A DNA stretch of 64,000 nucleotides, from the NCBI GenBank assembly GCA_902799955.1, contig CADCCQ010000002.1:4017-68016 (forward strand), written 5' to 3'. The notes under the pieces were generated by a model. The model was not told where the DNA came from, did no database searches, and saw nothing but the letters and a program-made list of their open reading frames with translations. A program made the translations under genes and the position numbers. Source of the stretch: an uncultured bacterium (GTDB lineage Bacteria; Verrucomicrobiota; Kiritimatiellia; RFP12; UBA1067). Positions 1-64,000 of the stretch are shown here, in pieces; positions within the stretch are counted from its first letter, which is position 1, and each line of letters opens with the position of its first letter.

Positions 1-132
1 CTCGCCGCCGTGGTCGGCCGCGATATCTGCCGCGTCGCGTTCGACGTGCCTGCGCGCCTCGTCCGCCGAATCGAACTTCCTCGTCTCGCTTCCGTAGCCC
101 GACGCGCTGAACCTGACCGTTGTCTTCGCCAT
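1..132 (-). CDS. hypothetical protein, N-terminal fragment (continues past window start)
   Basis: ATG at 132-130 with GAAAGGAA upstream. Reads MAKTTVRFSASGYGSETRKFDSADEARRHVERDAADIAADHGGE with no stop to position 1. Confidence 0.4.
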   Translation of the reverse strand, partial: MAKTTVRFSASGYGSETRKFDSADEARRHVERDAADIAADHGGE

Positions 133-158
133 CTTGGTGTTCCTTTCGATGATGATGA

Positions 159-407
159 TCAGCGGCTCGGCTTCTTGACCTTGAACACCTTATGCCCAAA
201 TATCTTGTCGGCGAAAGCGTCCGCCTCGCGCCTCCTCTGGTGGATTACGTCCTGAAGGCGGTTAACCTCATCCTGAAGGCGATGAACCTCGGCATCCAAC
301 TCCTTGAGCTTGCGAATCTCGTCATCGGTCGGCTTGCGCGTCTCTCGCGAGACAATCGAATAATCGGATTCGAGGCTCTTCAGGAATCCTGCTGAATATC
401 TGGCCAT
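159..407 (-). CDS. hypothetical small coiled-coil protein (82 aa)
   Basis: ATG at 407 preceded by GGAAGGA. First gene after promoter-leader cassette 1. Heptad-like KLKELDAEVHRLQDEVNRLQD. Confidence 0.5.
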   Translation of the reverse strand: MARYSAGFLKSLESDYSIVSRETRKPTDDEIRKLKELDAEVHRLQDEVNRLQDVIHQRRREADAFADKIFGHKVFKVKKPSR

Positions 408-479
408 GTCATCCTTCCTTTCTTTTCGGTTTTCTTTCGCGTCCCTCGCGGGGGCCTTTCCCCCGTTGGAACAGCACAC

Positions 480-508
480 ATGATGCCGTAATAATTCACG
501 AATAGCAA
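480..508 (-). promoter_or_regulatory. repeated promoter element, copy 1
   Basis: Minus strand: -35 TTGCTA (508-503), 17-nt spacer, -10 CATCAT (485-480). A/T-rich tract upstream (511-540). Shares the CCGTTGCTAT...TACGGCATCAT blocks with the other copies. Confidence 0.6.
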
Positions 509-565
509 CGGCCCGTCTGAAGATTTATGAAGATTTTTTCGCCCGCAGAACGGCGGCGATCCAGC

Positions 566-603
566 GCAAAAAAACGAACCCCGCCCTTGTGCAGGACGGG
601 GTC
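566..603 (-). terminator. rho-independent terminator after 627..935
   Basis: Minus strand: ACCCCG...CGGGGT stem followed by TCGTTTTTTTG. Confidence 0.55.
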
Positions 604-626
604 ATTGGCTTCGCTGTCGCCTTCGC

Positions 627-935
627 TCACTTCAGCTCGGTGCGGGCGACCACGTATGTGGCGGAGATGCAGTAGCATCTGACGCCCCTCGCGCCCGCGT
701 TCGGGTCGACGAGGACGTTCACCTCGCGCGGCAGCGGGGTGTCGAGAACCTTCTCCATGATTTGTCTTACCCACTCGCCCATCTCGGCCTTCTCGGCCTC
801 GCTCTTCGGCTCGTTCGTGTAGTCGGTGTCGTGGATCATCACCGCGTCGTCCCTCTCCAGGAACACATGCCCGAGCCTCGCCTCCTTGACGGCCTTCGCC
901 AGCGCGCTTGCCTCGTATGCCTCTTGTATCGTCAT
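627..935 (-). CDS. hypothetical protein (102 aa)
   Basis: ATG at 935 with AAAGGAGAA SD. Sits downstream of promoter copy 2. Confidence 0.5.
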   Translation of the reverse strand: MTIQEAYEASALAKAVKEARLGHVFLERDDAVMIHDTDYTNEPKSEAEKAEMGEWVRQIMEKVLDTPLPREVNVLVDPNAGARGVRCYCISATYVVARTELK

Positions 936-1007
936 TGTCGTTCTCCTTTGCTTTCGGTTTTCGGTTGCGTCCTTCCTGCGGGCCTTTCCCGCTCAAGGAA
1001 CGACACT

Positions 1008-1036
1008 ATGATGCCGTAATAATTCACGAATAGCAA
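1008..1036 (-). promoter_or_regulatory. repeated promoter element, copy 2
   Basis: -35 TTGCTA (1036-1031), 17-nt spacer, -10 CATCAT (1013-1008). Confidence 0.6.
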
Positions 1037-1158
1037 CGGCCCTTCTGCATAAATCTTCAGCGCCGAAAACCGAGCCGCCTTTTAAACCGACGCCAACCCA
1101 TCCGAGGCCGGAGCGGACTCGGACGCGGTTGGCGGTTTGAACCTGCCCTGGGCGGCTG

Positions 1159-1353
1159 TTACTTCTTCGCGGCCTTCTTGACCGCAGCCTTCGCCTTCGC
1201 GACGGGCTTCGCCGTCTTTGCGGCGGGCTTCTTCGTCGCAGCCCTGACTGCGGCCTTCTTGACCGCCACGGGCTTCGCCGCCGCCTTCGTCTTCGGCGCG
1301 GGCTTCTTGGCTGCGGGCTTCTTCGCGGGCTTGGCTGCTTTCTTGGTTGCCAT
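1159..1353 (-). CDS. histone H1-like Lys/Ala/Pro-rich DNA-binding protein (64 aa)
   Basis: MATKKAAKPAKKPAAKKPAPKTKAAAKP... AKP-type repeats throughout. AAGGAG lies 8 nt upstream of the ATG at 1353. Confidence 0.6.
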   Translation of the reverse strand: MATKKAAKPAKKPAAKKPAPKTKAAAKPVAVKKAAVRAATKKPAAKTAKPVAKAKAAVKKAAKK

Positions 1354-1514
1354 GTCGTCGGCTCCTTTCATGGTTTTTACGATACACATATTTTACCAAA
1401 GTCCTCCGCGTCGAACAACGGCAACGCCGGCTTTTCGACGAAAGGAAAGCCGTCGGCGTTTCGCATGAAACTCCGACGGCGCTCGAGAAAGCCTGGCGAG
1501 GATCGCCTTTCGCG

Positions 1515-2039
1515 CTATAGGAGGCTTGACGCCTCGCGGAGCGTCGACTCGCAGTCCTCGATCTGCGACTTCATCAGGCTTAGAATGCCGCGAAGCTCCT
1601 TTATGCCGCCCTTGCCAAGGCCGTCGGCAAGCGCAAGGCAGTCTATCCCCGCCAGCGATCCCGACACCTTCTGGAGCGCGACGCTGGCCTTACCCGCGTT
1701 CATGCAGATGACGTCGGGCTTCGGCTTCCTCGCCCTTGGATGCTTTGCCTTGTACTCGCTTCTTGTTTTCTCGCGGAACTTCGCGTTGCACCAGCCGATC
1801 AGTTCGTCGGTTCCCTTGCCGCAGAGCTTGGCAAGATGGTCGAGCATCATCTCGCGCGTCATCGTGTCGCTGTGCCTCGCGGCCTCGCCCATCGAGTCGC
1901 CCGACTCCATGCTCTTCCGCATGTCCGCAAACGTCAGCGTCGGCGGCATTTCCCCGACCGCCCACAGCTCTTCGGGATGCACCCGCTTGAACCATCCGAG
2001 GATGGTCTCGTCCAGCCCCCTGCCCTTTTTCTGTTTCAT
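1515..2039 (-). CDS. hypothetical protein (174 aa), paralogue of 2942..3508
   Basis: ATG at 2039 with GGAAAGGA SD. Shares the W-x2-RVHP-x-E...T-[VL]-TF...M motif with 2942..3508. Confidence 0.5.
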   Translation of the reverse strand: MKQKKGRGLDETILGWFKRVHPEELWAVGEMPPTLTFADMRKSMESGDSMGEAARHSDTMTREMMLDHLAKLCGKGTDELIGWCNAKFREKTRSEYKAKHPRARKPKPDVICMNAGKASVALQKVSGSLAGIDCLALADGLGKGGIKELRGILSLMKSQIEDCESTLREASSLL

Positions 2040-2075
2040 TTTATCGTCCTTTCCATTGAGTTGTTTACGCCGCAT

Positions 2076-2104
2076 ATGATGCCGTAGGTTTCTGATGATA
2101 GCAA
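2076..2104 (-). promoter_or_regulatory. repeated promoter element, copy 3 (divergent spacer)
   Basis: -35 TTGCTA (2104-2099), 17-nt spacer, -10 CATCAT (2081-2076). Confidence 0.55.
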
Positions 2105-2238
2105 CGGCCCATTTGAAGAATTATGAAGATTTCTTTCCGACCGCAGAAGAGGCGGATTTCCGGGCGATGAATCGCCCGCCACGGGACAGCAGGCGGACGA
2201 CGGCAAGACGCACGTCCCGCCGCAGGCGACGATGTGTA

Positions 2239-2376
2239 TCACGCCCGCGTCAGCGCGTCCTCAAGGGCGTACCCGATTGCCGCGAGTCGCGCGACGGCGA
2301 TGTCGAAGTCGCCGCCCGCGCAATAGCCCGCGATGACCTCGCGGGCCTCGCCTCTGAGTTTTTCGATCTCGTTCAT
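2239..2376 (-). CDS. hypothetical small protein (45 aa)
   Basis: ATG at 2376 preceded by AAAGGAGAG. MNEIEKLRGEAREVIAGYCAGGDFDIAVARLAAIGYALEDALTRA. Confidence 0.45.
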   Translation of the reverse strand: MNEIEKLRGEAREVIAGYCAGGDFDIAVARLAAIGYALEDALTRA

Positions 2377-2408
2377 GGTGTCGCTCTCCTTTCTCGTTTC
2401 GGCCAAAC

Positions 2409-2783
2409 CTACTCGACCGCCCAGGTCAGGCGTTCGTCGGGGAAGGACTGGAGCGCGAGGTCTGCAATCGCCTTCAGGCACACAAGCGCCTTCTTCGCGT
2501 TTCCGTCCGTGGCCTTCCAGTAGTCCGCGTCGGGCTGTGCTTCGCCGAGCGCGGCTATCGCCTTGTCGAGGACGGGAAGCGAATCCCTGACGCATCCGCC
2601 GTCGAGCGAACGCAGTCCATCGCCCCCGATCACCCGATGGAAGGTGCCCGCGTAGTTGTACGTGACGTACAGCCATGCGTCCTTCGTGCCGCCGACGGCA
2701 TACGTACCACCGGCGATCTCGTGCTTTTCCGGCAGGAGGACGTCCTTTCCGTCCTCGTGCTTGATCCTTACGCTGTAGCCCAT
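2409..2783 (-). CDS. hypothetical protein (124 aa)
   Basis: ATG at 2783. First gene after promoter copy 4. Confidence 0.5.
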   Translation of the reverse strand: MGYSVRIKHEDGKDVLLPEKHEIAGGTYAVGGTKDAWLYVTYNYAGTFHRVIGGDGLRSLDGGCVRDSLPVLDKAIAALGEAQPDADYWKATDGNAKKALVCLKAIADLALQSFPDERLTWAVE

Positions 2784-2837
2784 CTTCGTTTTCCTTTCTT
2801 AGTTCGCCCCAGGGGGCAGCTTTCACATGCAGACACT

Positions 2838-2866
2838 ATGATGCCGTAATCCGGCGGAAATAGCAA
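2838..2866 (-). promoter_or_regulatory. repeated promoter element, copy 4 (divergent spacer)
   Basis: -35 TTGCTA (2866-2861), 17-nt spacer, -10 CATCAT (2843-2838). Confidence 0.55.
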
Positions 2867-2941
2867 CGGCCTATTTTGAGAATTATCGAGACGCGAAAAT
2901 CGGCGGATGGAGGCGACCGCCCGCCCCCATCCGCCATCGTG

Positions 2942-3508
2942 CTATTCAGCCTTTAGCGGATAGCCCTTGGCCTTGAGAGCCTTGTCTACCTCGGCGGCGA
3001 GAACCTTGCGCTTCGCCTCGTCCGCCTTTCTCTCCTTGGCGTTCTCGTGCGGGGCTGCGGCAAGCCACAGACCGTACCAGACATCGTAGTCGGTGTCCGT
3101 CAGTTCGGCAAGACGCTCGAAGCAACGCTGGCGCTGCTCCGACTCCCCGCAGTCGAGGATCTCGTAGAAGTTCTCGCCGTCGCGCATCCGCCTCGCCAGC
3201 TCGACGAACGTGACCGTTTCGGAGAAGTCTTCCATCCAGTCGCGCTCGCCGGGATGGACGCGGAGCATCCAGTCGCGCACGACCTCGTTGAGCCCGCTCC
3301 TCTCGGGGTCGCCGCCAAGCTCCTCGATCTGTCTGTCGAGTTCGACCTTGAGCGCGTCCATCACCGCCTTGACCGCCTTTGGATTTGCGATGCCGGACTT
3401 CCTGCCGTCGAGGTGCGTCACCTCGATTAGCTTCGCGCCCCGCTCCGCGTAGGTGCGGCGGCAGCGTATGAGGTTGTCCCTCAGCTCGGTCTTCTGCTTT
3501 TTCGTCAT
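2942..3508 (-). CDS. hypothetical protein (188 aa), paralogue of 1515..2039
   Basis: ATG at 3508. Contains VRDWMLRVHPGERDWMEDFSETVTFVELARRM, compared with ILGWFKRVHPEELWAVGEMPPTLTFADMRKSM in 1515..2039. Confidence 0.5.
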   Translation of the reverse strand: MTKKQKTELRDNLIRCRRTYAERGAKLIEVTHLDGRKSGIANPKAVKAVMDALKVELDRQIEELGGDPERSGLNEVVRDWMLRVHPGERDWMEDFSETVTFVELARRMRDGENFYEILDCGESEQRQRCFERLAELTDTDYDVWYGLWLAAAPHENAKERKADEAKRKVLAAEVDKALKAKGYPLKAE

Positions 3509-3583
3509 GGTTCTTTTCCCTTTCGTTTCTGTTTTCGGTTTTTGCCGCGCCTCCCGCTTGGGGAGGTCGCGGCGGTTTGAAAT

Positions 3584-3865
3584 TCATGCCCAGAAGGATT
3601 CGTAATCCTCGCCATCGTCGGCGTCCTCGTCGTAGCCGTTCGCCGCGTCCTCGGCGCGGTCTATCATCTCCTCCATCTCGTCGAGCTTCTCGCGCATCGC
3701 CTTGATCGCCTCGCGCATCTTCGCCCACTCGTCGAAGTCGAATTCGCGTAGGTGCGTCTCGTCAAGCGTCCGCTCGGTGTCGGTCGCAATCTCCTCGCCG
3801 AGGTTTTCGAGGTCTTCGGCAATCGCCTGCGCCCCGTAGGTCGTCGTCGTGTTCATCGTCGTCAT
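3584..3865 (-). CDS. highly acidic small protein (93 aa; alternative in-frame start at 3856)
   Basis: D/E-rich throughout, for example EDAANGYDEDADDGEDYESFWA at the C-terminus. First gene after promoter copy 5. Confidence 0.5.
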   Translation of the reverse strand: MTTMNTTTTYGAQAIAEDLENLGEEIATDTERTLDETHLREFDFDEWAKMREAIKAMREKLDEMEEMIDRAEDAANGYDEDADDGEDYESFWA

Positions 3866-3929
3866 CCTTTCGTTTTCGGTTTTCGTTTCGCCCCTCTTCG
3901 CGGGCCTTTCCCGCTCAAGGAACGCCAGT

Positions 3930-3958
3930 ATGATGCCGTAATAATCCAGGAATAGCAA
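3930..3958 (-). promoter_or_regulatory. repeated promoter element, copy 5
   Basis: -35 TTGCTA (3958-3953), 17-nt spacer, -10 CATCAT (3935-3930). Confidence 0.6.
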
Positions 3959-4183
3959 CGGCCCATTTGAAGATTTTTCATTATTTTTTCGCCCGCGAAA
4001 TCGCCGCGAAAAACGCCCTGTTTGCCCACCTCGCGGAGGCCGGGGAAACGCCCGCCCAACGCCCACGGACGCGTCCTGCGGCGACTGTGGCGCAATAGCG
4101 GGGAGAACGGAAAAGCCGACGGAGAGAGCGTCCCTCCGTCGGCCAAACGAATACCGAATTCATGCGGCCTTGCCGCGATTGCG

Positions 4184-4726
4184 TCATTTCATGGCGACCC
4201 ACCTCCTTTTCTCGATTGGCTTCAAAGCGCCGAAGGCGTTAGGCAATCCCCAGTACCTCGCGCCCGTCGCGCAGGTGATGCGGTAGCCGTCGGGGTAGGG
4301 CTTGCCCTCGCGGAGCTTCCGCGTCTCGGGCGTCATCGCGTAGGTGAACGCGGGAACGCGGTAGCGGATCGCGCGGCTTCCCATCAGCTCGGCGTGGACG
4401 ATGACCTTGACGCAGTTGTAGACGCTGGGGTACCCCTCGTAGAGGTCGAGGCGGTGAAGCTCGGTCTTCGTGACGAGGTATAGGACGCCCTCTACGCGGC
4501 TTCCGCGCGAACGCTCGATGTCCGCGTAGAGCCTCTCGACGAGCCGCCAGCCCTTGAGCGTGGCGCGGCCCACGGCCCGCGCCTCGGGTATGCGGCGGCG
4601 TATCTGCTCGGGGTTCATGTTTGACCCGTAGGCGAAGTACAGGAATGTGTCGGGGCTCGTGGCGAAGCTCCCCTCGCACGCGCTCCAGTTCCAAGTCGGG
4701 CGTTTGCATTCGTCTGCAATCTTCAT
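4184..4726 (-). CDS. gamma-glutamylcyclotransferase / AIG2-like family protein (180 aa)
   Basis: FAYGSNMNPEQI N-terminal motif and LDLYEGYPSVY catalytic-Glu motif. AAAGGAG SD before the ATG at 4726. Confidence 0.7.
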   Translation of the reverse strand: MKIADECKRPTWNWSACEGSFATSPDTFLYFAYGSNMNPEQIRRRIPEARAVGRATLKGWRLVERLYADIERSRGSRVEGVLYLVTKTELHRLDLYEGYPSVYNCVKVIVHAELMGSRAIRYRVPAFTYAMTPETRKLREGKPYPDGYRITCATGARYWGLPNAFGALKPIEKRRWVAMK

Positions 4727-4795
4727 CTTTTCGCTCCTTTCGTTTTACGCTGGCCTTGCCTCGCCTCCCCTCGCGGGGAGGCGGGGCGTCCGCCT

Positions 4796-5686
4796 TCAGT
4801 CGTGCCGCCCGTCCTTCCAAGCCGCCGAGCCGGGCAGGTTCTTGCAGAGGTGCTTGCGCATCGACTTGAAGGTCTCGCCGTTCGCGCCTAGCCTCAAAAG
4901 GAAAACGCGGAAGTCGTACTTCGCGCTCGCCTCGCTGTAGGGGCGCGGGTTCTTCGCGCTCGCCGCCTTCGCGCTCTTCGCCTTGAGAACCATCAGGAGG
5001 TCGATCAGAACCGCCGCCTTGATGACACCCGCGTGGAGGCTCTGCTCGTGGTAGCGGAACTCGACCGTCCCCTTGGTTCCGTTCCAAAGGTTGTGGAGGT
5101 TAAGGGCGCGGTAGCGCGCCGAGGAGTAGTGGCTGTTGCGGTCGCGGCATCCCCCGTAGTAGGCGTCCGCGAGCTTCGCCATCGTCGGGTTGTGCATCGC
5201 GCAAATCTTGTCGACGAAGGTGTGGTCGGTGCGGCGCGTGTAGCTGCTGATGCGAGCCTCCTGCGTCCCCGTCGCCTTGAGGATCAGCGTCTCCTGTTTG
5301 TAGAAAATCTTGACGAGGTTCTTGATCTGCGTCGGGGTCATCCCCTGCGCCCCGACGTGGACGTGGAGCCCCGTGCGGCTGTTGACCTTCGCGTGGGCTT
5401 TCCTCATCGCCCTCACCACCTTCTGGAGGGTGTCCATGTCGCCGTAGCGAAGAATCGGCGTGACCACCTCGGCGCTCGTTCCCCAAAGGCTGCCGTCGCT
5501 CACGATGTTCCACTTGCGTCCGTCGGGCATCGTCACCACCCAGTTGTGGAGGTGGTAGCCTTCGTACCTCGCCGTGCCGCCCGTGACCTCCGCGACCACC
5601 TTGGCCGCCCGCTCCTGGCTGATTCCCTCGTACTCGAGTTCGCACCCGTAGGTGAGGCTCGCCAATTCTGCTTCCGTTATCGTCAT
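4796..5686 (-). CDS. amidoligase (glutamine-synthetase-like, Amidoligase_2 type), 296 aa
   Basis: YGCELEYEG, TGLHVHVG and GTVEFRYHE motifs typical of the phage/plasmid amidoligase family. First gene after promoter copy 6. Confidence 0.7.
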   Translation of the reverse strand: MTITEAELASLTYGCELEYEGISQERAAKVVAEVTGGTARYEGYHLHNWVVTMPDGRKWNIVSDGSLWGTSAEVVTPILRYGDMDTLQKVVRAMRKAHAKVNSRTGLHVHVGAQGMTPTQIKNLVKIFYKQETLILKATGTQEARISSYTRRTDHTFVDKICAMHNPTMAKLADAYYGGCRDRNSHYSSARYRALNLHNLWNGTKGTVEFRYHEQSLHAGVIKAAVLIDLLMVLKAKSAKAASAKNPRPYSEASAKYDFRVFLLRLGANGETFKSMRKHLCKNLPGSAAWKDGRHD

Positions 5687-5758
5687 CTTCTTGTCTCCTG
5701 TTTTTCGGTTTTCGTTTGCGTCCCTCGCGGAGGCCTTTCCCCCGTTGGAACAGCGCAT

Positions 5759-5787
5759 ATGATGCCGTAATACTTCACGGATAGCAA
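5759..5787 (-). promoter_or_regulatory. repeated promoter element, copy 6
   Basis: -35 TTGCTA (5787-5782), 17-nt spacer, -10 CATCAT (5764-5759). Confidence 0.6.
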
Positions 5788-6123
5788 CGGGGTATTTGAT
5801 TATTTTTGATTATTTTTCACTATTTTTTATAACTTTGGATAACGGGGCTATTATCGCCGCTTACGGGCGGTTTACGCATCTCGGAAACGCGGGATTCCTG
5901 CGGCTCGGCAAAAGAAATCCCGACGCCCGCCGCGATTCGGCGGCAGACGCCGGGAGTGTGTTTGAAAAAAGAGCCGGACGGGGCGGAGGTCTCGGGTGCG
6001 GCATGGGCAACGATGGTCGCGCCGCACCGTTTCGGCGCTTTCGGCGGAGAGGCGCGAAAACCGTCGCGCCAAGGGAGTTCCGCCTACTCGCGTCGTGCCT
6101 CGCCCCGTCCGGCGAGATTGGCT

Positions 6124-6609
6124 TTACTTCGCGTCGGTCTCCGCGTTCCTGTATCCCGCCTTGCGGTAGGCGACCCAGTCGCCCGATTCGATGACGGGCG
6201 CATCCTTGCGGAGGTTGTTCATGATGTAGACCCAGGCGAGGACGTTGCCTCCGCCGACGAGGTGAACCTGAATCTGCTCGCGGCGGTAGAGGTGCGGGTA
6301 GCCCTCAAGCCTGTCCATCGACTTGAAGCCGTCGTCGTTGACGGTCAGCACCTCGCCCTTGACGTGCGTCCGTCCGCGCTTCACGAACGCGGGGAAGCGG
6401 CAGCCCGTGTCGTAGATGGTGCCTGTGGTCCACGCCTTCTGTCGGCGGGCGTTCCCCGCCCAGTGCGCGTTGGCTTCGCCCGCGATGAGCGTCCCGTAGA
6501 CGAAGACCTTGTGTTCCTCGTCGCGGCAGGGAAGGCCGAGAGCCTTTTCGCACCGCCTCCGCACGGACGGAGGGAGGTGCCTGATTTCAAGTTCGATTGG
6601 CGTTTGCAT
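6124..6609 (-). CDS. gamma-glutamylcyclotransferase / AIG2-like family protein (161 aa)
   Basis: VFVYGTLIAGEANAH and MDRLEGYPHLYRR motifs. GAAAGGAA SD before the ATG at 6609. Confidence 0.7.
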   Translation of the reverse strand: MQTPIELEIRHLPPSVRRRCEKALGLPCRDEEHKVFVYGTLIAGEANAHWAGNARRQKAWTTGTIYDTGCRFPAFVKRGRTHVKGEVLTVNDDGFKSMDRLEGYPHLYRREQIQVHLVGGGNVLAWVYIMNNLRKDAPVIESGDWVAYRKAGYRNAETDAK

Positions 6610-6698
6610 TTTCGAGTTCCTTTCTATTTTACCATTTTTGGTTTCGGCTGTGCGCCCGAGCCTCGGCGCAAGCACCGAGGCACAGGACGCGGGATTGT

Positions 6699-7040
6699 TC
6701 AGTCGACCTCGGTGGCGTTCACCTCGGTCTTGTCGAGTTCAAGGTCGCTCACCTTGATGTCCTCGGCGGTGAAGCGGTCTCGGACAATCTCCTCGGCCTC
6801 GCTCTCGCTCGACGCCCTGACGTCGAACGAGCCCGCGAAGGTCGCATGGAGACTCACCGAGTAGGTGCGCTTCTCTTCGTCGCCTACGCCGTAGTCATCG
6901 GGGGCGCATTCGCTCACGCACACGGCAAGCGTCCGTCCGCCTCCGGCTTCGATCCAGATGGTGTGGCCGTCCGAGTCGCACTTCGCGTTCGCGGCCTTGA
7001 GCGCGTCCATGAGGATGCTGTGAATCTTCATCTCGTCCAT
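6699..7040 (-). CDS. hypothetical protein (113 aa)
   Basis: ATG at 7040. Compact spacing within the operon driven by promoter copy 7. Confidence 0.45.
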   Translation of the reverse strand: MDEMKIHSILMDALKAANAKCDSDGHTIWIEAGGGRTLAVCVSECAPDDYGVGDEEKRTYSVSLHATFAGSFDVRASSESEAEEIVRDRFTAEDIKVSDLELDKTEVNATEVD

Positions 7041-7109
7041 TTTCGTTTCCTTTCTCGTCGTGGTTTGAGGGTTGCCTCCACCCCCGCCTTGGGGGTGGAG
7101 GCGTTCGCC

Positions 7110-7319
7110 TTACCTCGCGGCGAGGGCTGCGGCCTTGGCGACCTGCAGCTGGCGAATCTGGTAGGCGAGGCTGCGCATCTCGACCGCGTAGGTTTCGAGG
7201 GCGGGAAGGTTCTCCCGCGTCAGCGGAAGCTCCCCGACCATCCTCGCGAACTTGCGCACCCGCATCTCCTTGACCATGAGCTGTGCGTTCAGCTCTGCCA
7301 TCATCTCTTCGTCGCCCAT
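7110..7319 (-). CDS. hypothetical small protein (69 aa)
   Basis: ATG at 7319. First gene after promoter copy 7. Confidence 0.45.
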   Translation of the reverse strand: MGDEEMMAELNAQLMVKEMRVRKFARMVGELPLTRENLPALETYAVEMRSLAYQIRQLQVAKAAALAAR

Positions 7320-7389
7320 TTTCTTGCCTTTCCTTTTTTGGTTTTCGTTTGCCTTCGGGTACTCCCTTTTCCCCGTTGGAACAGCGCAT

Positions 7390-7418
7390 ATGATGCCGTA
7401 ATGTTCCAGGAATAGCAA
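7390..7418 (-). promoter_or_regulatory. repeated promoter element, copy 7
   Basis: -35 TTGCTA (7418-7413), 17-nt spacer, -10 CATCAT (7395-7390). Confidence 0.6.
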
Positions 7419-7583
7419 CGGGGTATTTGAAGATTTTTTATTATTTTTTACACCTTTTTATAAGTTTCGATTATTGGGCGATTTACGGCGGTTTTGGCCT
7501 TCGGAAGAGGCGGAATTTCGGCGTTCGCAGGGAGGCTCGGCGAGGCGAGCTGACGGATGGGGAGTGCGGGCAAATCCCGCAAG

Positions 7584-7622
7584 ACGAAAAATGCCCGCCC
7601 CGCGTCAATGCGGAACGGGCAT
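7584..7622 (-). terminator. rho-independent terminator after 7646..8011 (A/T runs on both sides)
   Basis: ATGCCCG...CGGGCAT stem. Followed by TTTTTCG on the minus strand and TTTTC on the plus strand. Confidence 0.55.
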
Positions 7623-7645
7623 TTTCAATGAGGGCGACGGCGGAT

Positions 7646-8011
7646 TCAGATGCCGAGATCGTTTAGGCGACGGCGCAAGGCAAGTTCCTGCGCCTCGGAG
7701 AGACCGACGGAGTTGCATTCGCCGTCGTCGGCGCAGACGAAAGTGTCGCCGACGATGACATCGTTGTGAAAAAGAATCTCCGCGAGAATCGTCGCCTTGG
7801 GATTGTAGGATCGCTCCTTGAACTTTCCCTCCTCGTCGAGAAAAAGGTCAAGCCCGTCGAGGCCGTTGCCGGAAAGACACCACCGCTCAATGTCGCCGCC
7901 GACCATCGACTGCATCGTCTCAAGCGTGAGGTTGCCGTCGGCGTCGGTCTCGACTTCGACAAACTCCCAATCACCTCTCGCGGGGATTTTCAGAATCTTC
8001 GCCTTTGCCAT
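7646..8011 (-). CDS. DUF3846-like protein (about 121 aa)
   Basis: MAKAKILKIPARGDWEFVEVETD...LETMQSMVGGDIE matches the DUF3846 N-terminal pattern as I recall it. AAAGGAG lies 7 nt before the ATG at 8011; an ATG at 8017 is an alternative start. Confidence 0.55.
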   Translation of the reverse strand: MAKAKILKIPARGDWEFVEVETDADGNLTLETMQSMVGGDIERWCLSGNGLDGLDLFLDEEGKFKERSYNPKATILAEILFHNDVIVGDTFVCADDGECNSVGLSEAQELALRRRLNDLGI

Positions 8012-8071
8012 TTTCATGCTCCTTTCTGTTGCATCACCCCTCGGCGTTTCCGCCGAGGGGCGTGACATTCT

Positions 8072-8305
8072 TCAGCGGTCGATGAGCCCGACGAGCCCGG
8101 ACAGGAATCCGTCCGTCATCTCCGCCGCCGCAAGCGTTCCCGAAAACGCTCCGCGCAGTTGAAACACCCCGCTGGCGTTTCCCTTCTTGGCGAGCTTGAA
8201 GGCCATCTCCCTCGCATCCTTCATCGTGTCAGCCATCGCCGAAATCCGGCTGGCGAGGATGTTGATCCTCCTCTGCTCCAGCGTCTCGTTCTGCATCTCT
8301 TCCAT
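8072..8305 (-). CDS. hypothetical small protein (77 aa)
   Basis: ATG at 8305 with GAAAGGAAAA SD. Confidence 0.45.
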   Translation of the reverse strand: MEEMQNETLEQRRINILASRISAMADTMKDAREMAFKLAKKGNASGVFQLRGAFSGTLAAAEMTDGFLSGLVGLIDR

Positions 8306-8369
8306 CGTCGTTTTCCTTTCTTTGCGCCCCGCCCTCGGCGTTCCCGCCGAGGCGCAGGGCATTGTGTTT

Positions 8370-8777
8370 TCAGTCTTCGTCGTCCTCGCCCTCGTCGCGG
8401 TCGAGGTCGTCGTCGATGAAGTCCATCCGCGAGTCCTCGGTGTTGGGCGTCGTCTCAAGTTCGGGGCGCTCCTTGATGAAGGCGAACATCTCCTCGACGA
8501 GGCGTTCGGTGAAATCCGTGTAGGCGTCCTCGCCGAGGCTTCCGTTCCAGACCTCGGCCGGGAACTCCGAGCCGCGAATCTTCTCAAGGTACCTCGCCGT
8601 GCCGTTGCAGGTTTCCTTTCCGTAGCCGACGTTGATCTTGTCGCCGTCGTTGTACCAGCGGTACCAGATGCGGTCGACCGCGCGGATTATTTCGCCCGCT
8701 ACCGTCTCGGCCTTGCCGGAGGCCGGCATCAGCCGCTCCTCCATCGCCGCCCATTCTTTCTTCTGCTCTTCCGTCAT
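8370..8777 (-). CDS. hypothetical protein with poly-acidic C-terminus (135 aa)
   Basis: ATG at 8777. Ends in DFIDDDLDRDEGEDDED. First gene after promoter copy 8. Confidence 0.5.
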   Translation of the reverse strand: MTEEQKKEWAAMEERLMPASGKAETVAGEIIRAVDRIWYRWYNDGDKINVGYGKETCNGTARYLEKIRGSEFPAEVWNGSLGEDAYTDFTERLVEEMFAFIKERPELETTPNTEDSRMDFIDDDLDRDEGEDDED

Positions 8778-8848
8778 TTTCGTCTTCCTTTCTTTTGGTT
8801 TTCGTCTGTCTTTCGGGTACTCCCTTTTCCCCTCAAGGAACGCTACAC

Positions 8849-8877
8849 ATGATGCCGTAATAATCCAGGAATAGCAA
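8849..8877 (-). promoter_or_regulatory. repeated promoter element, copy 8
   Basis: -35 TTGCTA (8877-8872), 17-nt spacer, -10 CATCAT (8854-8849). Confidence 0.6.
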
Positions 8878-8911
8878 CGGCCCATCTGAAGATTTATGAA
8901 GATTTTTCGAG

Positions 8912-8950
8912 GGCGAAAAGCCGCCGCAGAAACGGCGGCTGCGGCGGCTT
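8912..8950 (-). terminator. hairpin terminator after 8958..9263
   Basis: 12-bp stem AAGCCGCCGCAG/CTGCGGCGGCTT, then TTCG on the minus strand (short U-run). Confidence 0.45.
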
Positions 8951-8957
8951 CCGTCGG

Positions 8958-9263
8958 CTACTCCATGTCGTTGCACGAGAGTCCGTTGAGGTGCATCTCC
9001 TCGTCGGTGTTCGCGTCCATCTCGACGACGCAAGCCCAGCGGAAACACGCCTTCAGCTCGTCCTTCCAGTCGCGGATGAGCGTCGGGACCATCCGGCATC
9101 CATCCGAACCATCGTTCTTCATAACTGTCTTCGGCTCGTGCGGGGCGCGGCTTATCTCGCGCTCACCCGCCCCACGGTACGCCCAGCCAGCCCTCCAGAA
9201 GATCCGCTTCGCGGGATGCGCCTCAAGGTCTGCGACCACGGTTTCGTAGTTCACTGTGTTCAT
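8958..9263 (-). CDS. hypothetical protein (101 aa)
   Basis: ATG at 9263 (MNTVNYETVVADLEAHPAKR...). Confidence 0.45.
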   Translation of the reverse strand: MNTVNYETVVADLEAHPAKRIFWRAGWAYRGAGEREISRAPHEPKTVMKNDGSDGCRMVPTLIRDWKDELKACFRWACVVEMDANTDEEMHLNGLSCNDME

Positions 9264-9327
9264 CTTCGGTTTCCTTTCTCTGCGTCCCGCACCTCGGCAT
9301 GAATGCCGAGGCACAGGACATTTGGTT

Positions 9328-9519
9328 TCAGCCAAGAACTTTCTTCATCTCCTCGGGTGCAAGCTTGATGAAGATTTTTTCAAGCTCGCCGAAGAGTCCG
9401 TCACCTCCCCGCTTGTGGTAGGAGTTGAAGAACTCCGGGCCATGCTCGGAGGCGACGCCCATGATGGCGTCAAAGGCATCCGCGAGTTGCTGGCGTTCAG
9501 TCTTTGTAAGTTGGTTCAT
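9328..9519 (-). CDS. hypothetical small protein (63 aa)
   Basis: ATG at 9519. ORF as given in the supplied track. Confidence 0.45.
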   Translation of the reverse strand: MNQLTKTERQQLADAFDAIMGVASEHGPEFFNSYHKRGGDGLFGELEKIFIKLAPEEMKKVLG

Positions 9520-9582
9520 TGTCTTTTTCCTTTCTTTCTGTTGAGTTGCCCCGCCGCGAGATGCGGCGGAGGCTGTTGAAAT

Positions 9583-9954
9583 TCAATCCTCGCCACCGTC
9601 CTGCTCGGTTTCTTTCCAGGCATTGTTGTCGACGATGTCCGTGAACCACCGTCCGCCGATATCGAAGCGCGGCATCGTCACCCTATCGGAGTGTTCCATG
9701 TCCGCGAGCTTGACGCACACGAGCGTGCAATCAGTCTCGGGGTAGGCGTTCGTGCCTGTCAGCCCGTACATGCGGTTCATCACCGACCCCTCGATTGTGT
9801 AGACGTCCTCGCGCTTGAGAGGTGTCAGCTCCTTCACCCAGTCGAGGAGTTCCTTGAGGTTCTCCTCGTCTGGCGCGAGCCCCTCAATAGTCAGCGACCA
9901 GTCCTTGTAGAGCTCGTCAAGCTGCGCCTTCGTCGTTACCTTGATTATGTTCAT
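9583..9954 (-). CDS. hypothetical protein (123 aa)
   Basis: ATG at 9954 (MNIIKVTTKAQLDELYKDW...). First gene after promoter copy 9. Confidence 0.5.
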   Translation of the reverse strand: MNIIKVTTKAQLDELYKDWSLTIEGLAPDEENLKELLDWVKELTPLKREDVYTIEGSVMNRMYGLTGTNAYPETDCTLVCVKLADMEHSDRVTMPRFDIGGRWFTDIVDNNAWKETEQDGGED

Positions 9955-10026
9955 CTTCGTTGCCTTTCTTTCTTGGTTTTCGTCTGCCTTTCGGGTACTC
10001 CCATTTCCCCTCAAGGAACGCTACAC

Positions 10027-10055
10027 ATGATGCCGTAATAATCCAGGAATAGCAA
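10027..10055 (-). promoter_or_regulatory. repeated promoter element, copy 9
   Basis: -35 TTGCTA (10055-10050), 17-nt spacer, -10 CATCAT (10032-10027). Confidence 0.6.
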
Positions 10056-10112
10056 CGGGGTCTGCGAAGATTTATGAAGAATTATTTTATGAAGATTTTT
10101 GCGGATACCCCG

Positions 10113-10141
10113 TTGCTATTATCCGAATATTACGGCATACT
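10113..10141 (+). promoter_or_regulatory. inverted (plus-strand) copy of the repeated promoter element
   Basis: TTGCTA (10113-10118), 17-nt spacer, CATACT (10136-10141). Back-to-back with copy 9 across a shared A/T-rich tract. Points into the 3' end of the minus-strand late operon. Confidence 0.45.
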
Positions 10142-10181
10142 GGTGTCGGCATGCTGCGGCCACAGTTGCGCCGGCGGCATA

Positions 10182-10224
10182 AACGAAAAAAGCGGTCACG
10201 CCTCCATGATGGAAGCGTGACCGC
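10182..10224 (-). terminator. rho-independent terminator ending the late (structural) operon
   Basis: Minus strand: GCGGTCACGC, 13-nt loop, GCGTGACCGC, then TTTTTTCG. Lies 7 nt after the stop at 10231. Confidence 0.65.
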
Positions 10225-10230
10225 CACGGC

Positions 10231-10725
10231 CTACCTTTGAGCCTTGCAATCCGTACAGTTCCCGCAGTTCGCGTCCTCGTTACACCCGCCATCGGACGCT
10301 GCATCCGGCTGACAGTCTGAACAGCCGTCCGTGCATCCACCGCCGTCGCAGTCGCCGCTGGCATCGGGGATCGAGCAGTCGCCGCATCCACCTTGGGAGG
10401 CGGACGAAGGCGTTGCATTGGTGGCCGCGTCGCCCGTCGTGAGGTCGTCCATGATTCCCTCGTAGGCGAGCTGGGCGAGCGCGTGGAGACGCACAGCCTG
10501 CGAGGGTGTCAGCTTTCCCTCCGCCACCAGCGACTCGATCTTGTTGGAGACGGCCTCGCGCCCGCCCATGTCGTAGGCGGTCTGGATGACCGTGGCGATG
10601 TTCTGCTTGCGCGAACCTCCACCGAGAGACGAGCAGCCGATTATGGCCGCCACAGACACCGCCGCGATTGCCACGGCGACGATTGCCTTGCACACGGTGC
10701 GAGGCGTATTGTACTTTGCATCCAT
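10231..10725 (-). CDS. lipoprotein with Cys/Asp/Gly-rich C-terminal tail (164 aa)
   Basis: Signal peptide plus lipobox (VAAIIGC). C-terminus GGCGDCSIPDASGDCDGGGCTDGCSDCQPDAASDGGCNEDANCGNCTDCK. AAAGGAG SD. Confidence 0.6.
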   Translation of the reverse strand: MDAKYNTPRTVCKAIVAVAIAAVSVAAIIGCSSLGGGSRKQNIATVIQTAYDMGGREAVSNKIESLVAEGKLTPSQAVRLHALAQLAYEGIMDDLTTGDAATNATPSSASQGGCGDCSIPDASGDCDGGGCTDGCSDCQPDAASDGGCNEDANCGNCTDCKAQR

Positions 10726-10769
10726 TTGGATTACTCCTTTTCTGGTTTGTGTTGTTCGACACCGCGCGG

Positions 10770-10994
10770 TCACTTGCCGACGCTGATGACGCTGATTGTC
10801 TTGGCCGACCAGTCGGGCTGGCCAGTCTTGATGGTCTCGGACTTGAGTGCGCCGACCTTGAGCTTGTCCTCGCGCTCAAGGATGGTCTGGTCCGTAGGCT
10901 CGTAGAACTCGCGCTGGATTATCTCCTGCGAGGCGCAGCCGCACAGGGCGGCGAGGGCGGCGGCTGTGCCGCACAGGACAAGAAGCCGCTTCAT
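10770..10994 (-). CDS. small lipoprotein (74 aa)
   Basis: MKRLLVLCGTAAALAALCGC lipobox. ATGA overlap with the upstream gene. Confidence 0.55.
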   Translation of the reverse strand: MKRLLVLCGTAAALAALCGCASQEIIQREFYEPTDQTILEREDKLKVGALKSETIKTGQPDWSAKTISVISVGK

Positions 10995-11422
10995 GCCGCA
11001 CCGCCTTTCTCCCTCGCCTCGTAGGGCGCACGCCACGCGCTCCAGCCGAAGCGCTGGCAGACGCGCGCGAACTTCACCGCGTCCCACATGACCTTGTACC
11101 GCCTCGGCCTCCACCACCCGAATGCGGCGCAGGCGACCTTGCATCCGTTCCTGCGGAAACGGGCGTTGCTCATGTCGAATGCGGCGACGCTTCCGTCCGA
11201 CTCGTGCCACTCGACGTCGTGTATGAACGCGACCGGGGCGAGTGACGGATGAACGGCGTCCAGCGCGGCGCGAAGCCACTGCGGGAACGCCTCCGGCCCG
11301 ATTCCGTTGTAGATGGCCGCGAGCTGCTCGTCCGTGTACTTGGCGAGAATCTCGCGGTTCTCCAGCTCGTACCTCTCGCACAGCTCACGAAGCCGGCGAG
11401 CCTCTTCTACCGTAGTTCCCAT
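10991..11422 (-). CDS. hypothetical protein (143 aa)
   Basis: ATG at 11422, one nt after the upstream stop. No family recognised with confidence. Confidence 0.45.
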   Translation of the reverse strand: MGTTVEEARRLRELCERYELENREILAKYTDEQLAAIYNGIGPEAFPQWLRAALDAVHPSLAPVAFIHDVEWHESDGSVAAFDMSNARFRRNGCKVACAAFGWWRPRRYKVMWDAVKFARVCQRFGWSAWRAPYEAREKGGAA

Positions 11423-11423
11423 T

Positions 11424-11912
11424 TCAGTCCTCCTCCCAGATGCAGTTCTTGAGGATCGCCTCCGCGTCCTCGTCGCTCATGCCCGCGTACCGCTTGACTG
11501 CGGCGATGGCCTCGCCGAACATCTCGTTGTCCTCGCGGAAGTTCTGCGCCGCGAGGTAGTAGTCCCACCAGCCGCGCTCCTCGATCCACGTCTTCACCAA
11601 GACCCACTTGTCCGCCGCCTTGAGCGCGGCGACGAGCTTCAGCTTGGAGAACACCCTCGCCCTGGTCGGCTGCGGCTCGTCGGGCACCTGCTTGTAGATG
11701 CGGACGATTGAATCCGCCGTCTCCTCCCAGCCGCTCACCTCGACCGTGCATCCGTCCTCGGCCTTTGGCGGCTCGTCGACGATGCGCTTCCACCCCGCAG
11801 CGAGGTATGTTTCCGCGCTCGGGTTGCTGACGACGGTTCCGTCGTCGAGCGTTATCTTCGCGGGGGCGTATTCGACTTCGCCCCCGACCAGTTTTCCGTA
11901 GTTCCTGTTCAT
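11424..11912 (-). CDS. hypothetical protein (162 aa)
   Basis: ATG at 11912 with AAAGGAG SD. Confidence 0.5.
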   Translation of the reverse strand: MNRNYGKLVGGEVEYAPAKITLDDGTVVSNPSAETYLAAGWKRIVDEPPKAEDGCTVEVSGWEETADSIVRIYKQVPDEPQPTRARVFSKLKLVAALKAADKWVLVKTWIEERGWWDYYLAAQNFREDNEMFGEAIAAVKRYAGMSDEDAEAILKNCIWEED

Positions 11913-11929
11913 GCGTACTCCTTTTGTTT

Positions 11930-12658
11930 TCAGTTTGGAATTACCGTACCGTCCTTGAGGACGATTCCGTCCAAGCCGTGGAAACGGACCGGCTCCGACG
12001 CGCCGTCCGCCTTGAACGGGAAGCCGCTCATCGCCTTGATCTGCGCGCACGTTGATTTGCGCAGGTATAGGTCATAGAGCTTCCACCCGTAGTAGTCCCA
12101 GAAACGCGAATCGATCTGCTTCACGTTGTCCGCGTGCATCTGCGTCGGTGTCGGGCCGGAGTAGAACGACGTCTGCACAAGCCGCGTCATCGAGGGCAGG
12201 ATGAAGTCCGTGATTCCGCGCGTAGACCCGAAGGCGTAGCTGCCAATGCTCGTCACGTTCGGCAGGTTTATCACACCCCTCATGCAGTGGCAGTTGTTGA
12301 ATGCGTAGGTGGCGATGGACGTCACCTTGCTTCCGATGGATACGAGCTCGCGGAGCATGTCACGCTCCGCAACCCCGCCTGTCGGACTGCTGTCGGTGAA
12401 GCCGAAAGTACAGAGGTCGTCGGAGATTCTGACCGTGTACTCTCCCGGCTTTTCGTAAGTATGCCTCGCATCGCTGATCCTCGAATACTCGCTTTTCTGC
12501 CCGTCGCCCCAGTAGACGAAAACAGAATCCGAGTCGTCGGCAAGGTCGCCCCGCGCGATCCTTACGGTCATCGAAGCCGAAGAAGCCTCGACCGCAAGAA
12601 TCGTCCCCGGTCCGGCAAACGTGTCTCTCCAGAGGCACTGCCTTGACGCTATCTGCAT
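11930..12658 (-). CDS. BspA-type leucine-rich-repeat protein (242 aa), tail-fibre region
   Basis: VTSIATYAFNNCHCMRGVINLPNVTSIGSYAFGSTRGITDFILPSMT matches the LRR_5/BspA-like pattern. TGATG overlap with the upstream gene. Confidence 0.55.
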   Translation of the reverse strand: MQIASRQCLWRDTFAGPGTILAVEASSASMTVRIARGDLADDSDSVFVYWGDGQKSEYSRISDARHTYEKPGEYTVRISDDLCTFGFTDSSPTGGVAERDMLRELVSIGSKVTSIATYAFNNCHCMRGVINLPNVTSIGSYAFGSTRGITDFILPSMTRLVQTSFYSGPTPTQMHADNVKQIDSRFWDYYGWKLYDLYLRKSTCAQIKAMSGFPFKADGASEPVRFHGLDGIVLKDGTVIPN

Positions 12659-13686
12659 CACGTAGCCCTCCAGTTCACCTTGTCGATCCACGCGCAGTCG
12701 CTGCCTCTGGAGACACTGCCGTCCTTCACGTAGCGCCACTCGAAGACGTGTTCACCCGGTCCGAAGTCCGCGCAGTTGCACGTGATGTCGCCCCAGTCCT
12801 GATCGCCGCTCCAGGAGAACTTCTGGACGCCGTCCGCGAAGAAGCGGAGATAGTCCCAGTTGCTCTCGCTCGACACCTTGCGCCTGAACGCGAGCACGCC
12901 AGGACCCGTTACGGTTCCGAAGAGCGACGTTTGCTGGCTGTCGCCTATCGCCCCGCTCCTCGCTGACGGCGCATCGGGATTGCCTGTTGCGTCGTCAAGC
13001 GACCACTTTGCGTTGCCGTCCGTCGTGAACACGATGTCGCCCGACTCGAGGATCGCCGGCGCGAACTTGTCGACGTAGGTCTCCCACTTGGCGATGAGCC
13101 GCGAAACGGACGTCTTGACGGTGTCGGTAGCCTTTACCTCGACGCCGTCCTCCGTCATCCAGTACACGAAGACGTAGCCCTTGCGGACGGGGACGGGGAG
13201 CGTTCCGTACTTCACGCCGAGAAGGTAGTCCTTGGATGGCGGATCGACCGTACCGCCGTCCGCGTCGAAGATGACGCTTTGCGCTATCGACACGAGCTTG
13301 CGGTTCACGACGAAAGTGCCGTCATCCGTCTCCGTGAAGGCAAAGATGTTCACTCCGACGAGGCAGGAGAACGACTCCTCGTCTCCCTCCTCGAAGGAGA
13401 ACGTCTCGCCCGTCGGCACGGCGAAAGTCACCTCCGGAACCGAGTCGGAGGTTATGACGAGCCGCAGCAGGAAGTCGCGGGCGACGCCCTCGACCTTGGG
13501 CGGGAAGTTGATGCGGACGGCGTCCGGGTTCTTCAATTCGACGCGCGTCACGCACCTGTCCTGAAGACCCACCGCGCCGTCGGTGACGACGGCCTTAACG
13601 AGCTTGTACCCGGCTGGCGTGTCGCCGCCGCCGGAGCCTCCTCCGCCGCCGGATTCGTTTCCGTTTACGAGATAGACGAGTTCCAT
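12658..13686 (-). CDS. tail-fibre-region protein with a Listeria-Bacteroides (InlB B-repeat-like) domain (342 aa)
   Basis: VIFDADGGTVDPPSKDYLLGVKYGTLPVPVRKGYVFVYWMTEDG is the typical repeat signature. Gly-rich N-terminal linker. Confidence 0.5.
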   Translation of the reverse strand: MELVYLVNGNESGGGGGSGGGDTPAGYKLVKAVVTDGAVGLQDRCVTRVELKNPDAVRINFPPKVEGVARDFLLRLVITSDSVPEVTFAVPTGETFSFEEGDEESFSCLVGVNIFAFTETDDGTFVVNRKLVSIAQSVIFDADGGTVDPPSKDYLLGVKYGTLPVPVRKGYVFVYWMTEDGVEVKATDTVKTSVSRLIAKWETYVDKFAPAILESGDIVFTTDGNAKWSLDDATGNPDAPSARSGAIGDSQQTSLFGTVTGPGVLAFRRKVSSESNWDYLRFFADGVQKFSWSGDQDWGDITCNCADFGPGEHVFEWRYVKDGSVSRGSDCAWIDKVNWRAT

Positions 13687-13688
13687 TG

Positions 13689-13952
13689 TCAGTCCTCCTT
13701 GTCGATCATGATTGTTTCGTTGATGGGGACGTAGGCGAGGTCTTCAGCCTCTTCCCATTTCCCGTATGCCCACATGACCCTGACGCACCCGTCGGGGTCC
13801 TTGTCGATTCTGTGTATCGGACGCATCTCGCCGGTGCCGAAGCACTCGTAGACGATGCCTCCGTCGTTCTTGACGAGGAACGTCGCGAGCTTCCGCTTCT
13901 GGAAATGCTCGCTCGTCGCCTCAAAGCCGTAACAGTCGATCTGTATCTTCAT
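13689..13952 (-). CDS. hypothetical protein (87 aa)
   Basis: ATG at 13952. Tightly packed between tail-fibre genes. Confidence 0.45.
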   Translation of the reverse strand: MKIQIDCYGFEATSEHFQKRKLATFLVKNDGGIVYECFGTGEMRPIHRIDKDPDGCVRVMWAYGKWEEAEDLAYVPINETIMIDKED

Positions 13953-13958
13953 GTTCCG

Positions 13959-15437
13959 TTATCCTTTCGTGACAGTCGCCGCGTCCTTCCTTGCGACAAG
14001 GAAGCGGTTTTCTGAAACTTCCGTAAAGAAGAATGTAGCCGTCGTTCCAGTCTCGATGTCGCCAAACACACCCTCGTCGTCGCTCTCGAAGTTGACTCCC
14101 GACGGGAACGACCAGTCTGTCTCCGCCGCCATCGTCAGCCGCACGACGAACGAGCGGGCCTTGCCTTCGATGGACGCAGGCGGCGAGAGGCCAATCGTCC
14201 CGCCCGTAAGCGACACCGCGTTGACCGCCCGGTCGACGAGCGATATCACCCCGCCAGTCCCGACGGACGGCGTCGCGAACGCGAACGCTCCTGCGCTCTC
14301 GACGGCGGACTTCGCGTCGGCGAGGACGGCCGCTATCTCTGGCGCGGGGCGCACGGTCGTGTAGCCCACACACGGGAAGAACGTAGTCAGTTCGCCCGTC
14401 CGCCCGGTTATCACGCTTGCGAGGTAGCCGCCCGCTCCTGCCGTGGACGCGAGCATCACTGGCGCGGAGCTGTTCGCACCTGCGGAATCGACGATGTTCA
14501 TGCGGTATCGCGTCCCCGCGCGGAGTTCGACCGGCCTCGTGAAGCGGAACTCAAGCGTCCGTCCGGGAAGCGCGAACGACGCCTCGTTCCTCGACGAGGC
14601 GAGGATCGTCGTGCCGTCCGCCGTTCGGATCTCAAGCCTTCTCGTCTCCGCAGCGGGGAGTACGCTCTCCGTGTGCGAGACGAGCGAAAGCCCGGAAAGG
14701 CACACCGACTCGCCGATGATGCCGAGTCCCTCAAGCGTGAACACGGCATACCACAGCCCCGTAGTTCTGTCGCTCGCTGTCCCGAAGGAGCCTGTCGCCT
14801 CGACAAGCCCGCCGCTGGCGGCAGGGAGACGTTCGGCGGGGATATTGCCTTCCGCGTCGACAAGCGGCCAGTCGCGGAACTGGAGCGTCCCGTCGGCGGT
14901 GTTCGTGCCGCTTCCGAGCTGGACGGTTGCCTGCGTAGTTCTCGCTCCTGAAGATCCCGCGACGGCGTTGCGCCCAATCGCCACTGCGTCTATGCCGAGG
15001 GCGGACGCGGCCTTGCCGACGGCAACAGCCCCCGAATCCCTCGCGCCAGTCCCCGTGCCGGTGCCGGCGGTCGAATTCCAGCCGATGGCGATCCCGTTGG
15101 ACGCGGGACTCGCGCCCTTGCCGAGTCCGATTGAATACGCCTCTTTCCATGCGGCGAAGTTCGGGTCGTTCTCCGTCATGTCGGCGAGCCGCTCCTCGGT
15201 CGCGGCCTTAAGCCTGACAAGAGCGTCCTGGATAGCCCTGAAGGATGCGAAGTACGAGTTGCAGCTCGGCGGCGGCATCTCGTCTGACGGAGTGCCGTCG
15301 TCGTCCGCATCTGGCGTCACAGCCTTGGCGAGCGCATCGAGCGCGGCGACAATACCCGCGAACGCCTCGAAGTACGAGTTCGCGCCGTGTGCGTCCTCGC
15401 CGACGGCATTGTCAATTTCGTCTCCGTTAACAGCCAT
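13959..15437 (-). CDS. tail fibre protein with YadA/Hep_Hag-like head repeats (492 aa)
   Basis: NGIAIGWNSTAGTG...SGAVAVGKAASALGIDAVAIGRNAVAGS repeats. ATG at 15437. Confidence 0.55.
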   Translation of the reverse strand: MAVNGDEIDNAVGEDAHGANSYFEAFAGIVAALDALAKAVTPDADDDGTPSDEMPPPSCNSYFASFRAIQDALVRLKAATEERLADMTENDPNFAAWKEAYSIGLGKGASPASNGIAIGWNSTAGTGTGTGARDSGAVAVGKAASALGIDAVAIGRNAVAGSSGARTTQATVQLGSGTNTADGTLQFRDWPLVDAEGNIPAERLPAASGGLVEATGSFGTASDRTTGLWYAVFTLEGLGIIGESVCLSGLSLVSHTESVLPAAETRRLEIRTADGTTILASSRNEASFALPGRTLEFRFTRPVELRAGTRYRMNIVDSAGANSSAPVMLASTAGAGGYLASVITGRTGELTTFFPCVGYTTVRPAPEIAAVLADAKSAVESAGAFAFATPSVGTGGVISLVDRAVNAVSLTGGTIGLSPPASIEGKARSFVVRLTMAAETDWSFPSGVNFESDDEGVFGDIETGTTATFFFTEVSENRFLVARKDAATVTKG

Positions 15438-15450
15438 GATTGGGTTCCTT

Positions 15451-16335
15451 TCATTGTTCTGGTCGGACTCTCGTCCCGCCCCAGTCCTCATAGAAGAGGG
15501 CGCGGAGTTCGTCGCTCGCGTCCTTCACCACGTCGTCGTGGTTCGTCACCATTCCCTCCTGTCCGTTCATCCTGTCCGGCATCAGGAGTTCGGGATCGTC
15601 CGTCCACGCGCCCGTCAGCGACTTGCAGTCCTGGTAGCACATCCTCGCCGATGTCATCGTCTCGGGCCATGCGGGGATCTCTCCAGCCGCTCCTGTGTTC
15701 ATGTAGCACTGGTCGCACGACTCTGCGTCCTTCGGCCAGGGCGGAATCCTCCCGCCGAGGCCGGAGCAGTACTGGTACGTGCCGTCGCACACCTTTACGG
15801 ACGGTCCCCACTTCGGGAACGGACCAGTGAGGTTTGGGTTGCGCTCGTAGCAACAGAATGTAGTGGTGATGGACTTCCCCCACGGGATTATGCCGCCACG
15901 GATGCCGCGACCCTCGCGCGTCCCCGTCCAGCCGCAGTAGGTTCCCTGCGCCGACTCCACGAAGTCGCCCCACTGGATCGGGCGAAGGAGCGGACGAGAG
16001 CCGTATGTGCGACCGTTCGCGGAAGTCCAGCACTCGGTGAAGCGGAACCACTTGAGCCGCTTGTCGAACTTCACGCGGTACTTCCCGGTAGCCGTCCAGT
16101 TGTGCCACATCGTGTACTGGCTCTTCGGCCAGTCCTGCTTCGTTCCGTCGCCCCAGTCCACGCCGACCGCGTCGAACCCGGCGCGTGGCGTTATGTAGAA
16201 CTGCACCTGGCACTGCCCGCCCTCGGGGATCTCGATCTCGTCGAACTCGATGTCGAAGATCGTCTCCTCCTTCAGAGGTTCGCAGGCGAAAACCTGCATC
16301 ATCGCCGCTATCATGAGAAGAACTCCTTTCGTCAT
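15451..16335 (-). CDS. lipoprotein with Cys-containing LRR-like repeats (294 aa)
   Basis: MTKGVLLMIAAMMQVFAC lipobox. About four 24-aa repeats of the type C-x-x-C-x-x-L-x-G-x-IP-x-WP. ATGA overlap with the upstream gene. Confidence 0.5.
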   Translation of the reverse strand: MTKGVLLMIAAMMQVFACEPLKEETIFDIEFDEIEIPEGGQCQVQFYITPRAGFDAVGVDWGDGTKQDWPKSQYTMWHNWTATGKYRVKFDKRLKWFRFTECWTSANGRTYGSRPLLRPIQWGDFVESAQGTYCGWTGTREGRGIRGGIIPWGKSITTTFCCYERNPNLTGPFPKWGPSVKVCDGTYQYCSGLGGRIPPWPKDAESCDQCYMNTGAAGEIPAWPETMTSARMCYQDCKSLTGAWTDDPELLMPDRMNGQEGMVTNHDDVVKDASDELRALFYEDWGGTRVRPEQ

Positions 16336-18416
16336 ATCTTCGTCAGCTCCACTGCGGGGTCGAGGTACACGAACCCGCCGGATGCATACCATGAGAAATA
16401 CACCCTCACGTCCACCGGCGAGACCTCAGCGATGTCCACCGGCATTTCAAGGACGAGCTGCGTGAGGTCGCTGTCGTTGACCCAGCTCGACGCAGAGTCG
16501 TCAGCCCAGCGACCGTGCAGCGTCGAGTAGTACACCTTGCCCTTGACCGTCGCCGAAACGACGAACTGCCTGTACAGCTCGGCGGGCGAACCGTAGCCCT
16601 TGAACGCGATGTGCGCCCGCAGGATATGCCGCCCGGTCGTTGTCGGCGTCAGCTGCATTCCGTTGAACGGACGCCGTCCCAGCACCATCATCTCCGCGCC
16701 CGAGCAGGTGTTGTTCGAGAGCTTCAATGCCGCCGTGCCGCCGCCAGTCCTTCGGACGCTCCACGTGTCACAGAGTCCGTTCGCGCATCGGAACGCGAAG
16801 TGTCCGTCCGCGCCCTCGCTGTTGCAACCGAAGCCCTGGTAGATGTGCTGCGCCTTGCTGCTCGTTGTCGTCATCGGCGAGAGGCTGGCGTTCGACTCGT
16901 CCACGAATACGCTCCCATTCTCCGAGTAGGTAGAGAACACGAGCGGGTCTTCGTTGTAAGGGTACTCAGTGTTGGCGAGGTTCGCCTCCATGAGCCGCAC
17001 CCTCGCGTGGCTTCCGTTCTGAACATAGAGTGCCTTTCCGGGAAACCATGTCTTGATCGACCTGATGTCCGCCTCCGTGTAGGAGAGTAGGACCGTCCCC
17101 TCGAACTCTGCGTCCGTTAGGCGGATGTTCTCCGCGTAGAGCGCTTTGCCCCTCGGACACTTCACGGTCAGGTCTGTCACCTCCATGACCTTCGCGTACA
17201 TTGTGCAGTCGCTCTGCGAGAACGACAGAACAACCGCCGCGTAGCTCTCGCGCGTCGAGGTGGCGTTCGCGTATGTGCAGACCTCCCCGATGCCCGCTGT
17301 GGACGCAAGGACGATGTTAACGCCCTCGATCCTCTTCACGACGCCGGGGACGTAGTTCCCGGAGTAGCAGCGGTCGAACTGCAGTACCGGCGACTTCGCG
17401 TACCACACGTTCGGAAGGTTCACGCTGACAGCCTTCACCGCAAGTTCGTACACATACGAGAAGTACATCATCGCGTAGTCGATGGAAAGCGAGGTCGGGT
17501 TCGTCGAGTTGAGGGCCGTCCCCATAGCCACCGACACGTTCTCGACCGTGCAGGAGATGTAGCCCTGCATGTACATGAGCGTCGGGATGTGCGTTCCCGT
17601 CGATCCGTTCATGCGAACTGTCTGCTCGACATTGCGGATCGTGCATTCCACTCCTTTCTGGCATGTCCCCGAAAGGAAGAGCGGGTAGGCGCTCGACGTG
17701 TAGTCTGTCCAGACCGGCGAGTAAACCTTCACACCGTCCACGTTCAGTATATCCGCGAAGTAGCAGTAGAACCCGCATGGGTTTGTGGTGTTACCCGTGA
17801 GCGCGTGGTTTATGACGCAGTCCCGGACATTGAGCATCCTCGCGTAGTAGATGTACACATAGCTCTTGAGGCGGCTCGTCGTGACAGCAGTCGTGTAGGC
17901 GGTCTTGTCGACGTTGATTCCCCTTGATCCAAACTTGCAGTGCTCGAAGGCGTAGCACCCGATGGACTGGGTGTTGTTCTGGAACTTGAGGATGTACTGG
18001 TCGGCATTGATCCCATCACGGAAGAGATAGACCCTGTGGAGGAGAAAAACGTTCAGGTTCGGCGCGGCGAACGAGCCGCTCGCCGCCGTCGACTGGATGT
18101 TCGCGTACTCCGCCGAGTCGCCGCCCCACGCAGACTTTGCCGCCGCCGGGACGAGTTCGTACAGCTCGTCGCTGGCGTTCGGCATTCCCAGAAGGAGCAG
18201 GTTCTTGATCGAGCTGTTCGTTCCGTTCGGGATGACCGCCGCCTTCGCCTCCGCCGTGCGGCGGATAAGGTAGCACGTATTGTCCGCGAACGCCGCCGCC
18301 GTCGAGGGAAGCGCGTTCAGCGCATTCGCGGGGGTCGAGCCGTCCCCGGACGAGGACTTCGAGGAGTCCACGTAGACCACGTTGAAGTCGATGTTCGAGT
18401 ATCGCATTGTCGCCAT
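16332..18416 (-). CDS. putative tailspike / beta-helix receptor-binding protein (694 aa)
   Basis: Large size and tail-module position. N/G/T/S-rich repetitive strands that look like a right-handed beta-helix. No catalytic motif verified. Confidence 0.4.
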   Translation of the reverse strand: MATMRYSNIDFNVVYVDSSKSSSGDGSTPANALNALPSTAAAFADNTCYLIRRTAEAKAAVIPNGTNSSIKNLLLLGMPNASDELYELVPAAAKSAWGGDSAEYANIQSTAASGSFAAPNLNVFLLHRVYLFRDGINADQYILKFQNNTQSIGCYAFEHCKFGSRGINVDKTAYTTAVTTSRLKSYVYIYYARMLNVRDCVINHALTGNTTNPCGFYCYFADILNVDGVKVYSPVWTDYTSSAYPLFLSGTCQKGVECTIRNVEQTVRMNGSTGTHIPTLMYMQGYISCTVENVSVAMGTALNSTNPTSLSIDYAMMYFSYVYELAVKAVSVNLPNVWYAKSPVLQFDRCYSGNYVPGVVKRIEGVNIVLASTAGIGEVCTYANATSTRESYAAVVLSFSQSDCTMYAKVMEVTDLTVKCPRGKALYAENIRLTDAEFEGTVLLSYTEADIRSIKTWFPGKALYVQNGSHARVRLMEANLANTEYPYNEDPLVFSTYSENGSVFVDESNASLSPMTTTSSKAQHIYQGFGCNSEGADGHFAFRCANGLCDTWSVRRTGGGTAALKLSNNTCSGAEMMVLGRRPFNGMQLTPTTTGRHILRAHIAFKGYGSPAELYRQFVVSATVKGKVYYSTLHGRWADDSASSWVNDSDLTQLVLEMPVDIAEVSPVDVRVYFSWYASGGFVYLDPAVELTKI

Positions 18417-18437
18417 GATGTGTTTCCTTTGCTTTCG

Positions 18438-19838
18438 CTATCCCATGAATGAAGAGTAGGACGGGAACTCCGCGAGGAGTCCGATTGTCTGCGGTTCGCA
18501 CACTTCGAGGCCGGGCATCCCTGACGGCGAACCGCCGCCGTTTGTCCACGACGAGAGGCGAGTCCTCCCGTTGATTGTGGCGTAGCGGTTCATCTCGTCT
18601 ACCGAGACCCCGGCCTCCTTAAAACGGACGATTACCTCGCCCTCGATGCCCCGGCGGATGGTCGCGTTCTCGAACACGATCCTCGTCACCTGCGCGACGG
18701 ACGTGTCCGCGTCCGCCACGAGGACGTCGCCGTACACCGTCTCGTCGTCGCCGAGGTACTTCTGCCAGGATGCGCCCGCGAAGTCGGACAAGGTCGGAGT
18801 GTCGATTGGCGAGTCGCTCTGGATCTCGGCGCGGTACTTGCGGCTGGCGGCTGGCGTCAGCGAGAAGCCCCGCCCGTCCGTGTTCTCTGCGTATGCGACG
18901 TAGAGGTACGCCTCGTGTCCCGTTGCACCAGTCGGGCCGCGCGGAATCTTGAAGTTGAACACCGCGTCCGTCGCCGTCCCCGAGTTTGTCACCTCAGGCG
19001 GATCGTCGGTCGCCACCATCTCGACGTTCCCGATGCGCACCGTAGCCGCGTTGCCCCTCGCCCCCTGCGGGATCTTGAAGTCGAGAACAGCGTCGTGTTC
19101 GTCGCCGGAGTTCGTCACCTCCGCCTGCGTCCCCGCCGCCCCGGTCATGACCGTCCCGACCTCTATTGTCCCCGCGACTCCGCGTGGCCCCGCCAGTAGC
19201 GGAAGCGGATCGCTCCATACATTCCCAACGAGGGCGTTTCTGAACCGATACCACCTTGCCGTCTCGGGAACGCTCTCGTCGATCTCGGCATCGTACCACG
19301 TCTCGCCGTCGTCGGAAAGCTGAACCGCCATCTTCGCCGCGAAGAGGGCGCGTATCTGCGCGGCGGTGTACGAGCCGTCCGAGACGGGCGCAGGGCGTCC
19401 CGTCCCCGCGTCGGCGCGGCGGTTTCGGATCGATATGTCGAACTGCAAAAGGAAGCCGGGGGTCGTCTCTCCCGTCTCGAATCCCGCAAGCTCGCACCCG
19501 AAGGTCGCCGACTCGTTCGTTCCGAGAGCGGCGATAAGTTCCTGCGTGTTCGTCTCGGTGAGCGGGACGCGGACGGCATTGCCCTCGACCGTTATCCCCT
19601 CAATCACGCGGAGCTGCGGCGTCGTGGTCGTGTCCCAGTCGTTCGCCACCGCGAAGTCCCACGAGGCGTATGCGCCGAGACCGTCGAGCGGCTCGCCGTT
19701 CGTGTCTACAAGCTTCAGGACAAGCTCAGCCCTCATGCCCCGCGTCATCGCGGGGAGCGACGAAACCTGCTGGTTCCACTCGTCCACGAGCGTACCCTTG
19801 ACGGACGCCGCCCGCAAGTACATCGTTATCGTCTGCAT
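18438..19838 (-). CDS. tail fibre protein (466 aa)
   Basis: Duplicated GPRGVAGTIEVG...EVTNSGDEHDAVLDFKIPQGARG / ...EVTNSGTATDAVFNFKIPRGPTGATG fibre repeats. Confidence 0.55.
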   Translation of the reverse strand: MQTITMYLRAASVKGTLVDEWNQQVSSLPAMTRGMRAELVLKLVDTNGEPLDGLGAYASWDFAVANDWDTTTTPQLRVIEGITVEGNAVRVPLTETNTQELIAALGTNESATFGCELAGFETGETTPGFLLQFDISIRNRRADAGTGRPAPVSDGSYTAAQIRALFAAKMAVQLSDDGETWYDAEIDESVPETARWYRFRNALVGNVWSDPLPLLAGPRGVAGTIEVGTVMTGAAGTQAEVTNSGDEHDAVLDFKIPQGARGNAATVRIGNVEMVATDDPPEVTNSGTATDAVFNFKIPRGPTGATGHEAYLYVAYAENTDGRGFSLTPAASRKYRAEIQSDSPIDTPTLSDFAGASWQKYLGDDETVYGDVLVADADTSVAQVTRIVFENATIRRGIEGEVIVRFKEAGVSVDEMNRYATINGRTRLSSWTNGGGSPSGMPGLEVCEPQTIGLLAEFPSYSSFMG

Positions 19839-20899
19839 CAGTCGTCCTCCTTGAATCTGAATCCGTTTTGACAGTTGTAGTCGAGGAAGCCCCACACCTT
19901 CGCCTCGTAGCCGCGCTTGGCGCTTCGGCGGTGGATGGCGCGTCCTTGGTCATCGAAATCGCTCGTAGGCACAACCTCGTTCTTCGGTATGGAGTCGATG
20001 TCTCCGATGGTGAAGTCCATGTCGAGCGGGTCGTCCACGTGGGTTCTGCTTTCGCTCATCCCCTCGTTGAGGCCTCCGTCGCCGCCGTCGAACACCGACG
20101 TGGCCAGTTCCTGCGAGTATGGAACCGGGCCAACGGGAGCGCTGACGAGGGAATACACGCGGAAGTCAAGCTCCCGCCCCGCGAGCCAGCTGCGGACTTT
20201 AGTGATCCTGTGCGACCGCGACTGCGCGTAGCCGCAGTAGCCGTCGACATTGCCTTCCCAGTCGTCCTGACCCTCCTCTACAGGCTGCGGACACTTCCAG
20301 TGGGTGTTCCCGCTCCATGCGTAGAAGTCCGTCGGCATGCGAGTGAGCGTTCCCTCGGTCGGCATGTCCTCCCCGAAGGCGAGGCTCATAGCCGTACCGA
20401 TGGATTCGTCGAACGGCGGGTCGTGCTTCGATCCGGAACGCGAGTACGTCTTGCCGCGCGCATCCGTGCATTTCACGACGTGCATCTTGTCTATCGCGCA
20501 GCGGATCGTCCGCAGCCACTCGCCGCCGCCCTCAAGTAGCTGGCCGAAGTGCGCGAAGCGGTATATCCCGCATCCTTCCTCCATTACGAGGTCTCGGTAA
20601 GTCCACATTCTCGGGAAGTCCGACCAGTCCTCCTCGTAATCTGTGAACTCGTCGTTGAAGAAGTGTGGAGCAAGATTCGATATCTCTCTCACTACGGCCT
20701 CCACCGACTTGAGCGACACGGTCTTCCACGGGGAGATGGCGACCACGTCCTGCGAAAGCTGCACGTGCGCAGCGGACGCCCGCTCCATGAGCGCCTGCCG
20801 AATCGCCATGACGTAGTCGGCCTTTCGCGGGTCGGGCGAGTTCCAGTCCATTCCCTTGGAATTCCAAGAGTCAGGCATCTCGTATTCGATCAGCGCCAT
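19838..20899 (-). CDS. tail/baseplate-region hypothetical protein (353 aa)
   Basis: ATG at 20899 with GGAGGTGG SD. The upstream part of the 517-aa track ORF is out-of-frame overlap with the preceding gene. Confidence 0.5.
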   Translation of the reverse strand: MALIEYEMPDSWNSKGMDWNSPDPRKADYVMAIRQALMERASAAHVQLSQDVVAISPWKTVSLKSVEAVVREISNLAPHFFNDEFTDYEEDWSDFPRMWTYRDLVMEEGCGIYRFAHFGQLLEGGGEWLRTIRCAIDKMHVVKCTDARGKTYSRSGSKHDPPFDESIGTAMSLAFGEDMPTEGTLTRMPTDFYAWSGNTHWKCPQPVEEGQDDWEGNVDGYCGYAQSRSHRITKVRSWLAGRELDFRVYSLVSAPVGPVPYSQELATSVFDGGDGGLNEGMSESRTHVDDPLDMDFTIGDIDSIPKNEVVPTSDFDDQGRAIHRRSAKRGYEAKVWGFLDYNCQNGFRFKEDD

Positions 20900-21732
20900 A
20901 CCGCCACCTCCCCGAGGTAAGCCTTGGCGTGTTCGTCGCCCTTGATGTGGTCGTAGAGCGACACGGAAATGTCGCGCCCCTGAGCCTCCGATCCTTCCTT
21001 CTTCGTGAACCTGAACGTCACGGAACCTTCCCGCGAAGGCTCCGACCCCTCGTGCCACCCCGCGTCGGAGCCGGGTTCGCCGATGACCCACTTGCCGTCC
21101 GCATGACGTATTCGCCCATAGGTGAAGTAGCCGTTCGTCTTTGCGAACGAGCGGACGAAGTATTCTCCGCCGCCCTGGAAGCGCGGAAGTCCAAGCCACC
21201 TCTTCCCCTCCATGCCGTCGACTGCCTCGTACTCGCCGAACTCGCCGCGCTTGGCCTTCCAGCGCGGCCACACGGTGGACATCTCCTTCGGCTCGCCGCT
21301 GTCGTGGATCGAGCCGCGCGGCGTCAGCGTAGCTGCCCCGCCCCCAGGCTGCGGAAAGGAGTAGAACGTGTAGAATCTGTCGCCCGTCCACGTGGTCTCG
21401 CCGTCCTTGTAGTCATAGTCCTCGACGGGTTCGTAGCCAGGGAACATCCCGCTCATGTACACCCAGCCGTAGGTCTGCGTGTAGTACACATAGCCGCCGC
21501 CCGACCAGTGGATGTACCCGTTTATGGACGAGAACACTGGCTTCATCGTGATGCCGCCTATGGAGAGCGAGAAGCACAGCTCCTTCGACATGATCCTCCC
21601 GCCCCACGAATAGCCAGCATCAAATGCAAACACTCCGCTGTCCGCGTCCGCCCCGCACCAGATGCCGTCCGGCAGCGTGAAGTTCGGTATCTTAGGGACG
21701 CGGAACTGCCCAGGCATATAGTGGAAGCTCAT
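20890..21732 (-). CDS. tail-region hypothetical protein (280 aa)
   Basis: ATG at 21732 in ATGA overlap with the upstream stop. Confidence 0.5.
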   Translation of the reverse strand: MSFHYMPGQFRVPKIPNFTLPDGIWCGADADSGVFAFDAGYSWGGRIMSKELCFSLSIGGITMKPVFSSINGYIHWSGGGYVYYTQTYGWVYMSGMFPGYEPVEDYDYKDGETTWTGDRFYTFYSFPQPGGGAATLTPRGSIHDSGEPKEMSTVWPRWKAKRGEFGEYEAVDGMEGKRWLGLPRFQGGGEYFVRSFAKTNGYFTYGRIRHADGKWVIGEPGSDAGWHEGSEPSREGSVTFRFTKKEGSEAQGRDISVSLYDHIKGDEHAKAYLGEVAVWR

Positions 21733-22487
21733 GTCTCGCTCCCTCCCGTCGAAGCCATCGCGGTCTTGTGTCCAATGATCCACGTGCCTGAGGGTATGTC
21801 AGAATCGAGAGCCACATCCGGCAGAAACAACAGCGCGGAGTATTCCACGCCGCCTTCGTCGGAGCGTCCGTTAGGGTAGACCGTAACCGTGTAGCCCGCT
21901 GTAGCAGAGCCGCTGCCAACCTTGCACATGAGAGCCTTGTCCTCCGCCTGCCCCGCGCCGGCGCCGCCAAGCTGCAGGACGCACCACTGCTCGCCGCCCC
22001 CGCCCGCACGCCAGAGGATGCGGGCTGTCCCCGTCGCCGACGATTCGAGCGCACCAGCCGACGACCCGGCCTTCGGAACGGCGTAGTCGTCGTCGGACGA
22101 GTTGATTATCACCTTCGCGGGCGTCACGCCGAGTATCATGGCGCGGCCTATCTCGCCCGCCGCTATCGGCTCAAGAAGGATGGCGTAGGGCTTCCCCTCA
22201 CGGTCGGTGGTCATCTTGAGTCCCTCAAACACTGGCGGGCAGGACGCGAACTCTTCCTCGTTTGTCTCGGCGGTCACGCACACCCCTGTGATGACAAGCG
22301 CTGAGAAGCGTGGATAGAGAGTCGTCTCCCCGTTCTTAATGCGGACGATTCCAACGTCAAGCCCAGCAGAGATGCCGCTTGCCGAGCTGTTCTGCTTCGC
22401 CTCCTTGACCCAGTTGGCCGCGTCGACAAAGGCGTTCCATGTGGAGGCCTTGATGTTAACCGCCTCGCCGCTTCTCACTTTCTCCAT
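21729..22487 (-). CDS. tail-region hypothetical protein (252 aa)
   Basis: ATG at 22487 preceded by GGAAGGAGG at 6-nt spacing. The TTG at 22517 is less likely to be the start. Confidence 0.5.
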   Translation of the reverse strand: MEKVRSGEAVNIKASTWNAFVDAANWVKEAKQNSSASGISAGLDVGIVRIKNGETTLYPRFSALVITGVCVTAETNEEEFASCPPVFEGLKMTTDREGKPYAILLEPIAAGEIGRAMILGVTPAKVIINSSDDDYAVPKAGSSAGALESSATGTARILWRAGGGGEQWCVLQLGGAGAGQAEDKALMCKVGSGSATAGYTVTVYPNGRSDEGGVEYSALLFLPDVALDSDIPSGTWIIGHKTAMASTGGSET

Positions 22488-22547
22488 AAAACGCCTCCTT
22501 CCGTGTGCTTTCTCCAAACCGTACCGTCAGAATTTGACGGCACTCCG

Positions 22548-23381
22548 TCAGTTCCCGAGTCCGAGCCGCCCGAAGTCGCCCTCCGGGTAGACCATCTCGA
22601 CATACGCCGCGACCGGCTTCTTCACGACGTTCTTCCCGTTCTCCGCCACCTTGTCCGCATAGCGGACCCAGAGGTAGTCCCAGCCGTACTTCCGCGCCAC
22701 CTTTATGTCCCCGACCTGCAGCCCCGCCTGGTTTGGCGAGACGGCGAAGCGGTAGGTTATCTCCCAGGGCGCGGAAGACTTCTTCGACCTCTTGGTTCCC
22801 GACGCGCCGAGGAAGAGAACCTCGCCTGCCGAGAACCCACGGAAGCCGGACTTGTTGACCGTCCCCGTGAGGTCGGCGAGCGTCTTCTTGTACGAGGTCG
22901 AGACGCGGCTTCCGTTCATGGTGTGCGTCTCGGTGAAGTTGAGGACGGGCATCGTGACGTCCACGCCGTTGACGTTCCCCTCGTTGTCCACCCCGATTGC
23001 GCCGCCGAAGTCCGGGGCGTCGTTCGGGTACTTGCCATCCGTCTTGAGCGACTGGTTGAGGTGCTTCGTTCCGCCGCCGGTGTCGAACGCGAACATTGTC
23101 GTGTCCTCGTCGTCGGTCGAATCGTCCTCTTCGCCGTCCTCGTCAACCTCGTAGATTGCCTTGACCTTCCAAGTGGTGTCGTTGATGCGCTCGACGGTCT
23201 CGACCGATTCGAGCGTCATGCCCGTCACGGACTTGTGGTTCGACTTGACGGCGGAGAGTGCCGCCGACTCGTCGTTCACGTTGAACACGAGGTAGGGAAT
23301 CTCCACCTCCGTGACGTTCCCCTTGGCGTCGATTGTCTCGTCGCGCTCGGAGTATGCCTCCTCGACCCTTACAGTAGCCAT
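22548..23381 (-). CDS. tail protein immediately downstream of the tape measure (possible distal tail protein), 277 aa
   Basis: ATG at 23381 with GGGAGGTGG SD. Assignment rests on its position after the tape measure. No motif verified. Confidence 0.45.
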   Translation of the reverse strand: MATVRVEEAYSERDETIDAKGNVTEVEIPYLVFNVNDESAALSAVKSNHKSVTGMTLESVETVERINDTTWKVKAIYEVDEDGEEDDSTDDEDTTMFAFDTGGGTKHLNQSLKTDGKYPNDAPDFGGAIGVDNEGNVNGVDVTMPVLNFTETHTMNGSRVSTSYKKTLADLTGTVNKSGFRGFSAGEVLFLGASGTKRSKKSSAPWEITYRFAVSPNQAGLQVGDIKVARKYGWDYLWVRYADKVAENGKNVVKKPVAAYVEMVYPEGDFGRLGLGN

Positions 23382-23392
23382 ATCCACCTCCC

Positions 23393-26300
23393 TTACTGGA
23401 ATGTCATAGTTGTGCCGCCGCCCGCCCCGTCCTTGAGGAGTTCTGCGGTCTTCTTCGTGTGCTTCACGATCTCCTGCGTGGCTGTGAGCATCCGCTGCTC
23501 CATCTGGTTGCCACGGAGCGACTGCGCGGCGTTCGCGTAGAACGTCCCCTGCGGCTTCGCAATAGAAGTCTGCTTCGCGGTCGCCTCCTGCGCCGAGCGG
23601 AGCTTCGCCTCGTACTTGTCCACCAGCCCCTCGGCGAGGGAGTAGGCGTCCTGCGCCTTGCGGATTCGCTTCTCCTCGTCGTCGGACACTTCTCCGTCGG
23701 CGGAAGCCTCGGCGAGCGCCTTTCGGAACTCGTCCTTCGCGGCTGCGGCGGACACCTTCGACTGGAGGATGAGGTCGTTCAGCATCTTCATCCCAGCAGC
23801 CGCATCGTCCTTCAGGGTAGCCTCGACCTTGCGGTCTGTCTCGCCCTCGCTGCGCCTGCGGCTTATGTCCTCCGCCGTCTGGTCGAACGACTCCTGGAGA
23901 TCCGCGATCTCCTTGTCGAACTTCCGCTTCGCCTTTGCCTCCGCCGACTTGATTCGGCGCTCCGCCGTGGCGTCCGCCTCGGCGAGACGGCCTTCGAGGT
24001 CTGCGATCTTCTCCAAGTCCTTGTCCTTCTTCGACTTCTCGTAGGACAGGACTGTTGAGATCAAGGCCTTGTACTCGTCGCGGAGTTCCCGTATGTCGGA
24101 GATTTCGTTCTCCAGTTCGCTCCGCGTCTCGCGGATTAGCCGCTTCTCGATTTCGGAGGCCTTCTTCGACGCGGAGTCGGCCTCGTCCATGCTGGCGTGC
24201 TTCTCGCTCCGCCCCGTCTCGACTTTCTCCTCCAGCTTCTCGTGTTCTGTCTTGCCGCCGGTCAGCGCGTCCTTGTCGCCGTCGCGGATGGCGTTGAGGC
24301 GTTCCTGCGCCTCGGCCATCTGCTTCATCATGGCGCGCATCTTCTCGCCGTTCGCCTCGATCTCCTTCGCGGCCTTGTCGCCACGGAAGGTTATCGTGTT
24401 CCACGTGTTCACCCAGACGCCGCAGAGCGACTTGTTCTCGTCGTGAAGCTCGTTGAGGTTCTTCCGCAGCTCAGACATCTCCGCCTCAATCTGGTGGATC
24501 GCCTGCGCCTTCATCGCCTCGTTGAACTTCTCCTGCGCGTCCGCCGCCATCGAGATGGAACGCGAAGCTCGGTCTATCGACACGCCGAGGTCGCCGTAGC
24601 GACCCTTGAGCTGCCCCGCGAGCTTCTCCGCCTCCGCCATCTCCGCGTTGGAGAGGTTCTCCTTCTCCGCGAGCTGCTGGAGCCGCTCCATGCGGAGCTG
24701 GTCCGTCGCACGGAGCTGGTCGCCCTTGTCGCGCATCTTCGACATCTCGTCGGAGAGGTTCGCCGTGTGCTTTGTGGCCGATGCCATGTAAGCGCAGAGG
24801 CCGCCCAAGGCCGCGACTACTCCGATCAGCACCCACGTTATCGGAATCGCGCAGAACGCGGTCGCCGCAGTGGAGGCCGCGAGGTAGCCAGCAGCAACCA
24901 CCTTCGTGGTCGCGGCGAGGGCTACGTTCGCAGTCGCCGCCACACCCGCCGTCAGCGCGGCTTTCGCGTGGGACAGGGTCAATGCCCGCCCGACCGCCGC
25001 GAACGCCACGTGCGCCGCCGTAGCCGCCTTTGCCGCGATTGTGCCGATGGTCTGGGCGGCTGCGTGGGCTTTTGCGCTCACCGTGGCGGCTATAGTGGCC
25101 GAATTGAGGCCTTTCAGGGCGGCTGTCACCGCCGTGAAGCGGCTGGCGATGGCGGATTTCGCCGCCGCAGCCGCCTCCGCGTTCGACATGAGGACGAGAC
25201 TCGCCGCTATCTGCTTCGCGCGGCTGTCTATCGGCAGATTCAGGGCGGCGAGAAGCCGCGAAGTCCCGACCATAGCTGGGATCGCCGCGTTCCTGTAGTC
25301 CGAAAAAGCCCTCGCCATGAGCGAGAACGCCCCCTGTACGAGGACGCCCTTGCCCGCAAGTGCCGCCTGGACTCCGGCGAACGCGGAGAACACGCCGGAC
25401 AAGACGCCGATCCCCGTGGAAAGCACACGGCTCACGGTGCCTATCGTCAGGAGCGCCGCGCCGAGCGCGGCAATCGAACCCGCCGTCACCGCGATGGAGG
25501 CGACAAGTCCCTTGTTCGCCTCGATCCACTTGGTGAACGAGTTTATAACTGCCGTTATCCGCTCCACCATCGGCTTGATGGTCGAGTTGAGAGCCTCGCC
25601 CGTGGCGTTCATCGCGCCCTCGACCGCCGACTGGAAGAGGCGGAACGAGCCGCCGATCCCGGCGTCCATCGCCCTGGCGGTGGCGTCAGCCTGGCCGGAG
25701 ACATCCTTGAGCTTCGCAAGGAACTCGTCCAGCTCGCCGATGTCCTTCGTAAGGGACATCCCGGACATCATGCCCCTGACGTCGAACACGTCCTTCATGA
25801 AGGCGAGCCGCTCGGCAGTCGGAAGCTTCTTCGTCGCCACCGCGATGTCGCGCATCACCTCCGCCATCTTGCGGAGGTTGCCGTTCGCGTCCGTGGCCTC
25901 CACCCCGACTTCGCGGAGCGTCTTCTGAACCTTCACGTCCGCGAACTGCACATACGCCTTGCGGAGCGCCGTTCCGGCGAGGGAACCCTTGACGCCCATG
26001 TTGGCCATGACGCCCAGGGCGGCGCACAACTCGTCGAGCGATTCGCCTGCCGCCGCAGCCTGCGGCCCAGCCATCTTGAGTCCCTCGAAGAGGTCGGTCA
26101 AGGTCTGGGCGGACCCGTTAGCGGTGGCGGTCAGGATGTCCGAAACCTGCGACATCTTCGATGCCTCTAGACCGAAGATGCGCATCGAGTTCGCCGCGAT
26201 GTCGGCGGACTCCGCAAGTTCCGTGCCGGTTGCACGGCTCAAATTCAAAACGGAGGAGATCGAGGCTTCAATCTCCGTCCTGTCGAATCCCATTCGACCA

Positions 26301-26644
26301 AGCGCGATCATCGCGTCAGCGACCTGCTGCGCGGTGAAGGACGTCTCCCGCCCCAGCCTCTGCGCCGTTTTCGTCAGCGACTCGAACGCCTCGCCCGTCG
26401 AGTTCGTGACGGCCTGCACGAGCCTCATCCTGTCGTCGAAGCCGGCGAACGACCGCTCCGCGAGGGCGAAAGGAAGCGACATCGCGCCCCCAAGCGCCAG
26501 CATTTCGCGCCCAATCGCCGTGCAGGACTTGGAGAAGGAGCGGAGCTGTGCCTGCGCCTCGCCGAGCGACTTGCGCAGATTCGAGGAATCGGCGGTCACC
26601 TCGACGTATGCGCGTCCCGCCTTTATGTTCGCAGTCGCCGACAT
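23393..26644 (-). CDS. tail tape measure protein (1083 aa)
   Basis: Core GLKMAGPQAAAAGESLDELCAALGVMANMGVKGSLAGTALRKAY, followed by transmembrane-like Ala-rich and long coiled-coil segments. Size and position fit. Confidence 0.85.
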   Translation of the reverse strand: MSATANIKAGRAYVEVTADSSNLRKSLGEAQAQLRSFSKSCTAIGREMLALGGAMSLPFALAERSFAGFDDRMRLVQAVTNSTGEAFESLTKTAQRLGRETSFTAQQVADAMIALGRMGFDRTEIEASISSVLNLSRATGTELAESADIAANSMRIFGLEASKMSQVSDILTATANGSAQTLTDLFEGLKMAGPQAAAAGESLDELCAALGVMANMGVKGSLAGTALRKAYVQFADVKVQKTLREVGVEATDANGNLRKMAEVMRDIAVATKKLPTAERLAFMKDVFDVRGMMSGMSLTKDIGELDEFLAKLKDVSGQADATARAMDAGIGGSFRLFQSAVEGAMNATGEALNSTIKPMVERITAVINSFTKWIEANKGLVASIAVTAGSIAALGAALLTIGTVSRVLSTGIGVLSGVFSAFAGVQAALAGKGVLVQGAFSLMARAFSDYRNAAIPAMVGTSRLLAALNLPIDSRAKQIAASLVLMSNAEAAAAAKSAIASRFTAVTAALKGLNSATIAATVSAKAHAAAQTIGTIAAKAATAAHVAFAAVGRALTLSHAKAALTAGVAATANVALAATTKVVAAGYLAASTAATAFCAIPITWVLIGVVAALGGLCAYMASATKHTANLSDEMSKMRDKGDQLRATDQLRMERLQQLAEKENLSNAEMAEAEKLAGQLKGRYGDLGVSIDRASRSISMAADAQEKFNEAMKAQAIHQIEAEMSELRKNLNELHDENKSLCGVWVNTWNTITFRGDKAAKEIEANGEKMRAMMKQMAEAQERLNAIRDGDKDALTGGKTEHEKLEEKVETGRSEKHASMDEADSASKKASEIEKRLIRETRSELENEISDIRELRDEYKALISTVLSYEKSKKDKDLEKIADLEGRLAEADATAERRIKSAEAKAKRKFDKEIADLQESFDQTAEDISRRRSEGETDRKVEATLKDDAAAGMKMLNDLILQSKVSAAAAKDEFRKALAEASADGEVSDDEEKRIRKAQDAYSLAEGLVDKYEAKLRSAQEATAKQTSIAKPQGTFYANAAQSLRGNQMEQRMLTATQEIVKHTKKTAELLKDGAGGGTTMTFQ

Positions 26645-26657
26645 GGGCCTCCTCCTT

Positions 26658-26831
26658 TCATTTCTCCTCTTCGAGGAACACGCCCGCTGCGTGCTCCATC
26701 ATCCCGAGCCGCTCCCGGCTTTCGTACTCCTCCGGGTGGTTCTTCTTGAGCCACCCCGCAACCTCGCGGATGTCCTCCGCGAGGATCTTGAGCCTCTCGA
26801 CCGCGTATGCGGGGTTAACGATGTCCGTCAT
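26658..26831 (-). CDS. hypothetical small protein (57 aa)
   Basis: ATG at 26831 in ATGA overlap with the upstream gene. Confidence 0.4.
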   Translation of the reverse strand: MTDIVNPAYAVERLKILAEDIREVAGWLKKNHPEEYESRERLGMMEHAAGVFLEEEK

Positions 26832-27055
26832 CTGGCACCTCCCCTGCAAAAAGCGGCCTTTAGCGCCTCCTTCATCTCCTCGCCGCGAAGTATTATCTTC
26901 GGCGGCTGTGGAGTGAACGGATTGAAGTCCGAGGGTCTGAACGGCTTTCCTTTCTTCGGATCGCGGTTCAGGTTGGCGAGCAAGGCCATCTGCGAGGAGA
27001 CTATTCCCCACTCGAACTTCGCCCGCCCCTCGGCCATCAGCCCCAGTTCCCTCAA
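26828..27055 (-). CDS. tail assembly chaperone T-like segment (-1 frame relative to 27052..27552)
   Basis: WGIVSSQMALLANLNRDPKKGKPFRPSDFNP resembles chaperone T-domains. Start is TTG 27055 or ATG 27037. I found no clear slippery heptamer. Confidence 0.4.
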   Translation of the reverse strand: MRELGLMAEGRAKFEWGIVSSQMALLANLNRDPKKGKPFRPSDFNPFTPQPPKIILRGEEMKEALKAAFCRGGAR

Positions 27056-27552
27056 GGTGAAGGAGCCGGGGTCGACTCCGCAGATTCCCGCGAGGCGGCA
27101 GGCGGTTGCAAGGAGGTCTTCAGACGCTCCTCGAACTCGGGGCTGTTCAGAGCCTTTTCTAGCACTTCCAGGTTCTCCGTCTCGTACTTCCTTGCGAGGT
27201 CGACCGCCTTCTTCAGGAAGAGCCGCCTCGCCCCTGGGAAAAAATCGACGAGTTCGTCGAGGAACGCCCTCGTTGCGTCCGCAATGGAATCCCCCGCAAG
27301 GGACGAGCCGAAGTCGTCATCGGTCACCCCGGCCGCCTTCGCCTGTCCCTCGCAGAGAACCCACAGGATGTCGACGAGGAGGATAGGGTCGTTGGCCACG
27401 CGGTCAAGCGTGTCCGTAGCAACCGCTCCGTCCTTGCCCGCCTGTATGACGTTCACGAGGTCGATTCCCAAGATGTCTCGGACGCGCTTCATCTGGCGGA
27501 CGTTAAGCTCCACCTCCCAGACGCGGTCCTTCGTGTCGGTAAACTGTCTCAT
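27052..27552 (-). CDS. tail assembly chaperone (166 aa)
   Basis: Lies between the tail tube and tape measure genes and has an acidic helical sequence. Confidence 0.55.
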   Translation of the reverse strand: MRQFTDTKDRVWEVELNVRQMKRVRDILGIDLVNVIQAGKDGAVATDTLDRVANDPILLVDILWVLCEGQAKAAGVTDDDFGSSLAGDSIADATRAFLDELVDFFPGARRLFLKKAVDLARKYETENLEVLEKALNSPEFEERLKTSLQPPAASRESAESTPAPSP

Positions 27553-27571
27553 CGTTCTCCTCCTTCAGTCC

Positions 27572-27997
27572 TTACGATCCGCCGCCGTCCTTCCAGGTCG
27601 GCGCACGCGTCACCAATGTAGGTTTGCACGTTACGCTCACAGTCAAAGCCTCCTCAAGCGGCTCGGAACGCGAGAACGACGTCACGACGAAGTCGGCGTC
27701 GAGTCCGTTCCCGTCGCCGTCCGAGGCGAAGAGCGCGATGGCGGAGTTGTTGAAGTATGCGTTCTTGATCGCCTTGAACCCGTTGTCGGACGTGTCCCAG
27801 ACCATCTCGAACTCCAGCGACGCGTCCTTCAGGGTCGCTGCCGTGATGCGCCAGCCCTCGGCGGCGCGGGTCGTGATGTCCGCCTCGCCGGTCTCCAGCG
27901 TCAGCGTGACGTCCTTGCAGTTCGCCATCTCGGACGAGGCGGTCGATCCCGCCGCTCCGTGGAAGAGCTTTGCATCCAATCCAAGTTTGTATGCCAT
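27572..27997 (-). CDS. major tail (tube) protein (141 aa)
   Basis: MAYKLGLDAKLFHGAAGSTA...VTLTLETGEADITTRAAEGW resembles TP901-1/phi13-type major tail proteins. Position fits. Confidence 0.7.
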   Translation of the reverse strand: MAYKLGLDAKLFHGAAGSTASSEMANCKDVTLTLETGEADITTRAAEGWRITAATLKDASLEFEMVWDTSDNGFKAIKNAYFNNSAIALFASDGDGNGLDADFVVTSFSRSEPLEEALTVSVTCKPTLVTRAPTWKDGGGS

Positions 27998-28021
27998 ATT
28001 TTTCTCCTGTTTGTGTGTAAG

Positions 28022-28402
28022 TCACTTTACCGCGTCCTTCCACATCTTTGCGACGTGGGGGGCGGACTCCTTGAGAGCGGGACCCATGAGCGGACGCTTC
28101 GGGTAGCGCTCCCTGCGGTACTTCCCGCCGAACTCGTGCGCGGACATCGAAGGCCCGACGAAGTTGAAGCCCGGTCCGACGAGGACGGACTTGTCTCCGT
28201 CGCTCCCGAAGAGGATCGCCCGCTTGAGCAGTCCTTTCCGGGAATGCGGAGGCGACCCCGGCTGCGACGCCTTGGGGCTTGTCACTACCTTCCTCTGCGC
28301 GACGCGGCGGACATACGCCCCCGCGCGGCGGAGGATGTCGCGGCTCGCCCTCGCGATCCTTGCGACAATCCCGTCCTCGTCGAACTCGGTCTCGCACCTC
28401 AT
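28022..28402 (-). CDS. HK97 gp10-like tail completion / head-tail component (126 aa)
   Basis: PGSPPHSRKGLLKRAILF motif. ATGA overlap with the upstream gene. Confidence 0.5.
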   Translation of the reverse strand: MRCETEFDEDGIVARIARASRDILRRAGAYVRRVAQRKVVTSPKASQPGSPPHSRKGLLKRAILFGSDGDKSVLVGPGFNFVGPSMSAHEFGGKYRRERYPKRPLMGPALKESAPHVAKMWKDAVK

Positions 28403-28815
28403 CCACCGGCCTCCGCGACGCGATGCTCGTTCACCTCCTTGAAGAGGAGTTCGATTACGCCGGTGAACTGCCGCCTGTCCCTCATGTGGTCGGGGACGTA
28501 GAGCGGGGCGTGGTTCGCCTCGACGCACTTCGCCCCCCGCACGGTCGTGTGCAGGAAGTCGAGCGCAAGCGTCTGCGCGTAGTTGACGAGATCGACGAGT
28601 TCGTCTTCCGTCGCCTTGCGGAGGACGCCCACCTGAATGGTGAGAAAGTCCTCCCTGAACCCACGCGCCAGCATCTTGTGCTTGATGCCTACGGGGACGA
28701 CCACGATCCGCGTCCGCTCCTTCACGTCCTTGAGCGAGTATTCGGGCGCGAGTTCCACGTCCGCCTCTCCGATCCTCTCGGCCACTCCGTGTGCAAGCGA
28801 AATGATGTCGACCAT
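28399..28815 (-). CDS. head-tail joining region hypothetical protein (138 aa)
   Basis: ATG at 28815. Assignment by position only. Confidence 0.45.
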   Translation of the reverse strand: MVDIISLAHGVAERIGEADVELAPEYSLKDVKERTRIVVVPVGIKHKMLARGFREDFLTIQVGVLRKATEDELVDLVNYAQTLALDFLHTTVRGAKCVEANHAPLYVPDHMRDRRQFTGVIELLFKEVNEHRVAEAGG

Positions 28816-28836
28816 GTCCCGCCTCCTTGTCCGTCG

Positions 28837-29100
28837 CTACTGCGACATTCCCTTTACGATGTCGAAGATGAGCGTCCCGACCGCCGAGAGAAGCGAGATT
28901 ATCGCCGCTCCCATTGCCGCGTGCAGGGTCTTCTGAAGCCCTGTCGCCGTGGCGCAGGGCGGCGTGTGGTGCGCTCCGTCGGAGAAGTGCATCTTCACCA
29001 TGCCCTTGAGTTCCGCGATGTCCATCCTCGCCCGCGTCAGCCCCTCCCAGAGTTCGGGGAACCCCGGAGGCATCTCGACGTGCTGTTCGTTCGCTGCCAT
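28837..29100 (-). CDS. small protein with C-terminal transmembrane helix (87 aa)
   Basis: ATG at 29100. GAAIISLLSAVGTLIFDIV hydrophobic segment. Confidence 0.45.
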   Translation of the reverse strand: MAANEQHVEMPPGFPELWEGLTRARMDIAELKGMVKMHFSDGAHHTPPCATATGLQKTLHAAMGAAIISLLSAVGTLIFDIVKGMSQ

Positions 29101-29102
29101 TG

Positions 29103-29444
29103 CTATCCTCCTGTGTGCTTGGCGTGAATCCTGTACGCCGTGTGGAACGCGTCGCTCCACCTCCAGCAGTATTCGCCGCTGGGCGCGAGGACTTCGTAGG
29201 TGTGCCCAAGGAACTCCACCTCGTCGCCGACCTGCGGCTCCGAGGCGAGAAGCTCCTTCGGCACGATGAAGTCCCGCGTCTCTATGCGCGTCCATATCCC
29301 GCTCTCGTCCGTTGAGCGGAACACCGTCCGCCCGACCACGGCGCGGATCGTGCGCGTCTCGCCGCCGAGCGGCGTGTAGCCGACCTCGACGGCGAGGCTC
29401 TGCATCTGTATCGCGCGCATATGCTCTATGGCGGACTTGACCAT
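29103..29444 (-). CDS. putative head-tail adaptor/connector (113 aa)
   Basis: Position after the capsid and decoration genes. No strong motif. Confidence 0.4.
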   Translation of the reverse strand: MVKSAIEHMRAIQMQSLAVEVGYTPLGGETRTIRAVVGRTVFRSTDESGIWTRIETRDFIVPKELLASEPQVGDEVEFLGHTYEVLAPSGEYCWRWSDAFHTAYRIHAKHTGG

Positions 29445-29445
29445 G

Positions 29446-29787
29446 TTAGTTCAGCCCCTGGCAGAGCCTGACGTACACGAGCGTGTCACCGGCAGCCGCG
29501 AGCGCGACCGCGTGGCCGAGCTTGACCGAGCCGGACGTACCTGCTGCGACAGCCTGCTTTGTGGTCGGATTCCACCCGACCTCCATGCCAGCCGCGACCG
29601 CGAAGCCGGTCGCCTTGGCGACTTCGTACACACCCGTCAAAGCGAGTGCTCCGAGTTCGCCAGTCTTGATGTCGAGCTTGGCGACGCCGACGACCTTGTT
29701 GGCGAGAACGACGATGTCGCCCGCCGCGACGTCCGCCATCGGCGTATGGTCGATGGCGTCGCCCCTCTGAACATATCTTGCATCCAT
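29446..29787 (-). CDS. DUF2190-like head protein (113 aa)
   Basis: DIVVLANKVVGVAKLDIKTGELGALALTGVYEV pattern. ATG at 29787 with GAAAGGA SD; the track start at 29796 is TTG. Confidence 0.55.
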   Translation of the reverse strand: MDARYVQRGDAIDHTPMADVAAGDIVVLANKVVGVAKLDIKTGELGALALTGVYEVAKATGFAVAAGMEVGWNPTTKQAVAAGTSGSVKLGHAVALAAAGDTLVYVRLCQGLN

Positions 29788-29894
29788 TTTGTGCAATCCT
29801 TTCTCGTTTGAAGTTCATGAAATGGCCGCTGCGGGCCGAGCGGGGAAAGAAACAAGCAAAGAAACCCGCCCGGCCCCGCAGAGGCCGAGAATGT

Positions 29895-31904
29895 TTAGGC
29901 CGCAGCCCCGTTGGACTTGACCATGCCGCGATGGTCCTGTTCGCGGATACCCACGTCGAAGTACACGCGGAACCAGATGCCGAGGACGTTGAAGTCGAGG
30001 TCCCCGCGCTCCACGGTCGGCGTGCGCTTCCCCTTGAGGTAGCCGATCTCGAAGGTGTCCACCGTGCCAGGCTTGCCGAAGAGGTACCACGCGGTCTCGC
30101 TCGCGCCGCCGTACTTCGCGTTCGAGAGGTACGGGCTGGAGACGATCTGGAGGTTCTGGTCGGCGAGGACGTTCAGCGTCGGGCGGATCGTCTGCTCGGC
30201 TCCGCCGGACATCATCAAGGCCGCGCCGCGAGTGAGCTCGACGGCGAGGAACTTGAGCGCGGTCGGGACGAGCAGAATGCTCGGCTCGACGTTCACGGGC
30301 TGGCCGTCCGCGTCCGTCTGGTCGAGGAACACCTTGATTGCCTTCTTGAGCGAGTCGGCGGAGAGTGCGGAGTTCGCACCGGAAAGAAGGTTCTTGTGGT
30401 TCGTCGAGAAGAGCGGCTTTCCGTCCACCATCGTCGGGTTCGCCATGAGACGCTCGAAGAAGAGCTGGTCGACGAGACGCGCGGCGCGGTTGCCCATCGC
30501 GGTCGGAACCTTGAGGAACGCACCGAGATCGTCGTTGATGATCATCTTGCGCGTCAGGCAGAACTTCTTGGCGTAGGTGTCGAGCTGGTTGACGGCCTTC
30601 TCCTCGGAGACGCCGCCGTCCTTGATCTCGCCGTCCGCGCCGACGGGCTTGAGGTCGCCGATGTCGGTCAGGCGGAAGCGCTGGTTCTCCTTGAAGTCGG
30701 AGAGGTCGGCGGACGTGCAGAGGCTCGTCGCGATGATAGGCTGCGCCCTGTACGCCTGCAGGAGCTTCTTCTGCGCGACGTTGGAGAGGATGCCGGGGAG
30801 CGAAACCGTCGAGAACGCGGCCTTGATGCTGGCGTTGTCGAAGGTGCGGGGGACGTTCATGCCCTCAAGCCTCATGCACTCCGCGAGGACGCCCTGTAGC
30901 GGGATGTCGCAGTCCTTCATCGCGGCCTCGACAGTCTCGTCGCCCATCTCCTTGGCCAGAGTGTCTCCGTCGATCCCTGCGCGGAGCGACAACGCCGCCT
31001 CCAGCGTCTTCTCGGTCATGCCGGACTTCTTCACCGTCACGGACGGAGGGGTGGTCGTGGGCTGCTTGGCGCGATACGCCTTGAGAACTTCCTCGTTCAC
31101 GCGGTTGCGGTCCCATCCCTCGGCGATTGCCTTTGCCTCGATCTCGGGGAACTCGCTGCCGCAGGCCACCTTGATCATCGTCACGCGGTCGCGCTCGGCC
31201 TTGACCGCCTCTGCCGCGATTGCCTTCGCGTCGGGCATCGGGTCGGCAGGCTTTTCGGGTGTCGCGGACGCGGTCACCGTCTTGGGGGTGTCCTTCGGCA
31301 CAGCCGCAGGCGTAGCCGGAGGGTTAGCGGGAGCCGCCGCCTCGACGGGCTTCGTCTCCTTGTTGGTCACTTCAGGTTCCATAATGGAGTTTCCTTTCAG
31401 TTGCAGTTGTGCCGTGACTGTCATGTGCGTCGAGCGGTCCGCGCCCACGGCGACTACGCTGACCTCCCGCAAAGTTGATTTCGTGACGTGGTAGAACGGA
31501 GCTTCGTGTTCCACTCCGTTGACCGTCCGCTTGCCTTCCTGTACAAGCTCGGCGGCTTCGACCTCCGCTCCGATTGAGAGCTGCCAGTCCGCGCCCGCCT
31601 TGCCCTGGGCGACTATCGCCTCGGCGAGCTCGCCTCCGGCCACGATGTCGCCCGAGATTGCGAGGTGTCCGTCCTCGACCTTCGCGTCGACCACGCCCAC
31701 GCGCCCAAGCGTGTGGTTCTCATGGTTGGCGAGTAGCGGCACGGACTCGGGGACGGTCATGCCGGATAGGTCGACGACCACCGGCTTCGACCATCCGAAG
31801 AGCCTCATCTTGCCGCCTCCGTAGGCGAGCCCCGCAACCTTGTGCTTTCCGTCTCCGCCGTCTTTCGCGGCGGTTATTTCGAGATATTCACTCGTCTTTT
31901 CCAT
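29895..31904 (-). CDS. fused prohead protease - scaffold-like linker - major capsid protein (669 aa)
   Basis: N-terminus LLANHENHTLGRVGVVDAKVEDGHL (HK97-type prohead protease). Ala/Pro/Lys-rich linker. C-terminal HK97-fold capsid-like region (...TAWYLFGKPGTVDTFEIGYLKG...). Confidence 0.65.
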   Translation of the reverse strand: MEKTSEYLEITAAKDGGDGKHKVAGLAYGGGKMRLFGWSKPVVVDLSGMTVPESVPLLANHENHTLGRVGVVDAKVEDGHLAISGDIVAGGELAEAIVAQGKAGADWQLSIGAEVEAAELVQEGKRTVNGVEHEAPFYHVTKSTLREVSVVAVGADRSTHMTVTAQLQLKGNSIMEPEVTNKETKPVEAAAPANPPATPAAVPKDTPKTVTASATPEKPADPMPDAKAIAAEAVKAERDRVTMIKVACGSEFPEIEAKAIAEGWDRNRVNEEVLKAYRAKQPTTTPPSVTVKKSGMTEKTLEAALSLRAGIDGDTLAKEMGDETVEAAMKDCDIPLQGVLAECMRLEGMNVPRTFDNASIKAAFSTVSLPGILSNVAQKKLLQAYRAQPIIATSLCTSADLSDFKENQRFRLTDIGDLKPVGADGEIKDGGVSEEKAVNQLDTYAKKFCLTRKMIINDDLGAFLKVPTAMGNRAARLVDQLFFERLMANPTMVDGKPLFSTNHKNLLSGANSALSADSLKKAIKVFLDQTDADGQPVNVEPSILLVPTALKFLAVELTRGAALMMSGGAEQTIRPTLNVLADQNLQIVSSPYLSNAKYGGASETAWYLFGKPGTVDTFEIGYLKGKRTPTVERGDLDFNVLGIWFRVYFDVGIREQDHRGMVKSNGAAA

Positions 31905-33312
31905 CTTCTTCTCCTTCTTCGTTTTGAGAATCGTCCTTTGTCGGAACATCGTCGATGCCGAGTTCCTTCATGAGCGTCCTTTCCTTGGCTATCTGCCGAA
32001 GCTCCGTCTCCCAGTCCTTGCCCTGGCGGGCATATTCCGCTGCGAGGGTCGTGGTCTTGTTCAGAAGCCTCTTCTCCTGCGCGTTCGCCTCCTTCGCGGG
32101 ATCGACGTGTTCCTGTCCGTCCCAGAACCACACATGGCGGCAGTCGCAGGAGTCCAGCTGCGTAGCCGTCGCCAGCGACCACTCGCGCATCCACGCCTCG
32201 AACACGCGGTCGAGTATCTCCGCCTCCATGAACGCGCGGTCGACCTTCAGCGATTTGTAGTACGTCTGGTGGTCGAGCCGCCCGCTCGCGTAGTTGTAGC
32301 CGGATGAGTTGCCCGCCGCGATGTTGTAGGGCATCGAAAGACACCTTGCGATCTCGTTCAGTATCTCGTGCTTGAACTCGCCGTATGTCGTGACGGGCTG
32401 CTTCGGATCGACCTGGCTCATCTTCCAGCCGCCGGGCATGGTGAGGAGCATGTTCCGCTCCAGCTGGATCGTGTCCATCGCCTCCACGCTGTCGGCCTCG
32501 CCGTTCGCCGGGGCGTCCGTGTACAGGATGCCAGCGAAGTCGGCAGCCGCCTCCGCAGCACTCACCACCGCCAGCGTGAACCGGCGGAGGTGTGCGAAAA
32601 GCGGCAGCGCGGCGGTTATCTCCGGGATGCCGCGATGCTGCTCCGGCCTGTCCTGGCGGAACACGTGGATCATGTTTTCCGCCTTGACGGTCAGGAACTC
32701 CGTGTTGAAGCTCTCCGTCCCGCCCGGATGGAACTTCAAAACCCTGTACGAGACGGGGTTCCCGAAAGAGTCGAACGTGATGCCGTCGACCCGCTTTTCG
32801 TCGCTGATCAAATCATCATCCGTAACCCGGTCGGCTTCGATGAGCTGCAGGTCGAGCCTCACGTTCGTTGTAAGCCTTGGGTTCTGGGCGAGCATGACAA
32901 ACGCCTCGCCGTCCTGGCACCGCGCCATCCTTATGGTGCGGAGCTTCGCGGGAAGCCTCGTCCTTTTCGCCCAGACCTGAAAATCGTGTTCTATGCGCTT
33001 GTTCACATCCTCGTCGTCGAGAAGCATCTGAAGCCTCGGCCCCGTTCCGACTGTGTCGTCTGCAAGCGTCTTCACAATGCCACGCGCATACGAGTTGTTC
33101 TGCACCTCGTAGCGGGCGCGGGTGCGGAGTATCTTGCGGACGTTCGAGTCCGCCTCCGCGTCTGCGGACAGGAAGTCCGCCGCGCCCCAGTGCTTCGCGT
33201 TGTCCTTCGTCGTCTGCGCGGCGTCGAAGCGGGCGCGCATCCAGCTCACGAACCTTCCGCCAATGCTCTTCCGGATTGGGGCGTCCTTCTTCTTCGATGG
33301 CCAAAGCTTCAC
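31888..33312 (-). CDS. portal protein, lambda family (474 aa)
   Basis: FDAAQTTKDNAKHWGAADFLSADAE...TRARYEVQNNSYARGIVKTLADDTVGTGPRLQ. GTG start in GTGA overlap with gpW. Confidence 0.85.
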   Translation of the reverse strand: MKLWPSKKKDAPIRKSIGGRFVSWMRARFDAAQTTKDNAKHWGAADFLSADAEADSNVRKILRTRARYEVQNNSYARGIVKTLADDTVGTGPRLQMLLDDEDVNKRIEHDFQVWAKRTRLPAKLRTIRMARCQDGEAFVMLAQNPRLTTNVRLDLQLIEADRVTDDDLISDEKRVDGITFDSFGNPVSYRVLKFHPGGTESFNTEFLTVKAENMIHVFRQDRPEQHRGIPEITAALPLFAHLRRFTLAVVSAAEAAADFAGILYTDAPANGEADSVEAMDTIQLERNMLLTMPGGWKMSQVDPKQPVTTYGEFKHEILNEIARCLSMPYNIAAGNSSGYNYASGRLDHQTYYKSLKVDRAFMEAEILDRVFEAWMREWSLATATQLDSCDCRHVWFWDGQEHVDPAKEANAQEKRLLNKTTTLAAEYARQGKDWETELRQIAKERTLMKELGIDDVPTKDDSQNEEGEEDGKDE

Positions 33313-33512
33313 AGCGCACCTCCCCCCGCCGCCATCTTCGTGATGCGACTCGGCAGCCGTTTGCCCTTGAGGGCGTCCTTCGATGCATAGTAGTTGAGGA
33401 GCTTGATGAGGTCAGCCGCCGAGTGGTTCTCCACGACCTGCCCGTCAACCTCCACCTTCTTGGGCGAGAGGAGGAGATTCTCCATTATCTTCTCGATCTT
33501 TGACTGATCCAT
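33309..33512 (-). CDS. gpW-like head-tail joining protein (67 aa)
   Basis: Size, position upstream of the portal, and the KKVEVDGQVVENHSAADLIKLLNY pattern resemble lambda gpW. Confidence 0.5.
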   Translation of the reverse strand: MDQSKIEKIMENLLLSPKKVEVDGQVVENHSAADLIKLLNYYASKDALKGKRLPSRITKMAAGGGAL

Positions 33513-34536
33513 AGTCCTGAAACTCCTTTCCCGCTTCCACGGCGGCGATCCTCTCGCCGACCCAGCGCATTACGTTGACGCACATCGAGTTCCCGCACAC
33601 TTTGTGGCGGAATCCGTCGGGCGCGTGTTCCTTGCCTTTCCACGGGATGTCCGTCCAACCGTCGGGAAAGCCCATCAGACGCTCCGATTCGACAGGCATA
33701 AGCCTGCGGAGCTGCGTCGGCGTGCAGACCGCATTGACGTGGCTTGAGCGGAGCGTGTACATCGCCGCACCCGCTTCGTCGTAGCACTTCGTCTTGAGGT
33801 TCTTCGTGCGCCCCTCGATGTTCATCATGTCTATGGGGAAGCACTCCCCCGAAGCACATTCTCCAGCGCCTTCGGAAGCAAATAGCCCAGTCGTTCTGCG
33901 CGGGCAAGCATCGCCTCCGCATAGTTCGCCGCCAAGCAGTACCTCTGCGGCGCGGGTCCAGTCTCCACGATGTCCGACAAGGATGACACGACGCCTTCGC
34001 TGCGGCACCGCCCCCGGAAATGAGGGAACTCTGGTATATCTCGCGTCCAGCACTCGCCACGAAACGCCGAAGCGTCCGGGGGCGTTGGTGACGATTCCCG
34101 CATGCCCCCATCCGCCGTCTGGGACTTGAACGTCCCATCCTGCGAACTCCGAGAGGATTCGGGCGAAGTCCCGTCCGTCTCCAATCGTAAGCACGGCTGG
34201 GACGTTCTCCCAAACCACCCAGCGGCAATGCGTCCGTTCAGCCAGCCGCGCAAACTCAAGCGCGAGGTTTCCTCGCGGATCGGCGATTCCGCCCTTGCTT
34301 CCGCCGCTTGAAAACGACTGGCAGGGCGACCCTCCGACAAGGAGGTCGATTCCGTTTCCATGGTCTCCCTCCTTGATCTTCGTGAAGTCGCCGAGGTTCG
34401 GCACCTCCGGCAGACGGTGTTTCAGCACTTCCGACGCGAACTCGTCGATTTCCGAGACGAATTCGCAACGCCAGCCGAGGGGCCGCCATGCGACCGAAGC
34501 GGCCTCAATCCCGCTGCACACGCTTCCGTATCGCAT
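33445..34536 (-). CDS. DNA (cytosine-5)-methyltransferase (363 aa)
   Basis: Motifs SVCSGIEAAS (I), GGSPCQSFS (IV), WENVP (VI), QRRRRVILVG (VIII), RRLMPVESERLMGFPDGWT (IX), GNSMCVNV (X). ATG at 34536 with GGAAGGAGGG SD. Confidence 0.85.
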   Translation of the reverse strand: MRYGSVCSGIEAASVAWRPLGWRCEFVSEIDEFASEVLKHRLPEVPNLGDFTKIKEGDHGNGIDLLVGGSPCQSFSSGGSKGGIADPRGNLALEFARLAERTHCRWVVWENVPAVLTIGDGRDFARILSEFAGWDVQVPDGGWGHAGIVTNAPGRFGVSWRVLDARYTRVPSFPGAVPQRRRRVILVGHRGDWTRAAEVLLGGELCGGDACPRRTTGLFASEGAGECASGECFPIDMMNIEGRTKNLKTKCYDEAGAAMYTLRSSHVNAVCTPTQLRRLMPVESERLMGFPDGWTDIPWKGKEHAPDGFRHKVCGNSMCVNVMRWVGERIAAVEAGKEFQDYGSVKDREDNGESPPLAQEGGG

Positions 34537-34604
34537 GGCGGCTCCCTCCTTCCCGGCCTTTATCCTCTTCGCACAATGGGGAATACATGGCATCCCCTCA
34601 CTCT

Positions 34605-34633
34605 CTTATACGACATCAGGTACACCGTTTTAA
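34605..34633 (-). promoter_or_regulatory. second promoter type, copy A (upstream of the methylase inserted in the head module)
   Basis: Minus strand: TTAAAA (34633-34628), 17-nt spacer, TATAAG (34610-34605). A roughly 35-nt block is near-identical to 50221-50255. Confidence 0.5.
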
Positions 34634-34656
34634 CAACATTTCTTCATGAAGTTTCC

Positions 34657-36936
34657 TCATCCCTTGAGCCGCCTCAGTTCAGACAGTTTTACCTTTGGCT
34701 TCGCTGCCGCACGCGGTTTTCCGTCCGTCATCGTCCCCGCAAGCACGCAGCCGGACATCGACGCGGCGACCGCAGACCCGACTATGCAGTCCCACCAGTG
34801 GTTGTCGTGTGCGTCCGGGCGCATCTTCCACTCGTCCACACGGCGTCCGCGTCCCTCGGTCTTGACCCTGTACTCCGCCGTCAAGTGTTCGGCAAAGAGC
34901 AGATGGTCTTCAGCAGAGCGTCCCCAGAGGGTGATTGCCCCACGGTCGCCCGTCGCCGTGAGAAGCCTCGTCGCCACAAACGACTTCCAGAAGTTGGTGT
35001 CGTACACGACGTGCCTCACTGCCCGCTTGCCACGGACGTTCGGCATCCGCCAGTTCATCCCGACCCTGTCGCCGACCGCTTTCTTGTACTCGCCCATAGG
35101 CTTCGACGATGCACCGATGTAGCGGCCATGCGACGGCGTAAGGACGGATGCGTACTCCGACTCTCGACAGAACTGGTACACGGTGTCCGTGGACTGTCCC
35201 CAGTTCGCATCAACGAGACAGCGCTCAATTCGCATCGCCGCGCCGTCGTCGCGGAAGTATTCTCGCCCGAGGATCTCGCCGGTCAGCTTCTTGAGACCTT
35301 CGGAAAGACATCCTTCGAGGCCGTTTCTCGGAAACTTCATCTGAAGCGTGATGTTCGCGTCCGAGAGCGTGAAGAACCGCCTGTTCTGGTCGGGCCACTC
35401 ACCATAGTCTATGACGCGCCCCGTGAAGTCGTCGTCCCATGCGGCGATGACATAGAAAAGCATCGTCTTCTGAACGTCGATGAACGCCGTGAGGTGCGTC
35501 GCCGAGACGGGCACGCCAAGCCGCGAGTGTCCATTGACCCGCGAGGAAACGCCGTCCAGCGTCAGCTGCTCCTCAGTCCCCAAGTCCTCCGCAAGCGGCT
35601 CGTTCTGATACTCCGCCCAGAACGCGGCCTCGTCGGTGAGCTTCAGGTCCATCGCGTGCTGAACCGCCGAAATCTCGTCGTGGTTGAACCTTGCCTTCCA
35701 CGCGACCACAGCTCCCTCGTCCATCTCCCTCTGGTGGGCGCGGTAGAATTCGGTCGCCTTGAGGAACGTGCCTTTCTCGCGCAGTTCGTCAGCGCGGAGG
35801 TCGGCATACTTGTTCCACAATTCCTCGTTCTTCGGGAACTTGTACATCATCCGGCAACGCTCGCCGTTCCACTCGGGGTGCTTCGAGCGGTCGAGCATCT
35901 GCTCGGCCATGTCTCCTGGGCGTATGACGGTGCATGGCATTACGCCCGCGATTTTCCGCCCCGGACCCGCAAGGCCGAGAACGTCGCCCGCCAGCACACG
36001 CACACGCTTCCTTGTCTGCTCCGCCGATCCCGCCGACTCGCTCGTCTGCGGGTCATCGACGATGACGAACTCGGGACGGATCGTCCGCCCGTCGGGGCGC
36101 TTGAACTTCATGCCGCGAATGCGCCCCGTGATGCCGGCGACGCGGACGATTGCGCCGCTGGACGCCGCACCCGCTATCGTGGGGAGGACGATTTCGCTTG
36201 CCGTCCAGCCGATGCGCGTCCTCTCGCCCTTGTAGAGCTGGCCCGCGCAGCGGTTGGCTATTCCCTCAAGGCGGGCTATCGGATACACCATCTCCGGGAA
36301 GTCCTCGGCGAGGTGTTCGTTCACCTCAAGTTCCGTCTTGATGGAGTCGAGCATCTCAAGGGCGGCACCTTCGCTTGCGCCGATTACAACGATGAACTCG
36401 CGATGTCCATAGGCCATTGCCCATATCGCCGCCGTCTCTGTGAGAGAGGATTTGCCGGAGCCACGCGCCATTGCGAGGGCGAAGAGTCCGCCTTCGAGAA
36501 CGGCCTTCTGAAGTTTCTCTATAGCCCGCAGATGGTCGTCCGACCATTCGAGATTGTACACTTCCGGGAAGTAGGTCTCGCAGAACTTCCTGAAGTCAAA
36601 GCGGCACGCCTCCTTCCTTTCGGGATCGACAACGGCGGGAAGCTCGCCGATGTCGCGCCCCGCAAGTGAAAGCTCCGACTGCCGCTGCGCGGCGGACTCC
36701 CGGTGCGCGTCGTAGCCTCCAGGTGTCGAGGCAGGCGTGTTAGCCCGCTTGTCGATGAGCCACGCCGCGTAGCGGTAGAAGCTCAACGAGCGGCTGTCCT
36801 CCGTCGATGCGATGCGGTATCCGGCCTCCGCGAAGTGGCGGTACACCATCGCGGCAGAGATGACCGTCCCTAGCTCCGTGGAGTTGAGGAAGCGCACCAT
36901 TTCCACGGGCTTCATCTTCTTAACGTTGACCGTCAT
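34657..36936 (-). CDS. terminase large subunit (759 aa)
   Basis: Walker A region ALAMARGSGKSS. C-terminal nuclease-like region. Lies upstream of gpW and the portal. Confidence 0.85.
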   Translation of the reverse strand: MTVNVKKMKPVEMVRFLNSTELGTVISAAMVYRHFAEAGYRIASTEDSRSLSFYRYAAWLIDKRANTPASTPGGYDAHRESAAQRQSELSLAGRDIGELPAVVDPERKEACRFDFRKFCETYFPEVYNLEWSDDHLRAIEKLQKAVLEGGLFALAMARGSGKSSLTETAAIWAMAYGHREFIVVIGASEGAALEMLDSIKTELEVNEHLAEDFPEMVYPIARLEGIANRCAGQLYKGERTRIGWTASEIVLPTIAGAASSGAIVRVAGITGRIRGMKFKRPDGRTIRPEFVIVDDPQTSESAGSAEQTRKRVRVLAGDVLGLAGPGRKIAGVMPCTVIRPGDMAEQMLDRSKHPEWNGERCRMMYKFPKNEELWNKYADLRADELREKGTFLKATEFYRAHQREMDEGAVVAWKARFNHDEISAVQHAMDLKLTDEAAFWAEYQNEPLAEDLGTEEQLTLDGVSSRVNGHSRLGVPVSATHLTAFIDVQKTMLFYVIAAWDDDFTGRVIDYGEWPDQNRRFFTLSDANITLQMKFPRNGLEGCLSEGLKKLTGEILGREYFRDDGAAMRIERCLVDANWGQSTDTVYQFCRESEYASVLTPSHGRYIGASSKPMGEYKKAVGDRVGMNWRMPNVRGKRAVRHVVYDTNFWKSFVATRLLTATGDRGAITLWGRSAEDHLLFAEHLTAEYRVKTEGRGRRVDEWKMRPDAHDNHWWDCIVGSAVAASMSGCVLAGTMTDGKPRAAAKPKVKLSELRRLKG

Positions 36937-37120
36937 CGCCCATCTCCTTTGCGACCCACGCGATGTACTTCAGGATGTTGATCGTCCCGTCCGCGTTGAC
37001 GGGCGCACCCGAGGCGATGTCCGCCTCAAGCCTCTCCAGCGTAAGGGTCCTCGACCCCGACCGCCGCATGGCGGTCACGAAGTTCTCCTTCGATACGTGT
37101 TCGCGGTTGTTTTCGGGCAT
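36920..37120 (-). CDS. putative small terminase / HTH DNA-packaging protein (66 aa)
   Basis: Overlaps the terminase large-subunit start by 17 nt. AAAGGAGG SD. The call rests on position only. Confidence 0.4.
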   Translation of the reverse strand: MPENNREHVSKENFVTAMRRSGSRTLTLERLEADIASGAPVNADGTINILKYIAWVAKEMGDDGQR

Positions 37121-37259
37121 TTCAAGCCTCCTTTGAAGATCGTTTTAAGATTGGTGAAAATAGTTGGCAAACCCCGCTTGACTATTCCCGGACATAGAGC
37201 GAATATATCCGCCGTCCTGCCCGTGGTGGGCTGGACGCAGAAACAGAAAGGACAGATGC

Positions 37260-37745
37260 ATGAGCAAGTCGGCAATCCGCGCGGGCGACCGCGCATTCGT
37301 AAAGGTGGGGCGCAACCTCGTCGAGGTTCGCGTAGACGGCAAGGCGGAGAGCGGATGGAACGTCACCTCCCGCACCGGGAAGTCCATGACGGTCAAGACG
37401 CTCCTCACCGCCGAGGGCGACACCCTCGCGGCACACGAGGCGGAAGCCCCGGCATCCGCGAAGGCCGAGGCGAAGGCGAAGCCTGCCGCGCCCTCGCCGA
37501 AGGCCGTTCCCCCAAAGGGTCTCGGACTCCTCAGCGCGGCTGCGGCGGTGCTGGAGCGGTCAGACGCCCCCATGTCGGTCAAGGCGATGATCGAGGCGGC
37601 GAAGTCGGAGGGGCTTTGGACGCCCAAAGGCGGCAAGACCCCCGAACAGACGCTCTACTCCGCGATCATCCGCGAGATACGCGACAAGGGGAACGCCTCC
37701 CGATTTCGCAAGGAAGGACGCGGTCTCTTCGCGTTCGCGCAGTAG
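37260..37745 (+). CDS. HARE-HTH (winged-helix) domain protein (161 aa)
   Basis: C-terminus LLSAAAAVLERSDAPMSVKAMIEAAKSEGLWTPKGGKTPEQTLYSAIIREIRDKGNASRFRKEGRGLFAF. It is the lone plus-strand gene here, convergent on metK with a 2-nt gap. Confidence 0.6.
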   Translation: MSKSAIRAGDRAFVKVGRNLVEVRVDGKAESGWNVTSRTGKSMTVKTLLTAEGDTLAAHEAEAPASAKAEAKAKPAAPSPKAVPPKGLGLLSAAAAVLERSDAPMSVKAMIEAAKSEGLWTPKGGKTPEQTLYSAIIREIRDKGNASRFRKEGRGLFAFAQ

Positions 37746-37747
37746 CC

Positions 37748-38773
37748 TCACGCCTCGTACCCGAAAAGTCCGCGTCGGCACATCTCTGCGTACACGGGCT
37801 TGTCGAGTCCGAGGCTCTCTATCACGTGGCTCGCAGGCTCCGACTCCGTGTACGCCTCGACGATGCGGTTCTCGCCGTCCAAGAGCGTCACGCGGATGTC
37901 GCGGCGGCCGATGCAGCAGGAAATCATGCACTGCATGGACGGAAGCCCGTAACGCTTCATAGCCTCCAGAGCCTTGTGCCGGGCATAGACGTTCAAGGTG
38001 ACATCGGCCTTTGTCGGGTCTTTGCCCCAAGGACAGCCCCCGCCGATCCTTGAGTTCCCGCCGTAGAAGTCCACGACGAGCTTCCTGCCGGTCGTTCCGC
38101 AGTCGGCGACGGAACCATGTGCGACATAGCGGCCGGTGCCGTTCACGACGATGGCGCACTCTTCGCCCACTATCGACTTCGCCGTCTCAATGACCGACGC
38201 CTCGTCGTCGCCGGGGGCAAGAGGGATCGCGATGACACACTCTACGGGCTTTCCGTCCTCAAGCGTAACCTGCGTCTTGACGTCCAGTCCGCCGCTCACG
38301 CCCGCAATCGCCTGTCCGAGCTTGCGGGCAAGCCAGTAGTCCTTCGGCATGTAGCCGTACTTCGGCTCGTCCACTGCGTAGCCGAACACCAATCCTTGGT
38401 CGCCCCAAGAATCGCGGTCGACACCCTGCGATATGTCCTGCGACTGGCGGGAGATGTGCGTTTCGACCTCCACCTCCTCGGCGCAGATGGTGTTCGCATC
38501 GCCGAAGCGGTCCTGGTACTCGTCGTTGTAGCCGATCTTGTCGATGGCCTCACGCGCGAAGTCTGCGATGTCCTCTTCGCCGTAGGGGGCGTTCGAGGTG
38601 ATTTCGCCGGAAATCGTGCAGTAGCGTTCCTTGAGCTGCACCTCCAGGGCGACGCGAGATCGGCGGTCGGCCTCAAGGTACTTGTCGAGGATGTACGATG
38701 CGATGAAGTCGCACGTCCTGTCGGGATGACCGACGGTGCAGTATTCCGATGTCTGGATTCTGGTAGGTTTCAT
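37748..38773 (-). CDS. metK: S-adenosylmethionine synthetase-like protein (divergent MetK, 341 aa)
   Basis: TSEYCTVGHPDRTCDFIAS, QSQDISQGVDR...GDQGLVFGYA and GGGCPWGKDPTKAD align with canonical MetK motifs. Confidence 0.75.
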   Translation of the reverse strand: MKPTRIQTSEYCTVGHPDRTCDFIASYILDKYLEADRRSRVALEVQLKERYCTISGEITSNAPYGEEDIADFAREAIDKIGYNDEYQDRFGDANTICAEEVEVETHISRQSQDISQGVDRDSWGDQGLVFGYAVDEPKYGYMPKDYWLARKLGQAIAGVSGGLDVKTQVTLEDGKPVECVIAIPLAPGDDEASVIETAKSIVGEECAIVVNGTGRYVAHGSVADCGTTGRKLVVDFYGGNSRIGGGCPWGKDPTKADVTLNVYARHKALEAMKRYGLPSMQCMISCCIGRRDIRVTLLDGENRIVEAYTESEPASHVIESLGLDKPVYAEMCRRGLFGYEA

Positions 38774-39046
38774 TGATGGGTTTCTCCTGTTAGGTTTCGA
38801 CTGCTCTCAATAGTAGTTTAGGATCGTGTGCGAGAGCGACACAGGATCCACGGTATCTATAGTGCTCTCCGGAGTCTATCTTCGTGTGACGTCACGAAAT
38901 GCGGCGACTATCGGCGGATTTTCGCCGAATATCGCCGGATTTCGCCGCTATCGGAGTGTGTTTCCATACTGGTATATAGTGTCGTCGGACGTTCAACACG
39001 CACGTAGACACGCACTATACACGCCACGGAAGCACACTTTTGATAG

Positions 39047-39694
39047 TCACGAATTAGTCACGAGACCCTCGCAGATGCGGACGATGTGGCGGCACAGCTC
39101 GTCGGGCAGTTTCGCACGGACGGCCTTGCCTTTCAGCCCCTGCGTACCCGTCCTCGATCCGCGTGGCGCGGCGTCGTGGCACGGTGCGCCCCGCTTGCAG
39201 GGCTGACGGAACTGCGGGTCGGGGTGGTTCGAGAAGATGTCCGTCGGCTTCTGCCGCCTCTCGCCGTACTGGCAGTATGTCACCGTGTGCCGGCGTCCGC
39301 CGGTGTCGCGCAGGAGGTCGAGGATGAACGGCATCTTCCGCAGCATCCCCACCGGATTCTCGATGAACCACACCTTCGGCTTCAGCTGTCGGATGAGGTC
39401 GCAGACATGGGCATTGACGGCGTCGCATCTCGCGGCGTATTCCGTCTTCGGCCTCGTCCCGTCGCGGTGGCGAGAGATGCACATGACCGAGTACGTCGTG
39501 CAGTCAGGACTCGCCCAGACGACGTCGGGGCGTCCGAACCGTCCGACGATCTCATCGGCGGTCAGCATCCCGATGTCCGCATTCCAGTCGGGCTTGTGTT
39601 CCTCGCTCCAGTCCACGGTAAGCGTCCTGTGGCCGTGCCCCCTGAACGCGGCTGACAGGACGCCCGTCCCGGAGAAGAGTTCAAGCACCCTCAT
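39047..39694 (-). CDS. small DNA (cytosine-5)-methyltransferase-like protein (215 aa)
   Basis: LELFSGTGVLS (motif I), ASPDCTTYS (IV-like), FIENPVG (VI-like), RAKLPDELCRHIV C-terminus. Confidence 0.65.
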   Translation of the reverse strand: MRVLELFSGTGVLSAAFRGHGHRTLTVDWSEEHKPDWNADIGMLTADEIVGRFGRPDVVWASPDCTTYSVMCISRHRDGTRPKTEYAARCDAVNAHVCDLIRQLKPKVWFIENPVGMLRKMPFILDLLRDTGGRRHTVTYCQYGERRQKPTDIFSNHPDPQFRQPCKRGAPCHDAAPRGSRTGTQGLKGKAVRAKLPDELCRHIVRICEGLVTNS

Positions 39695-40973
39695 GTGTGC
39701 TTTCTCCCGCATCCGGCGCTGGTGACGTGTCAGATGACGTATCAGGATTTGACGGTGTGCCGTCAAGTTTCGGTGTCAGCTGCTCCCAGTCGCATCCCTC
39801 GCCATGCACGAACTCCGCCCAGCGCTTCCTGATTACGTCGCAGTACTTCGGGTCGAGTTCGACGCACCTGCACACACGCCCCGACCTCTCGCAGGCAATC
39901 AGCGTCGAGCCGCTGCCGCCGAAGGTGTCGAGGACGATGCCGCCACGTTTCGACGAGTTGCCGATGAGATAGACAAGCATCTCGACGGGCTTCATCGTCG
40001 GGTGCAGGTCGTTCTTCTTCGGCTTGTTGAACTCCATGACCGTCGTCTGCTTGCAGTCGGAGTACCAGTCGTGAGCACCACCGTCGCGCCAACCATAGAG
40101 GCAAGGCTCGTGAATCCACTTGTAGTCCTGCCGTCCGAGGACGAGCGAGTTCTTCTTCCACACGAGGCACTGGCGGACTTTCAATCCCACGTCGTAGCAC
40201 GCTCCACGGAAGTTGTAGCCCTCCGAGTCGGCGTGGAAGATGTAGAACGAACCGCCCGGCTTCAGGCACTTCTCCGCGCAGCCGAACGCCGTGCGCAGAA
40301 ACTCGCGGAACTTCGTGTCCTCCATCGAGTCGTTCTGTATCGACTGCCCGTCGCTCCCGTGGTAGTCCACGTTGTACGGCGGATCGGTGAGCCAGAGGTC
40401 TGCCTCGTCGTGGGCGCACACCTTCGCAACGTCGTTGGGCTTCGTCGAGTCGCCGCAGACGAGGAGGTGCTTGCCGAGGACGTACACCTCGCCGGGCGTC
40501 GAGACGGGAATATCCGGCGTCTCGGGGACTGCATCCGGCTCAGTCTCGCCATGCGTCCCCGCCTCGCCGCCAAGGAGGTCGTCCAGCTCGTCGTCGCCGA
40601 ACGCGAGAAGCGAGAGGTCGAAACCAGCCTCCTGCAACGCGGCCAACTCGACCTTTAGCTTGTCCTCGTCCCACTCGGCGATTTCCGCGATCTTGTTGTC
40701 CGCGATGCGGAGAGCCTGCTCCTGTTCCGGCGTGAGGTCGGTCGCTATGATGCACGGCATCGTCTCCCAGCCGAGCTTCTTCACCGCGAGGAGGCGCGTG
40801 TGTCCCTCGATGATGACCTTGTCCTTGTTGAGGACGGCGGGGTTTCTGAAGCCGAACTGTTCGATAATCCTGGCGAGCTGTTCGACCGCGCCCTCGTTGA
40901 CGCGGGGGTTGTTCTCGTAGGGAACTATCTCCGACACGGGGACGTTCACCACCTTGATTTTATTCGTTTCCAT
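39681..40973 (-). CDS. ParB-like nuclease domain fused to an N6/N4 DNA methyltransferase (430 aa)
   Basis: N-terminus IVPYENNPRVN...IIEGHTRLLA (ParB/Srx fold). LWLTDPPYNV (motif IV). VLDTFGGSGSTLIACE (motif I). Confidence 0.85.
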   Translation of the reverse strand: METNKIKVVNVPVSEIVPYENNPRVNEGAVEQLARIIEQFGFRNPAVLNKDKVIIEGHTRLLAVKKLGWETMPCIIATDLTPEQEQALRIADNKIAEIAEWDEDKLKVELAALQEAGFDLSLLAFGDDELDDLLGGEAGTHGETEPDAVPETPDIPVSTPGEVYVLGKHLLVCGDSTKPNDVAKVCAHDEADLWLTDPPYNVDYHGSDGQSIQNDSMEDTKFREFLRTAFGCAEKCLKPGGSFYIFHADSEGYNFRGACYDVGLKVRQCLVWKKNSLVLGRQDYKWIHEPCLYGWRDGGAHDWYSDCKQTTVMEFNKPKKNDLHPTMKPVEMLVYLIGNSSKRGGIVLDTFGGSGSTLIACERSGRVCRCVELDPKYCDVIRKRWAEFVHGEGCDWEQLTPKLDGTPSNPDTSSDTSPAPDAGESTHEGA

Positions 40974-43080
40974 CTGTGTTCTCCTGTTCGTGTTCCTTGT
41001 CGTAGTTCTGGATTCGCTGGCATATCCAGCGGGCGCAGTTGACCGCCCAGCCGTTGCCCAGAGCCTTGTACCTCGGCGTATCGGGACATTCCTCGGCGCT
41101 CTTTCCGCGATGCGGAATCTTCGTGTATCCGTCGGGCAGCCCCTGGAGCCGTTCGCATTCGAGCGGAGTAAGCCGGCGGACGATGTAGTCAACCGCAACC
41201 GCCGGAAGGTTGTCGCCCATCTTCGCCCGCAGCGTGGACGTCACCTCGTCGCCAAAGCGGTTGTCCGCGCCCTCGCGCTTGGCGAGCCCCGGCTCGAACG
41301 ACACAGCGCCGGGGCCTTTCGAGATGACCGTAGGCGCACACTCCTCCTCGACCTTGAATCCGAACTGCGCGTTCTTGCCTTGATTGAATGAGGCGCGGTC
41401 AAGTCCAATTGCGACGCCGCACTTGTGGTTTTTCGCAAGCGGCGAACTCACCTCCGGCTTGGGGCTGTCCTCGTGCGTCCCCGCCTCGGCGTTGAAGCCG
41501 ATGGCGACGGCGTGCGGGTCTGTGCCGTGGAGCGCGAGGATCGTCGGCGAGACGCCGGACGTGTCAGCCCGACCGCTCGACTTCCCGGCCTCCATGTCGA
41601 AAACGCCGATGCACTCGGTAGCCACCGCGACCTTGTTTCCGCTCTCACCCTGCGTCTTGACGAGCGTAGGCGCGACTTCCTCTTCCGCGCCCAGCCCCTG
41701 TGCCTTCGCGGAGTTGCCGGGCAGGAACGCCACGACCGCCGTGCCGCCCTGATGCTTCACGGGGGCTGAATCCACAGTCGTCAGCGTCGGGGCGCACTCG
41801 ACCTCGCGGCATCCCGAATGGGGATTCTTCGACTTCATCGCGTTCGACCCCATCGAGTCGATGGCGTAGGCAACCGCGTGCTGGTCTCTCGCCGTGAGCG
41901 TGTAGGACGCGCCTTTCTCCGAGACGCCGAATCCCGCGCCACCCTTGCGGACGGGCTTGTCGGCATTCGTCGGCTTGTTCTTGTCCATGTCGATGGCCAC
42001 GACACCGTCCGCCGGTGTGACCACGAGCGGGTTGTTGTTCGCCGCCTGCGCATTATGCGTTGCGCCCATAGTCGGCGCTACCTCGACTTCGCTCGTCCTC
42101 GCATCCGTCTGGTGGTTCTCGAAGCAGACGGCGTTGTGGAAGCCGGGCGACGATCCGTTCACCAGCGCACCGCTTACCTCGCGGTTTTCAGACTTCACTC
42201 CGCCCGGCTCGTATGGGTCGAAGCCGGACGGCTGCATTACGAACACCCCCGACTTGTCGGCCTGCCCCGTGAGACGTTTCGTCAGGTCGGTGGCGTTCAG
42301 GGTCGGCATCACGTTGCCGCCGTTTGCGTTCGTTGGAACCGGGCGATCTGCGCCTTGAGCGCCGCCGCCAATCTCGCGGGTAAATCCTTGCCCCGTGACG
42401 CGGCACGGCGGAGTATCCCCGCGCACGCCTTGAGGCTCAAACAGTATTTCCGCAGGTGCTCGCCAACCGTCTCCAGTATGTCCGAGAGTCCGCATACCGA
42501 CGAGCCAAACCCTGCGTCGCCGCTGGGGGACTGCGCGGGGCAGCCCGTCCACTCGCACGTATTGAGCGTCCAGAGTCCTGTAGGCAAGAGCATACCCGCA
42601 TTCCCCAATCGAGCGGACGAAGTGCGCGAAGTCCCGCCCTCCGTTGCTGGTGAGAACTCCCGGCACGTTCTCCCATACGACCCATCGAGGTTGTAGCTCA
42701 CGACAAAGTCGCGCAAAGTGGAAGGCAAGGGAGCTGCGGGTTCCGCTGCCTTCCGCCATGCCCGCCCGCTTTCCGGCGACCGACACGTCCTGGCACGGCG
42801 TCCCGCCGGCGAGGACGTCGAGACGCCCGGCAAGTTCAATGACATCTGTTCCATTCGTTATCCTCCATTTCTCGTCGCCGACCATCTCGGCTGTTATTGT
42901 CGTCATGTCCCCGAGGTTGGGGACGTCGGGGTAGCGGTGTGCCAGGAGCGAGCACGGGAACGGCTCGATCTCGCTGAAGAACACCGGCTTCCACCCGCCC
43001 AGCGGCTTCACCGCCGCGCTCATGCACTCTATCCCGCTGCATACCGTCGCATAGGTCAATTCCCTTGCTTTTGTTGGCAT
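40960..43080 (-). CDS. DNA (cytosine-5)-methyltransferase with expanded repeat region (706 aa)
   Basis: TVCSGIECMS (I), GGTPCQDVS (IV), WENVPG (VI), QRRRRVWLVG (VIII), about nine x-P-T-[LIMV] units (res 259-617), RRLTPLECERLQGLPDGYT (IX), GNGWAVN (X). Confidence 0.85.
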   Translation of the reverse strand: MPTKARELTYATVCSGIECMSAAVKPLGGWKPVFFSEIEPFPCSLLAHRYPDVPNLGDMTTITAEMVGDEKWRITNGTDVIELAGRLDVLAGGTPCQDVSVAGKRAGMAEGSGTRSSLAFHFARLCRELQPRWVVWENVPGVLTSNGGRDFAHFVRSIGECGYALAYRTLDAQYVRVDGLPRAVPQRRRRVWLVGMRTLGHTGDGWRAPAEILFEPQGVRGDTPPCRVTGQGFTREIGGGAQGADRPVPTNANGGNVMPTLNATDLTKRLTGQADKSGVFVMQPSGFDPYEPGGVKSENREVSGALVNGSSPGFHNAVCFENHQTDARTSEVEVAPTMGATHNAQAANNNPLVVTPADGVVAIDMDKNKPTNADKPVRKGGAGFGVSEKGASYTLTARDQHAVAYAIDSMGSNAMKSKNPHSGCREVECAPTLTTVDSAPVKHQGGTAVVAFLPGNSAKAQGLGAEEEVAPTLVKTQGESGNKVAVATECIGVFDMEAGKSSGRADTSGVSPTILALHGTDPHAVAIGFNAEAGTHEDSPKPEVSSPLAKNHKCGVAIGLDRASFNQGKNAQFGFKVEEECAPTVISKGPGAVSFEPGLAKREGADNRFGDEVTSTLRAKMGDNLPAVAVDYIVRRLTPLECERLQGLPDGYTKIPHRGKSAEECPDTPRYKALGNGWAVNCARWICQRIQNYDKEHEQENTDGNE

Positions 43081-43243
43081 TTTCGGCCTCCTTGAAAAAT
43101 TACGTCAGTGAAAGAAAGTCTGCCCTGGAGCCGCGCTCCTTCCCGCGCCCTGCCTTTGAGAGGGGGTAGGGGAGGAACCGTGGCCTCGGCGGGACATATC
43201 GTCCCACCCGCCCGAGGCGGGTCATTTTTCCGCCCGTGGGCCG

Positions 43244-43273
43244 TTGACTTGTCCTCGCCGGTTATGGCATAAT
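43244..43273 (+). promoter_or_regulatory. sigma70-like promoter candidate with no downstream ORF
   Basis: TTGACT (43244-43249), 18-nt spacer, TGgCATAAT (43265-43273). Points into the palindrome array at 43394-43580. Confidence 0.35.
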
Positions 43274-43393
43274 GTCCCGCGTCGGCCGCTTCGGGTGCTT
43301 TTGGGTTTCGTCGCCCAACGGTTTTCGTTTCCCGCAGCGGCCGATTTTCCCTCCACTCCCGAAACAGGCGATTTTGCGCTTGGGCGGACACGG

Positions 43394-43580
43394 ATTAGTT
43401 TTGATTTTTCTGCGCCCCTAAAGGGAGCGCAAAAAAACAAAACTAAATCAACCCGTTTCCGCCCTGGCCGGAATTAGTTTTTTGTTTTGTTTTTCCTAGG
43501 CAAAACAAAACTAATCTCGACCCCGGAACGACGCCGGAATTAGTTTTGCTTTTTGTTTTTTCACGCGAAGAAAAACTAAT
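43394..43580. repeat. three long A/T-rich inverted repeats bounded by ATTAGTTTT / AAAACTAAT (candidate replication origin or operator array)
   Basis: Forward ATTAGTTTT at 43394, 43473 and 43539. Reverse AAAACTAA(A)T ending at 43448, 43515 and 43580. Each pair encloses a T-run, a centre and an A-run. Confidence 0.7.
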
Positions 43581-45648
43581 CCGGCGCATCCTCGTCCTCC
43601 TCTCCGGGCAGGGTTATGAACTTCGTCGCCTGCATCCCCTTGGGCTGGTTCGGGAGCCTCCCGCAGACGATTAGACCGTCCGTGATGGCGCGTTCGACCG
43701 CCAGCTTCGCGGTCTTCTCCATGAGGCCGTAGGCCGTTTTCACCGTGTCGATGAACACGCCCTTGGCCTGCGGATGGTCGGGATCGACCAGCTCCGCGAG
43801 ACGCTTCGCAATCTCGGAAGGAGGCGGATCGTCCTTCTTGGCACCCACCTCCGACTTGCCAGCCAAGTCCTCCGGGTTCCTATCGTAGTCGGGCAGCATG
43901 AGCGGAAACGCCTTCTGCAGCACGATAGGCTCCTGACGCGGGAACGAGCGCACGACAGCCTCCAAGACAAGGTAGCCGTCGTCCTTGTGCTCGCGCAGGA
44001 TGAGGTGTGTGTCGGCTGCGCGCGACTGAGAGCCAGCGCCAGCGCCGACATCCGTTATCGACTTCTGCGACTGGTTCCCCTTGGACGTGTGGTGGATGAG
44101 GACAAACGAACACCCGACCTTCTTGGCGAAGGTGTCGATGAGGTTGTAGATGCTGGCGATAGAGCCGTTGTCGTTCTCGTCCGTGTCCTTCGGGAGCGCA
44201 CGGTAGAACGCGTCGATGACTATCATCCTGTACCCCGCCTCCTTGAACTTCGGAAGCCACGCGGCGAGGTCGGCTATCGACTTCCACTTGCCTCGAAGGT
44301 TCCACACGTCGATCATGTCGTCCACGTTGGGGAGATTCGGGTTGACTTTGCGCATAGCCTCGACTACGAGCGGGATGCGGTTCGCGGACGTCTCCTCGTG
44401 AAGTTCGTTGTCGATGAGAAGGACTTTGCCCGCCGTGCAGACGTGGCCGAACCACTCCGTTCCCGAGGCGACGCAGATCGCGAGCTGTGTAACGAGCCAC
44501 GACTTGCCGGTCTTGGGCGCTGCGATGATGTTCATTGTCTCTCCAATTCTCAGGAAGCCGTCGATGAGGACGGGGCGCATCTCCGGGAAACGCCTCTTGA
44601 GCGTCCCAAGCGAAATCGGTCCCTCCTCCGATGCTGGTCCCTGTTCCCCGTTCCCAGTTCCCCCGGCTTTCAGGTTGAACGTCACGCCCAGCGTCGGCTC
44701 CTTCGCCTTGCCGTAGCCGGCGGTGTGCAAAGCGGACGCTGCGGCGGTGAAGTCGCCGTTGTGCCGCAGCGTCGCATAGACCGCGAACGGACTGTACTTG
44801 ACGTTCGGCTCGAACGGGGCCGCGTTCGACGAAAACACATAGAACGACCCGTCCTTGTAGGTCGCCGAGACTCCGTTCCTGGGGTCCTTTCCGGGACGCG
44901 TCCACTGCTCGTTGCCGTCGGCCTTGAGGCCGCAGAACTGCCAGCCTGCGTCGGAGAGAAGCCCGTGGATGTCGCCACGGGCGTTGAAATCGTCCCCCGG
45001 CGGCAAGTCCCACGCCTCCTTTCCGCTGGTAGGGGCGAAATCCGCGCCACGTTGCGCGACGTTCGCTCCGGCGGGGGCTGGCGGGCAGTTTGCCGCAGGA
45101 AGCTCGTCGAGCGAACGTGCGGCGTCCAGGAGGGCTTTCCGCGCATCGGGCGGTATAACCGCGAGATTGGCGAAGTCTCCCTGCTGGAGCGAATAGCCCT
45201 CGGTCGGGGCGCAGAGGAATAGCCCTCCCTCGCCACGCGTTTCGATTAGCGTCTTCTCCTTGCCTTCGCGGATGCCGCGCGCCAGTTTCAGATTGCCATC
45301 CACCGGCTCATCCGAACGGTAGAACACATGGTATCCGCCGCTCGGGGTCTGCTCAATGACGAGCTTCGAGAGGAGTTCCGTGTCGATCTTGTCCATCCAC
45401 GCGGCGAACAGCTCGCCGTGCTGGTCGAAGTCCATGCACTCGAGGTTCCCGGACACTTTGCCCGAAACCACACATATAGCGTCGTGCGTGTTCGAGAACC
45501 ACGCCTTGACCTCGACCTTCGTCGGAAGCCGAGACTGCCATGTCTTCCAGCCTCCGATTGCCGGACGCTTCTTCGCCTTGGCAGCGGGAAGGCACGAGAG
45601 GCCTGCTGCGAGATACGCCATTGCCGTTGCGACGGGTATTGTAGCCAT
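43576..45648 (-). CDS. bifunctional primase-polymerase / RepA-DnaB-like helicase (690 aa)
   Basis: N-terminus AAGLSCLPAAKAKKRPAIGGWKTWQ...ICVVSGKVSGNLECMDFDQHG (prim-pol). C-terminal Walker A IIAAPKTGKSW and VLLIDNEL. AAAGGAGG SD before the ATG at 45648. Confidence 0.8.
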   Translation of the reverse strand: MATIPVATAMAYLAAGLSCLPAAKAKKRPAIGGWKTWQSRLPTKVEVKAWFSNTHDAICVVSGKVSGNLECMDFDQHGELFAAWMDKIDTELLSKLVIEQTPSGGYHVFYRSDEPVDGNLKLARGIREGKEKTLIETRGEGGLFLCAPTEGYSLQQGDFANLAVIPPDARKALLDAARSLDELPAANCPPAPAGANVAQRGADFAPTSGKEAWDLPPGDDFNARGDIHGLLSDAGWQFCGLKADGNEQWTRPGKDPRNGVSATYKDGSFYVFSSNAAPFEPNVKYSPFAVYATLRHNGDFTAAASALHTAGYGKAKEPTLGVTFNLKAGGTGNGEQGPASEEGPISLGTLKRRFPEMRPVLIDGFLRIGETMNIIAAPKTGKSWLVTQLAICVASGTEWFGHVCTAGKVLLIDNELHEETSANRIPLVVEAMRKVNPNLPNVDDMIDVWNLRGKWKSIADLAAWLPKFKEAGYRMIVIDAFYRALPKDTDENDNGSIASIYNLIDTFAKKVGCSFVLIHHTSKGNQSQKSITDVGAGAGSQSRAADTHLILREHKDDGYLVLEAVVRSFPRQEPIVLQKAFPLMLPDYDRNPEDLAGKSEVGAKKDDPPPSEIAKRLAELVDPDHPQAKGVFIDTVKTAYGLMEKTAKLAVERAITDGLIVCGRLPNQPKGMQATKFITLPGEEDEDAPD

Positions 45649-45674
45649 GAGACCTCCTTTGCTTTTTTTGTGTG

Positions 45675-45902
45675 TTACCCGCTCTGCGAGCGGACGCTGT
45701 CGATTGCGTTCTGCCACATGCTGGGCTTCTTGGGCGGCGTGTGGCTCGCCACGAACCACAGCAGGGCGAAGAGAAGAAGAACCGCCGCCCCCATCAGGGC
45801 GGCGTACCTCGACGCCTTGTACAGCTTCTCGCGCCAGCGTATCTGCCTGTCCACCCAAGCCCAGTATTCGTCGTCAGAACGGAATGTCATCCCAGTCTTC
45901 AT
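45675..45902 (-). CDS. small membrane protein (75 aa)
   Basis: AAGGAGAGGAG SD before the ATG at 45902. AALMGAAVLLLFALLWFVA transmembrane helix. Confidence 0.45.
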   Translation of the reverse strand: MKTGMTFRSDDEYWAWVDRQIRWREKLYKASRYAALMGAAVLLLFALLWFVASHTPPKKPSMWQNAIDSVRSQSG

Positions 45903-47601
45903 CGGAAAGCTCCTCTCCTTGTGTGTTTTGTCCAGACTCAACGAGCGGAAACTCGCCGAGTTCACAACCAGTTATCTCGGGGTACTTCTGCCCCGACACG
46001 AACCGCACAGTTATCTCCTTGACCTCGCGCAGCATCCCGGAGAACTCGTGTTCGCACACCTCCTCCGCCGTGCGCGGCATCGGGCAGTCGGGATGCGCGT
46101 GCTCTCGCCACCATTTCTCGAACTTCCTGCGTGCGTACCCCGTGTGTTCGGGACACAGCCACTCGGAGTAGTGCGTAAGGTAGTCGATGTCGTATGTGAC
46201 GCGCACCGTCTTCGGCGCATCCGGCGGAGCGCCCCGCTTCTCCCACACCTGGTAGATTGTGTGCTTGACGGGAAACTTCTCAATCGTCACCTCGCCAGAG
46301 AGAATGCCAGCCCTCGCCGCAGTCGCCTCATGAGCCTTGTGCTCCGGTTCCTTGCGCGGCCATTGGTATCCGCAGGTCGGGCAGAGCATGACGGGAAGGT
46401 TCACGATTGTGCGGCAGTTGGGACACTCCTTGGCGAGCGGTCCGCCTCCGCCCTGGCCGGGTTCCTTGACCCGTATCATGTCGATCGGCCCGTGACGCTC
46501 GATGTTGCGTCCGTAGTCGAGGACAAGACACTCGGTCTTGCCAGTCTCGGGCGACAGTCGAAAGCCACGCCCCACCATCTGCACCAGAAGCCCTGGCGAA
46601 TTGGTGGGGCGCAGCAATGCGATGGTGTCGAGGCGAGGAATGTCAGTCCCCGTAGTCAACACAGACACATTGCAGCAGTACCTGAGCGGCGGCTTGTCCG
46701 CGAAGAGGTCGGCTTTCACCGTCTCGCCGCGAAGCCGACGGATCGTCTCCTCGCGTTCGAGGTCGGGCATGTCGCCCGTGACGATTGCACACTCCTCGCC
46801 GGAGAACTTCGCAATCTGCGCCGCAACCTTCTTGCAGTGGGCGATTGAGGTGCAGAAGATGAGGCAAGCCTTGCGGTCTTTTGTAAGCTCGACGATCTCG
46901 TTGCAGGCGGACGTCACAAGACGATCCTCGCCCATCAGCTTCTCAACGTCCTCGGCGACGAACTCGCCAGCGCGGATGTGCAAGCCCTCGGTATTCGCCT
47001 TGACCTTGCCAGCCCTCGCCGTGATGTTCGAGATGTAGCCACGGTTGATGAGTTCCTTGACCCCGATCTCGTAGCACACCTCGTTCAGGAGATTTTCAGG
47101 CTTGCAGATAAGCCCGCCCTGCGTCCTGTAGGGAGTGGCCGTCCAGCCGACAAGCCGGACGCGGGGATTGACCCGCTTCGCGGCTTCAAGGAAAGTACGG
47201 TAGCGTCCCTCGCCGTCAGGCGGCACCATGTGTACTTCGTCGATCATGACGAGATCGAACGGCTTGAACGCCTCGATCTTGTTGTACACCGACTGGATGC
47301 CGGCGACGACTACAGGTTGCTGCGTGTCGCGGCTATCGAGCCCTGCCGAATACACGCCGACAGGGAGGTCGGGACAGATGGACTTGAGCTTCCCCGCGTT
47401 CTGCTCGACCAGCTCCTTGACGTGTGCGAGTATCATCACGCGCCCGTTCCACTTCGTCACGGCGTCCTTCGCCACCTGCGCAATGCAGAGGCTCTTGCCG
47501 CCCGCCGTGGGAATCACAACGCAGGGATTCGTGTCCTTTTCGCGGAGGTGCTGGTACACGGATTCAACCGCGTCGCTCTGGTAGGGGCGCAATGTGTACA
47601 T
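45874..47601 (-). CDS. superfamily-2 DEAD/DEAH-box DNA helicase with Zn-ribbon (575 aa)
   Basis: LRPYQSDAV, VIPTAGGKS (motif I), MIDEVH (motif II), CPNC...CPTC. ATG at 47601 with GGAGGGA SD. Confidence 0.85.
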   Translation of the reverse strand: MYTLRPYQSDAVESVYQHLREKDTNPCVVIPTAGGKSLCIAQVAKDAVTKWNGRVMILAHVKELVEQNAGKLKSICPDLPVGVYSAGLDSRDTQQPVVVAGIQSVYNKIEAFKPFDLVMIDEVHMVPPDGEGRYRTFLEAAKRVNPRVRLVGWTATPYRTQGGLICKPENLLNEVCYEIGVKELINRGYISNITARAGKVKANTEGLHIRAGEFVAEDVEKLMGEDRLVTSACNEIVELTKDRKACLIFCTSIAHCKKVAAQIAKFSGEECAIVTGDMPDLEREETIRRLRGETVKADLFADKPPLRYCCNVSVLTTGTDIPRLDTIALLRPTNSPGLLVQMVGRGFRLSPETGKTECLVLDYGRNIERHGPIDMIRVKEPGQGGGGPLAKECPNCRTIVNLPVMLCPTCGYQWPRKEPEHKAHEATAARAGILSGEVTIEKFPVKHTIYQVWEKRGAPPDAPKTVRVTYDIDYLTHYSEWLCPEHTGYARRKFEKWWREHAHPDCPMPRTAEEVCEHEFSGMLREVKEITVRFVSGQKYPEITGCELGEFPLVESGQNTQGEELSDEDWDDIPF

Positions 47602-47926
47602 GGACAAGTCCCTCCGGGATTGGTTCCAGCATCTCCATGTGGAGACGCTTGACGAGTGAGTCGTCCTCCATTACGCCCGCGTTGACGAGCGAGTCCAGGA
47701 GGCATTTGAGGATGTTGTCGATGTCGCGCCTCCTCCTGTCGGGAGGATAGCAGTCGAGGGACAACGCAACCGCCCCGGAGAACTTGTCGAAAAGCCCTCC
47801 GAGGCGGCTCACCGCAATTCGGCGGTATTTGCGACCCTCGCGGCTGATGAGGACGCAATGCCCGACGTGGCGGTAGTAGCGGTTTACGCTGGGCGGCCAG
47901 GGGAGGTCGAACTCTACCGCACCCAC
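47564..47926 (-). CDS. rusA: RusA-family Holliday junction resolvase (about 120 aa)
   Basis: FDLPWPPSVNRYYR...YPPDRRRRDIDNILKCLLDSL. GTG 47926 is a provisional start. Confidence 0.7.
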   Translation of the reverse strand: MGAVEFDLPWPPSVNRYYRHVGHCVLISREGRKYRRIAVSRLGGLFDKFSGAVALSLDCYPPDRRRRDIDNILKCLLDSLVNAGVMEDDSLVKRLHMEMLEPIPEGLVHVHIAPLPERRG

Positions 47927-48363
47927 GGCGCGGCCCCCGACGCCTGCGGCGACTTCTGCACCGGCTGCTGTGTCTGCGCGGACTTCGCCTTGTACGCCTT
48001 GATGACGTTCTTCGTCGGGTCGTTCCTGTCGAGGCCGACCGTAATGAGGAGCGGGAGGTTGTGGAGCTGTACGGTATCCTCCAGCTCGGTTACTCCGACC
48101 GCCTTGCAGAGGCTCGCCAGCTCCTCGCGCCCGATCTGCTGCGCCTTCGCGCTCGCGTTCTCGTAGTTGATCCACGCGAACACCTTGCGTCCCTTGGCCG
48201 GACCCTCGGAGAGGATCTCGAACGTGAGGTTGATGCCGATGCCGGTGCCGGACTTGGTGGCCCTCGTCTCCGAGTCGGTCACGACCGCCTCGTAGGTGCC
48301 GGAGGGGATTGCGTCGCGGGAGGTAGTGTCGACCTCGGCCGCATTGAACTTCAGTTGTGCCAT
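47914..48363 (-). CDS. DUF669-like ssDNA-binding protein (149 aa)
   Basis: IPSGTYEAVVTDSETRATKSGTGIGINLTFEILSEGPAKGRKVFAWIN. ATG at 48363 with AAAGGAG SD. Adjacent to the Sak4-like ATPase. Confidence 0.65.
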   Translation of the reverse strand: MAQLKFNAAEVDTTSRDAIPSGTYEAVVTDSETRATKSGTGIGINLTFEILSEGPAKGRKVFAWINYENASAKAQQIGREELASLCKAVGVTELEDTVQLHNLPLLITVGLDRNDPTKNVIKAYKAKSAQTQQPVQKSPQASGAAPWVR

Positions 48364-48456
48364 GATAGGCTCCTTTCCTGTTTTCGTTTGGGCATGAAAA
48401 AAGGGAACCCGCGCCACAAGGCACGGATTCCCCGTTTTCAAAGTCAGATTGTTGCG

Positions 48457-49203
48457 TTACTTCTTCGATCCCGCCTTCATGCCGTCCATGAAGGCCTGCC
48501 ACGAGAGAGCCATCTCGCTCGGAAGCGAATAGCGGTTCTTCGCGTTGCAGGCGGGCGAGCCGTTCGTGCGGAGGATTCGCTCGCCACCATCGGCACCGAC
48601 GGGTGCTGCCTTGCCGGTCGTGGAGTCCACGCGCATCCTGCGAGTGGCGAACAGCACAGCGTCCGCCCACTCGCACACGAGCGAGTTCGCAGACTTGTGG
48701 AGACGCGGCTGGTAGCGGTCGTAGGCGGGATGCTCCGGGTCCTCGAAGCGCTCGACCTTGGCGTGTGCAACAAGAATCACAGCCATCTGCTTGCGTGCGC
48801 GGATCTCGTTCAGGAGCTTCACGATCTCGCGCCAATATGTGAGCGCGTAGGTGTACCCCTTGCCGTAGCCTCCGTCGGCCTTTTCGATGGACTTGACGCC
48901 GTAGTCGGCGCACACGCGGTCCCAGATGAGACGCTCAAGCCAGTCGAGCGAGTCGATGCACAGCGTCGCGTAGTCGTGTTCGCCGTCGCGGATTGCCTTG
49001 AGCTGCTCCACGACCTCCGCGTAAGAGGTGCAAAGCGGGAACTTCGCGCAGTCAATCTCACTCAAACCATCTTCGGTCTGAATGAAGATCGGCTTTGGCG
49101 ATGAGGCGGCGAAGGTGGACTTCCCCACTCCCTCGCTGCCGTAGATCATGATGCGGGGAGGCTGCTGCGCCTTGCCCGTTGTTATCGTCTCCAGTAGGTT
49201 CAT
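48457..49203 (-). CDS. Sak4-like RecA-fold AAA ATPase (AAA_24 type), 248 aa
   Basis: PRIMIYGSEGVGKSTFAA Walker A. LCIDSLDWLE Walker B. Confidence 0.75.
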   Translation of the reverse strand: MNLLETITTGKAQQPPRIMIYGSEGVGKSTFAASSPKPIFIQTEDGLSEIDCAKFPLCTSYAEVVEQLKAIRDGEHDYATLCIDSLDWLERLIWDRVCADYGVKSIEKADGGYGKGYTYALTYWREIVKLLNEIRARKQMAVILVAHAKVERFEDPEHPAYDRYQPRLHKSANSLVCEWADAVLFATRRMRVDSTTGKAAPVGADGGERILRTNGSPACNAKNRYSLPSEMALSWQAFMDGMKAGSKK

Positions 49204-49287
49204 CTGTTGTTCCTTTTTTCGGGTGTATGAAAAAGGCGGGCGATGGAATACCGCCCGCCAAATTGAATAGTGGATGGTTGATGGAGG

Positions 49288-50112
49288 CTACACGTCGAGA
49301 ATACGCATATCCTCCGTGCGCGTAGGCCAGACGTTCTCGCGGCGGCACTTGCGGAGTTCCGCAATCGCACGCTCGTTCTCAAGGGCGCAAGCCTCAAGTA
49401 TGCCGTCGGTGAGCTTCCACACGCCGCAGCGCATCGGCTCGCGCTTCTCGACTGCGATGAGGTAGCAGTCGGCGACGACCTCGCCCTCGCTTGCGGTGCA
49501 CAAGACCTCGCGGTAGAACGCCATCTGCTGCGGATAGCCGAAACGCCGCGCGTCGCCCTCGAAGTAGTCGAGCGTCTCGCAGGTCTTAAGGTCGCAGATG
49601 ACCGGGCGTCCATCGTAGTCTGCGCGGAACCAGTCCATGCGTATCTGGCATGGCTCGTCGCAGTAGTGTGTGCGAACGGTCTGCTCGGCGACGCCGTCGT
49701 CCAGCAGCTCGCGGGCGACGGGATGCGCCCACACGCTCTCGCGGAGCTTCGACATGAAGGCGAAGTCGGGACCGCCCACGACGTCCTTCGTCTGCGCCGC
49801 CGCCCACTCCTTGTACGCCTTCGTGAGCTTCCCGAACGGCTCGCCGGTCTTCGGGTTGACCGGCCCGTCGCTCACCATGAACTCCTCGTCGAACTTCGAG
49901 CGTCCCTCAAGAACAAGGGTATGGACGGCGCGTCCGACTGCAAGCGCAGTCGACTCCGTAGGCTCGATCTCGCCGTTCATCTTCTTCTTGTAGAGAAGAG
50001 GCGACTTCCTGAAATCGCCGAGCAGATGGCTGGAGAGGAACTTCCCGTCCCTCGCCGCCTGATGGTACTCGTCGGACGGCACGTCCGCAAAGAATGGTAG
50101 GCTGTTTTTCAT
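49288..50112 (-). CDS. PD-(D/E)XK nuclease (phage exonuclease, Cas4/RecB-like fold), 274 aa
   Basis: AVGRAVHTLVLEG, ICDLKTCE (D-x-K) and GYPQQMAFY motifs. First gene of the leftward early operon. Confidence 0.7.
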   Translation of the reverse strand: MKNSLPFFADVPSDEYHQAARDGKFLSSHLLGDFRKSPLLYKKKMNGEIEPTESTALAVGRAVHTLVLEGRSKFDEEFMVSDGPVNPKTGEPFGKLTKAYKEWAAAQTKDVVGGPDFAFMSKLRESVWAHPVARELLDDGVAEQTVRTHYCDEPCQIRMDWFRADYDGRPVICDLKTCETLDYFEGDARRFGYPQQMAFYREVLCTASEGEVVADCYLIAVEKREPMRCGVWKLTDGILEACALENERAIAELRKCRRENVWPTRTEDMRILDV

Positions 50113-50225
50113 TGTCTTCCTTTCTGTGAGGTGAAAAAGAGCGAGACATGGCGGCGCGGAAAGTATGGAATCATTACGAAACCGACAATGGAATCAAAGG
50201 CGACGCCATGTCTCGTCCCCACTCT

Positions 50226-50254
50226 CTTATACGACAAACGGTACACGGTTTTAA
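50226..50254 (-). promoter_or_regulatory. second promoter type, copy B (early leftward promoter)
   Basis: TTAAAA (50254-50249), 17-nt spacer, TATAAG (50231-50226). The block 50221-50255 is near-identical to 34600-34634. Confidence 0.5.
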
Positions 50255-50377
50255 CGGACAATTTTCTGGAATCGAAGGTCGGCGGACTCCCACCCAGATT
50301 CATCGACAACCTGCTCCTCCCTAGCCGCAGCATCCCGGCGAAACACCTGCTACTTTGTTGAAATATGAAATACTACA

Positions 50378-50407
50378 TTGCTGTTAGACGGCATTTTTTG
50401 GTATAAT
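50378..50407 (+). promoter_or_regulatory. strong sigma70-like promoter of the low-GC island operon
   Basis: TTGCTG (50378-50383), 18-nt spacer, extended -10 TGgTATAAT (50399-50407). Lies 45 nt upstream of the ATG at 50452. Confidence 0.6.
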
Positions 50408-50451
50408 ATATGTCACTTGCATATAAAAACACATGACAAGAGAAGCCAAGC

Positions 50452-50673
50452 ATGACTACAACGCTTAGACTCAACGACGATTTGAAACGCGCCTGCGACG
50501 CGATCCTCGATGACATCGGGATCTCGTTCAGCGCAGCTGTGACCATTTTCATGAACGAGGTCGTAAGAACCGGCGGCATCCCGTTCATGGTGCGCTCGCC
50601 CAAGGCCGTCGGCCCGGCAAAGGATATGCAGACCAAGCCGGAGCCTGACAGCGAAAAGCGGCAGGAGGAGTGA
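50452..50673 (+). CDS. RelB/DinJ-family ribbon-helix-helix antitoxin-like protein (73 aa)
   Basis: MTTTLRLNDDLKRACDAILDDIGISFSAAVTIFMNEVVRTGGIPFMV is the canonical DinJ/RelB N-terminal pattern. Confidence 0.8.
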   Translation: MTTTLRLNDDLKRACDAILDDIGISFSAAVTIFMNEVVRTGGIPFMVRSPKAVGPAKDMQTKPEPDSEKRQEE

Positions 50674-50674
50674 C

Positions 50675-51451
50675 ATGACAACAGCCCCTACCATCAACAT
50701 ACAGCATCTTGGAATTCTGTCTGCCGTCCTTGATATGGACGATGACGGATGTGCCGTTGCGGTTGACGAGGTTGCGAACACAAGCAGCGCAAATGGACTG
50801 TCCATTGCTGATGTCCAGAAGAAAGTCAAGGCTTATTTCCATCTTACGGCGAATGACAATATCCAACGCTATATGATGGAATGCTTGATGTGGATCGCCC
50901 AAAAAACAGACCGCGACAAAAGCACAACAATCTCCTATTGCGAGTGGACTACAGAAAGTCGCCAGATCATTTCAAGAATCTACACCAAACGATTGATAGA
51001 CTATTTCTCGAAATGTTCAATAGACGAGCGAGCAAGGGAAATGGCTGCAGTAAGTTCACAAGACCCCTTGTTCATTAGGCACATCGAATTGCTTGGGGAA
51101 GAGGGACTACCTCTACTCACCAGGGCACTTGAGGCTTACTGCTCTGCCGAAATGAACAGGCAAAAGTGGTACGAATATGAGTTGTACAACGAAGACGATC
51201 TCATGGAATATGAGAGCCGGCTGCTGAATAAGCACGATGAAATCTTCAACAGGGCGCACAACCCTGGGCAAAGCGACGAGGCAAGAGGCGCAGAAACGCT
51301 AAGGATGTGCAGCAGCCAGGGAGACGCAATCCCGCTTGCAGACAAACCGACCCAGGGAAGAATGGCAGAAGGAACGTATCATCGCATTGCCAACAAAGGC
51401 GACACGATTGGATGGCATCCGCAATGGCCGGATAAGATCAAGAGGGACTGA
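50675..51451 (+). CDS. 258-aa protein, candidate first (CTD-bearing) component of an ABC-3C-type system; no recognised effector domain
   Basis: GGAGGAG SD. Start is 1 nt after the RHH stop. C-terminal GTYHRIANKGDTIGWHPQW motif. The call rests on gene order upstream of the MC-like and DUF3732 genes. Confidence 0.45.
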   Translation: MTTAPTINIQHLGILSAVLDMDDDGCAVAVDEVANTSSANGLSIADVQKKVKAYFHLTANDNIQRYMMECLMWIAQKTDRDKSTTISYCEWTTESRQIISRIYTKRLIDYFSKCSIDERAREMAAVSSQDPLFIRHIELLGEEGLPLLTRALEAYCSAEMNRQKWYEYELYNEDDLMEYESRLLNKHDEIFNRAHNPGQSDEARGAETLRMCSSQGDAIPLADKPTQGRMAEGTYHRIANKGDTIGWHPQWPDKIKRD

Positions 51452-51457
51452 GGCAGC

Positions 51458-51970
51458 ATGAAAGCAGATAGTAGTCTTCTCGTTGATGAGTACCGCACAT
51501 GGCACACGCCTGTTATTGGCGCGTATCTGCTATACCTTTTCACGGAGGCGTACAAGGGAAGCCATCCAGAAGGACGCGCACCCATCGTCATCCTACATTT
51601 CATAGCCGCTGCAATCCTTACCGATGATGCGCTCGCCGACAAGCTAAAACGGAAAACATCTCTCGTCCAATATGTGCGACACGCCCGAAATGGCGACACG
51701 TCGCTCCACTTTATGAAACTGCACGAGCGCACGCGTTCTCGCTTTTCGTACACAGCCAGAGCTATTGACATCGCGGTTGCGGGCGGATATCTCAAATGGG
51801 ACGTGGACTCGGCGAGCCTAACCGCCTGCAAATTGGCAAGCAGACCGGGAAGCGGGGACTTCAAAACAGGGCGCATCAAAGAGCTTGGCGAACGCGCAAA
51901 ACTTCTTGGGCGCATCATGGCAAGGACAACATTGCCCAAAACGGCAGAACTATTAGGAGTGTCGCTATAA
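51458..51970 (+). CDS. 170-aa helical protein, candidate ABC-3C middle component
   Basis: Size and its position directly upstream of, and overlapping (TAATG), the DUF3732-type ATPase gene. Confidence 0.5.
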   Translation: MKADSSLLVDEYRTWHTPVIGAYLLYLFTEAYKGSHPEGRAPIVILHFIAAAILTDDALADKLKRKTSLVQYVRHARNGDTSLHFMKLHERTRSRFSYTARAIDIAVAGGYLKWDVDSASLTACKLASRPGSGDFKTGRIKELGERAKLLGRIMARTTLPKTAELLGVSL

Positions 51971-54000
51971 TGCAATTCCAAATCGATCGCATTATCGTAT
52001 GGCCGAAAGACGACAGTCTGAGGAGGAACGAGGTCTTGTTCCAAAGGAACACGGTCAATGTCATCTCGGGAGCATCAAGAACTGGGAAATCCGCGATCTG
52101 CGGTTTGATTGATTACTGCATGGGCAGCAAGGAGTGTTCGATCCCAGTCGGCGTCGTGCGGGACAACGCTGCGTGGTATGGCATCGTAGCACACACAGCC
52201 GAAGGACGAATACTGTTCGCGAGGCGGAATCCTGCAGACAAGGAAAAAACAAGTTTGGACTGCCGGATCATACCAATATTAGCGGACAGCGACATCCCTG
52301 ATTCGATAAGAGAAGAGCCGAACCGTGAGAATACAGACGACGTGGTTCAAAAGTTGTCGCGCCTCGCTGGGATTACAGACGTTGGCAGGGAGGACACCCC
52401 CGGAAGGACAAATGACGACGGCCATTTGAGCTTCAGGGACATAGCGCATATGCTATTCCAAGTTCAAGACATCATGACAAGTCGCTATATGCTGTTCTAC
52501 AAGTTGCACGTTTCATTCAGCAGGGACAAGCTAAGGGACTGGTTTAATTTCATCATAGGCGCGGAAACACTTATGGAGGTGCTGAAGCGCAAAGAAGTAA
52601 AAGCGCTGCGCCTAAAGCTCGATACTTTACAGGACAATTACGAACGAGCCAAAAATGCAGCGAATGTTTTTCTGTCATCCATCCGAGACAAGATGGTGGA
52701 GGCTGTTAAGTTTGGCCTTTGCCCTGCCGATGGTCTGCCAGAAGACCACGACAAGCTGATAGCACTTGCTACCAAGATTGCGCAAGACAGCGGAGACACT
52801 CAAACTAAGGCAAGCTCAGAGACGCTAAAGGCATACCGAAAGGAAATCCGCACCCTCAAGAAACAAAACGAATTTCTGGATTCCGAAATCCGCAGGGTAA
52901 ACAAGGAAATGTCGGAATTCGAGTCTCTCATCGAAAACCTGAACCTTTACAATAGTGCAAATGCCGCAAAGAAGGAGCGTTTGAAGATTGCCAAGTGGAT
53001 GCGGGAGAATTGGCATGATGCCGGCGAATGCACAGCATCAGGAAAAGATGGTTACAACAAAGCTGTTGCCGAGCTAGACAAGATTTGCTCCGTCGTCCAG
53101 CGATGCGAAGATGCGGCTTCCGCGACAAGTGCCGTAAATCCTCAAGACATCTCAGAGTACCAGAACCTAAAGCGGCGCAGCGAAGAGTTGATTGAGACAT
53201 TAAGGCGGAACGAGCAGCAAATCAAGGCGCTCCAAAACACGCAAGTCTCTGTGCAGTCCGTTAAAATGAACCAGCTAATCGGTGAAATTAGACAAGTCAT
53301 TGCTACTGCCGAACACATCAAGGAACACGAGGGCATCTATAAGCAAATCTCGGAAGTAAAAGCGCAGTTGGACGCGGCGACAAAAGAATGCGATGAGGGA
53401 GCAATCCGGGCAAGGGCGAAGGAGAGAATAGAGGCTATCCAGCGAATTGCACTCGAACGGCTTAATTCGCTTGACTGCGAAGACGAGTACAGGATGAATC
53501 CTCCGATCTTCGACAAGAACGAAATGAATTTGTCGGTCGTGGATTCCCACGGCTCCAGGCATAATCTTAGCGAGGTCGGAAGTGCTTCAAACTGGGTGTC
53601 AATGCACATCGCATTTTCCTGCGCATTCCAGGAGTTCTTCTCAAAAATGGCAGCGCCGGCTTCGTGCGTGCCGAATTTCATGGTATTTGACCAGCCAAGC
53701 CAAGTGTATTTTCCGGCTGTGTCAAATCTAAGGCAAGGAAACCAATACGACGAGATTTTGAAGAACCTCGACAATGTCAAGCTTGATAGCGATGACAGGG
53801 AGAGCGTGAGAAAGATATTCTCAACGCTTTCGCATTCAACAAGAGATTCCAATTTCCACTGGCAAGCCATCGTTCTTGAACACGCAGGCGAGGATGTTTA
53901 CGGCAATGTTGATGGCGTTGTCGAATGCGCGAACTGGCATAATGGCGATGCATTGATTCCGAAGGCTTGGTACGAAAAACCTAACACGGCAGAGATTTAG
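51970..54000 (+). CDS. DUF3732-type coiled-coil ABC/SMC-like ATPase (676 aa)
   Basis: Walker A GASRTGKS (res 34-41), about 280-aa heptad-rich middle, GSASNW signature-like motif, Walker B FMVFDQPSQ (D about 574), VLEHAGED. The true ATG is 51970, not the track start at 51796. Confidence 0.8.
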   Translation: MQFQIDRIIVWPKDDSLRRNEVLFQRNTVNVISGASRTGKSAICGLIDYCMGSKECSIPVGVVRDNAAWYGIVAHTAEGRILFARRNPADKEKTSLDCRIIPILADSDIPDSIREEPNRENTDDVVQKLSRLAGITDVGREDTPGRTNDDGHLSFRDIAHMLFQVQDIMTSRYMLFYKLHVSFSRDKLRDWFNFIIGAETLMEVLKRKEVKALRLKLDTLQDNYERAKNAANVFLSSIRDKMVEAVKFGLCPADGLPEDHDKLIALATKIAQDSGDTQTKASSETLKAYRKEIRTLKKQNEFLDSEIRRVNKEMSEFESLIENLNLYNSANAAKKERLKIAKWMRENWHDAGECTASGKDGYNKAVAELDKICSVVQRCEDAASATSAVNPQDISEYQNLKRRSEELIETLRRNEQQIKALQNTQVSVQSVKMNQLIGEIRQVIATAEHIKEHEGIYKQISEVKAQLDAATKECDEGAIRARAKERIEAIQRIALERLNSLDCEDEYRMNPPIFDKNEMNLSVVDSHGSRHNLSEVGSASNWVSMHIAFSCAFQEFFSKMAAPASCVPNFMVFDQPSQVYFPAVSNLRQGNQYDEILKNLDNVKLDSDDRESVRKIFSTLSHSTRDSNFHWQAIVLEHAGEDVYGNVDGVVECANWHNGDALIPKAWYEKPNTAEI

Positions 54001-54002
54001 TC

Positions 54003-54680
54003 ATGGAGAATCCATCTTCATATAAAGCGATTGGGGACCTCGCAAAGTGCATCGGCAATCTTTCTGCTAGACTTGACGCTGGATCAACTCCGCCCGAGGT
54101 TCTTCTTTCGCCGAAGCAACCAGTATTCTCGCTCCTGACGACATTGTTGCCAACCATTGCCGATGACAAATCTTTGGGAAGAACAGAACAGCTCGAATGT
54201 GCAAAGCTTGATCAAGCAATGCAGGGGTTGTTCAAGAAATGCAAAATTCTCGCGGGAATGGCACTCGCGAAAGACATATCGCTGTCCTGGTCATCCATAT
54301 ACGCAATTCTAAAGCGAGGCAATCGAGACGAAGCATCGGGAGAATCCATCGCGATGTTGATGACCGAAATTACAGACAGGCTCTCTGAGTTTTGCAACTG
54401 CAGCAAAGCAAAGAAGAAATCTGTGCGCAAGTCTCGAATGGGCAGTGGACTACGCGGCACAAAAACAAAGAAAATGGACGATCAACTATCGGACTTCAAG
54501 GCGTGGCTCCTTGACAATCCGGCTAAGGATACTGACAAAACCAAAACCATCGGAGCAAGAGCGACCCAATACTGGAACCAAAACAAGAAGGCCATGACAA
54601 AAGCGGCAAAAGAAATCGGCGAAAAACGTGGCTACTCAAATGCCAAAGCCCTCGCTCAATCCTATCGTAAGACGAAATAG
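54003..54680 (+). CDS. 225-aa orphan protein with Lys-rich C-terminal half, coupled to the ATPase gene
   Basis: ATG lies 2 nt after the ATPase stop. Same low GC as the island. No family recognised. Confidence 0.55.
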   Translation: MENPSSYKAIGDLAKCIGNLSARLDAGSTPPEVLLSPKQPVFSLLTTLLPTIADDKSLGRTEQLECAKLDQAMQGLFKKCKILAGMALAKDISLSWSSIYAILKRGNRDEASGESIAMLMTEITDRLSEFCNCSKAKKKSVRKSRMGSGLRGTKTKKMDDQLSDFKAWLLDNPAKDTDKTKTIGARATQYWNQNKKAMTKAAKEIGEKRGYSNAKALAQSYRKTK

Positions 54681-54717
54681 TACTACGCAATTCCCGTTTT
54701 CAGCGTAGTAGTTTTCC
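54681..54717 (+). terminator. hairpin after island operon
   Basis: TACTACGC, 14-nt loop, GCGTAGTA, then GTTTTCC. Confidence 0.4.
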
Positions 54718-54745
54718 TAACTACGCTACTATTCCGAACCTCATA

Positions 54746-54780
54746 AACCCCAGCTTTTGCTGGGGTTTTTCGTTATTTTC
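54746..54780 (+). terminator. rho-independent terminator of the island operon
   Basis: AACCCCAGC, TTTT loop, GCTGGGGTT, then TTTCGTTATTTT. Confidence 0.7.
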
Positions 54781-54919
54781 AGTTCTCCATCAATCACAAA
54801 CAAACAACTTTACTACGCCGAGATTTATCTTATTCGCGTGATTCGGGGCAATGCGCCTACCGTCGCACAGTGCGACAGCGGGGACTGCAAAACCCACGAA
54901 TTGCAGAATAGGAAACATA

Positions 54920-55159
54920 ATGGCAAAGAGTTATGCTCCCGTCAGGAGCAAACGGCAAAAACGCGGTACGATGGCAGGGTTCTATCGCCGCTGCGAAGCA
55001 TTCTATGCTCAGATCGATTGGGATCTTGAATGCGAAAGACGCAGACGCGTAGACTGGAAATGCACCCAAAACAAACCGGCACTCCCTAAGTCTGGCACGG
55101 AGGGAATGCATATCGACAAAAGCCTTGTCGGGCTTCTTCTTGAAAAGAAGGAGGCGTGA
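54920..55159 (+). CDS. hypothetical small basic protein (79 aa)
   Basis: ATG at 54920 after AGGAAACATA. Two inverted repeats lie upstream (GTCGCAC-a-GTGCGAC at 54863-54877; CTGCAA-N10-TTGCAG). Confidence 0.4.
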   Translation: MAKSYAPVRSKRQKRGTMAGFYRRCEAFYAQIDWDLECERRRRVDWKCTQNKPALPKSGTEGMHIDKSLVGLLLEKKEA

Positions 55160-55160
55160 C

Positions 55161-55427
55161 ATGGCGACTCCCAATAGAAATGCCAAACGCTGGCCGTCCC
55201 GTCTTGCAGGCTCAGCTTCTTGCCTTCACAAGGAGATTGTCTCTCCAGGCTCATACTGCACAGTTCCAATCTGCGGATCGGAACTAGACCTGTCGGATGA
55301 CATCTGCGAGAGCGAGCGCAGCCTCGAAGCGTTCGAGGAGTTGGTCAACAACGACGCCTTCATGGAGAGGCGTTTCTCCGCTATCTGCGACATGCACGGC
55401 GGAAGATGCTGGGAGGTGGCGCGATGA
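55161..55427 (+). CDS. hypothetical Cys-containing small protein (88 aa)
   Basis: AAGGAGG SD. ATGA overlap with the sigma-factor gene. Its position is compatible with an anti-sigma or regulator role, which is unverified. Confidence 0.45.
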   Translation: MATPNRNAKRWPSRLAGSASCLHKEIVSPGSYCTVPICGSELDLSDDICESERSLEAFEELVNNDAFMERRFSAICDMHGGRCWEVAR

Positions 55428-56290
55428 AAGTTCCCGCCATTTCAATTCGCGTCCGCACCTACTTGCGGACCGGCTCTGGAGAGCATCTCGTCTCCGACAG
55501 GGTTCTCAAGCCGCTGACTGCGGCGGAGCGTCGCCAGGGAATGCGCGACGAACTGCGCGAATACATCGAAAAGCACGGCATCCCCGGCACTAAGCGCAAG
55601 GGGAAGCGGCGATACAAGCCAAGCGCACGCGAACTCGACTGCGGAGCGGACACATCGTTGAACATGGCATTCGACGCCGACGGGGTTCCGTCCACGGAGG
55701 ATCAGGAGGCGATGTACAAGATGATGCGCTCGCACCTCTCCCTCGTCGCAAGCGATCTCGCGGCAAGCGGGGTCATATCGTTCAGCGACGTCCAAGACGC
55801 GGAGATGCAGTTCTTCGGCGTCTGCCGAGACTCTCTGGCGAAATGGGACCCGCAGAAGGCCAGCCTCAAGACATTCCTGTACGAATGCGTCGCAAACGCG
55901 AAGCTCGACTTCGTGAAGTCGATCAAGCGCGCGAAACGTTCGTTTTCGCATACGCACATCCCCATAGAAAACGAGGCTACCGACGGCGATGCCGAGGCGG
56001 GCAGGGACGATTCTCTGAATGGAACCGTCAACGAGGAGGCTCTGTGTGACCGCCATGCGCTTGAGCGGATGGAGTTCATGTGGGCACTCCACGATTTCGT
56101 GGCGCTACTCGACCCAGACGAGAAGCTCGCGCTTGACTACCTTCTGCACGACCACACGCAGGATGAGACCGCAAAGTGGATGGGCTGCACGCTCATGCAG
56201 TTCCGCCGCCACATACTGCAGTCACTCCAGATGAAGGCAGTTCTATGCGGCTTTACACCCCACAATGGCTCGGAAATTTGCAAAGGATAG
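55424..56290 (+). CDS. ECF-like sigma-70 family factor with N-terminal extension (288 aa)
   Basis: Region-2-like DVQDAEMQFFGVCRDSLAKWDPQKASLKTFLYECVANAKLDFVKSIKR. Region-4-like LDPDEKLALDYLLHDHTQDETAKWMGCTLMQFRRHI. Confidence 0.6.
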   Translation: MKVPAISIRVRTYLRTGSGEHLVSDRVLKPLTAAERRQGMRDELREYIEKHGIPGTKRKGKRRYKPSARELDCGADTSLNMAFDADGVPSTEDQEAMYKMMRSHLSLVASDLAASGVISFSDVQDAEMQFFGVCRDSLAKWDPQKASLKTFLYECVANAKLDFVKSIKRAKRSFSHTHIPIENEATDGDAEAGRDDSLNGTVNEEALCDRHALERMEFMWALHDFVALLDPDEKLALDYLLHDHTQDETAKWMGCTLMQFRRHILQSLQMKAVLCGFTPHNGSEICKG

Positions 56291-56296
56291 GGGGCA

Positions 56297-56827
56297 ATGA
56301 TGAAAACATCAGATTTATCAACATTCCCACTTGATATATCCCCCGTCATTACGGCATCATATCGGTCGGAAAGCATGAAAGGCGAAATGGAAGACGACAT
56401 TCGACATGAGATCGACCGACTCGCAGCGCTCGACCACGAGGCGCTGAAGATGGAATATCTCTCCCGTTTCGGCGGCACGGCGACCTTCGGCGATGTCTTC
56501 ATGCGCCGCCGCCTTGCGCAGCAAATCCAGGAGGATCGGCTCGGTGGCCTCACCGCCACGGAAATCGAACTGCTCGCGCGGGTCGCCCGCAAGGACGGAC
56601 GCGCAAACCCACGCGCCACGCGCAAGGCGAACCCCGCCGTGCGCGGCGTCACCTACACCCGGATGTATAAGGGACGCCTCGTCGCCGTGACGGCAGCGGG
56701 ACACGGGCAGTTCGAGTACGAAGGACAGCTCTATCCGTCCCTCACGGCCTGCGTCAAGGCAATCACGGGGACTCACTACTCTGGACGCAAGTTCTTCAGA
56801 CTTGGAGGCGAGCCATGCAGCAGGTAA
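56297..56827 (+). CDS. DUF2924-like protein (176 aa)
   Basis: GVTYTRMYKGRLVAVTAAGHGQFEYEGQLYPSLTACVKAITGTHYSGRKFFRL. Typical partner found upstream of large serine recombinases. Confidence 0.7.
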   Translation: MMKTSDLSTFPLDISPVITASYRSESMKGEMEDDIRHEIDRLAALDHEALKMEYLSRFGGTATFGDVFMRRRLAQQIQEDRLGGLTATEIELLARVARKDGRANPRATRKANPAVRGVTYTRMYKGRLVAVTAAGHGQFEYEGQLYPSLTACVKAITGTHYSGRKFFRLGGEPCSR

Positions 56828-58110
56828 TACGGTGTGCCGTCTACACGCGCAAGAGCGTGGAGGAGGGGCTAGAGCAGGAGTTCAACACGCTCGATGCCCA
56901 GCGGATGGCTTGCGAGGCTTATATCGCCGCCAAGCGTCTTGAAGGCTGGACGTGTCTTCCCGACCGCTACGACGACGGCGGCTATTCCGGAGGCAACCTG
57001 AAGCGTCCCGCGTTCCAGAGACTGATGGACGATGTCCGCGCCGGCTGTGTGGACATGATAGTCTGCTACAAGATCGACCGACTCTCCCGCTCGCTCCTGG
57101 ACTTCACGCAGGTCTTCAACGAGCTGGAGAAGCACCACGTCTCGTTCTCGTGTGTCACGCAGGAGCTGAACACCTCGACCTCGATGGGGAGGATGTGCAT
57201 GAACCTCCTCATGACATTCGCGCAGTTCGAGCGGGAGCTTGCCTCAGAACGCACGTCGGACAAGATGGCGGCAACGAGGCGCAAGGGAATCTGGCCGGGC
57301 GGGACGGTACCATATGGCTACAAACGAATCGAGAAGCGGCTCGTCGTCGATCCAGACACAGCCCCGAACGTCGTGAAGATCTTCGAGTGGTATCTCGAAC
57401 TCGGGACGCCAAAGCTCGTCGCCAAGCGCCTCACCGAGAACGGCATACTCCGCTTCCCGGAGAGGAACAAGCCATTCGACACGGTAATGGTCGCGACAGC
57501 GCTCCGCAACTGCGTCTACATCGGTCGTGTCCCGCTGAAGAACGAATCCTTCAAAGGCATACACGAACCCATCATCGACATGGATCTGTGGGACAAGGTG
57601 GCGGCCCGGCTGAAGAACGTCGAGTTCAAGCCGAGGACGGAGCGGCGCGCCACCTCTCCGGCACTGCTGACAGGGCTTCTCCGCTGCGGACATTGCGGCG
57701 ACGCGCTCTCCTACACCTGGACTGGCAAGAACCGCAGCGGACAAATCCGCTACGGATACTACACGTGCCGAAAGGACATGAGGCGCGGTGTCTCGACCTG
57801 CTCGGTAAAGTCCGTTCCGGCACAACTGATCGAGCCGCTTGTCGAGTCCGAGGCGGTCGCGTTCCTAAAGACCCCGACAATGCTCCGCGCCCTCGCGGGG
57901 GAACGCCATATCTCGCCGTTCGAGATGCGAAGGCAGCTCGACTCGCCAGAGGAGTTTTGGACGTCCCTGACGCCGGCCGCCAAGCGCGAACTGCTATCAA
58001 GAATCATAGAAACTGTGACGGTCTACGAATCGTCCGTCGACATAAAGTTCAAGGTAAAGGGCGACAAACGCCTCATGGAGGAGTTCAAGAATGAACATCA
58101 TGGAAACTGA
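56815..58110 (+). CDS. large serine recombinase (integrase), 431 aa
   Basis: RCAVYTRKSVEEGLEQEFNTLDAQ (catalytic Ser region), YKIDRLSRS, recombinase and Zn-ribbon region CGHCGD...YYTC. Confidence 0.9.
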   Translation: MQQVIRCAVYTRKSVEEGLEQEFNTLDAQRMACEAYIAAKRLEGWTCLPDRYDDGGYSGGNLKRPAFQRLMDDVRAGCVDMIVCYKIDRLSRSLLDFTQVFNELEKHHVSFSCVTQELNTSTSMGRMCMNLLMTFAQFERELASERTSDKMAATRRKGIWPGGTVPYGYKRIEKRLVVDPDTAPNVVKIFEWYLELGTPKLVAKRLTENGILRFPERNKPFDTVMVATALRNCVYIGRVPLKNESFKGIHEPIIDMDLWDKVAARLKNVEFKPRTERRATSPALLTGLLRCGHCGDALSYTWTGKNRSGQIRYGYYTCRKDMRRGVSTCSVKSVPAQLIEPLVESEAVAFLKTPTMLRALAGERHISPFEMRRQLDSPEEFWTSLTPAAKRELLSRIIETVTVYESSVDIKFKVKGDKRLMEEFKNEHHGN

Positions 58111-58489
58111 AGACGGGAACGTCCTAGTATCGATTCCGATCCGCTTTCAGACCGTCTGCGGACGCAGGCGGCTCGTCGTCGTCGGGCAAGGCGAGGTGAA
58201 CGACATCGACCTTGACGAATCGGGGACGCTCATACGATTGTTCGCCCGCGCACGGGAATGGACACGGCTTCTCGAAAGCGGGGCGTTCGCCGACGTGAAG
58301 GAGCTTGCGGAGGGGTTGAAGATGGACCGACCATACGTGGTTCGCGTCCTCCGCCTCGCCAATCTTTCGCCGAAGATACTCCGTGCGGTCATAGCCAAGG
58401 AACTTCCAGACGATTTCTCGACCGAGCGGCTCTTCAACATCAAGAGCGACCTCTGGAGCGAACAGGAGAGGGAGATAGGCCTCGCATAG
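58091..58489 (+). CDS. small HTH accessory protein of the DUF2924-recombinase module (132 aa)
   Basis: YVVRVLRLANLSPKILRAVIAKELPDDFSTERL resembles the ParB/KorB-like tail I recall seeing next to such recombinases. Confidence 0.5.
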   Translation: MNIMETEDGNVLVSIPIRFQTVCGRRRLVVVGQGEVNDIDLDESGTLIRLFARAREWTRLLESGAFADVKELAEGLKMDRPYVVRVLRLANLSPKILRAVIAKELPDDFSTERLFNIKSDLWSEQEREIGLA

Positions 58490-58516
58490 CCGATCCACGT
58501 CATCCAATGCTTCCTG

Positions 58517-58546
58517 CGGCATGGTCTTTTGACCATGCCGTTTCTG
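58517..58546 (+). terminator. rho-independent terminator of the integration operon
   Basis: CGGCATGGTC, TTTT loop, GACCATGCCG, then TTTCTG. Confidence 0.7.
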
Positions 58547-58827
58547 TCTCGTGTGCATTTGCACACATTCCCGACATAAAGTTCTCTTTGCGCCCAAAAT
58601 CGGTCTATGAAAGAATGCGCGCATACCAGACTTGAAGTTTGCATAGGGAATCGGAGAAACGGGCGTTTTCCCTCGAAAACGTCGTGTTGACTAAAGTCAC
58701 GCGGCGGAGATACAAAAGGGGCGAAAAAGCCCTGGTAAAGCCCCGCAGCGGGGTTTCCGCCACACACGGCAGAGAACTCGCCAAAAGCAAAACAGCCCCG
58801 TGTATTGGGCTTTATACGCAAATCTAT

Positions 58828-58858
58828 GAAAAAGAAAAAATCGGAGTTCTCTCCGATT
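58828..58858 (-). terminator. terminator of the tRNA operon
   Basis: Minus strand: AATCGGAG, AGAA loop, CTCCGATT, then TTTTTCTTTTTC. Confidence 0.7.
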
Positions 58859-58869
58859 TCGATGGAATT

Positions 58870-58945
<76 letters not shown>

Positions 58946-58961
58946 GCACCTTTGGCCGAAA

Positions 58962-59037
58962 TGGTAGGGGCGCAGGGATTCGAACCCTGGACCCAGTGAT
59001 TAAGAGTCACTTGCTCTACCAGCTGAGCTACGCCCCC
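58962..59037 (-). tRNA. tRNA-Lys(CTT): tRNA-Lys (anticodon CTT), CCA encoded
   Basis: Acceptor GGGGGCG/CGCCCCT (G1-U72 wobble), anticodon stem-loop AGTGA-CTCTTAA-TCACT, T arm CAGGG-TTCGAAT-CCCTG. 76 nt. Confidence 0.85.
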
Positions 59038-59049
59038 ATTTCACTGTTT

Positions 59050-59125
59050 TGGAGCGAGGAACGGGATTCGAACCCGCGACAACCACCTTGGCAAGGTGGC
59101 ACTCTACCAACTGAGTTATCCTCGC
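59050..59125 (-). tRNA. tRNA-Gly(GCC): tRNA-Gly (anticodon GCC), CCA encoded
   Basis: Acceptor GCGAGGA/TCCTCGC, anticodon stem-loop CCACC-TTGCCAA-GGTGG, T arm GCGGG-TTCGAAT-CCCGT. 76 nt. Confidence 0.85.
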
Positions 59126-59189
59126 TTTGAAAACGAACAATAGTATATCACATTCCCACCATAAAAAGCAAGAGGGAATTTTGATTTTT

Positions 59190-60056
59190 TTAGTGGGCTG
59201 CCCTGAAGGCCGAAAACGCTATCATCAGGAAGCCGACGACGGAGAGGAGATCGGGCGTCTGCGAGAAGAACAGATAGCCCAGCGCGGCGGTGAAGACGAC
59301 GTTGGAGTAGTCGTAGACGGCGACCTCCCGCGGCGGCGCGAAGCGATACGCGGCGGTGACGCCGAACTGCCCTATCGCCGCGCCGCATCCCGCGCCGAGC
59401 ATTATCAGGAACTGCCTCCACGTCATCGGGTCGACGCCGGCCGCCATGAAAGGCAGCGACGCCACGCAGGAGAACGCGCTGAAGAAGAACACTATGAAGG
59501 AGCCGTCCACGCGCATGACCCCCAGCTCCCTCACGCACGTGTACGCGATCCCGGCGCCGAGCCCCCCGGCGAGGGCGCACAGCGTCGCGAACGTATCCGC
59601 GCCCCTGAAGCCGGGTTTCATCACGAGCATGACGCCGACGAACGCCGCGACGAGGCACAGCGCCTGGTGGAGGCGCACCCTCTCGCGCAGGAACACCCAG
59701 GAAAGCGCGACGGCGAAGATCGGCGCCGTCTTGTTGAGCGCCATGGCCTCGCCTACAGGAATCCTGGACAGCGCGTAGAAGTTGCCGAATATGCCGATGC
59801 ACCCGGCGACGGAACGCGTCAGCACAAGCGCCCACGCCTTTCCCGGAAGGCGCGGAAAAGCGGCCTTCATCCCGCCCTCGCCCCTGACCAGGACAACGCC
59901 GGCGATTACAAGCGCGACGAGATTCCTGAACAGGCTCTTCTGGAAGCTGGAGACAGGCCCGCCGTAGTCGTCGCAAAGCCTGACGAACGCCGCCATCAGC
60001 GCGAAGCCGAATGCACTCGCCAGAATCGCGAGGATGCCCTTTGCGCGAGCAGTCAT
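59190..60056 (-). CDS. EamA/DMT-family transporter (288 aa)
   Basis: About ten hydrophobic helices. ILASAFGFALMAAFVRL and duplicated EamA-like halves. Confidence 0.75.
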   Translation of the reverse strand: MTARAKGILAILASAFGFALMAAFVRLCDDYGGPVSSFQKSLFRNLVALVIAGVVLVRGEGGMKAAFPRLPGKAWALVLTRSVAGCIGIFGNFYALSRIPVGEAMALNKTAPIFAVALSWVFLRERVRLHQALCLVAAFVGVMLVMKPGFRGADTFATLCALAGGLGAGIAYTCVRELGVMRVDGSFIVFFFSAFSCVASLPFMAAGVDPMTWRQFLIMLGAGCGAAIGQFGVTAAYRFAPPREVAVYDYSNVVFTAALGYLFFSQTPDLLSVVGFLMIAFSAFRAAH

Positions 60057-61603
60057 CGCCTGTTGGTCCTGGCATCCGCCAAGGTCAGGCCTACACGCTT
60101 CATCCGGTAGTTCATCATCCTAGGCGAGACGCCGAGTTCGCGTCCGGCGGAGGAGATGTTCCCGCCGTGCCTGGCCAGGGCCGCCTCAAGCACCCTTCTC
60201 TCAAACGCGAGTATCTGCTCGTCGAGCGGACGGCTGGCGTCCTCAGGGTGGAACGGATCCTCCTCCAGTCCCTCCTTCTGGATGACGGGCGGGAGGTTGT
60301 ACGTGCGTATCGTGCCGTCCCTCGCGGTCAGCACCGCCCTCTCGATGCAGTTCTCCAGCTCCCGGACGTTCCCCGGCCACGAATACGCCTCGAGCATGCT
60401 CATCGCCGGCGCGGATATGCGGCTTATCGACTTCTTGTACTTGGCGTTCATCTTGTCGAGGAAGCGCTCGGCGAGGAGCGCGACGTCGCCCGCGCGCCTG
60501 GACAGCGGCGGCATCGCTATCGGAAACACCGAAAGCCTGTAGTAGAGGTCCTCGCGGAAGAGCTTGCGCTCCATCAGCTCCTCGAGGTTGCGGCTCGTCG
60601 CGGCGATGAACCTGACGTCGCTGCGCAGCACCTCGTTGGAGCCCACGCGCGAGAAGGTGCGCTCCTGCAGGAACCTGAGGAGCTTGACCTGGACGGGTAT
60701 GGAAAGGTCGCCCACCTCGTCGAGGAAGAGCGTGCCGCCGTTGGCGGACTCCGCGCGCCCGATGCGCCGCTCGCGCGCGTCGGTGAACGCGCCCTTCTCG
60801 TGTCCGAAGAGCTCCGACTCGACGAGCGCCTCAGGAAGCGCGGCGCAGTTCAGCACGACGAACGGCTTGTCCCTGCGCGGTGAGAGGGACTGTATGGCGC
60901 GCGCCACGAGCTCCTTGCCCGTGCCGCTCTCGCCGCGTATGAGCACCGTAGCGTCGCTTGGCGCGACCTGGCGTATAAGCTCGTAGACCGTGCGCATCTC
61001 GCGGCAGTCGCCGACGAGCTCGCCCGGCCAGGTGGTCAGCATGTCGCGAAGCCGCCTGTTCTCCTCGACGAGGGCGTCGCGTTCGGCGCGCTCCTCGCGG
61101 TACACAGCCGCCGCGTCGGCCGTCATCTCGGCTATGATGCAGAGAAGCGCGACGTCGCGCCCGAGGGACGTCGTGTCGCCGCGCATCTCGCGGTCCGCCG
61201 AGAGCGTGCCGATCACCTGCCCGTGCTGGATGAGCGGGACGCAGACGAACGACAGCGCCTTCGCGGCGTCGCGCGCGCCGGTCCTGTTCAGGAACCGCCT
61301 GTCGGCGCGGATGTCGGGGACGACCTCCGGGCGGCCGGTCTTCGCGACAATCCCCGTGACGCCCTCTCCGATGCGGTACCGCCCGAGGGCCCGCTCCTCG
61401 GCGTTCAGCGAGGAAGTCGCCTCAATCCTCAGCTCGTCGCCCTCGAGCAGGCAGAAAGTCCCGCGCAGCATCCCCATGCTGCGCTCGAGTATCTTGAGCA
61501 CATGGTCGAGGAGGCGCTTGACGTTCCTCTCGCGGACGATGGCGGAGGCGATCTCCTGGAGAACCTCCACCTCGTGCGGCACCGCCGGCGTTGAACCTTT
61601 CAT
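60053..61603 (-). CDS. sigma-54-dependent transcriptional activator (GAF - AAA+ - Fis-type HTH), 516 aa
   Basis: GESGTGKELVARAIQ, ESELFGHEKGAFTDA, C-terminal GGNISSAGRELGVSPRMMNYRMKR. ATG at 61603 overlaps the rsfS stop. Confidence 0.85.
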   Translation of the reverse strand: MKGSTPAVPHEVEVLQEIASAIVRERNVKRLLDHVLKILERSMGMLRGTFCLLEGDELRIEATSSLNAEERALGRYRIGEGVTGIVAKTGRPEVVPDIRADRRFLNRTGARDAAKALSFVCVPLIQHGQVIGTLSADREMRGDTTSLGRDVALLCIIAEMTADAAAVYREERAERDALVEENRRLRDMLTTWPGELVGDCREMRTVYELIRQVAPSDATVLIRGESGTGKELVARAIQSLSPRRDKPFVVLNCAALPEALVESELFGHEKGAFTDARERRIGRAESANGGTLFLDEVGDLSIPVQVKLLRFLQERTFSRVGSNEVLRSDVRFIAATSRNLEELMERKLFREDLYYRLSVFPIAMPPLSRRAGDVALLAERFLDKMNAKYKKSISRISAPAMSMLEAYSWPGNVRELENCIERAVLTARDGTIRTYNLPPVIQKEGLEEDPFHPEDASRPLDEQILAFERRVLEAALARHGGNISSAGRELGVSPRMMNYRMKRVGLTLADARTNRR

Positions 61604-61917
61604 GCCCAGAGCTTCTCGAGGGCGTAGTACGCCCTGGCCTCGGGAGAGAACACGTGGACCACGATGTCGATGTAGTCCACGACTATCCATCCGGACTCCG
61701 GGTCGCCCGACGTGCGGTAGCTCGCGACGCCCAGCGCCTTCATGGCGGCCTGCGTCTCCGCAATCAGCGCCTTGAGATGCGGCGCGGCGGCGCCCGTCGC
61801 GACGATAAAGCAGTCCGCCAGCTGGCTCTTGCCCCTGACGTCGTACACCTTTATGTCCGTGCCCTTGCGCTCCTCGAGCGCCTTCACGATTGCCTGTGTC
61901 TGTTCTTCTATTGTCAT
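61600..61917 (-). CDS. rsfS: ribosome silencing factor RsfS (105 aa)
   Basis: GTDIKVYDVRGKSQLADCFIVATG...WIVVDYIDIVVHVFSPEARAYYALEKLW. Confidence 0.85.
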   Translation of the reverse strand: MTIEEQTQAIVKALEERKGTDIKVYDVRGKSQLADCFIVATGAAAPHLKALIAETQAAMKALGVASYRTSGDPESGWIVVDYIDIVVHVFSPEARAYYALEKLWA

Positions 61918-62038
61918 ATTGCGGACATTATACCACAACAAAGCCTTGTTGTCACAACTTCCGTGCATCATTCCTCTTCGTCGGAATTCGCACATACGAG
62001 CATTGCACCGCAAATTTCCCCGTGGCGTTATGGGGTTG

Positions 62039-63028
62039 TCAGCTTTTGACGAAGGCCCGGAAGTAGTCGATCGTCTTGGCGAGGCCCTCGGAGAGCGGCA
62101 CCTTCGGCTCCCAGCCGAGCAGCTCCTTCGCGAGCGTGATGTCGGGCTTGCGGCGCTTCGGGTCGTCGGCCGGGAGCGGGCGGAACACCAGCTTCGACTT
62201 CGACTCCGGAAGGAGCCTCAGCGTCTCCTCGGCGAGCTGCTTGATCGTGTACTCGCCAGGGTTGCCGGTGTTGACGACGGGCGCGCCGAGGCCGTGCCGC
62301 TCGCAGAAGGCGTCGACCTCCTCGCGGGGCAGCGACATGTAGCGGCGGATCGCCTCGATCAGGTCGTCGCAGTACTGGAAGCTGCGCGTCTGGAGACCGT
62401 CGCCGAAGAGCGTGATGTCCTCGTTCTGCAGCGCCTGCATTATAAAGTTGGAGATGACGCGTCCGTCCTTCGGATGCATGTTCGGCCCGTAGGTGTTGAA
62501 GATGCGGACCATGCGGGCGTCGACGTTGTACTCGCGCCTGTAGTCGGCGACGAGCGTCTCCGCGCAGCGCTTGCCCTCGTCGTAGCAGCTCCTCACGCCG
62601 ATCGTGTTCACGTTGCCCCAGTAGCTCTCGACCTGCGGATGGACGAGCGGGTCGCCGTACACCTCGCTCGTGGAGGTGTGTATGAGGCGCGCCTTCGTCT
62701 TGAGCGCGAGGTCAAGCATGTTCATTATGCCGAGGACGCTTGACTTGATCGTCTCGACGGGGTTGTGCTGGTAGTGGATGGGGCTCGCCGGGCACGCGAG
62801 GTTGTATATCTCGTCGAACTGCCCCCAGTACGGCTGCGTGACGTCGTGGAGGACGAACGAGAAGCGCCTGTTGCCAAGGAGGTCCTCGATGTTCCTCTTC
62901 GTGCCGGTGAACAGGTTGTCCAGCGCCGTCACTTCGTATCCGTCGTCAAGGAGCCTCCTGCACAGGTGGCTCCCCAGGAATCCCGCCGCGCCCGTGACGA
63001 GCGCCTTCTTTGGTAGTTCTAGTCTCAT
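62039..63028 (-). CDS. UDP-glucuronate decarboxylase (UDP-xylose synthase, SDR family), 329 aa
   Basis: [39 protein letters not shown]. Confidence 0.85.
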
Positions 63029-63031
63029 GGT

Positions 63032-63151
63032 TGGTCGTTAGTGGGTAGTCGTTTAGTGGGTAGTAGTTAGTGGGTAGTCGTTAGTGGGTAGTCGTTAGTC
63101 ATTAGTGGATAGTGGTTAGTGGGTAGTGGATAGTGGCTAGTGGGTAGTCGT
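63032..63151. repeat. 17 tandem heptamers (TAGTGGG / TAGTCGT variants) filling the whole intergenic spacer
   Basis: Units read off directly: tggtcgt tagtggg tagtcgt (+t) tagtggg tagtagt tagtggg tagtcgt tagtggg tagtcgt tagtcat tagtgga tagtggt tagtggg tagtgga tagtggc tagtggg tagtcgt. Confidence 0.9.
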
Positions 63152-63699
63152 CAGGAGGCGGGGACGAGCGACGCCTCCTGCGACGCGAGGAACTCGCGGG
63201 CGAGGGATAACCCGTCGACGGACTCCAGGCCGCCGACGGCGTCGGCGAGTTCCGAGCGCGAGATGGTGTACTCCTCCGCGCCTTTTTTGTGGGTGAAGGT
63301 CAAGTCGAAGTCCCCGGGGTAGTTGAAGAGCATCAGCACGGCCTCGACGAGGTCGCCCATCGGCGGGAGGTCTATGTGCCTCGCCGAGAACGAATACGAA
63401 AGCTCGGTGCCGACGCCCTTCTCGGACTTGAGCGACACGGCGCCGTCGGTCGACTCGCATATCTGCTTCAGGATCGGGAGCCCCAGCCCGACCTTGCGCT
63501 TGTCGTGCTTGCCGGGCTCGGTGTAGAACGGATTGAACGCGCGCGCCTGGGTCGCCTCGTCCATCCCCTTCCCGTCGTCCTTGATCCTGACGGCGATCGT
63601 CGCGCCGTCCTCGACGATCTCCAGCGAGACGTTCCTGGCGCCGGCCTCTATCGAGTTCTGCGCGGTGTCCGCTATCACGTCCGCAAGTGTTGCATGCAT
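63151..63699 (-). CDS. stand-alone GHKL/HATPase_c ATP-binding protein (182 aa)
   Basis: N box ADTAQNSIEAGA, G1 IKDDGKGMD, G2 KVGLGLPILK. Confidence 0.7.
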   Translation of the reverse strand: MHATLADVIADTAQNSIEAGARNVSLEIVEDGATIAVRIKDDGKGMDEATQARAFNPFYTEPGKHDKRKVGLGLPILKQICESTDGAVSLKSEKGVGTELSYSFSARHIDLPPMGDLVEAVLMLFNYPGDFDLTFTHKKGAEEYTISRSELADAVGGLESVDGLSLAREFLASQEASLVPAS

Positions 63700-63714
63700 C
63701 CCCCCACCGCCTTT

Positions 63715-64000
63715 CTAGAACGAGACAAGCCGCGGCGAGATCGTCGTCGCGCGTGACGCGAACGCCGCCTTCAGCGAGGCAACGGAGAATTCCGCGAGGT
63801 CCGCCTCGGTCCAGACCCTCGCGACGTCGTCAAGGTTGTGCGCGTCGGAGCTCCGCGTGACGGCGTAGCCGTCGGCCTTCGCCATCCAGGCCGACTCGTC
63901 GGCGGTGCGCGAGAGCTCCACGGCGTCGAACGCGCCGTCCTCCGGGATGCCGCCGAGCTGGGAGTAGACGGAGAACGCGGAGCGGTCGATGTGCGCGGCG
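63715..64000 (-). CDS. PHP-like phosphoesterase, C-terminal fragment (continues past window end)
   Basis: The frame is open from 63999 to the stop at 63715. ...AAHIDRSAF...TRSSDAHNLDDV are His/Asp motifs typical of PHP domains. Confidence 0.45.
   Translation of the reverse strand, partial: AAHIDRSAFSVYSQLGGIPEDGAFDAVELSRTADESAWMAKADGYAVTRSSDAHNLDDVARVWTEADLAEFSVASLKAAFASRATTISPRLVSF

Follow-up and report, generated by a model that had tools for sequence, protein, structure and literature searches.

A prophage Lamassu-type cassette with an LmuA apparently lacking its effector domain and a coupled fourth gene that may supply the output

Within a 64,000-nucleotide stretch of DNA from an uncultured bacterium (the window), a prophage carries a three-gene set that is almost certainly a Lamassu defence system of the short, type II (ABC-3C) kind, CTD7-MC3 subfamily (genes 2-4: lmuA, lmuC and lmuB). 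Its LmuA very probably lacks the N-terminal domain of ~170 residues that is a Cap4 nuclease in solved relatives, and a fourth protein-coding gene (gene 5) is coupled to the end of lmuB. From sequence comparison, we lean somewhat towards a split-effector Lamassu, in which the output would be supplied by gene 5.

Features of the cassette and its transcription signals (positions in the window)
Feature	Position	Strand	Evidence
Candidate promoter, rightward transcript	50378-50407	+	TTGCTG-N18-TGgTATAAT; weak -35, 18-nt spacer, extended -10
RelB/DinJ-type ribbon-helix-helix (RHH) protein (73 aa)	50452-50673	+	Pfam RelB 5.7e-9; TIGR02384 2e-13; phrog_2737 6.2e-14
LmuA, very probably without effector domain (258 aa)	50675-51451	+	Pfam CTD7 4.7e-13, residues 133-253
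LmuC (170 aa), ABC-3C middle component 3	51458-51970	+	Pfam MC3 4.7e-12, 154/159 profile positions
LmuB (676 aa), short-type SMC/Rad50-like ABC ATPase	51970-54000	+	PADLOC LmuB 4.7e-93, full length; Pfam DUF3732 1.3e-37
Gene 5 (225 aa), candidate trans-acting effector or adaptor	54003-54680	+	Coupled to lmuB; AF2 model
Weak hairpin directly 3' of gene 5 stop	54681-54712	+	Stem of 8 bp and loop of 14 nt (54681-54710); -10.2 kcal/mol, z = -3.15
Intrinsic terminator-like hairpin	54745-54778	+	Terminator scan; 10-bp stem, 6 G-C pairs; hairpin 54745-54768 then T-run

The families that a preliminary description of this DNA had predicted (RelB/DinJ, a C-terminal domain, a middle component and DUF3732) were all matched above their curated Pfam cut-offs, and the CTD7, MC3 and DUF3732 matches bear out its reading of the triad as an ABC-3C system. 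LmuB aligns over its full length with solved structures (9hqu_A, 1.5e-85; 9ny5_D, 4e-70), and LmuC aligns with the LmuC chain 9hqu_D (2.4e-3). The motifs read earlier in gene 4 are all present and intact (Walker A GASRTGKS, signature GSASNW, Walker B FMVFDQPSQ, and VLEH), and inspection of the hook region of LmuB found no CxxC zinc hook. The triad had also been described as uncharacterised and known from comparative genomics alone; this view has to be given up, since PADLOC and PDB sequence searches place genes 2-4 in a validated family. ABC-3C systems are type II Lamassu, which have been verified experimentally, and the CTD7-MC3 subfamily has validated members, cryo-EM structures from 2025 and an activation mechanism that has been worked out (PMC12663957; bioRxiv 10.1101/2025.03.14.643221; 10.1101/2025.06.23.660979).

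LmuA is the exception to this close resemblance. The protein contains only the CTD7-type C-terminal sequestration and oligomerisation region, preceded by ~45 unassigned residues: the PADLOC LmuA profile (1.1e-13) is covered only at positions 169-369 of 373, the solved 388-aa LmuA 9nxx_A aligns through its residues 172-383 with residues 46-255 here (PDB match of the LmuA C-terminal domain, 0.011), and relatives with a full-length LmuA (380-400 aa) align only from their own residue ~145-260 onwards. An effector domain had not been recognised in the first triad component before, and the present searches agree, as the matches to LmuA profiles and structures are confined to their C-terminal half. 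The structure model of LmuA has a pLDDT of 46.

Comparison across lineages, at dS up to ~2, gives dN/dS of 0.05 for LmuA, 0.07-0.10 for LmuC and 0.05 for LmuB, strong purifying selection that indicates that the cassette is alive. It could instead be a decaying or inactive relic, which would have lost its effector domain and no longer provide defence, with gene 5 as unrelated moron cargo lying downstream by chance. Such relics have parallels: decayed, truncated LmuAs of the Cap4 type exist (L019 and L158 keep Cap4 fragments and have no fourth gene), and outright remnants of the same cassette are known (L009-L012, with an IS-like transposase adjoining LmuB and Walker B disrupted by a frameshift). 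We nevertheless regard this explanation as improbable, given the dN/dS values, the intact Walker A, Walker B and signature motifs of LmuB, the persistence of a four-gene architecture across a clade in which LmuB is only 30-41% identical between lineages, and the fact that gene 5 shares the base composition of the cassette and, in both diverged lineages (the window and L001), shows translational coupling to LmuB.

The association of a fourth gene with a shortened LmuA extends well beyond the window. In a census of 28 LmuB lineages (8 with a short and 20 with a full-length LmuA), a coupled ORF was found 3' of lmuB in six of the eight short-LmuA lineages and in none of the 20 others (Fisher p = 7e-5, a value that overstates independence, as the carriers share one clade). 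All carriers belong to one deep LmuB clade (bootstrap 167/200, 84%), and the association may therefore derive from a single ancestral event. Three annotated plasmid systems, with LmuA of 384-400 aa, have no coupled gene downstream. In L017, LmuA (173 aa) consists of little more than the CTD7 domain and a fourth gene is present all the same, so that the output of this system cannot lie in LmuA. Among the fourth proteins of the clade, homology could be demonstrated only between L018 and L020; gene 5 itself compared with these two by hhalign gave E = 1.3e-3 and a probability of 18%. The coupled fourth gene across this effector-less clade is an observation of the present analysis. It also changes the standing of gene 5, previously described as a downstream orphan: it does lack a family match, but it is not a lone addition.

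By AF2 prediction (mean pLDDT 81), gene 5 encodes a soluble, all-helical protein. Residues ~5-144 would form a helical N-terminal region, and a K/R/S-rich linker (140-152), predicted to be disordered, would join it to a C-terminal module of ~85 residues, whose richness in Lys suggests nucleic-acid binding. The whole protein has 41 K+R against 24 D+E. Searches found no family in Pfam, PADLOC or NCBIfam and no related fold in PDB or BFVD, and the protein has no catalytic-looking motif, no transmembrane segment and, in the window copy, no histidine. Its C-terminal module also occurs in P0094 and P0095, and some proteins with this module do not adjoin Lamassu. The gene starts 2 nt past the lmuB stop in the window and overlaps lmuB by 4 nt in L001; its GC3 (0.52) lies in the same low range as those of the three lmu genes, and its dN/dS is 0.17-0.45. 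Nothing positively marks gene 5 as an effector. The fourth gene is probably a functional part of the Lamassu system; its more specific role as effector or adaptor is tentative, and we would put it at somewhat below an even chance.

We propose the following sequence of events. The segment 50675-54780 would be a short type II Lamassu cassette gained by horizontal transfer, in which a fourth gene follows lmuA, lmuC and lmuB. Its transcription would be driven by the conserved extended -10 promoter, with the gene of a small RelB-like RHH regulator placed ahead of lmuA. By analogy with solved homologs (PMC12663957; bioRxiv 10.1101/2025.03.14.643221), one LmuA would be held through its C-terminal domain by two LmuB and one LmuC, in a complex that would detect an infecting phage by its DNA ends or replication intermediates; LmuB would then hydrolyse ATP and so free LmuA, whose C-terminal domains would tetramerise. 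As this LmuA would be without the N-terminal effector, the freed oligomer would not itself be the weapon. The output would most likely come in trans from gene 5, translationally coupled to LmuB, which might act either as an effector that becomes active when clustered on the LmuA oligomer, or as an adaptor recruiting a host factor.

Alternatively, LmuA (as its C-terminal domain), LmuC and LmuB might need no killing module and could, for example, clamp phage DNA ends or replication intermediates and so block replication or packaging, with gene 5 as a DNA-binding accessory or as a self-immunity or regulatory factor that spares prophage replication on induction. LmuB and LmuC alone do bind DNA ends in solved complexes (PMC12663957), a prophage with a sensor of phage replication would plausibly need shielding from self-triggering, and the non-enzymatic appearance of gene 5, its Lys-rich module and the occurrence of that module outside Lamassu would all fit. 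We consider this unlikely, however: LmuA is the output in all Lamassu systems studied, and its C-terminal domain is known only for sequestration and oligomerisation; strong purifying selection on an effector-less LmuA is hard to explain if its release does nothing; and the very different proteins that fill the fourth slot across the clade are typical of swappable effectors, not of a conserved structural accessory.

The reading of the window confirms five ORFs at the coordinates first assigned to them, with the junction distances also as described (+1, +6, -1 and +2 nt, in order). For lmuB a longer ORF from 51796 is also present, but in profile and PDB alignments the match begins with the first residue of the protein that starts at 51970. 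The candidate promoter had been called near-consensus; its sequence is legible, and the extended -10 (TGnTATAAT) is kept, together with the block upstream, in four diverged lineages (the window, L005, L024 and L001), but the -35 matches the consensus at only 3/6 positions, and the promoter is for this reason missing from the consensus scan list. A tandem repeat (TGAAATA-TGAAATA, 50359-50372) lies just 5' of it. Of the two proposed hairpin terminators, the second is strong (-18 kcal/mol, z = -5.6) and is likely to end the cassette transcript; the first is weak. The drop in GC is real (0.48-0.52 per kb in the insert vs 0.61-0.65 in the flanks) but less than early hand counts had indicated. It also leaves out the RHH gene, whose GC is 0.58 and whose GC3 is 0.77, like that of phage genes (0.70-0.79) and outside the range of genes 2-5 (0.52-0.58). 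The cassette lies, as noted before, with the early leftward operon on one side and the integration module on the other, in a hotspot of a Kiritimatiellae prophage where the cargo varies; in the closest phage relatives this site is occupied by another candidate defence gene, PDC-S01.

The five genes had been taken for one unit, and they do recur together in other genomes; four plus one is the better fit. Other members of the clade lack the RHH gene (L013/L014, L016-L020 and L023). Among them, L013/L014 and L023 belong to the same prophage family and likewise have its DUF3799 gene as neighbour. Phage-like GC3 and absence elsewhere in the clade make it probably a lineage-specific transcriptional regulator, and we rate a regulatory role outside the core of Lamassu as moderately likely. 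A functional tie to Lamassu is possible, since among 80 related phage loci the gene was never found without the present Lamassu lineage. Its dN/dS is 0.09-0.11, and it is the first gene behind the conserved promoter. With type II antitoxins of the RelB/DinJ group the protein shares the N-terminal ribbon-helix-helix domain, but it has no RelE-, YafQ- or ParE-like toxin gene as partner and only ~20 residues past the RHH fold; on sequence grounds it resembles an orphan RHH regulator encoded by the first gene of an operon. It would most likely autoregulate the operon and so keep a potentially toxic system low. The integrated system of the preliminary description, in which the RHH protein would be an antitoxin-like part neutralising a toxic partner (LmuA or gene 5), can appeal to the RelB/DinJ family, the 1-nt distance to lmuA in the window lineage, the co-occurrence in phage loci and an acidic C-terminal tail, for which the basic gene 5 protein is a conceivable binding partner. 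The short tail and missing toxin gene, the divergent GC3, a 155-nt spacer between the RHH gene and lmuA in the L001 lineage, and its absence from every other four-gene member, including the closest independent relative (L013/L014, in the same prophage family and position), make such a system rather improbable.

Among known systems, the closest references are the Cap4-CTD7-MC3 short type II Lamassu of Vibrio cholerae (DdmABC/LmuACB) and Salmonella enterica (LmuACB; PDB 9hqu, 9hqx, 9ny5 and 9nxx). The window shares with them the gene order lmuA-lmuC-lmuB, an LmuB whose homology extends from end to end (E = 1.5e-85) and which has Walker A and an hhhhDQ Walker B, an MC3-type LmuC and a CTD7-type LmuA C-terminal domain, and, with the V. 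cholerae LmuB, the lack of a zinc hook. It differs in that LmuA appears to be without the ~170-aa Cap4 nuclease (the weapon of the reference systems), in the extra 225-aa gene coupled to lmuB, in the RHH gene ahead of the operon, and in being carried by a prophage. The effector-less "Clade O" that Haudiquet et al. describe among short Lamassu, offering no mechanism, resembles the window in its features, as an effector-less LmuA with intact, constrained LmuB and LmuC; the window differs by its coupled fourth gene, a kind of gene that Haudiquet et al. do not mention. Lamassu variants with an additional operon-encoded protein offer a precedent for an output involving an extra protein, but in those variants an enzymatic fold can be recognised in the extra protein, and LmuA keeps its effector domain; neither appears to hold in the window. 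The cassette is almost certainly a prophage copy of a known defence system, unusual in its apparently effector-less LmuA and in the coupled protein at the end of its operon.

The triad formed by genes 2 to 4 belongs to a known, validated and structurally understood family of defence systems, Lamassu, as its PADLOC and PDB matches make clear, and the view of the preliminary description that it represents an uncharacterised system therefore falls. Gene 4 is identified as LmuB by PADLOC over its full length (4.7e-93), aligns along its whole length with solved LmuB chains (9hqu_A, 1.5e-85, residues 1-668; 9ny5, 4e-70) and matches DUF3732 in Pfam (1.3e-37). The LmuB of a short type II Lamassu is an SMC/Rad50-like ABC ATPase of ~600-700 aa with a DUF3732 C-terminal region, a Walker A of the form Gx4GK[ST] and the Walker B form hhhhD[QSTE] that marks 'short' Lamassu; the 676-aa product of gene 4, with Walker A GASRTGKS and Walker B FMVFDQ, has this make-up. 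Gene 3, the middle component between lmuA and lmuB, matches MC3 (Pfam, 4.7e-12) and the LmuC chain 9hqu_D (PDB sequence search, 2.4e-3), while no PADLOC LmuC profile matched it. All four Pfam families that had been predicted from the sequence (RelB, CTD7, MC3 and DUF3732) were indeed found. The ABC-3C systems are type II Lamassu (bioRxiv 10.1101/2025.06.23.660979), and their CTD7-MC3 subfamily has been validated experimentally, with cryo-EM structures; anti-phage and anti-plasmid activity, DNA-end sensing, and LmuA release and tetramerisation are known from homologs alone (PMC12663957; bioRxiv 10.1101/2025.03.14.643221).

At residues ~350-360 the LmuBs of the window and of L001, a related locus from another genome, read GECTASG in place of the zinc-hook CPxCG of the related loci L016-L019, whose LmuBs keep the CxxC hook; the window/L001 lineage has lost it.

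Coordinates of the cassette, its signals and the neighbouring features (1-based window positions)
Feature	Position	Strand	Remark
Nearly invariant block CGTCCCCACTCTCTTATACGACAAACGGTACACGGTTTTAACGGAC	~50210-50262		divergent intergenic region
TGAAATA-TGAAATA tandem repeat	50359-50372		just upstream of the rightward -35
Promoter-like TTGCTG-N18-TGgTATAAT	50378-50407		
Gene 1, RHH	50452-50673	+	
Gene 2, LmuA	50675-51451	+	
Gene 3, LmuC	51458-51970	+	
Gene 4, LmuB	51970-54000	+	
GECTASG stretch of LmuB	~53005-53040		
Gene 5, fourth gene of the Lamassu cassette	54003-54680	+	225 aa
C-terminal module of gene 5	54429-54680		residues ~143-225
Second terminator hairpin	54745-54768		followed by T-run
Small ORFs (102 and 100 aa) and 294-aa ORF	54851-56290		between cassette and DUF2924/recombinase genes; 294-aa ORF without Pfam match
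Serine recombinase	56815-58110		
tRNA-Phe, tRNA-Lys, tRNA-Gly cluster	58870-59125	-	~760 nt past the serine recombinase gene

The preliminary description had remarked that the first component of the triad carries no recognisable effector, and this was correct: gene 2 matches the C-terminal half of LmuA profiles and structures alone. PADLOC reports it as a partial LmuA with profile positions 1-168 unmatched, and its residues 46-255 correspond in alignment to 172-383 of the solved 388-aa LmuA, so that the 258-aa protein is a C-terminal domain only. It matches CTD7 (Pfam, 4.7e-13) and has the conserved GTYH...IGWHPxW motif; by these signs its CTD7 region would be of the type that docks on LmuB/LmuC and oligomerises. 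No N-terminal effector domain (Cap4, Mrr, Sir2, protease, lipase, HNH or others) was found via Pfam, PADLOC or NCBIfam. When 1.84 billion representative proteins were searched exhaustively with this LmuA, 81 matched, and for most of these, LmuAs of 380-400 aa, the alignment starts no earlier than their own residue ~145-260. In the solved LmuA an N-terminal Cap4 nuclease precedes the C-terminal domain, which is held by LmuB2-LmuC and forms tetramers once released (PMC12663957; bioRxiv 10.1101/2025.03.14.643221). A MAFFT alignment suggested a Cap4 remnant, its core deleted internally, at residues 1-45 of the window LmuA, and this reading was dropped because a profile of the Cap4 N-terminal domain gave no meaningful match there; the same profile identified the related proteins P0018 and P0022 as true truncations. 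The AF2 model of gene 2 (mean pLDDT 46) was unusable. An effector-less LmuA accompanied by untruncated LmuB and LmuC, with purifying selection on all three, fits the description of Clade O, an effector-less clade of short Lamassu that spans more than 40 species and over 100 sequences, with LmuB and LmuC intact, which is still counted within Lamassu and which the main text of its report treats in the survey section and the Fig. 1 legend only (PMC12663957).

The five co-directional genes lie where they had been placed before, with junctions of +1, +6, -1 and +2 nt, and the promoter-like element ahead of them is readable in the sequence; it is missing from the output of a consensus promoter scan because its -35 matches at 3/6 positions only, and its extended -10 is kept in four diverged lineages. 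Two terminators had also been proposed, of which the second is strong (-18 kcal/mol, z = -5.6) and the first a weak hairpin (-10.2 kcal/mol). The drop in GC is real (0.48-0.52 versus 0.61-0.65 in the flanks), but smaller than the earlier hand counts indicated, and the supposed foreign block of five genes shrinks by one: the RHH gene (GC 0.58, GC3 0.77) is phage-like, phage genes having a GC3 of 0.70-0.79, and genes 2-5 have a GC3 of 0.52-0.58, so the compositionally foreign block consists of genes 2-5. Upstream of the operon a ~50-nt block, nearly invariant in four lineages, may be a leftward early promoter or operator, and the perfect tandem repeat beside the rightward -35 could be a binding site for the RHH protein.

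The RHH gene is a member of the RelB/DinJ family (PF04221, 5.7e-9; TIGR02384, 2e-13, above the curated cut-off) and is under purifying selection (dN/dS ~0.1). The preliminary description favoured an integrated, antitoxin-style model of all five genes, and we regard this as very unlikely; no toxin family, including those of RelE/YafQ/ParE type, matches any of the five proteins, and the gene adjoining the RHH gene is lmuA, at a distance of 155 nt in the L001 lineage. The RHH gene is absent from every other Lamassu of the window's clade, including the nearest independent relative, L013/14 (LmuA 39%, LmuB 50-58% identity), which occupies the same position in the same prophage family. That the gene is a native repressor of the prophage, kept in place through changes of cargo, is unsupported despite the phage-like GC3 because, in 80 related phage loci anchored on the DUF3799 gene, the RHH gene was never found apart from the window's Lamassu lineage. 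We infer that it is no core Lamassu component and acts instead as a regulator, specific to this lineage, at the operon's head.

The distribution of the fourth gene was examined in ~130 LmuB loci, gathered by a back-translated Walker-B DNA pattern (an alignment-driven scan with alignment A3 having given 4 loci only) and scored automatically; grouping at 70% LmuB identity reduced the 47 informative loci to 28 lineages. Of the 8 lineages with a short LmuA, 6 have an ORF of at least 100 aa coupled to the end of LmuB; of the 20 with a full-length LmuA, none has one (Fisher's exact test, p = 7e-5, which overstates the independence of the lineages). Two full-length lineages have a gene 27-48 nt from LmuB, in one case resembling antisense junk; three annotated plasmid Lamassu systems are canonical three-gene operons, and no LmuB relatives were found in INPHARED phage records. 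In the distant short-LmuA contexts (L016, L017, L018, L020/22 and L023) the LmuB stop is overlapped or abutted by the gene of a 220-530-aa protein with no Pfam match. In a neighbour-joining tree of LmuB all seven fourth-gene lineages form one clade (bootstrap 167/200, 84%), with 30-41% identity between lineages. Since all carriers fall in this single clade, the fourth-gene architecture probably arose once, long ago, and was retained thereafter, which is also why the p-value overstates independence. That these systems are inactive relics we consider improbable, given dN/dS values of 0.05-0.10 and conservation across the clade.

The two lineages with a short LmuA and no fourth gene, L158 and L019, fall outside this clade and retain Cap4 fragments, and are for these reasons decayed canonical systems. 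Their LmuA ORFs (in L019, L019:874-1827) are plainly truncated Cap4-type, with Cap4-like in-frame sequence upstream, for example DKFVLYVNH; 'short LmuA' therefore covers two different things. In L018 a C-5 cytosine DNA methyltransferase gene (L018:1-666; PF00145, 3e-14), of which the contig start leaves only the 3' part, runs ~10 nt into the beginning of the short lmuA, a hint that the upstream partner differs in this lineage.

Gene 5 has the low GC3 of the rest of the cassette; it begins 2 nt after the LmuB stop in the window, and in L001 the two genes overlap by 4 nt. The window and L001 copies of its product are 55% identical, whereas the other genes reach 79-90%; gene 5 thus changes faster than the genes around it, yet is constrained (dN/dS 0.17-0.45). 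Its AF2 model (pLDDT 81) consists of helices throughout, apart from a disordered linker rich in K, R and S, and fold searches against PDB and BFVD gave nothing significant (best E-values ~1); the protein has no transmembrane segment and, in the window copy, no histidine. In a profile search the related proteins P0094 and P0095 matched only the C-terminal ~85 residues of gene 5, carried on unrelated N-termini, and the P0094 gene does not stand beside a Lamassu operon; for these reasons this stretch is a mobile module. It is Lys-rich, with the pattern GSGLxG...QLxxFxxWL...TIGAxA...GEKRGYxNAKxLAxxYR, and has no Pfam or PDB match. The neighbours of one module-bearing gene (L238:2341-3417) encode an HU/DUF4469 protein and a PIN-domain protein. 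On a 2x-coverage contig (L243, protein P0093) a GDSL-lipase-like fragment is joined to residues 1-158 of a gene 5 homolog; this fusion, which an assembly chimera or a recombination junction probably explains, was left out of the analysis.

BLASTP and HMM searches gave no relatives of gene 5 among the clade's fourth proteins, and an hhalign comparison with the L018/L020 family (E = 1.3e-3, 18% probability, 117 collinear columns) is no more than suggestive of homology. The fourth protein of L018 is homologous to that of L020 (5.9e-11), comparisons of the L023 protein (alignments A2 and A8 against A9) gave no match, and a combined fourth-protein profile found no further members among 11,756 ORFs. 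Apart from L018 with L020 and the suggestive gene 5 match, the clade's fourth proteins are not demonstrably homologous to each other. The idea that the Cap4 domain had moved into them was rejected, as no fourth protein gave a Cap4 match. The L023 protein (L023:7953-9073), cut at the contig end, contains two copies of a ~130-aa helical unit that are 34% identical.

The surrounding prophage has PHROGs matches for tape measure, head-protease, portal, large terminase, methyltransferase, primase-polymerase and helicase, and the tRNA cluster probably marks its attachment site and right boundary. Close homologs come from bins of Kiritimatiellae, a little-studied gut and rumen group, in gut and rumen metagenomes. 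As had been asked of the operon, the five genes do recur together: L001-L008 and L024-L026, which belong to the same prophage family, have them in the interval from the DUF3799 gene to the DUF2924/recombinase module. The closest phage relatives, L027 and L029 (DUF3799 93-95%, serine recombinase 97% identical), have ~6 kb of different cargo there (L027:1905-7971, equivalent to window ~50113-56290), including an AAA_14/DUF4143 ATPase that matches the PADLOC candidate PDC-S01 (1.4e-112); it also holds 461- and 563-aa ORFs without matches and a 352-aa protein with an ECF-sigma-like C-terminus. Other Lamassu alleles of the phage family lie directly beside the DUF3799 gene (L013/14 and L023) or in rearranged order (L020/22). 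With such differing cargo and alleles, the DUF3799-recombinase interval is a variable defence-cargo hotspot. The 294-aa protein encoded next to the cassette is 84-90% identical in cassette-bearing relatives, 59% in L020/L022 and ~51% in L032/L036, with no counterpart in L027 or L029.

A decayed cassette is found in L009-L012 (for example L010:7299-10678), in which LmuA, LmuC and the first 84 LmuB codons are gone, LmuB is frameshifted within Walker B (FDQPAKFTSL*) and gene 5 is intact; compared for constraint on gene 5 after Lamassu decay, these remnants are identical copies of one element. An ORF abutting the remnant has an N-terminus that reads as a transposase-like helix-turn-helix, and in L010-L012 the remnant adjoins GmrSD-family genes.

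By analogy with homologs, LmuB2-LmuC would sequester LmuA through its C-terminal domain and sense DNA ends or replication intermediates, upon which ATP hydrolysis would release LmuA for oligomerisation. Since LmuA here has no weapon, the coupled fourth protein would most likely give the output in trans, whether it is itself the effector or sits on the LmuA oligomer as an adaptor. We tentatively propose a distinct four-component 'split-effector' Lamassu subtype, in which one deep clade may have lost the LmuA effector domain and passed the output to a fast-evolving, interchangeable helical protein, translationally coupled to LmuB, activated or recruited by the released oligomer of LmuA C-terminal domains, and new among defence effectors in fold and mechanism; the Lys-rich ~85-residue module of gene 5 would then be a new effector or targeting domain common to non-Lamassu proteins. 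A non-killing mode, in which DNA ends are blocked and gene 5 serves as an accessory or self-immunity factor, strikes us as rather unlikely.

Lamassu, found in ~15% of genomes, ranks with the most widespread bacterial defence families (PMC12663957). The last step of the accepted mechanism is the oligomerisation of an effector domain fused to LmuA, and the effector-less clade has been reported and not explained; the coupled fourth gene makes this loose end open to experiment. The locus is also an example of a defence-cargo hotspot in Kiritimatiellae prophages. If the fourth proteins are effectors, they form a set of new output modules without recognisable fold; if they are not, Lamassu can defend without a killing module, and the 'detect-and-kill' picture would change. 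Set against the RelBE and DinJ-YafQ type II toxin-antitoxin systems, the operon shares the RHH antitoxin family but lacks the toxin gene. Within Lamassu, the LmuB of Vibrio cholerae is likewise without the CxxC hook, and no paper in the searched literature names both Lamassu and LmuD; the effector-less LmuA and the clade-wide fourth gene together define a Lamassu variant that this literature probably notes, without explanation, as Clade O.

Follow-up and report, generated by a model that had tools for sequence, protein, structure and literature searches.

Results

The spacer between the HATPase and UXS genes is a heptamer array

The window, the whole stretch of 64,000 nucleotides that was analysed, contains two neighbouring genes on the minus strand that are separated by a tandem repeat. 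The upstream gene (63151–63699, minus strand) encodes a stand-alone protein of 182 amino acids in which a domain scan shows a HATPase_c domain. The downstream gene (62039–63028, minus strand) encodes a protein of 329 amino acids, a UXS1-type extended SDR that was assigned as a UDP-glucuronate decarboxylase (UXS) through a domain scan, an alignment of orthologues and a search of PDB sequences. NCBIfam gave no name above cut-off for this enzyme and its identity was settled by the PDB search, where the whole length of the protein is matched by human UDP-glucuronate decarboxylase 1 (2b69, E 2e-104). The UXS ATG, at 63028–63026, agrees in position with the starts of the orthologues in the alignment. 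The names that a preliminary description of this DNA had given to the two genes are therefore upheld.

The spacer between them (63029–63150, minus strand) is 122 nt long and consists of the array in its entirety, as that description had it. The 5′ edge of the array touches the TGA of the HATPase gene (63153–63151), which abuts the first unit, and its 3′ edge lies 3–5 nt from the UXS ATG. On the minus strand, which is the coding strand, the unit is NNNACTA; on the plus strand the same units take the form TAGTNNN. Counting by eye along the minus strand gives 16 good units, one degenerate unit (ACGACCA) and one extra A, arranged as CGACTA, 15 more NNNACTA, the extra A, ACGACCA, ACC and then the ATG, which matches the 17 units, one with an extra T, reported earlier. 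An alternation of TAGTGGG with TAGTCGT had also been reported. This is seen in part, but it is not strict, as each sense unit has a constant ACTA but varies at its first three positions. Tandem Repeats Finder (TRF) describes the repeat both with a period of 14 (63034–63151, 8.4 copies, 83% matches, score 143) and with a period of 7 (63039–63148, 15.6 copies). A pattern of four ACTA repeated at 7-nt intervals has 11 matches in the window, every one within the array, and none in 100 dinucleotide-preserving shuffles. With this score and this excess over the shuffles, the array is a long SSR, in that a unit of 5–11 nt is repeated head to tail to a length beyond chance. Stop codons are present in all three frames of both strands and the array is non-coding, as had been concluded. 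Inspection of the spacer also showed no SD-like purine run ahead of the UXS ATG, again in agreement with the earlier reading.

The sense RNA of the array is predicted to be free of structure

The sense RNA of the array is rich in C and A and poor in G (A 35%, C 43%, G 6%, U 16%), with 20 YC dimers. Its predicted MFE is 0 kcal/mol over 142 nt, and in a fold of 421 nt the array joins ~20 nt from the start of the UXS ORF in one open loop of ~140 nt between G+C-rich flanks that are strongly paired. These folds show that the array is not a structured leader, and they contradict the structured 5′ UTR that had been suggested as one of its roles. Nor did Rfam give a family match between 62500 and 63700 of the window, even at E = 10. 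The antisense, or plus, strand is different in that it would fold (−29.3 kcal/mol, z = −3.2) and carries GGG runs at intervals of about 14 nt, and quadruplexes are formed by G-rich heptamers in Xanthomonas and Nostoc (PMC4692102). A search for promoter- and terminator-like sites, however, gave no sign of antisense transcription. Moreover, the GGG runs here are separated by 11-nt loops, and runs spaced in this way make poor quadruplexes. We therefore consider a folded element to be very improbable, be it an RNA (a 5′ UTR or something like a riboswitch) or DNA in the form of a G-quadruplex or i-motif, and close to refuted for the sense RNA.

Across the genome, sense arrays have little structure. 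Their median is −0.053 kcal/mol per nt, whereas 600 co-directional spacers free of arrays have −0.248 (p = 5e-8) and pieces of coding sequence −0.336. This does not extend to all arrays, since the palindromic CTAG and AGCT families fold.

No sigma-70-like promoter, −35/−10-like pair or intrinsic-terminator-like site was found on the gene strand in or beside the spacer, and this negative result suggests that HATPase and UXS are probably co-transcribed. Initiation at SDs is apparent in this genome, with GGAG or AGGA ahead of 27–31% of starts as opposed to 8% in controls. The MAG yielded no 3′ end of the 16S rRNA. An SD-less ATG directly after a sense NNNACTA array is found in the window and at 7 other sense arrays of this family.

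The genome contains more than a hundred similar arrays

The host MAG comprises 3.8 Mb in 148 contigs with 62% G+C, and its nearest named relatives are Kiritimatiellia/Verrucomicrobia MAGs from rumen and gut. When the whole genome was run through TRF, 146 arrays measured 40 bp or more and had a base period of 7 or 8. At 50 bp and above, periods of 7 (n = 52) and 8 (n = 48) are much the commonest, followed by 6 (n = 10), 11 (n = 3) and 10 (n = 1). Depending on which of two runs of the ORF caller is used, 104–117 of the 146 are intergenic and 77–84 are flanked by co-directional genes; the genes were called with a home-made codon-usage ORF scorer and these counts are approximate. The array takes up a median of 68% of its spacer and at least 80% of it in 22 cases. 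In the number of arrays, in the lead taken by heptamers and in their location between aligned ORFs, the genome as a whole follows the pattern of long SSRs. Arrays are found close to the ends of contigs at about double the expected frequency, which explains assembly breaks in these MAGs.

The repeats fall into about seven motif families, NNNACTA (that of the window), RTGTAAA, GGTTGAAA, CTAGAANN, AATYCC, GGGGAAY and AGCTYWA. Some spacers hold two families joined end to end. The heptamers of the window do recur elsewhere, the NNNACTA family being found at at least 14 further loci in this genome and in congeners. As one of so many, the window array is not a special device of the UXS gene.

Twenty genes lying 3′ of arrays were scanned against Pfam. 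They include GroEL, phosphoglucose isomerase, NifU and a TPP enzyme of the acetolactate-synthase type, together with a GHMP kinase, a PfkB kinase, a PLP enzyme, a tail-specific protease, an SPFH protein, saccharopine dehydrogenase, a GH2 protein and a sialidase-like BNR protein, among others. Neither surface-polysaccharide nor contingency genes are over-represented among these 20, several of which are indispensable to the cell and could not safely be switched off.

Some of the families are strongly polarised with respect to transcription. The ratio of sense to antisense arrays in this genome is 17:1 for RTGTAAA, 9:0 for GGTTGAAA and 16:3 for CTAGAA, and the polarity of RTGTAAA is repeated in three congeners (13:1), giving 30:2 for the four species together. 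For NNNACTA the corresponding figures are about 9–11 sense and 3–5 antisense. Two broader rules were considered and rejected. That NNNACTA is always in the sense orientation is roughly true here, but in five other genomes most arrays have the opposite orientation, usually then with an SD. That all arrays are poor in G on the sense strand is also false, as several families are free of C instead.

These orientations bear on whether the array might act by loading Rho. The naked C-rich RNA that follows the HATPase TGA would then recruit the factor, attenuating UXS and setting the ratio between the two genes, with the length of the array as the means of tuning. Rut sites have more C than G, are unstructured and extend over about 70–80 nt. 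The window array begins right at the stop codon and would provide at least this length of C-rich, G-poor RNA, predicted to be fully single-stranded, a resemblance of composition only; the genome also encodes rho (596.7 bits against a curated cut-off of 509.45). However, the sense strands of the RTGTAAA and GGTTGAAA families are rich in G and contain no C, and NNNACTA in congeners is mostly in the opposite, G/U-rich orientation, which means that Rho loading cannot be the general role of the class. Similar sense-oriented arrays are also found before nifU, where attenuation would be costly. For the window array itself, we regard Rho loading as distinctly unlikely.

The number of units varies between strains

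Copies of the UXS locus from other strains were recovered from rumen assemblies by exact-protein look-up. Over 11 conspecific assemblies the locus has 11–18 units and the spacer measures 79–128 nt, with lengths of 79, 80, 93, 107 (in three unit orders), 122 or equivalent, and 128 nt. At least eight distinct alleles are represented, including the 122-nt allele of the window. Whole-unit length polymorphism among close relatives, as is typical of long SSRs, is thus seen at this locus. Four contigs with flanks that are 100% identical have an identical array of 122 nt, and in 10 further contigs the UXS gene differs from that of the window at 10–17 of 990 nt (1.0–1.7%). Exact-pattern scans of JGI metagenome contigs for the UXS array locus gave no match. 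Across alleles the order of units changes in the interior of the array but not at its edges. All 11 alleles seen begin with the unit CGACTA next to the upstream TGA (63145–63150, minus strand), and there is almost no change in the final ~17 nt ahead of the ATG (63029–63045, minus strand), which consist of CCCACTA, the degenerate ACGACCA and ACC and lack an SD. This constancy of the edges may reflect the ordinary behaviour of the edges of a tandem array, or it may reflect function.

Other spacers vary in the same way. Between ileS and nifU the spacer is 54, 75, 82, 89 or 145 nt long in different strains, in steps of 7 and with an identical NifU protein, and between groES and groEL it ranges from 125 to 199 nt while GroES is identical. 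Where the flanks are the same the arrays are the same, and divergence begins at a flank difference of ~0.5%. Gain and loss of whole units between strains is the signature of slipped-strand mispairing, and the variation in unit number expected from that process in the preliminary description is borne out by the 11 assemblies. The array behaves as a fast VNTR resized by slippage, the variation being known between strains, from a comparison of assemblies.

Variation of this kind, directly ahead of a sugar-nucleotide gene, had been thought to fit phase variation of a surface polysaccharide. A change in spacer length by slippage could tune or switch the translation or stability of UXS, as with the (ATCTTTC)n tract of hmw1A, and in H. 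influenzae graded switching by a 5′-UTR heptamer tract has been proven (PMC12721329). The strains here are indeed polymorphic, with between 11 and 18 units. At hmw, however, the repeats have to form a long hairpin with a G-rich partner, and this hairpin is the substrate of RNase III, whereas the window array is predicted to be unpaired. The link to surface polysaccharides is also not sustained, because similar arrays that are equally variable between strains precede groEL, pgi, nifU, an acetolactate-synthase-like gene, kinases and glycosidases, and switching is implausible at genes such as the first three. In contingency loci the SSR lies in the ORF or between promoter elements, where a change of units shifts the frame or the spacing, its length changes often and reversibly within a clone, and the genes concerned are those for the surface or for interaction with a host. 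The window array instead extends from stop codon to start codon, outside any ORF and outside any promoter, so that a classical phase-variation switch is not supported, and the 20 genes downstream of arrays are not of this type. Contigs with identical flanks that come from different samples also have identical arrays. Taken together, the array does not have the position or the downstream genes of a classical contingency switch, nor the hairpin of the hmw type, and a role as an expression rheostat or phase-variation device seems unlikely.

The array is specific to this species

The UXS orthologues in nine congeners have different upstream neighbours and no such array. At one of these loci (L008) there is a short heptamer repeat of four units ~195 nt upstream. 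Similarly, the HATPase orthologues in 10 congeners are followed by different genes, again with no such array; in three of these congeners the next gene is ruvC, with a GTG start that overlaps the TGA stop of the HATPase gene. Both the array and the adjacency of HATPase and UXS are thus specific to this species, and the array is shown to be young. A recombination between two arrays of the same family was considered as the source of the present arrangement and dropped. In this genome ruvC (C37) has an ordinary upstream spacer of 23 nt and no NNNACTA array, and there is therefore no evidence of a reciprocal recombination product. The groES–groEL spacer gives a comparable picture. Its CTAGAA array is found in this species only; several congeners have 21–25 nt with a clear SD and others have unrelated inserts that bear hairpins.

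Many congeners do have NNNACTA arrays, but at other loci, and across the Kiritimatiellia the family is present in 24 of the 301 genomes searched and 19 of 142 genera. In a control with the reversed pattern, other Kiritimatiellia genomes were found to hold other heptamers. RTGTAAA arrays occupy ~45 loci in this genome and are present in just 3 of 25 congeners.

This distribution, over many unrelated loci in several genera, would be compatible with a multivalent binding array, in which ACUA(A/C/G) units, or their DNA form, are bound by a putative lineage-specific protein (for example of the S1, Csp or KH type) that would create a post-transcriptional regulon. In keeping with this, the ACTA is invariant within the units while the other three positions drift, and other families show a strong polarity with respect to transcription. 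The same reading was proposed by MacGregor for the TAACTGA repeats (PMC4679880). On the other hand, the at least seven unrelated families that coexist here would each require their own reader, NNNACTA is found in both orientations, the positions of arrays are not conserved between species and the downstream genes have no function in common. We think that such an array of binding sites is improbable.

Discussion

The array between the HATPase and UXS genes is one of a genome-wide population of long SSRs with units of 7 or 8 nt that lie between co-directional genes in a lineage of rumen Kiritimatiellia. Given more than 100 such repeats in the genome, and its place in a known class of bacterial SSRs, the array is unlikely to be an on/off switch dedicated to a surface-sugar gene. 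The explanation that we favour, and hold to be somewhat more probable than not, is that it is a long SSR made by slippage, of an STRR-like class, which serves as a tolerated, unstructured linker between cistrons. The array would arise and be resized by replication slippage and would be transcribed as a structure-free linker, poor in G, rich in C and A and with stops in each frame. Ribosomes would start UXS on the open RNA of the array without the aid of an SD. Because the start region would stay single-stranded, in a genome of 62% G+C, the array may be tolerated and perhaps mildly favoured. As it lies neither in an ORF nor between promoter hexamers, changes in the number of units alter the length of the linker only, and any effect of unit number on UXS expression is probably no more than graded.

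Long SSRs with units of 5–11 nt, in which heptanucleotides are modal, were described by Mrazek, Guo and Shah in 2007, as summarised in PMC4679880 and PMC4692102. As far as these summaries allow comparison, the present repeats agree with them in having a 7-nt tandem unit that extends beyond chance length, in the large number of arrays per genome, in the restriction of periods that are not multiples of 3 to non-coding DNA, in a patchy phylogeny and in slippage as the proposed generator. They differ from what is summarised there in that periods of 7 and 8 nt are equally common and that about seven motif families coexist, at times concatenated in one spacer. A search of full-text literature gave no paper that joins Kiritimatiellia with intergenic tandem repeats. 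The cyanobacterial STRR heptamers of Calothrix, Anabaena and Nostoc, as cited in PMC4692102, would also seem to be similar, being families of tandem heptanucleotides scattered over intergenic and intra-operon spacers; this likeness is drawn from their description there, and they belong to another phylum and have other unit sequences.

Heptamer repeats between aligned ORFs are also known from Xanthomonas (GGGAATC) and Nostoc (GGGGA(C/T)T). They are transcribed, differ in length from one relative to another and show no link to pathogenicity genes (Rehm et al, 2015, PMC4692102). The present arrays likewise lie between aligned ORFs, near the stop of the upstream gene, vary in length and sequence in close relatives and have no tie to pathogenicity or surface genes, and groES is among the associated genes in both. 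The units of Xanthomonas and Nostoc are, however, G-rich and form quadruplexes, whereas the window array is rich in C and A on the RNA strand and predicted to be free of structure. In Xanthomonas the repeats are also mostly flanked by the same genes in two species, while the two loci tested here are not conserved in congeners.

In the way that it would work, the window array resembles the TAACTGA direct repeats of marine Beggiatoaceae, some cyanobacteria and Bacteroidetes, which in Beggiatoaceae occur just ahead of SD-less start codons (MacGregor, 2015, PMC4679880). Both consist of forward heptamers that contain stop codons and end a few nt before SD-less starts, neither has predicted RNA structure, and the downstream genes are of every kind, essential ones included. 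The unit is not the same, being NNNACTA here, such as CCCACTA or ACGACTA, though many of the units read CTAAC. There are also 11–18 units in place of the 2–6 seen in BOGUAY, and in relatives NNNACTA is found in the reverse orientation too. The window array therefore has the defining features of long SSRs and resembles the TAACTGA repeats in its working, with a different unit.

A functional precedent for a switch is the (ATCTTTC)n tract in the 5′ UTR of hmw1A in Haemophilus influenzae, where the repeats pair with a G-rich partner in a long hairpin that is cut by RNase III (PMC12721329). Like this tract, the window array is a heptamer repeat before a start codon with a variable number of units and, presumably, is transcribed. 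It lacks the G-rich partner and the hairpin, and while the hmw1A tract stands alone as a contingency locus ahead of an adhesin gene, the window array is one of more than 100.

Slippage alone leaves two observations unexplained. The first is the reappearance of one small set of motif families at dozens of loci, and the second is the strict polarity of some of them with respect to transcription. That of RTGTAAA hints at a constraint at the level of RNA or one coupled to transcription. Repeat instability that depends on transcription has been shown for the hmw tract (PMC12721329) and by analogy this is one possible source of the polarity. A further possibility, which is rather unlikely, is that the arrays are the output or the targets of a lineage-specific, motif-directed system by which NNNACTA, RTGTAAA, GGTTGAAA, CTAGAANN and the other motifs are repeatedly seeded into new spacers. 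If this were true, there would be either a repeat generator coupled to transcription or RNA, or RNA-binding readers specific to each family that would make regulons of the array-bearing operons, and the window array would set the ratio of UXS to HATPase expression.

As a repeat, the array is ordinary, belonging to a known class that is here seen in a new host lineage, the rumen Kiritimatiellia. For annotation this calls for some caution, as a heptamer tract before a sugar gene should not be labelled a phase-variation switch without its genome-wide context. For the biology of these bacteria, the array amounts to a natural allelic series of 11–18 units at a single locus. The UXS locus combines a sense RNA that is predicted to be free of structure, SD-less starts that abut the repeat and polar sister families in the same genome. 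Two questions thereby become testable, namely whether such repeats act as open linkers on which ribosomes load, and whether the number of units tunes expression.

Heptamer families elsewhere in the genome

The genome that holds the window, a rumen Kiritimatiellia assembly (G000), carries arrays of the heptamer RTGTAAA, in which GTGTAAA and ATGTAAA units alternate, at approximately 45 loci, among them C9:53216-53294, 5′ of pgi, C7:22227-22295 and C58:13556-13616. Each unit consists of a start codon with a stop codon immediately after it. The units almost always lie in the sense orientation relative to the flanking genes, with a ratio of 17:1 in this genome and 13:1 in three congeners. Some spacers are composite, with two or three unit families as arrays placed end to end, for example RTGTAAA followed by GGGGAAY or CTAGAAA followed by AGCTC; such spacers lie at C39:17948-18064, C3:46228-46650, C59:3949-4000 and C6:60436-60517. 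Another Kiritimatiellia genome (G199) gave 125 matches genome-wide to the reversed control pattern, ATCANNN repeated, and therefore a different heptamer family has expanded there.

Arrays in G000 are enriched about 2-fold near contig ends (within 300-500 bp; 8 against 3.4 expected and 11 against 5.7 expected), as at C49:8-224, C76:487-954, C66:189-319 and C37:8-103. Matches to the same pattern are also found near contig starts in several other metagenome-assembled genomes, and the assemblies of these genomes have probably been broken by the repeats.

An octamer array between groES and groEL

Most of the groES-groEL spacer is taken up by a 108-nt array of CTAGAANN octamers (C13:37562-37669, equivalent to 1363-1470 of locus L036) which, among the congeners compared, is confined to the species of the window. 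The spacer varies from 125 to 199 nt among strains with identical GroES. In several congeners it is only 21-25 nt long and has a Shine-Dalgarno motif, and in others it holds unrelated hairpin inserts.

The genes flanking the window's array

A second gene resembling that for UDP-glucuronate decarboxylase (UXS), with 80% DNA identity to the window's copy, lies at C1:72583-73552 of G000, and either copy may be the orthologue of the single hits in congeners. In one conspecific assembly (L152:1444-2325) the UXS call is just 293 residues long, compared with 329 elsewhere; either an early stop codon or a mistake in the assembly could account for the difference. A near-consensus sigma-70-type promoter (GTGACA, 17 nt, TATAAT, with TG; 11/12) is predicted on the minus strand at 61927-61955 of the window, just inside or upstream of rsfS, the next gene after UXS.

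Three congeners (G016, L064; G008, L066; G006, L068) have ruvC as the next gene after that for the HATPase, and there the GTG start of ruvC overlaps the TGA stop of the HATPase gene. The HATPase-ruvC order probably predates the gene order seen in the window.
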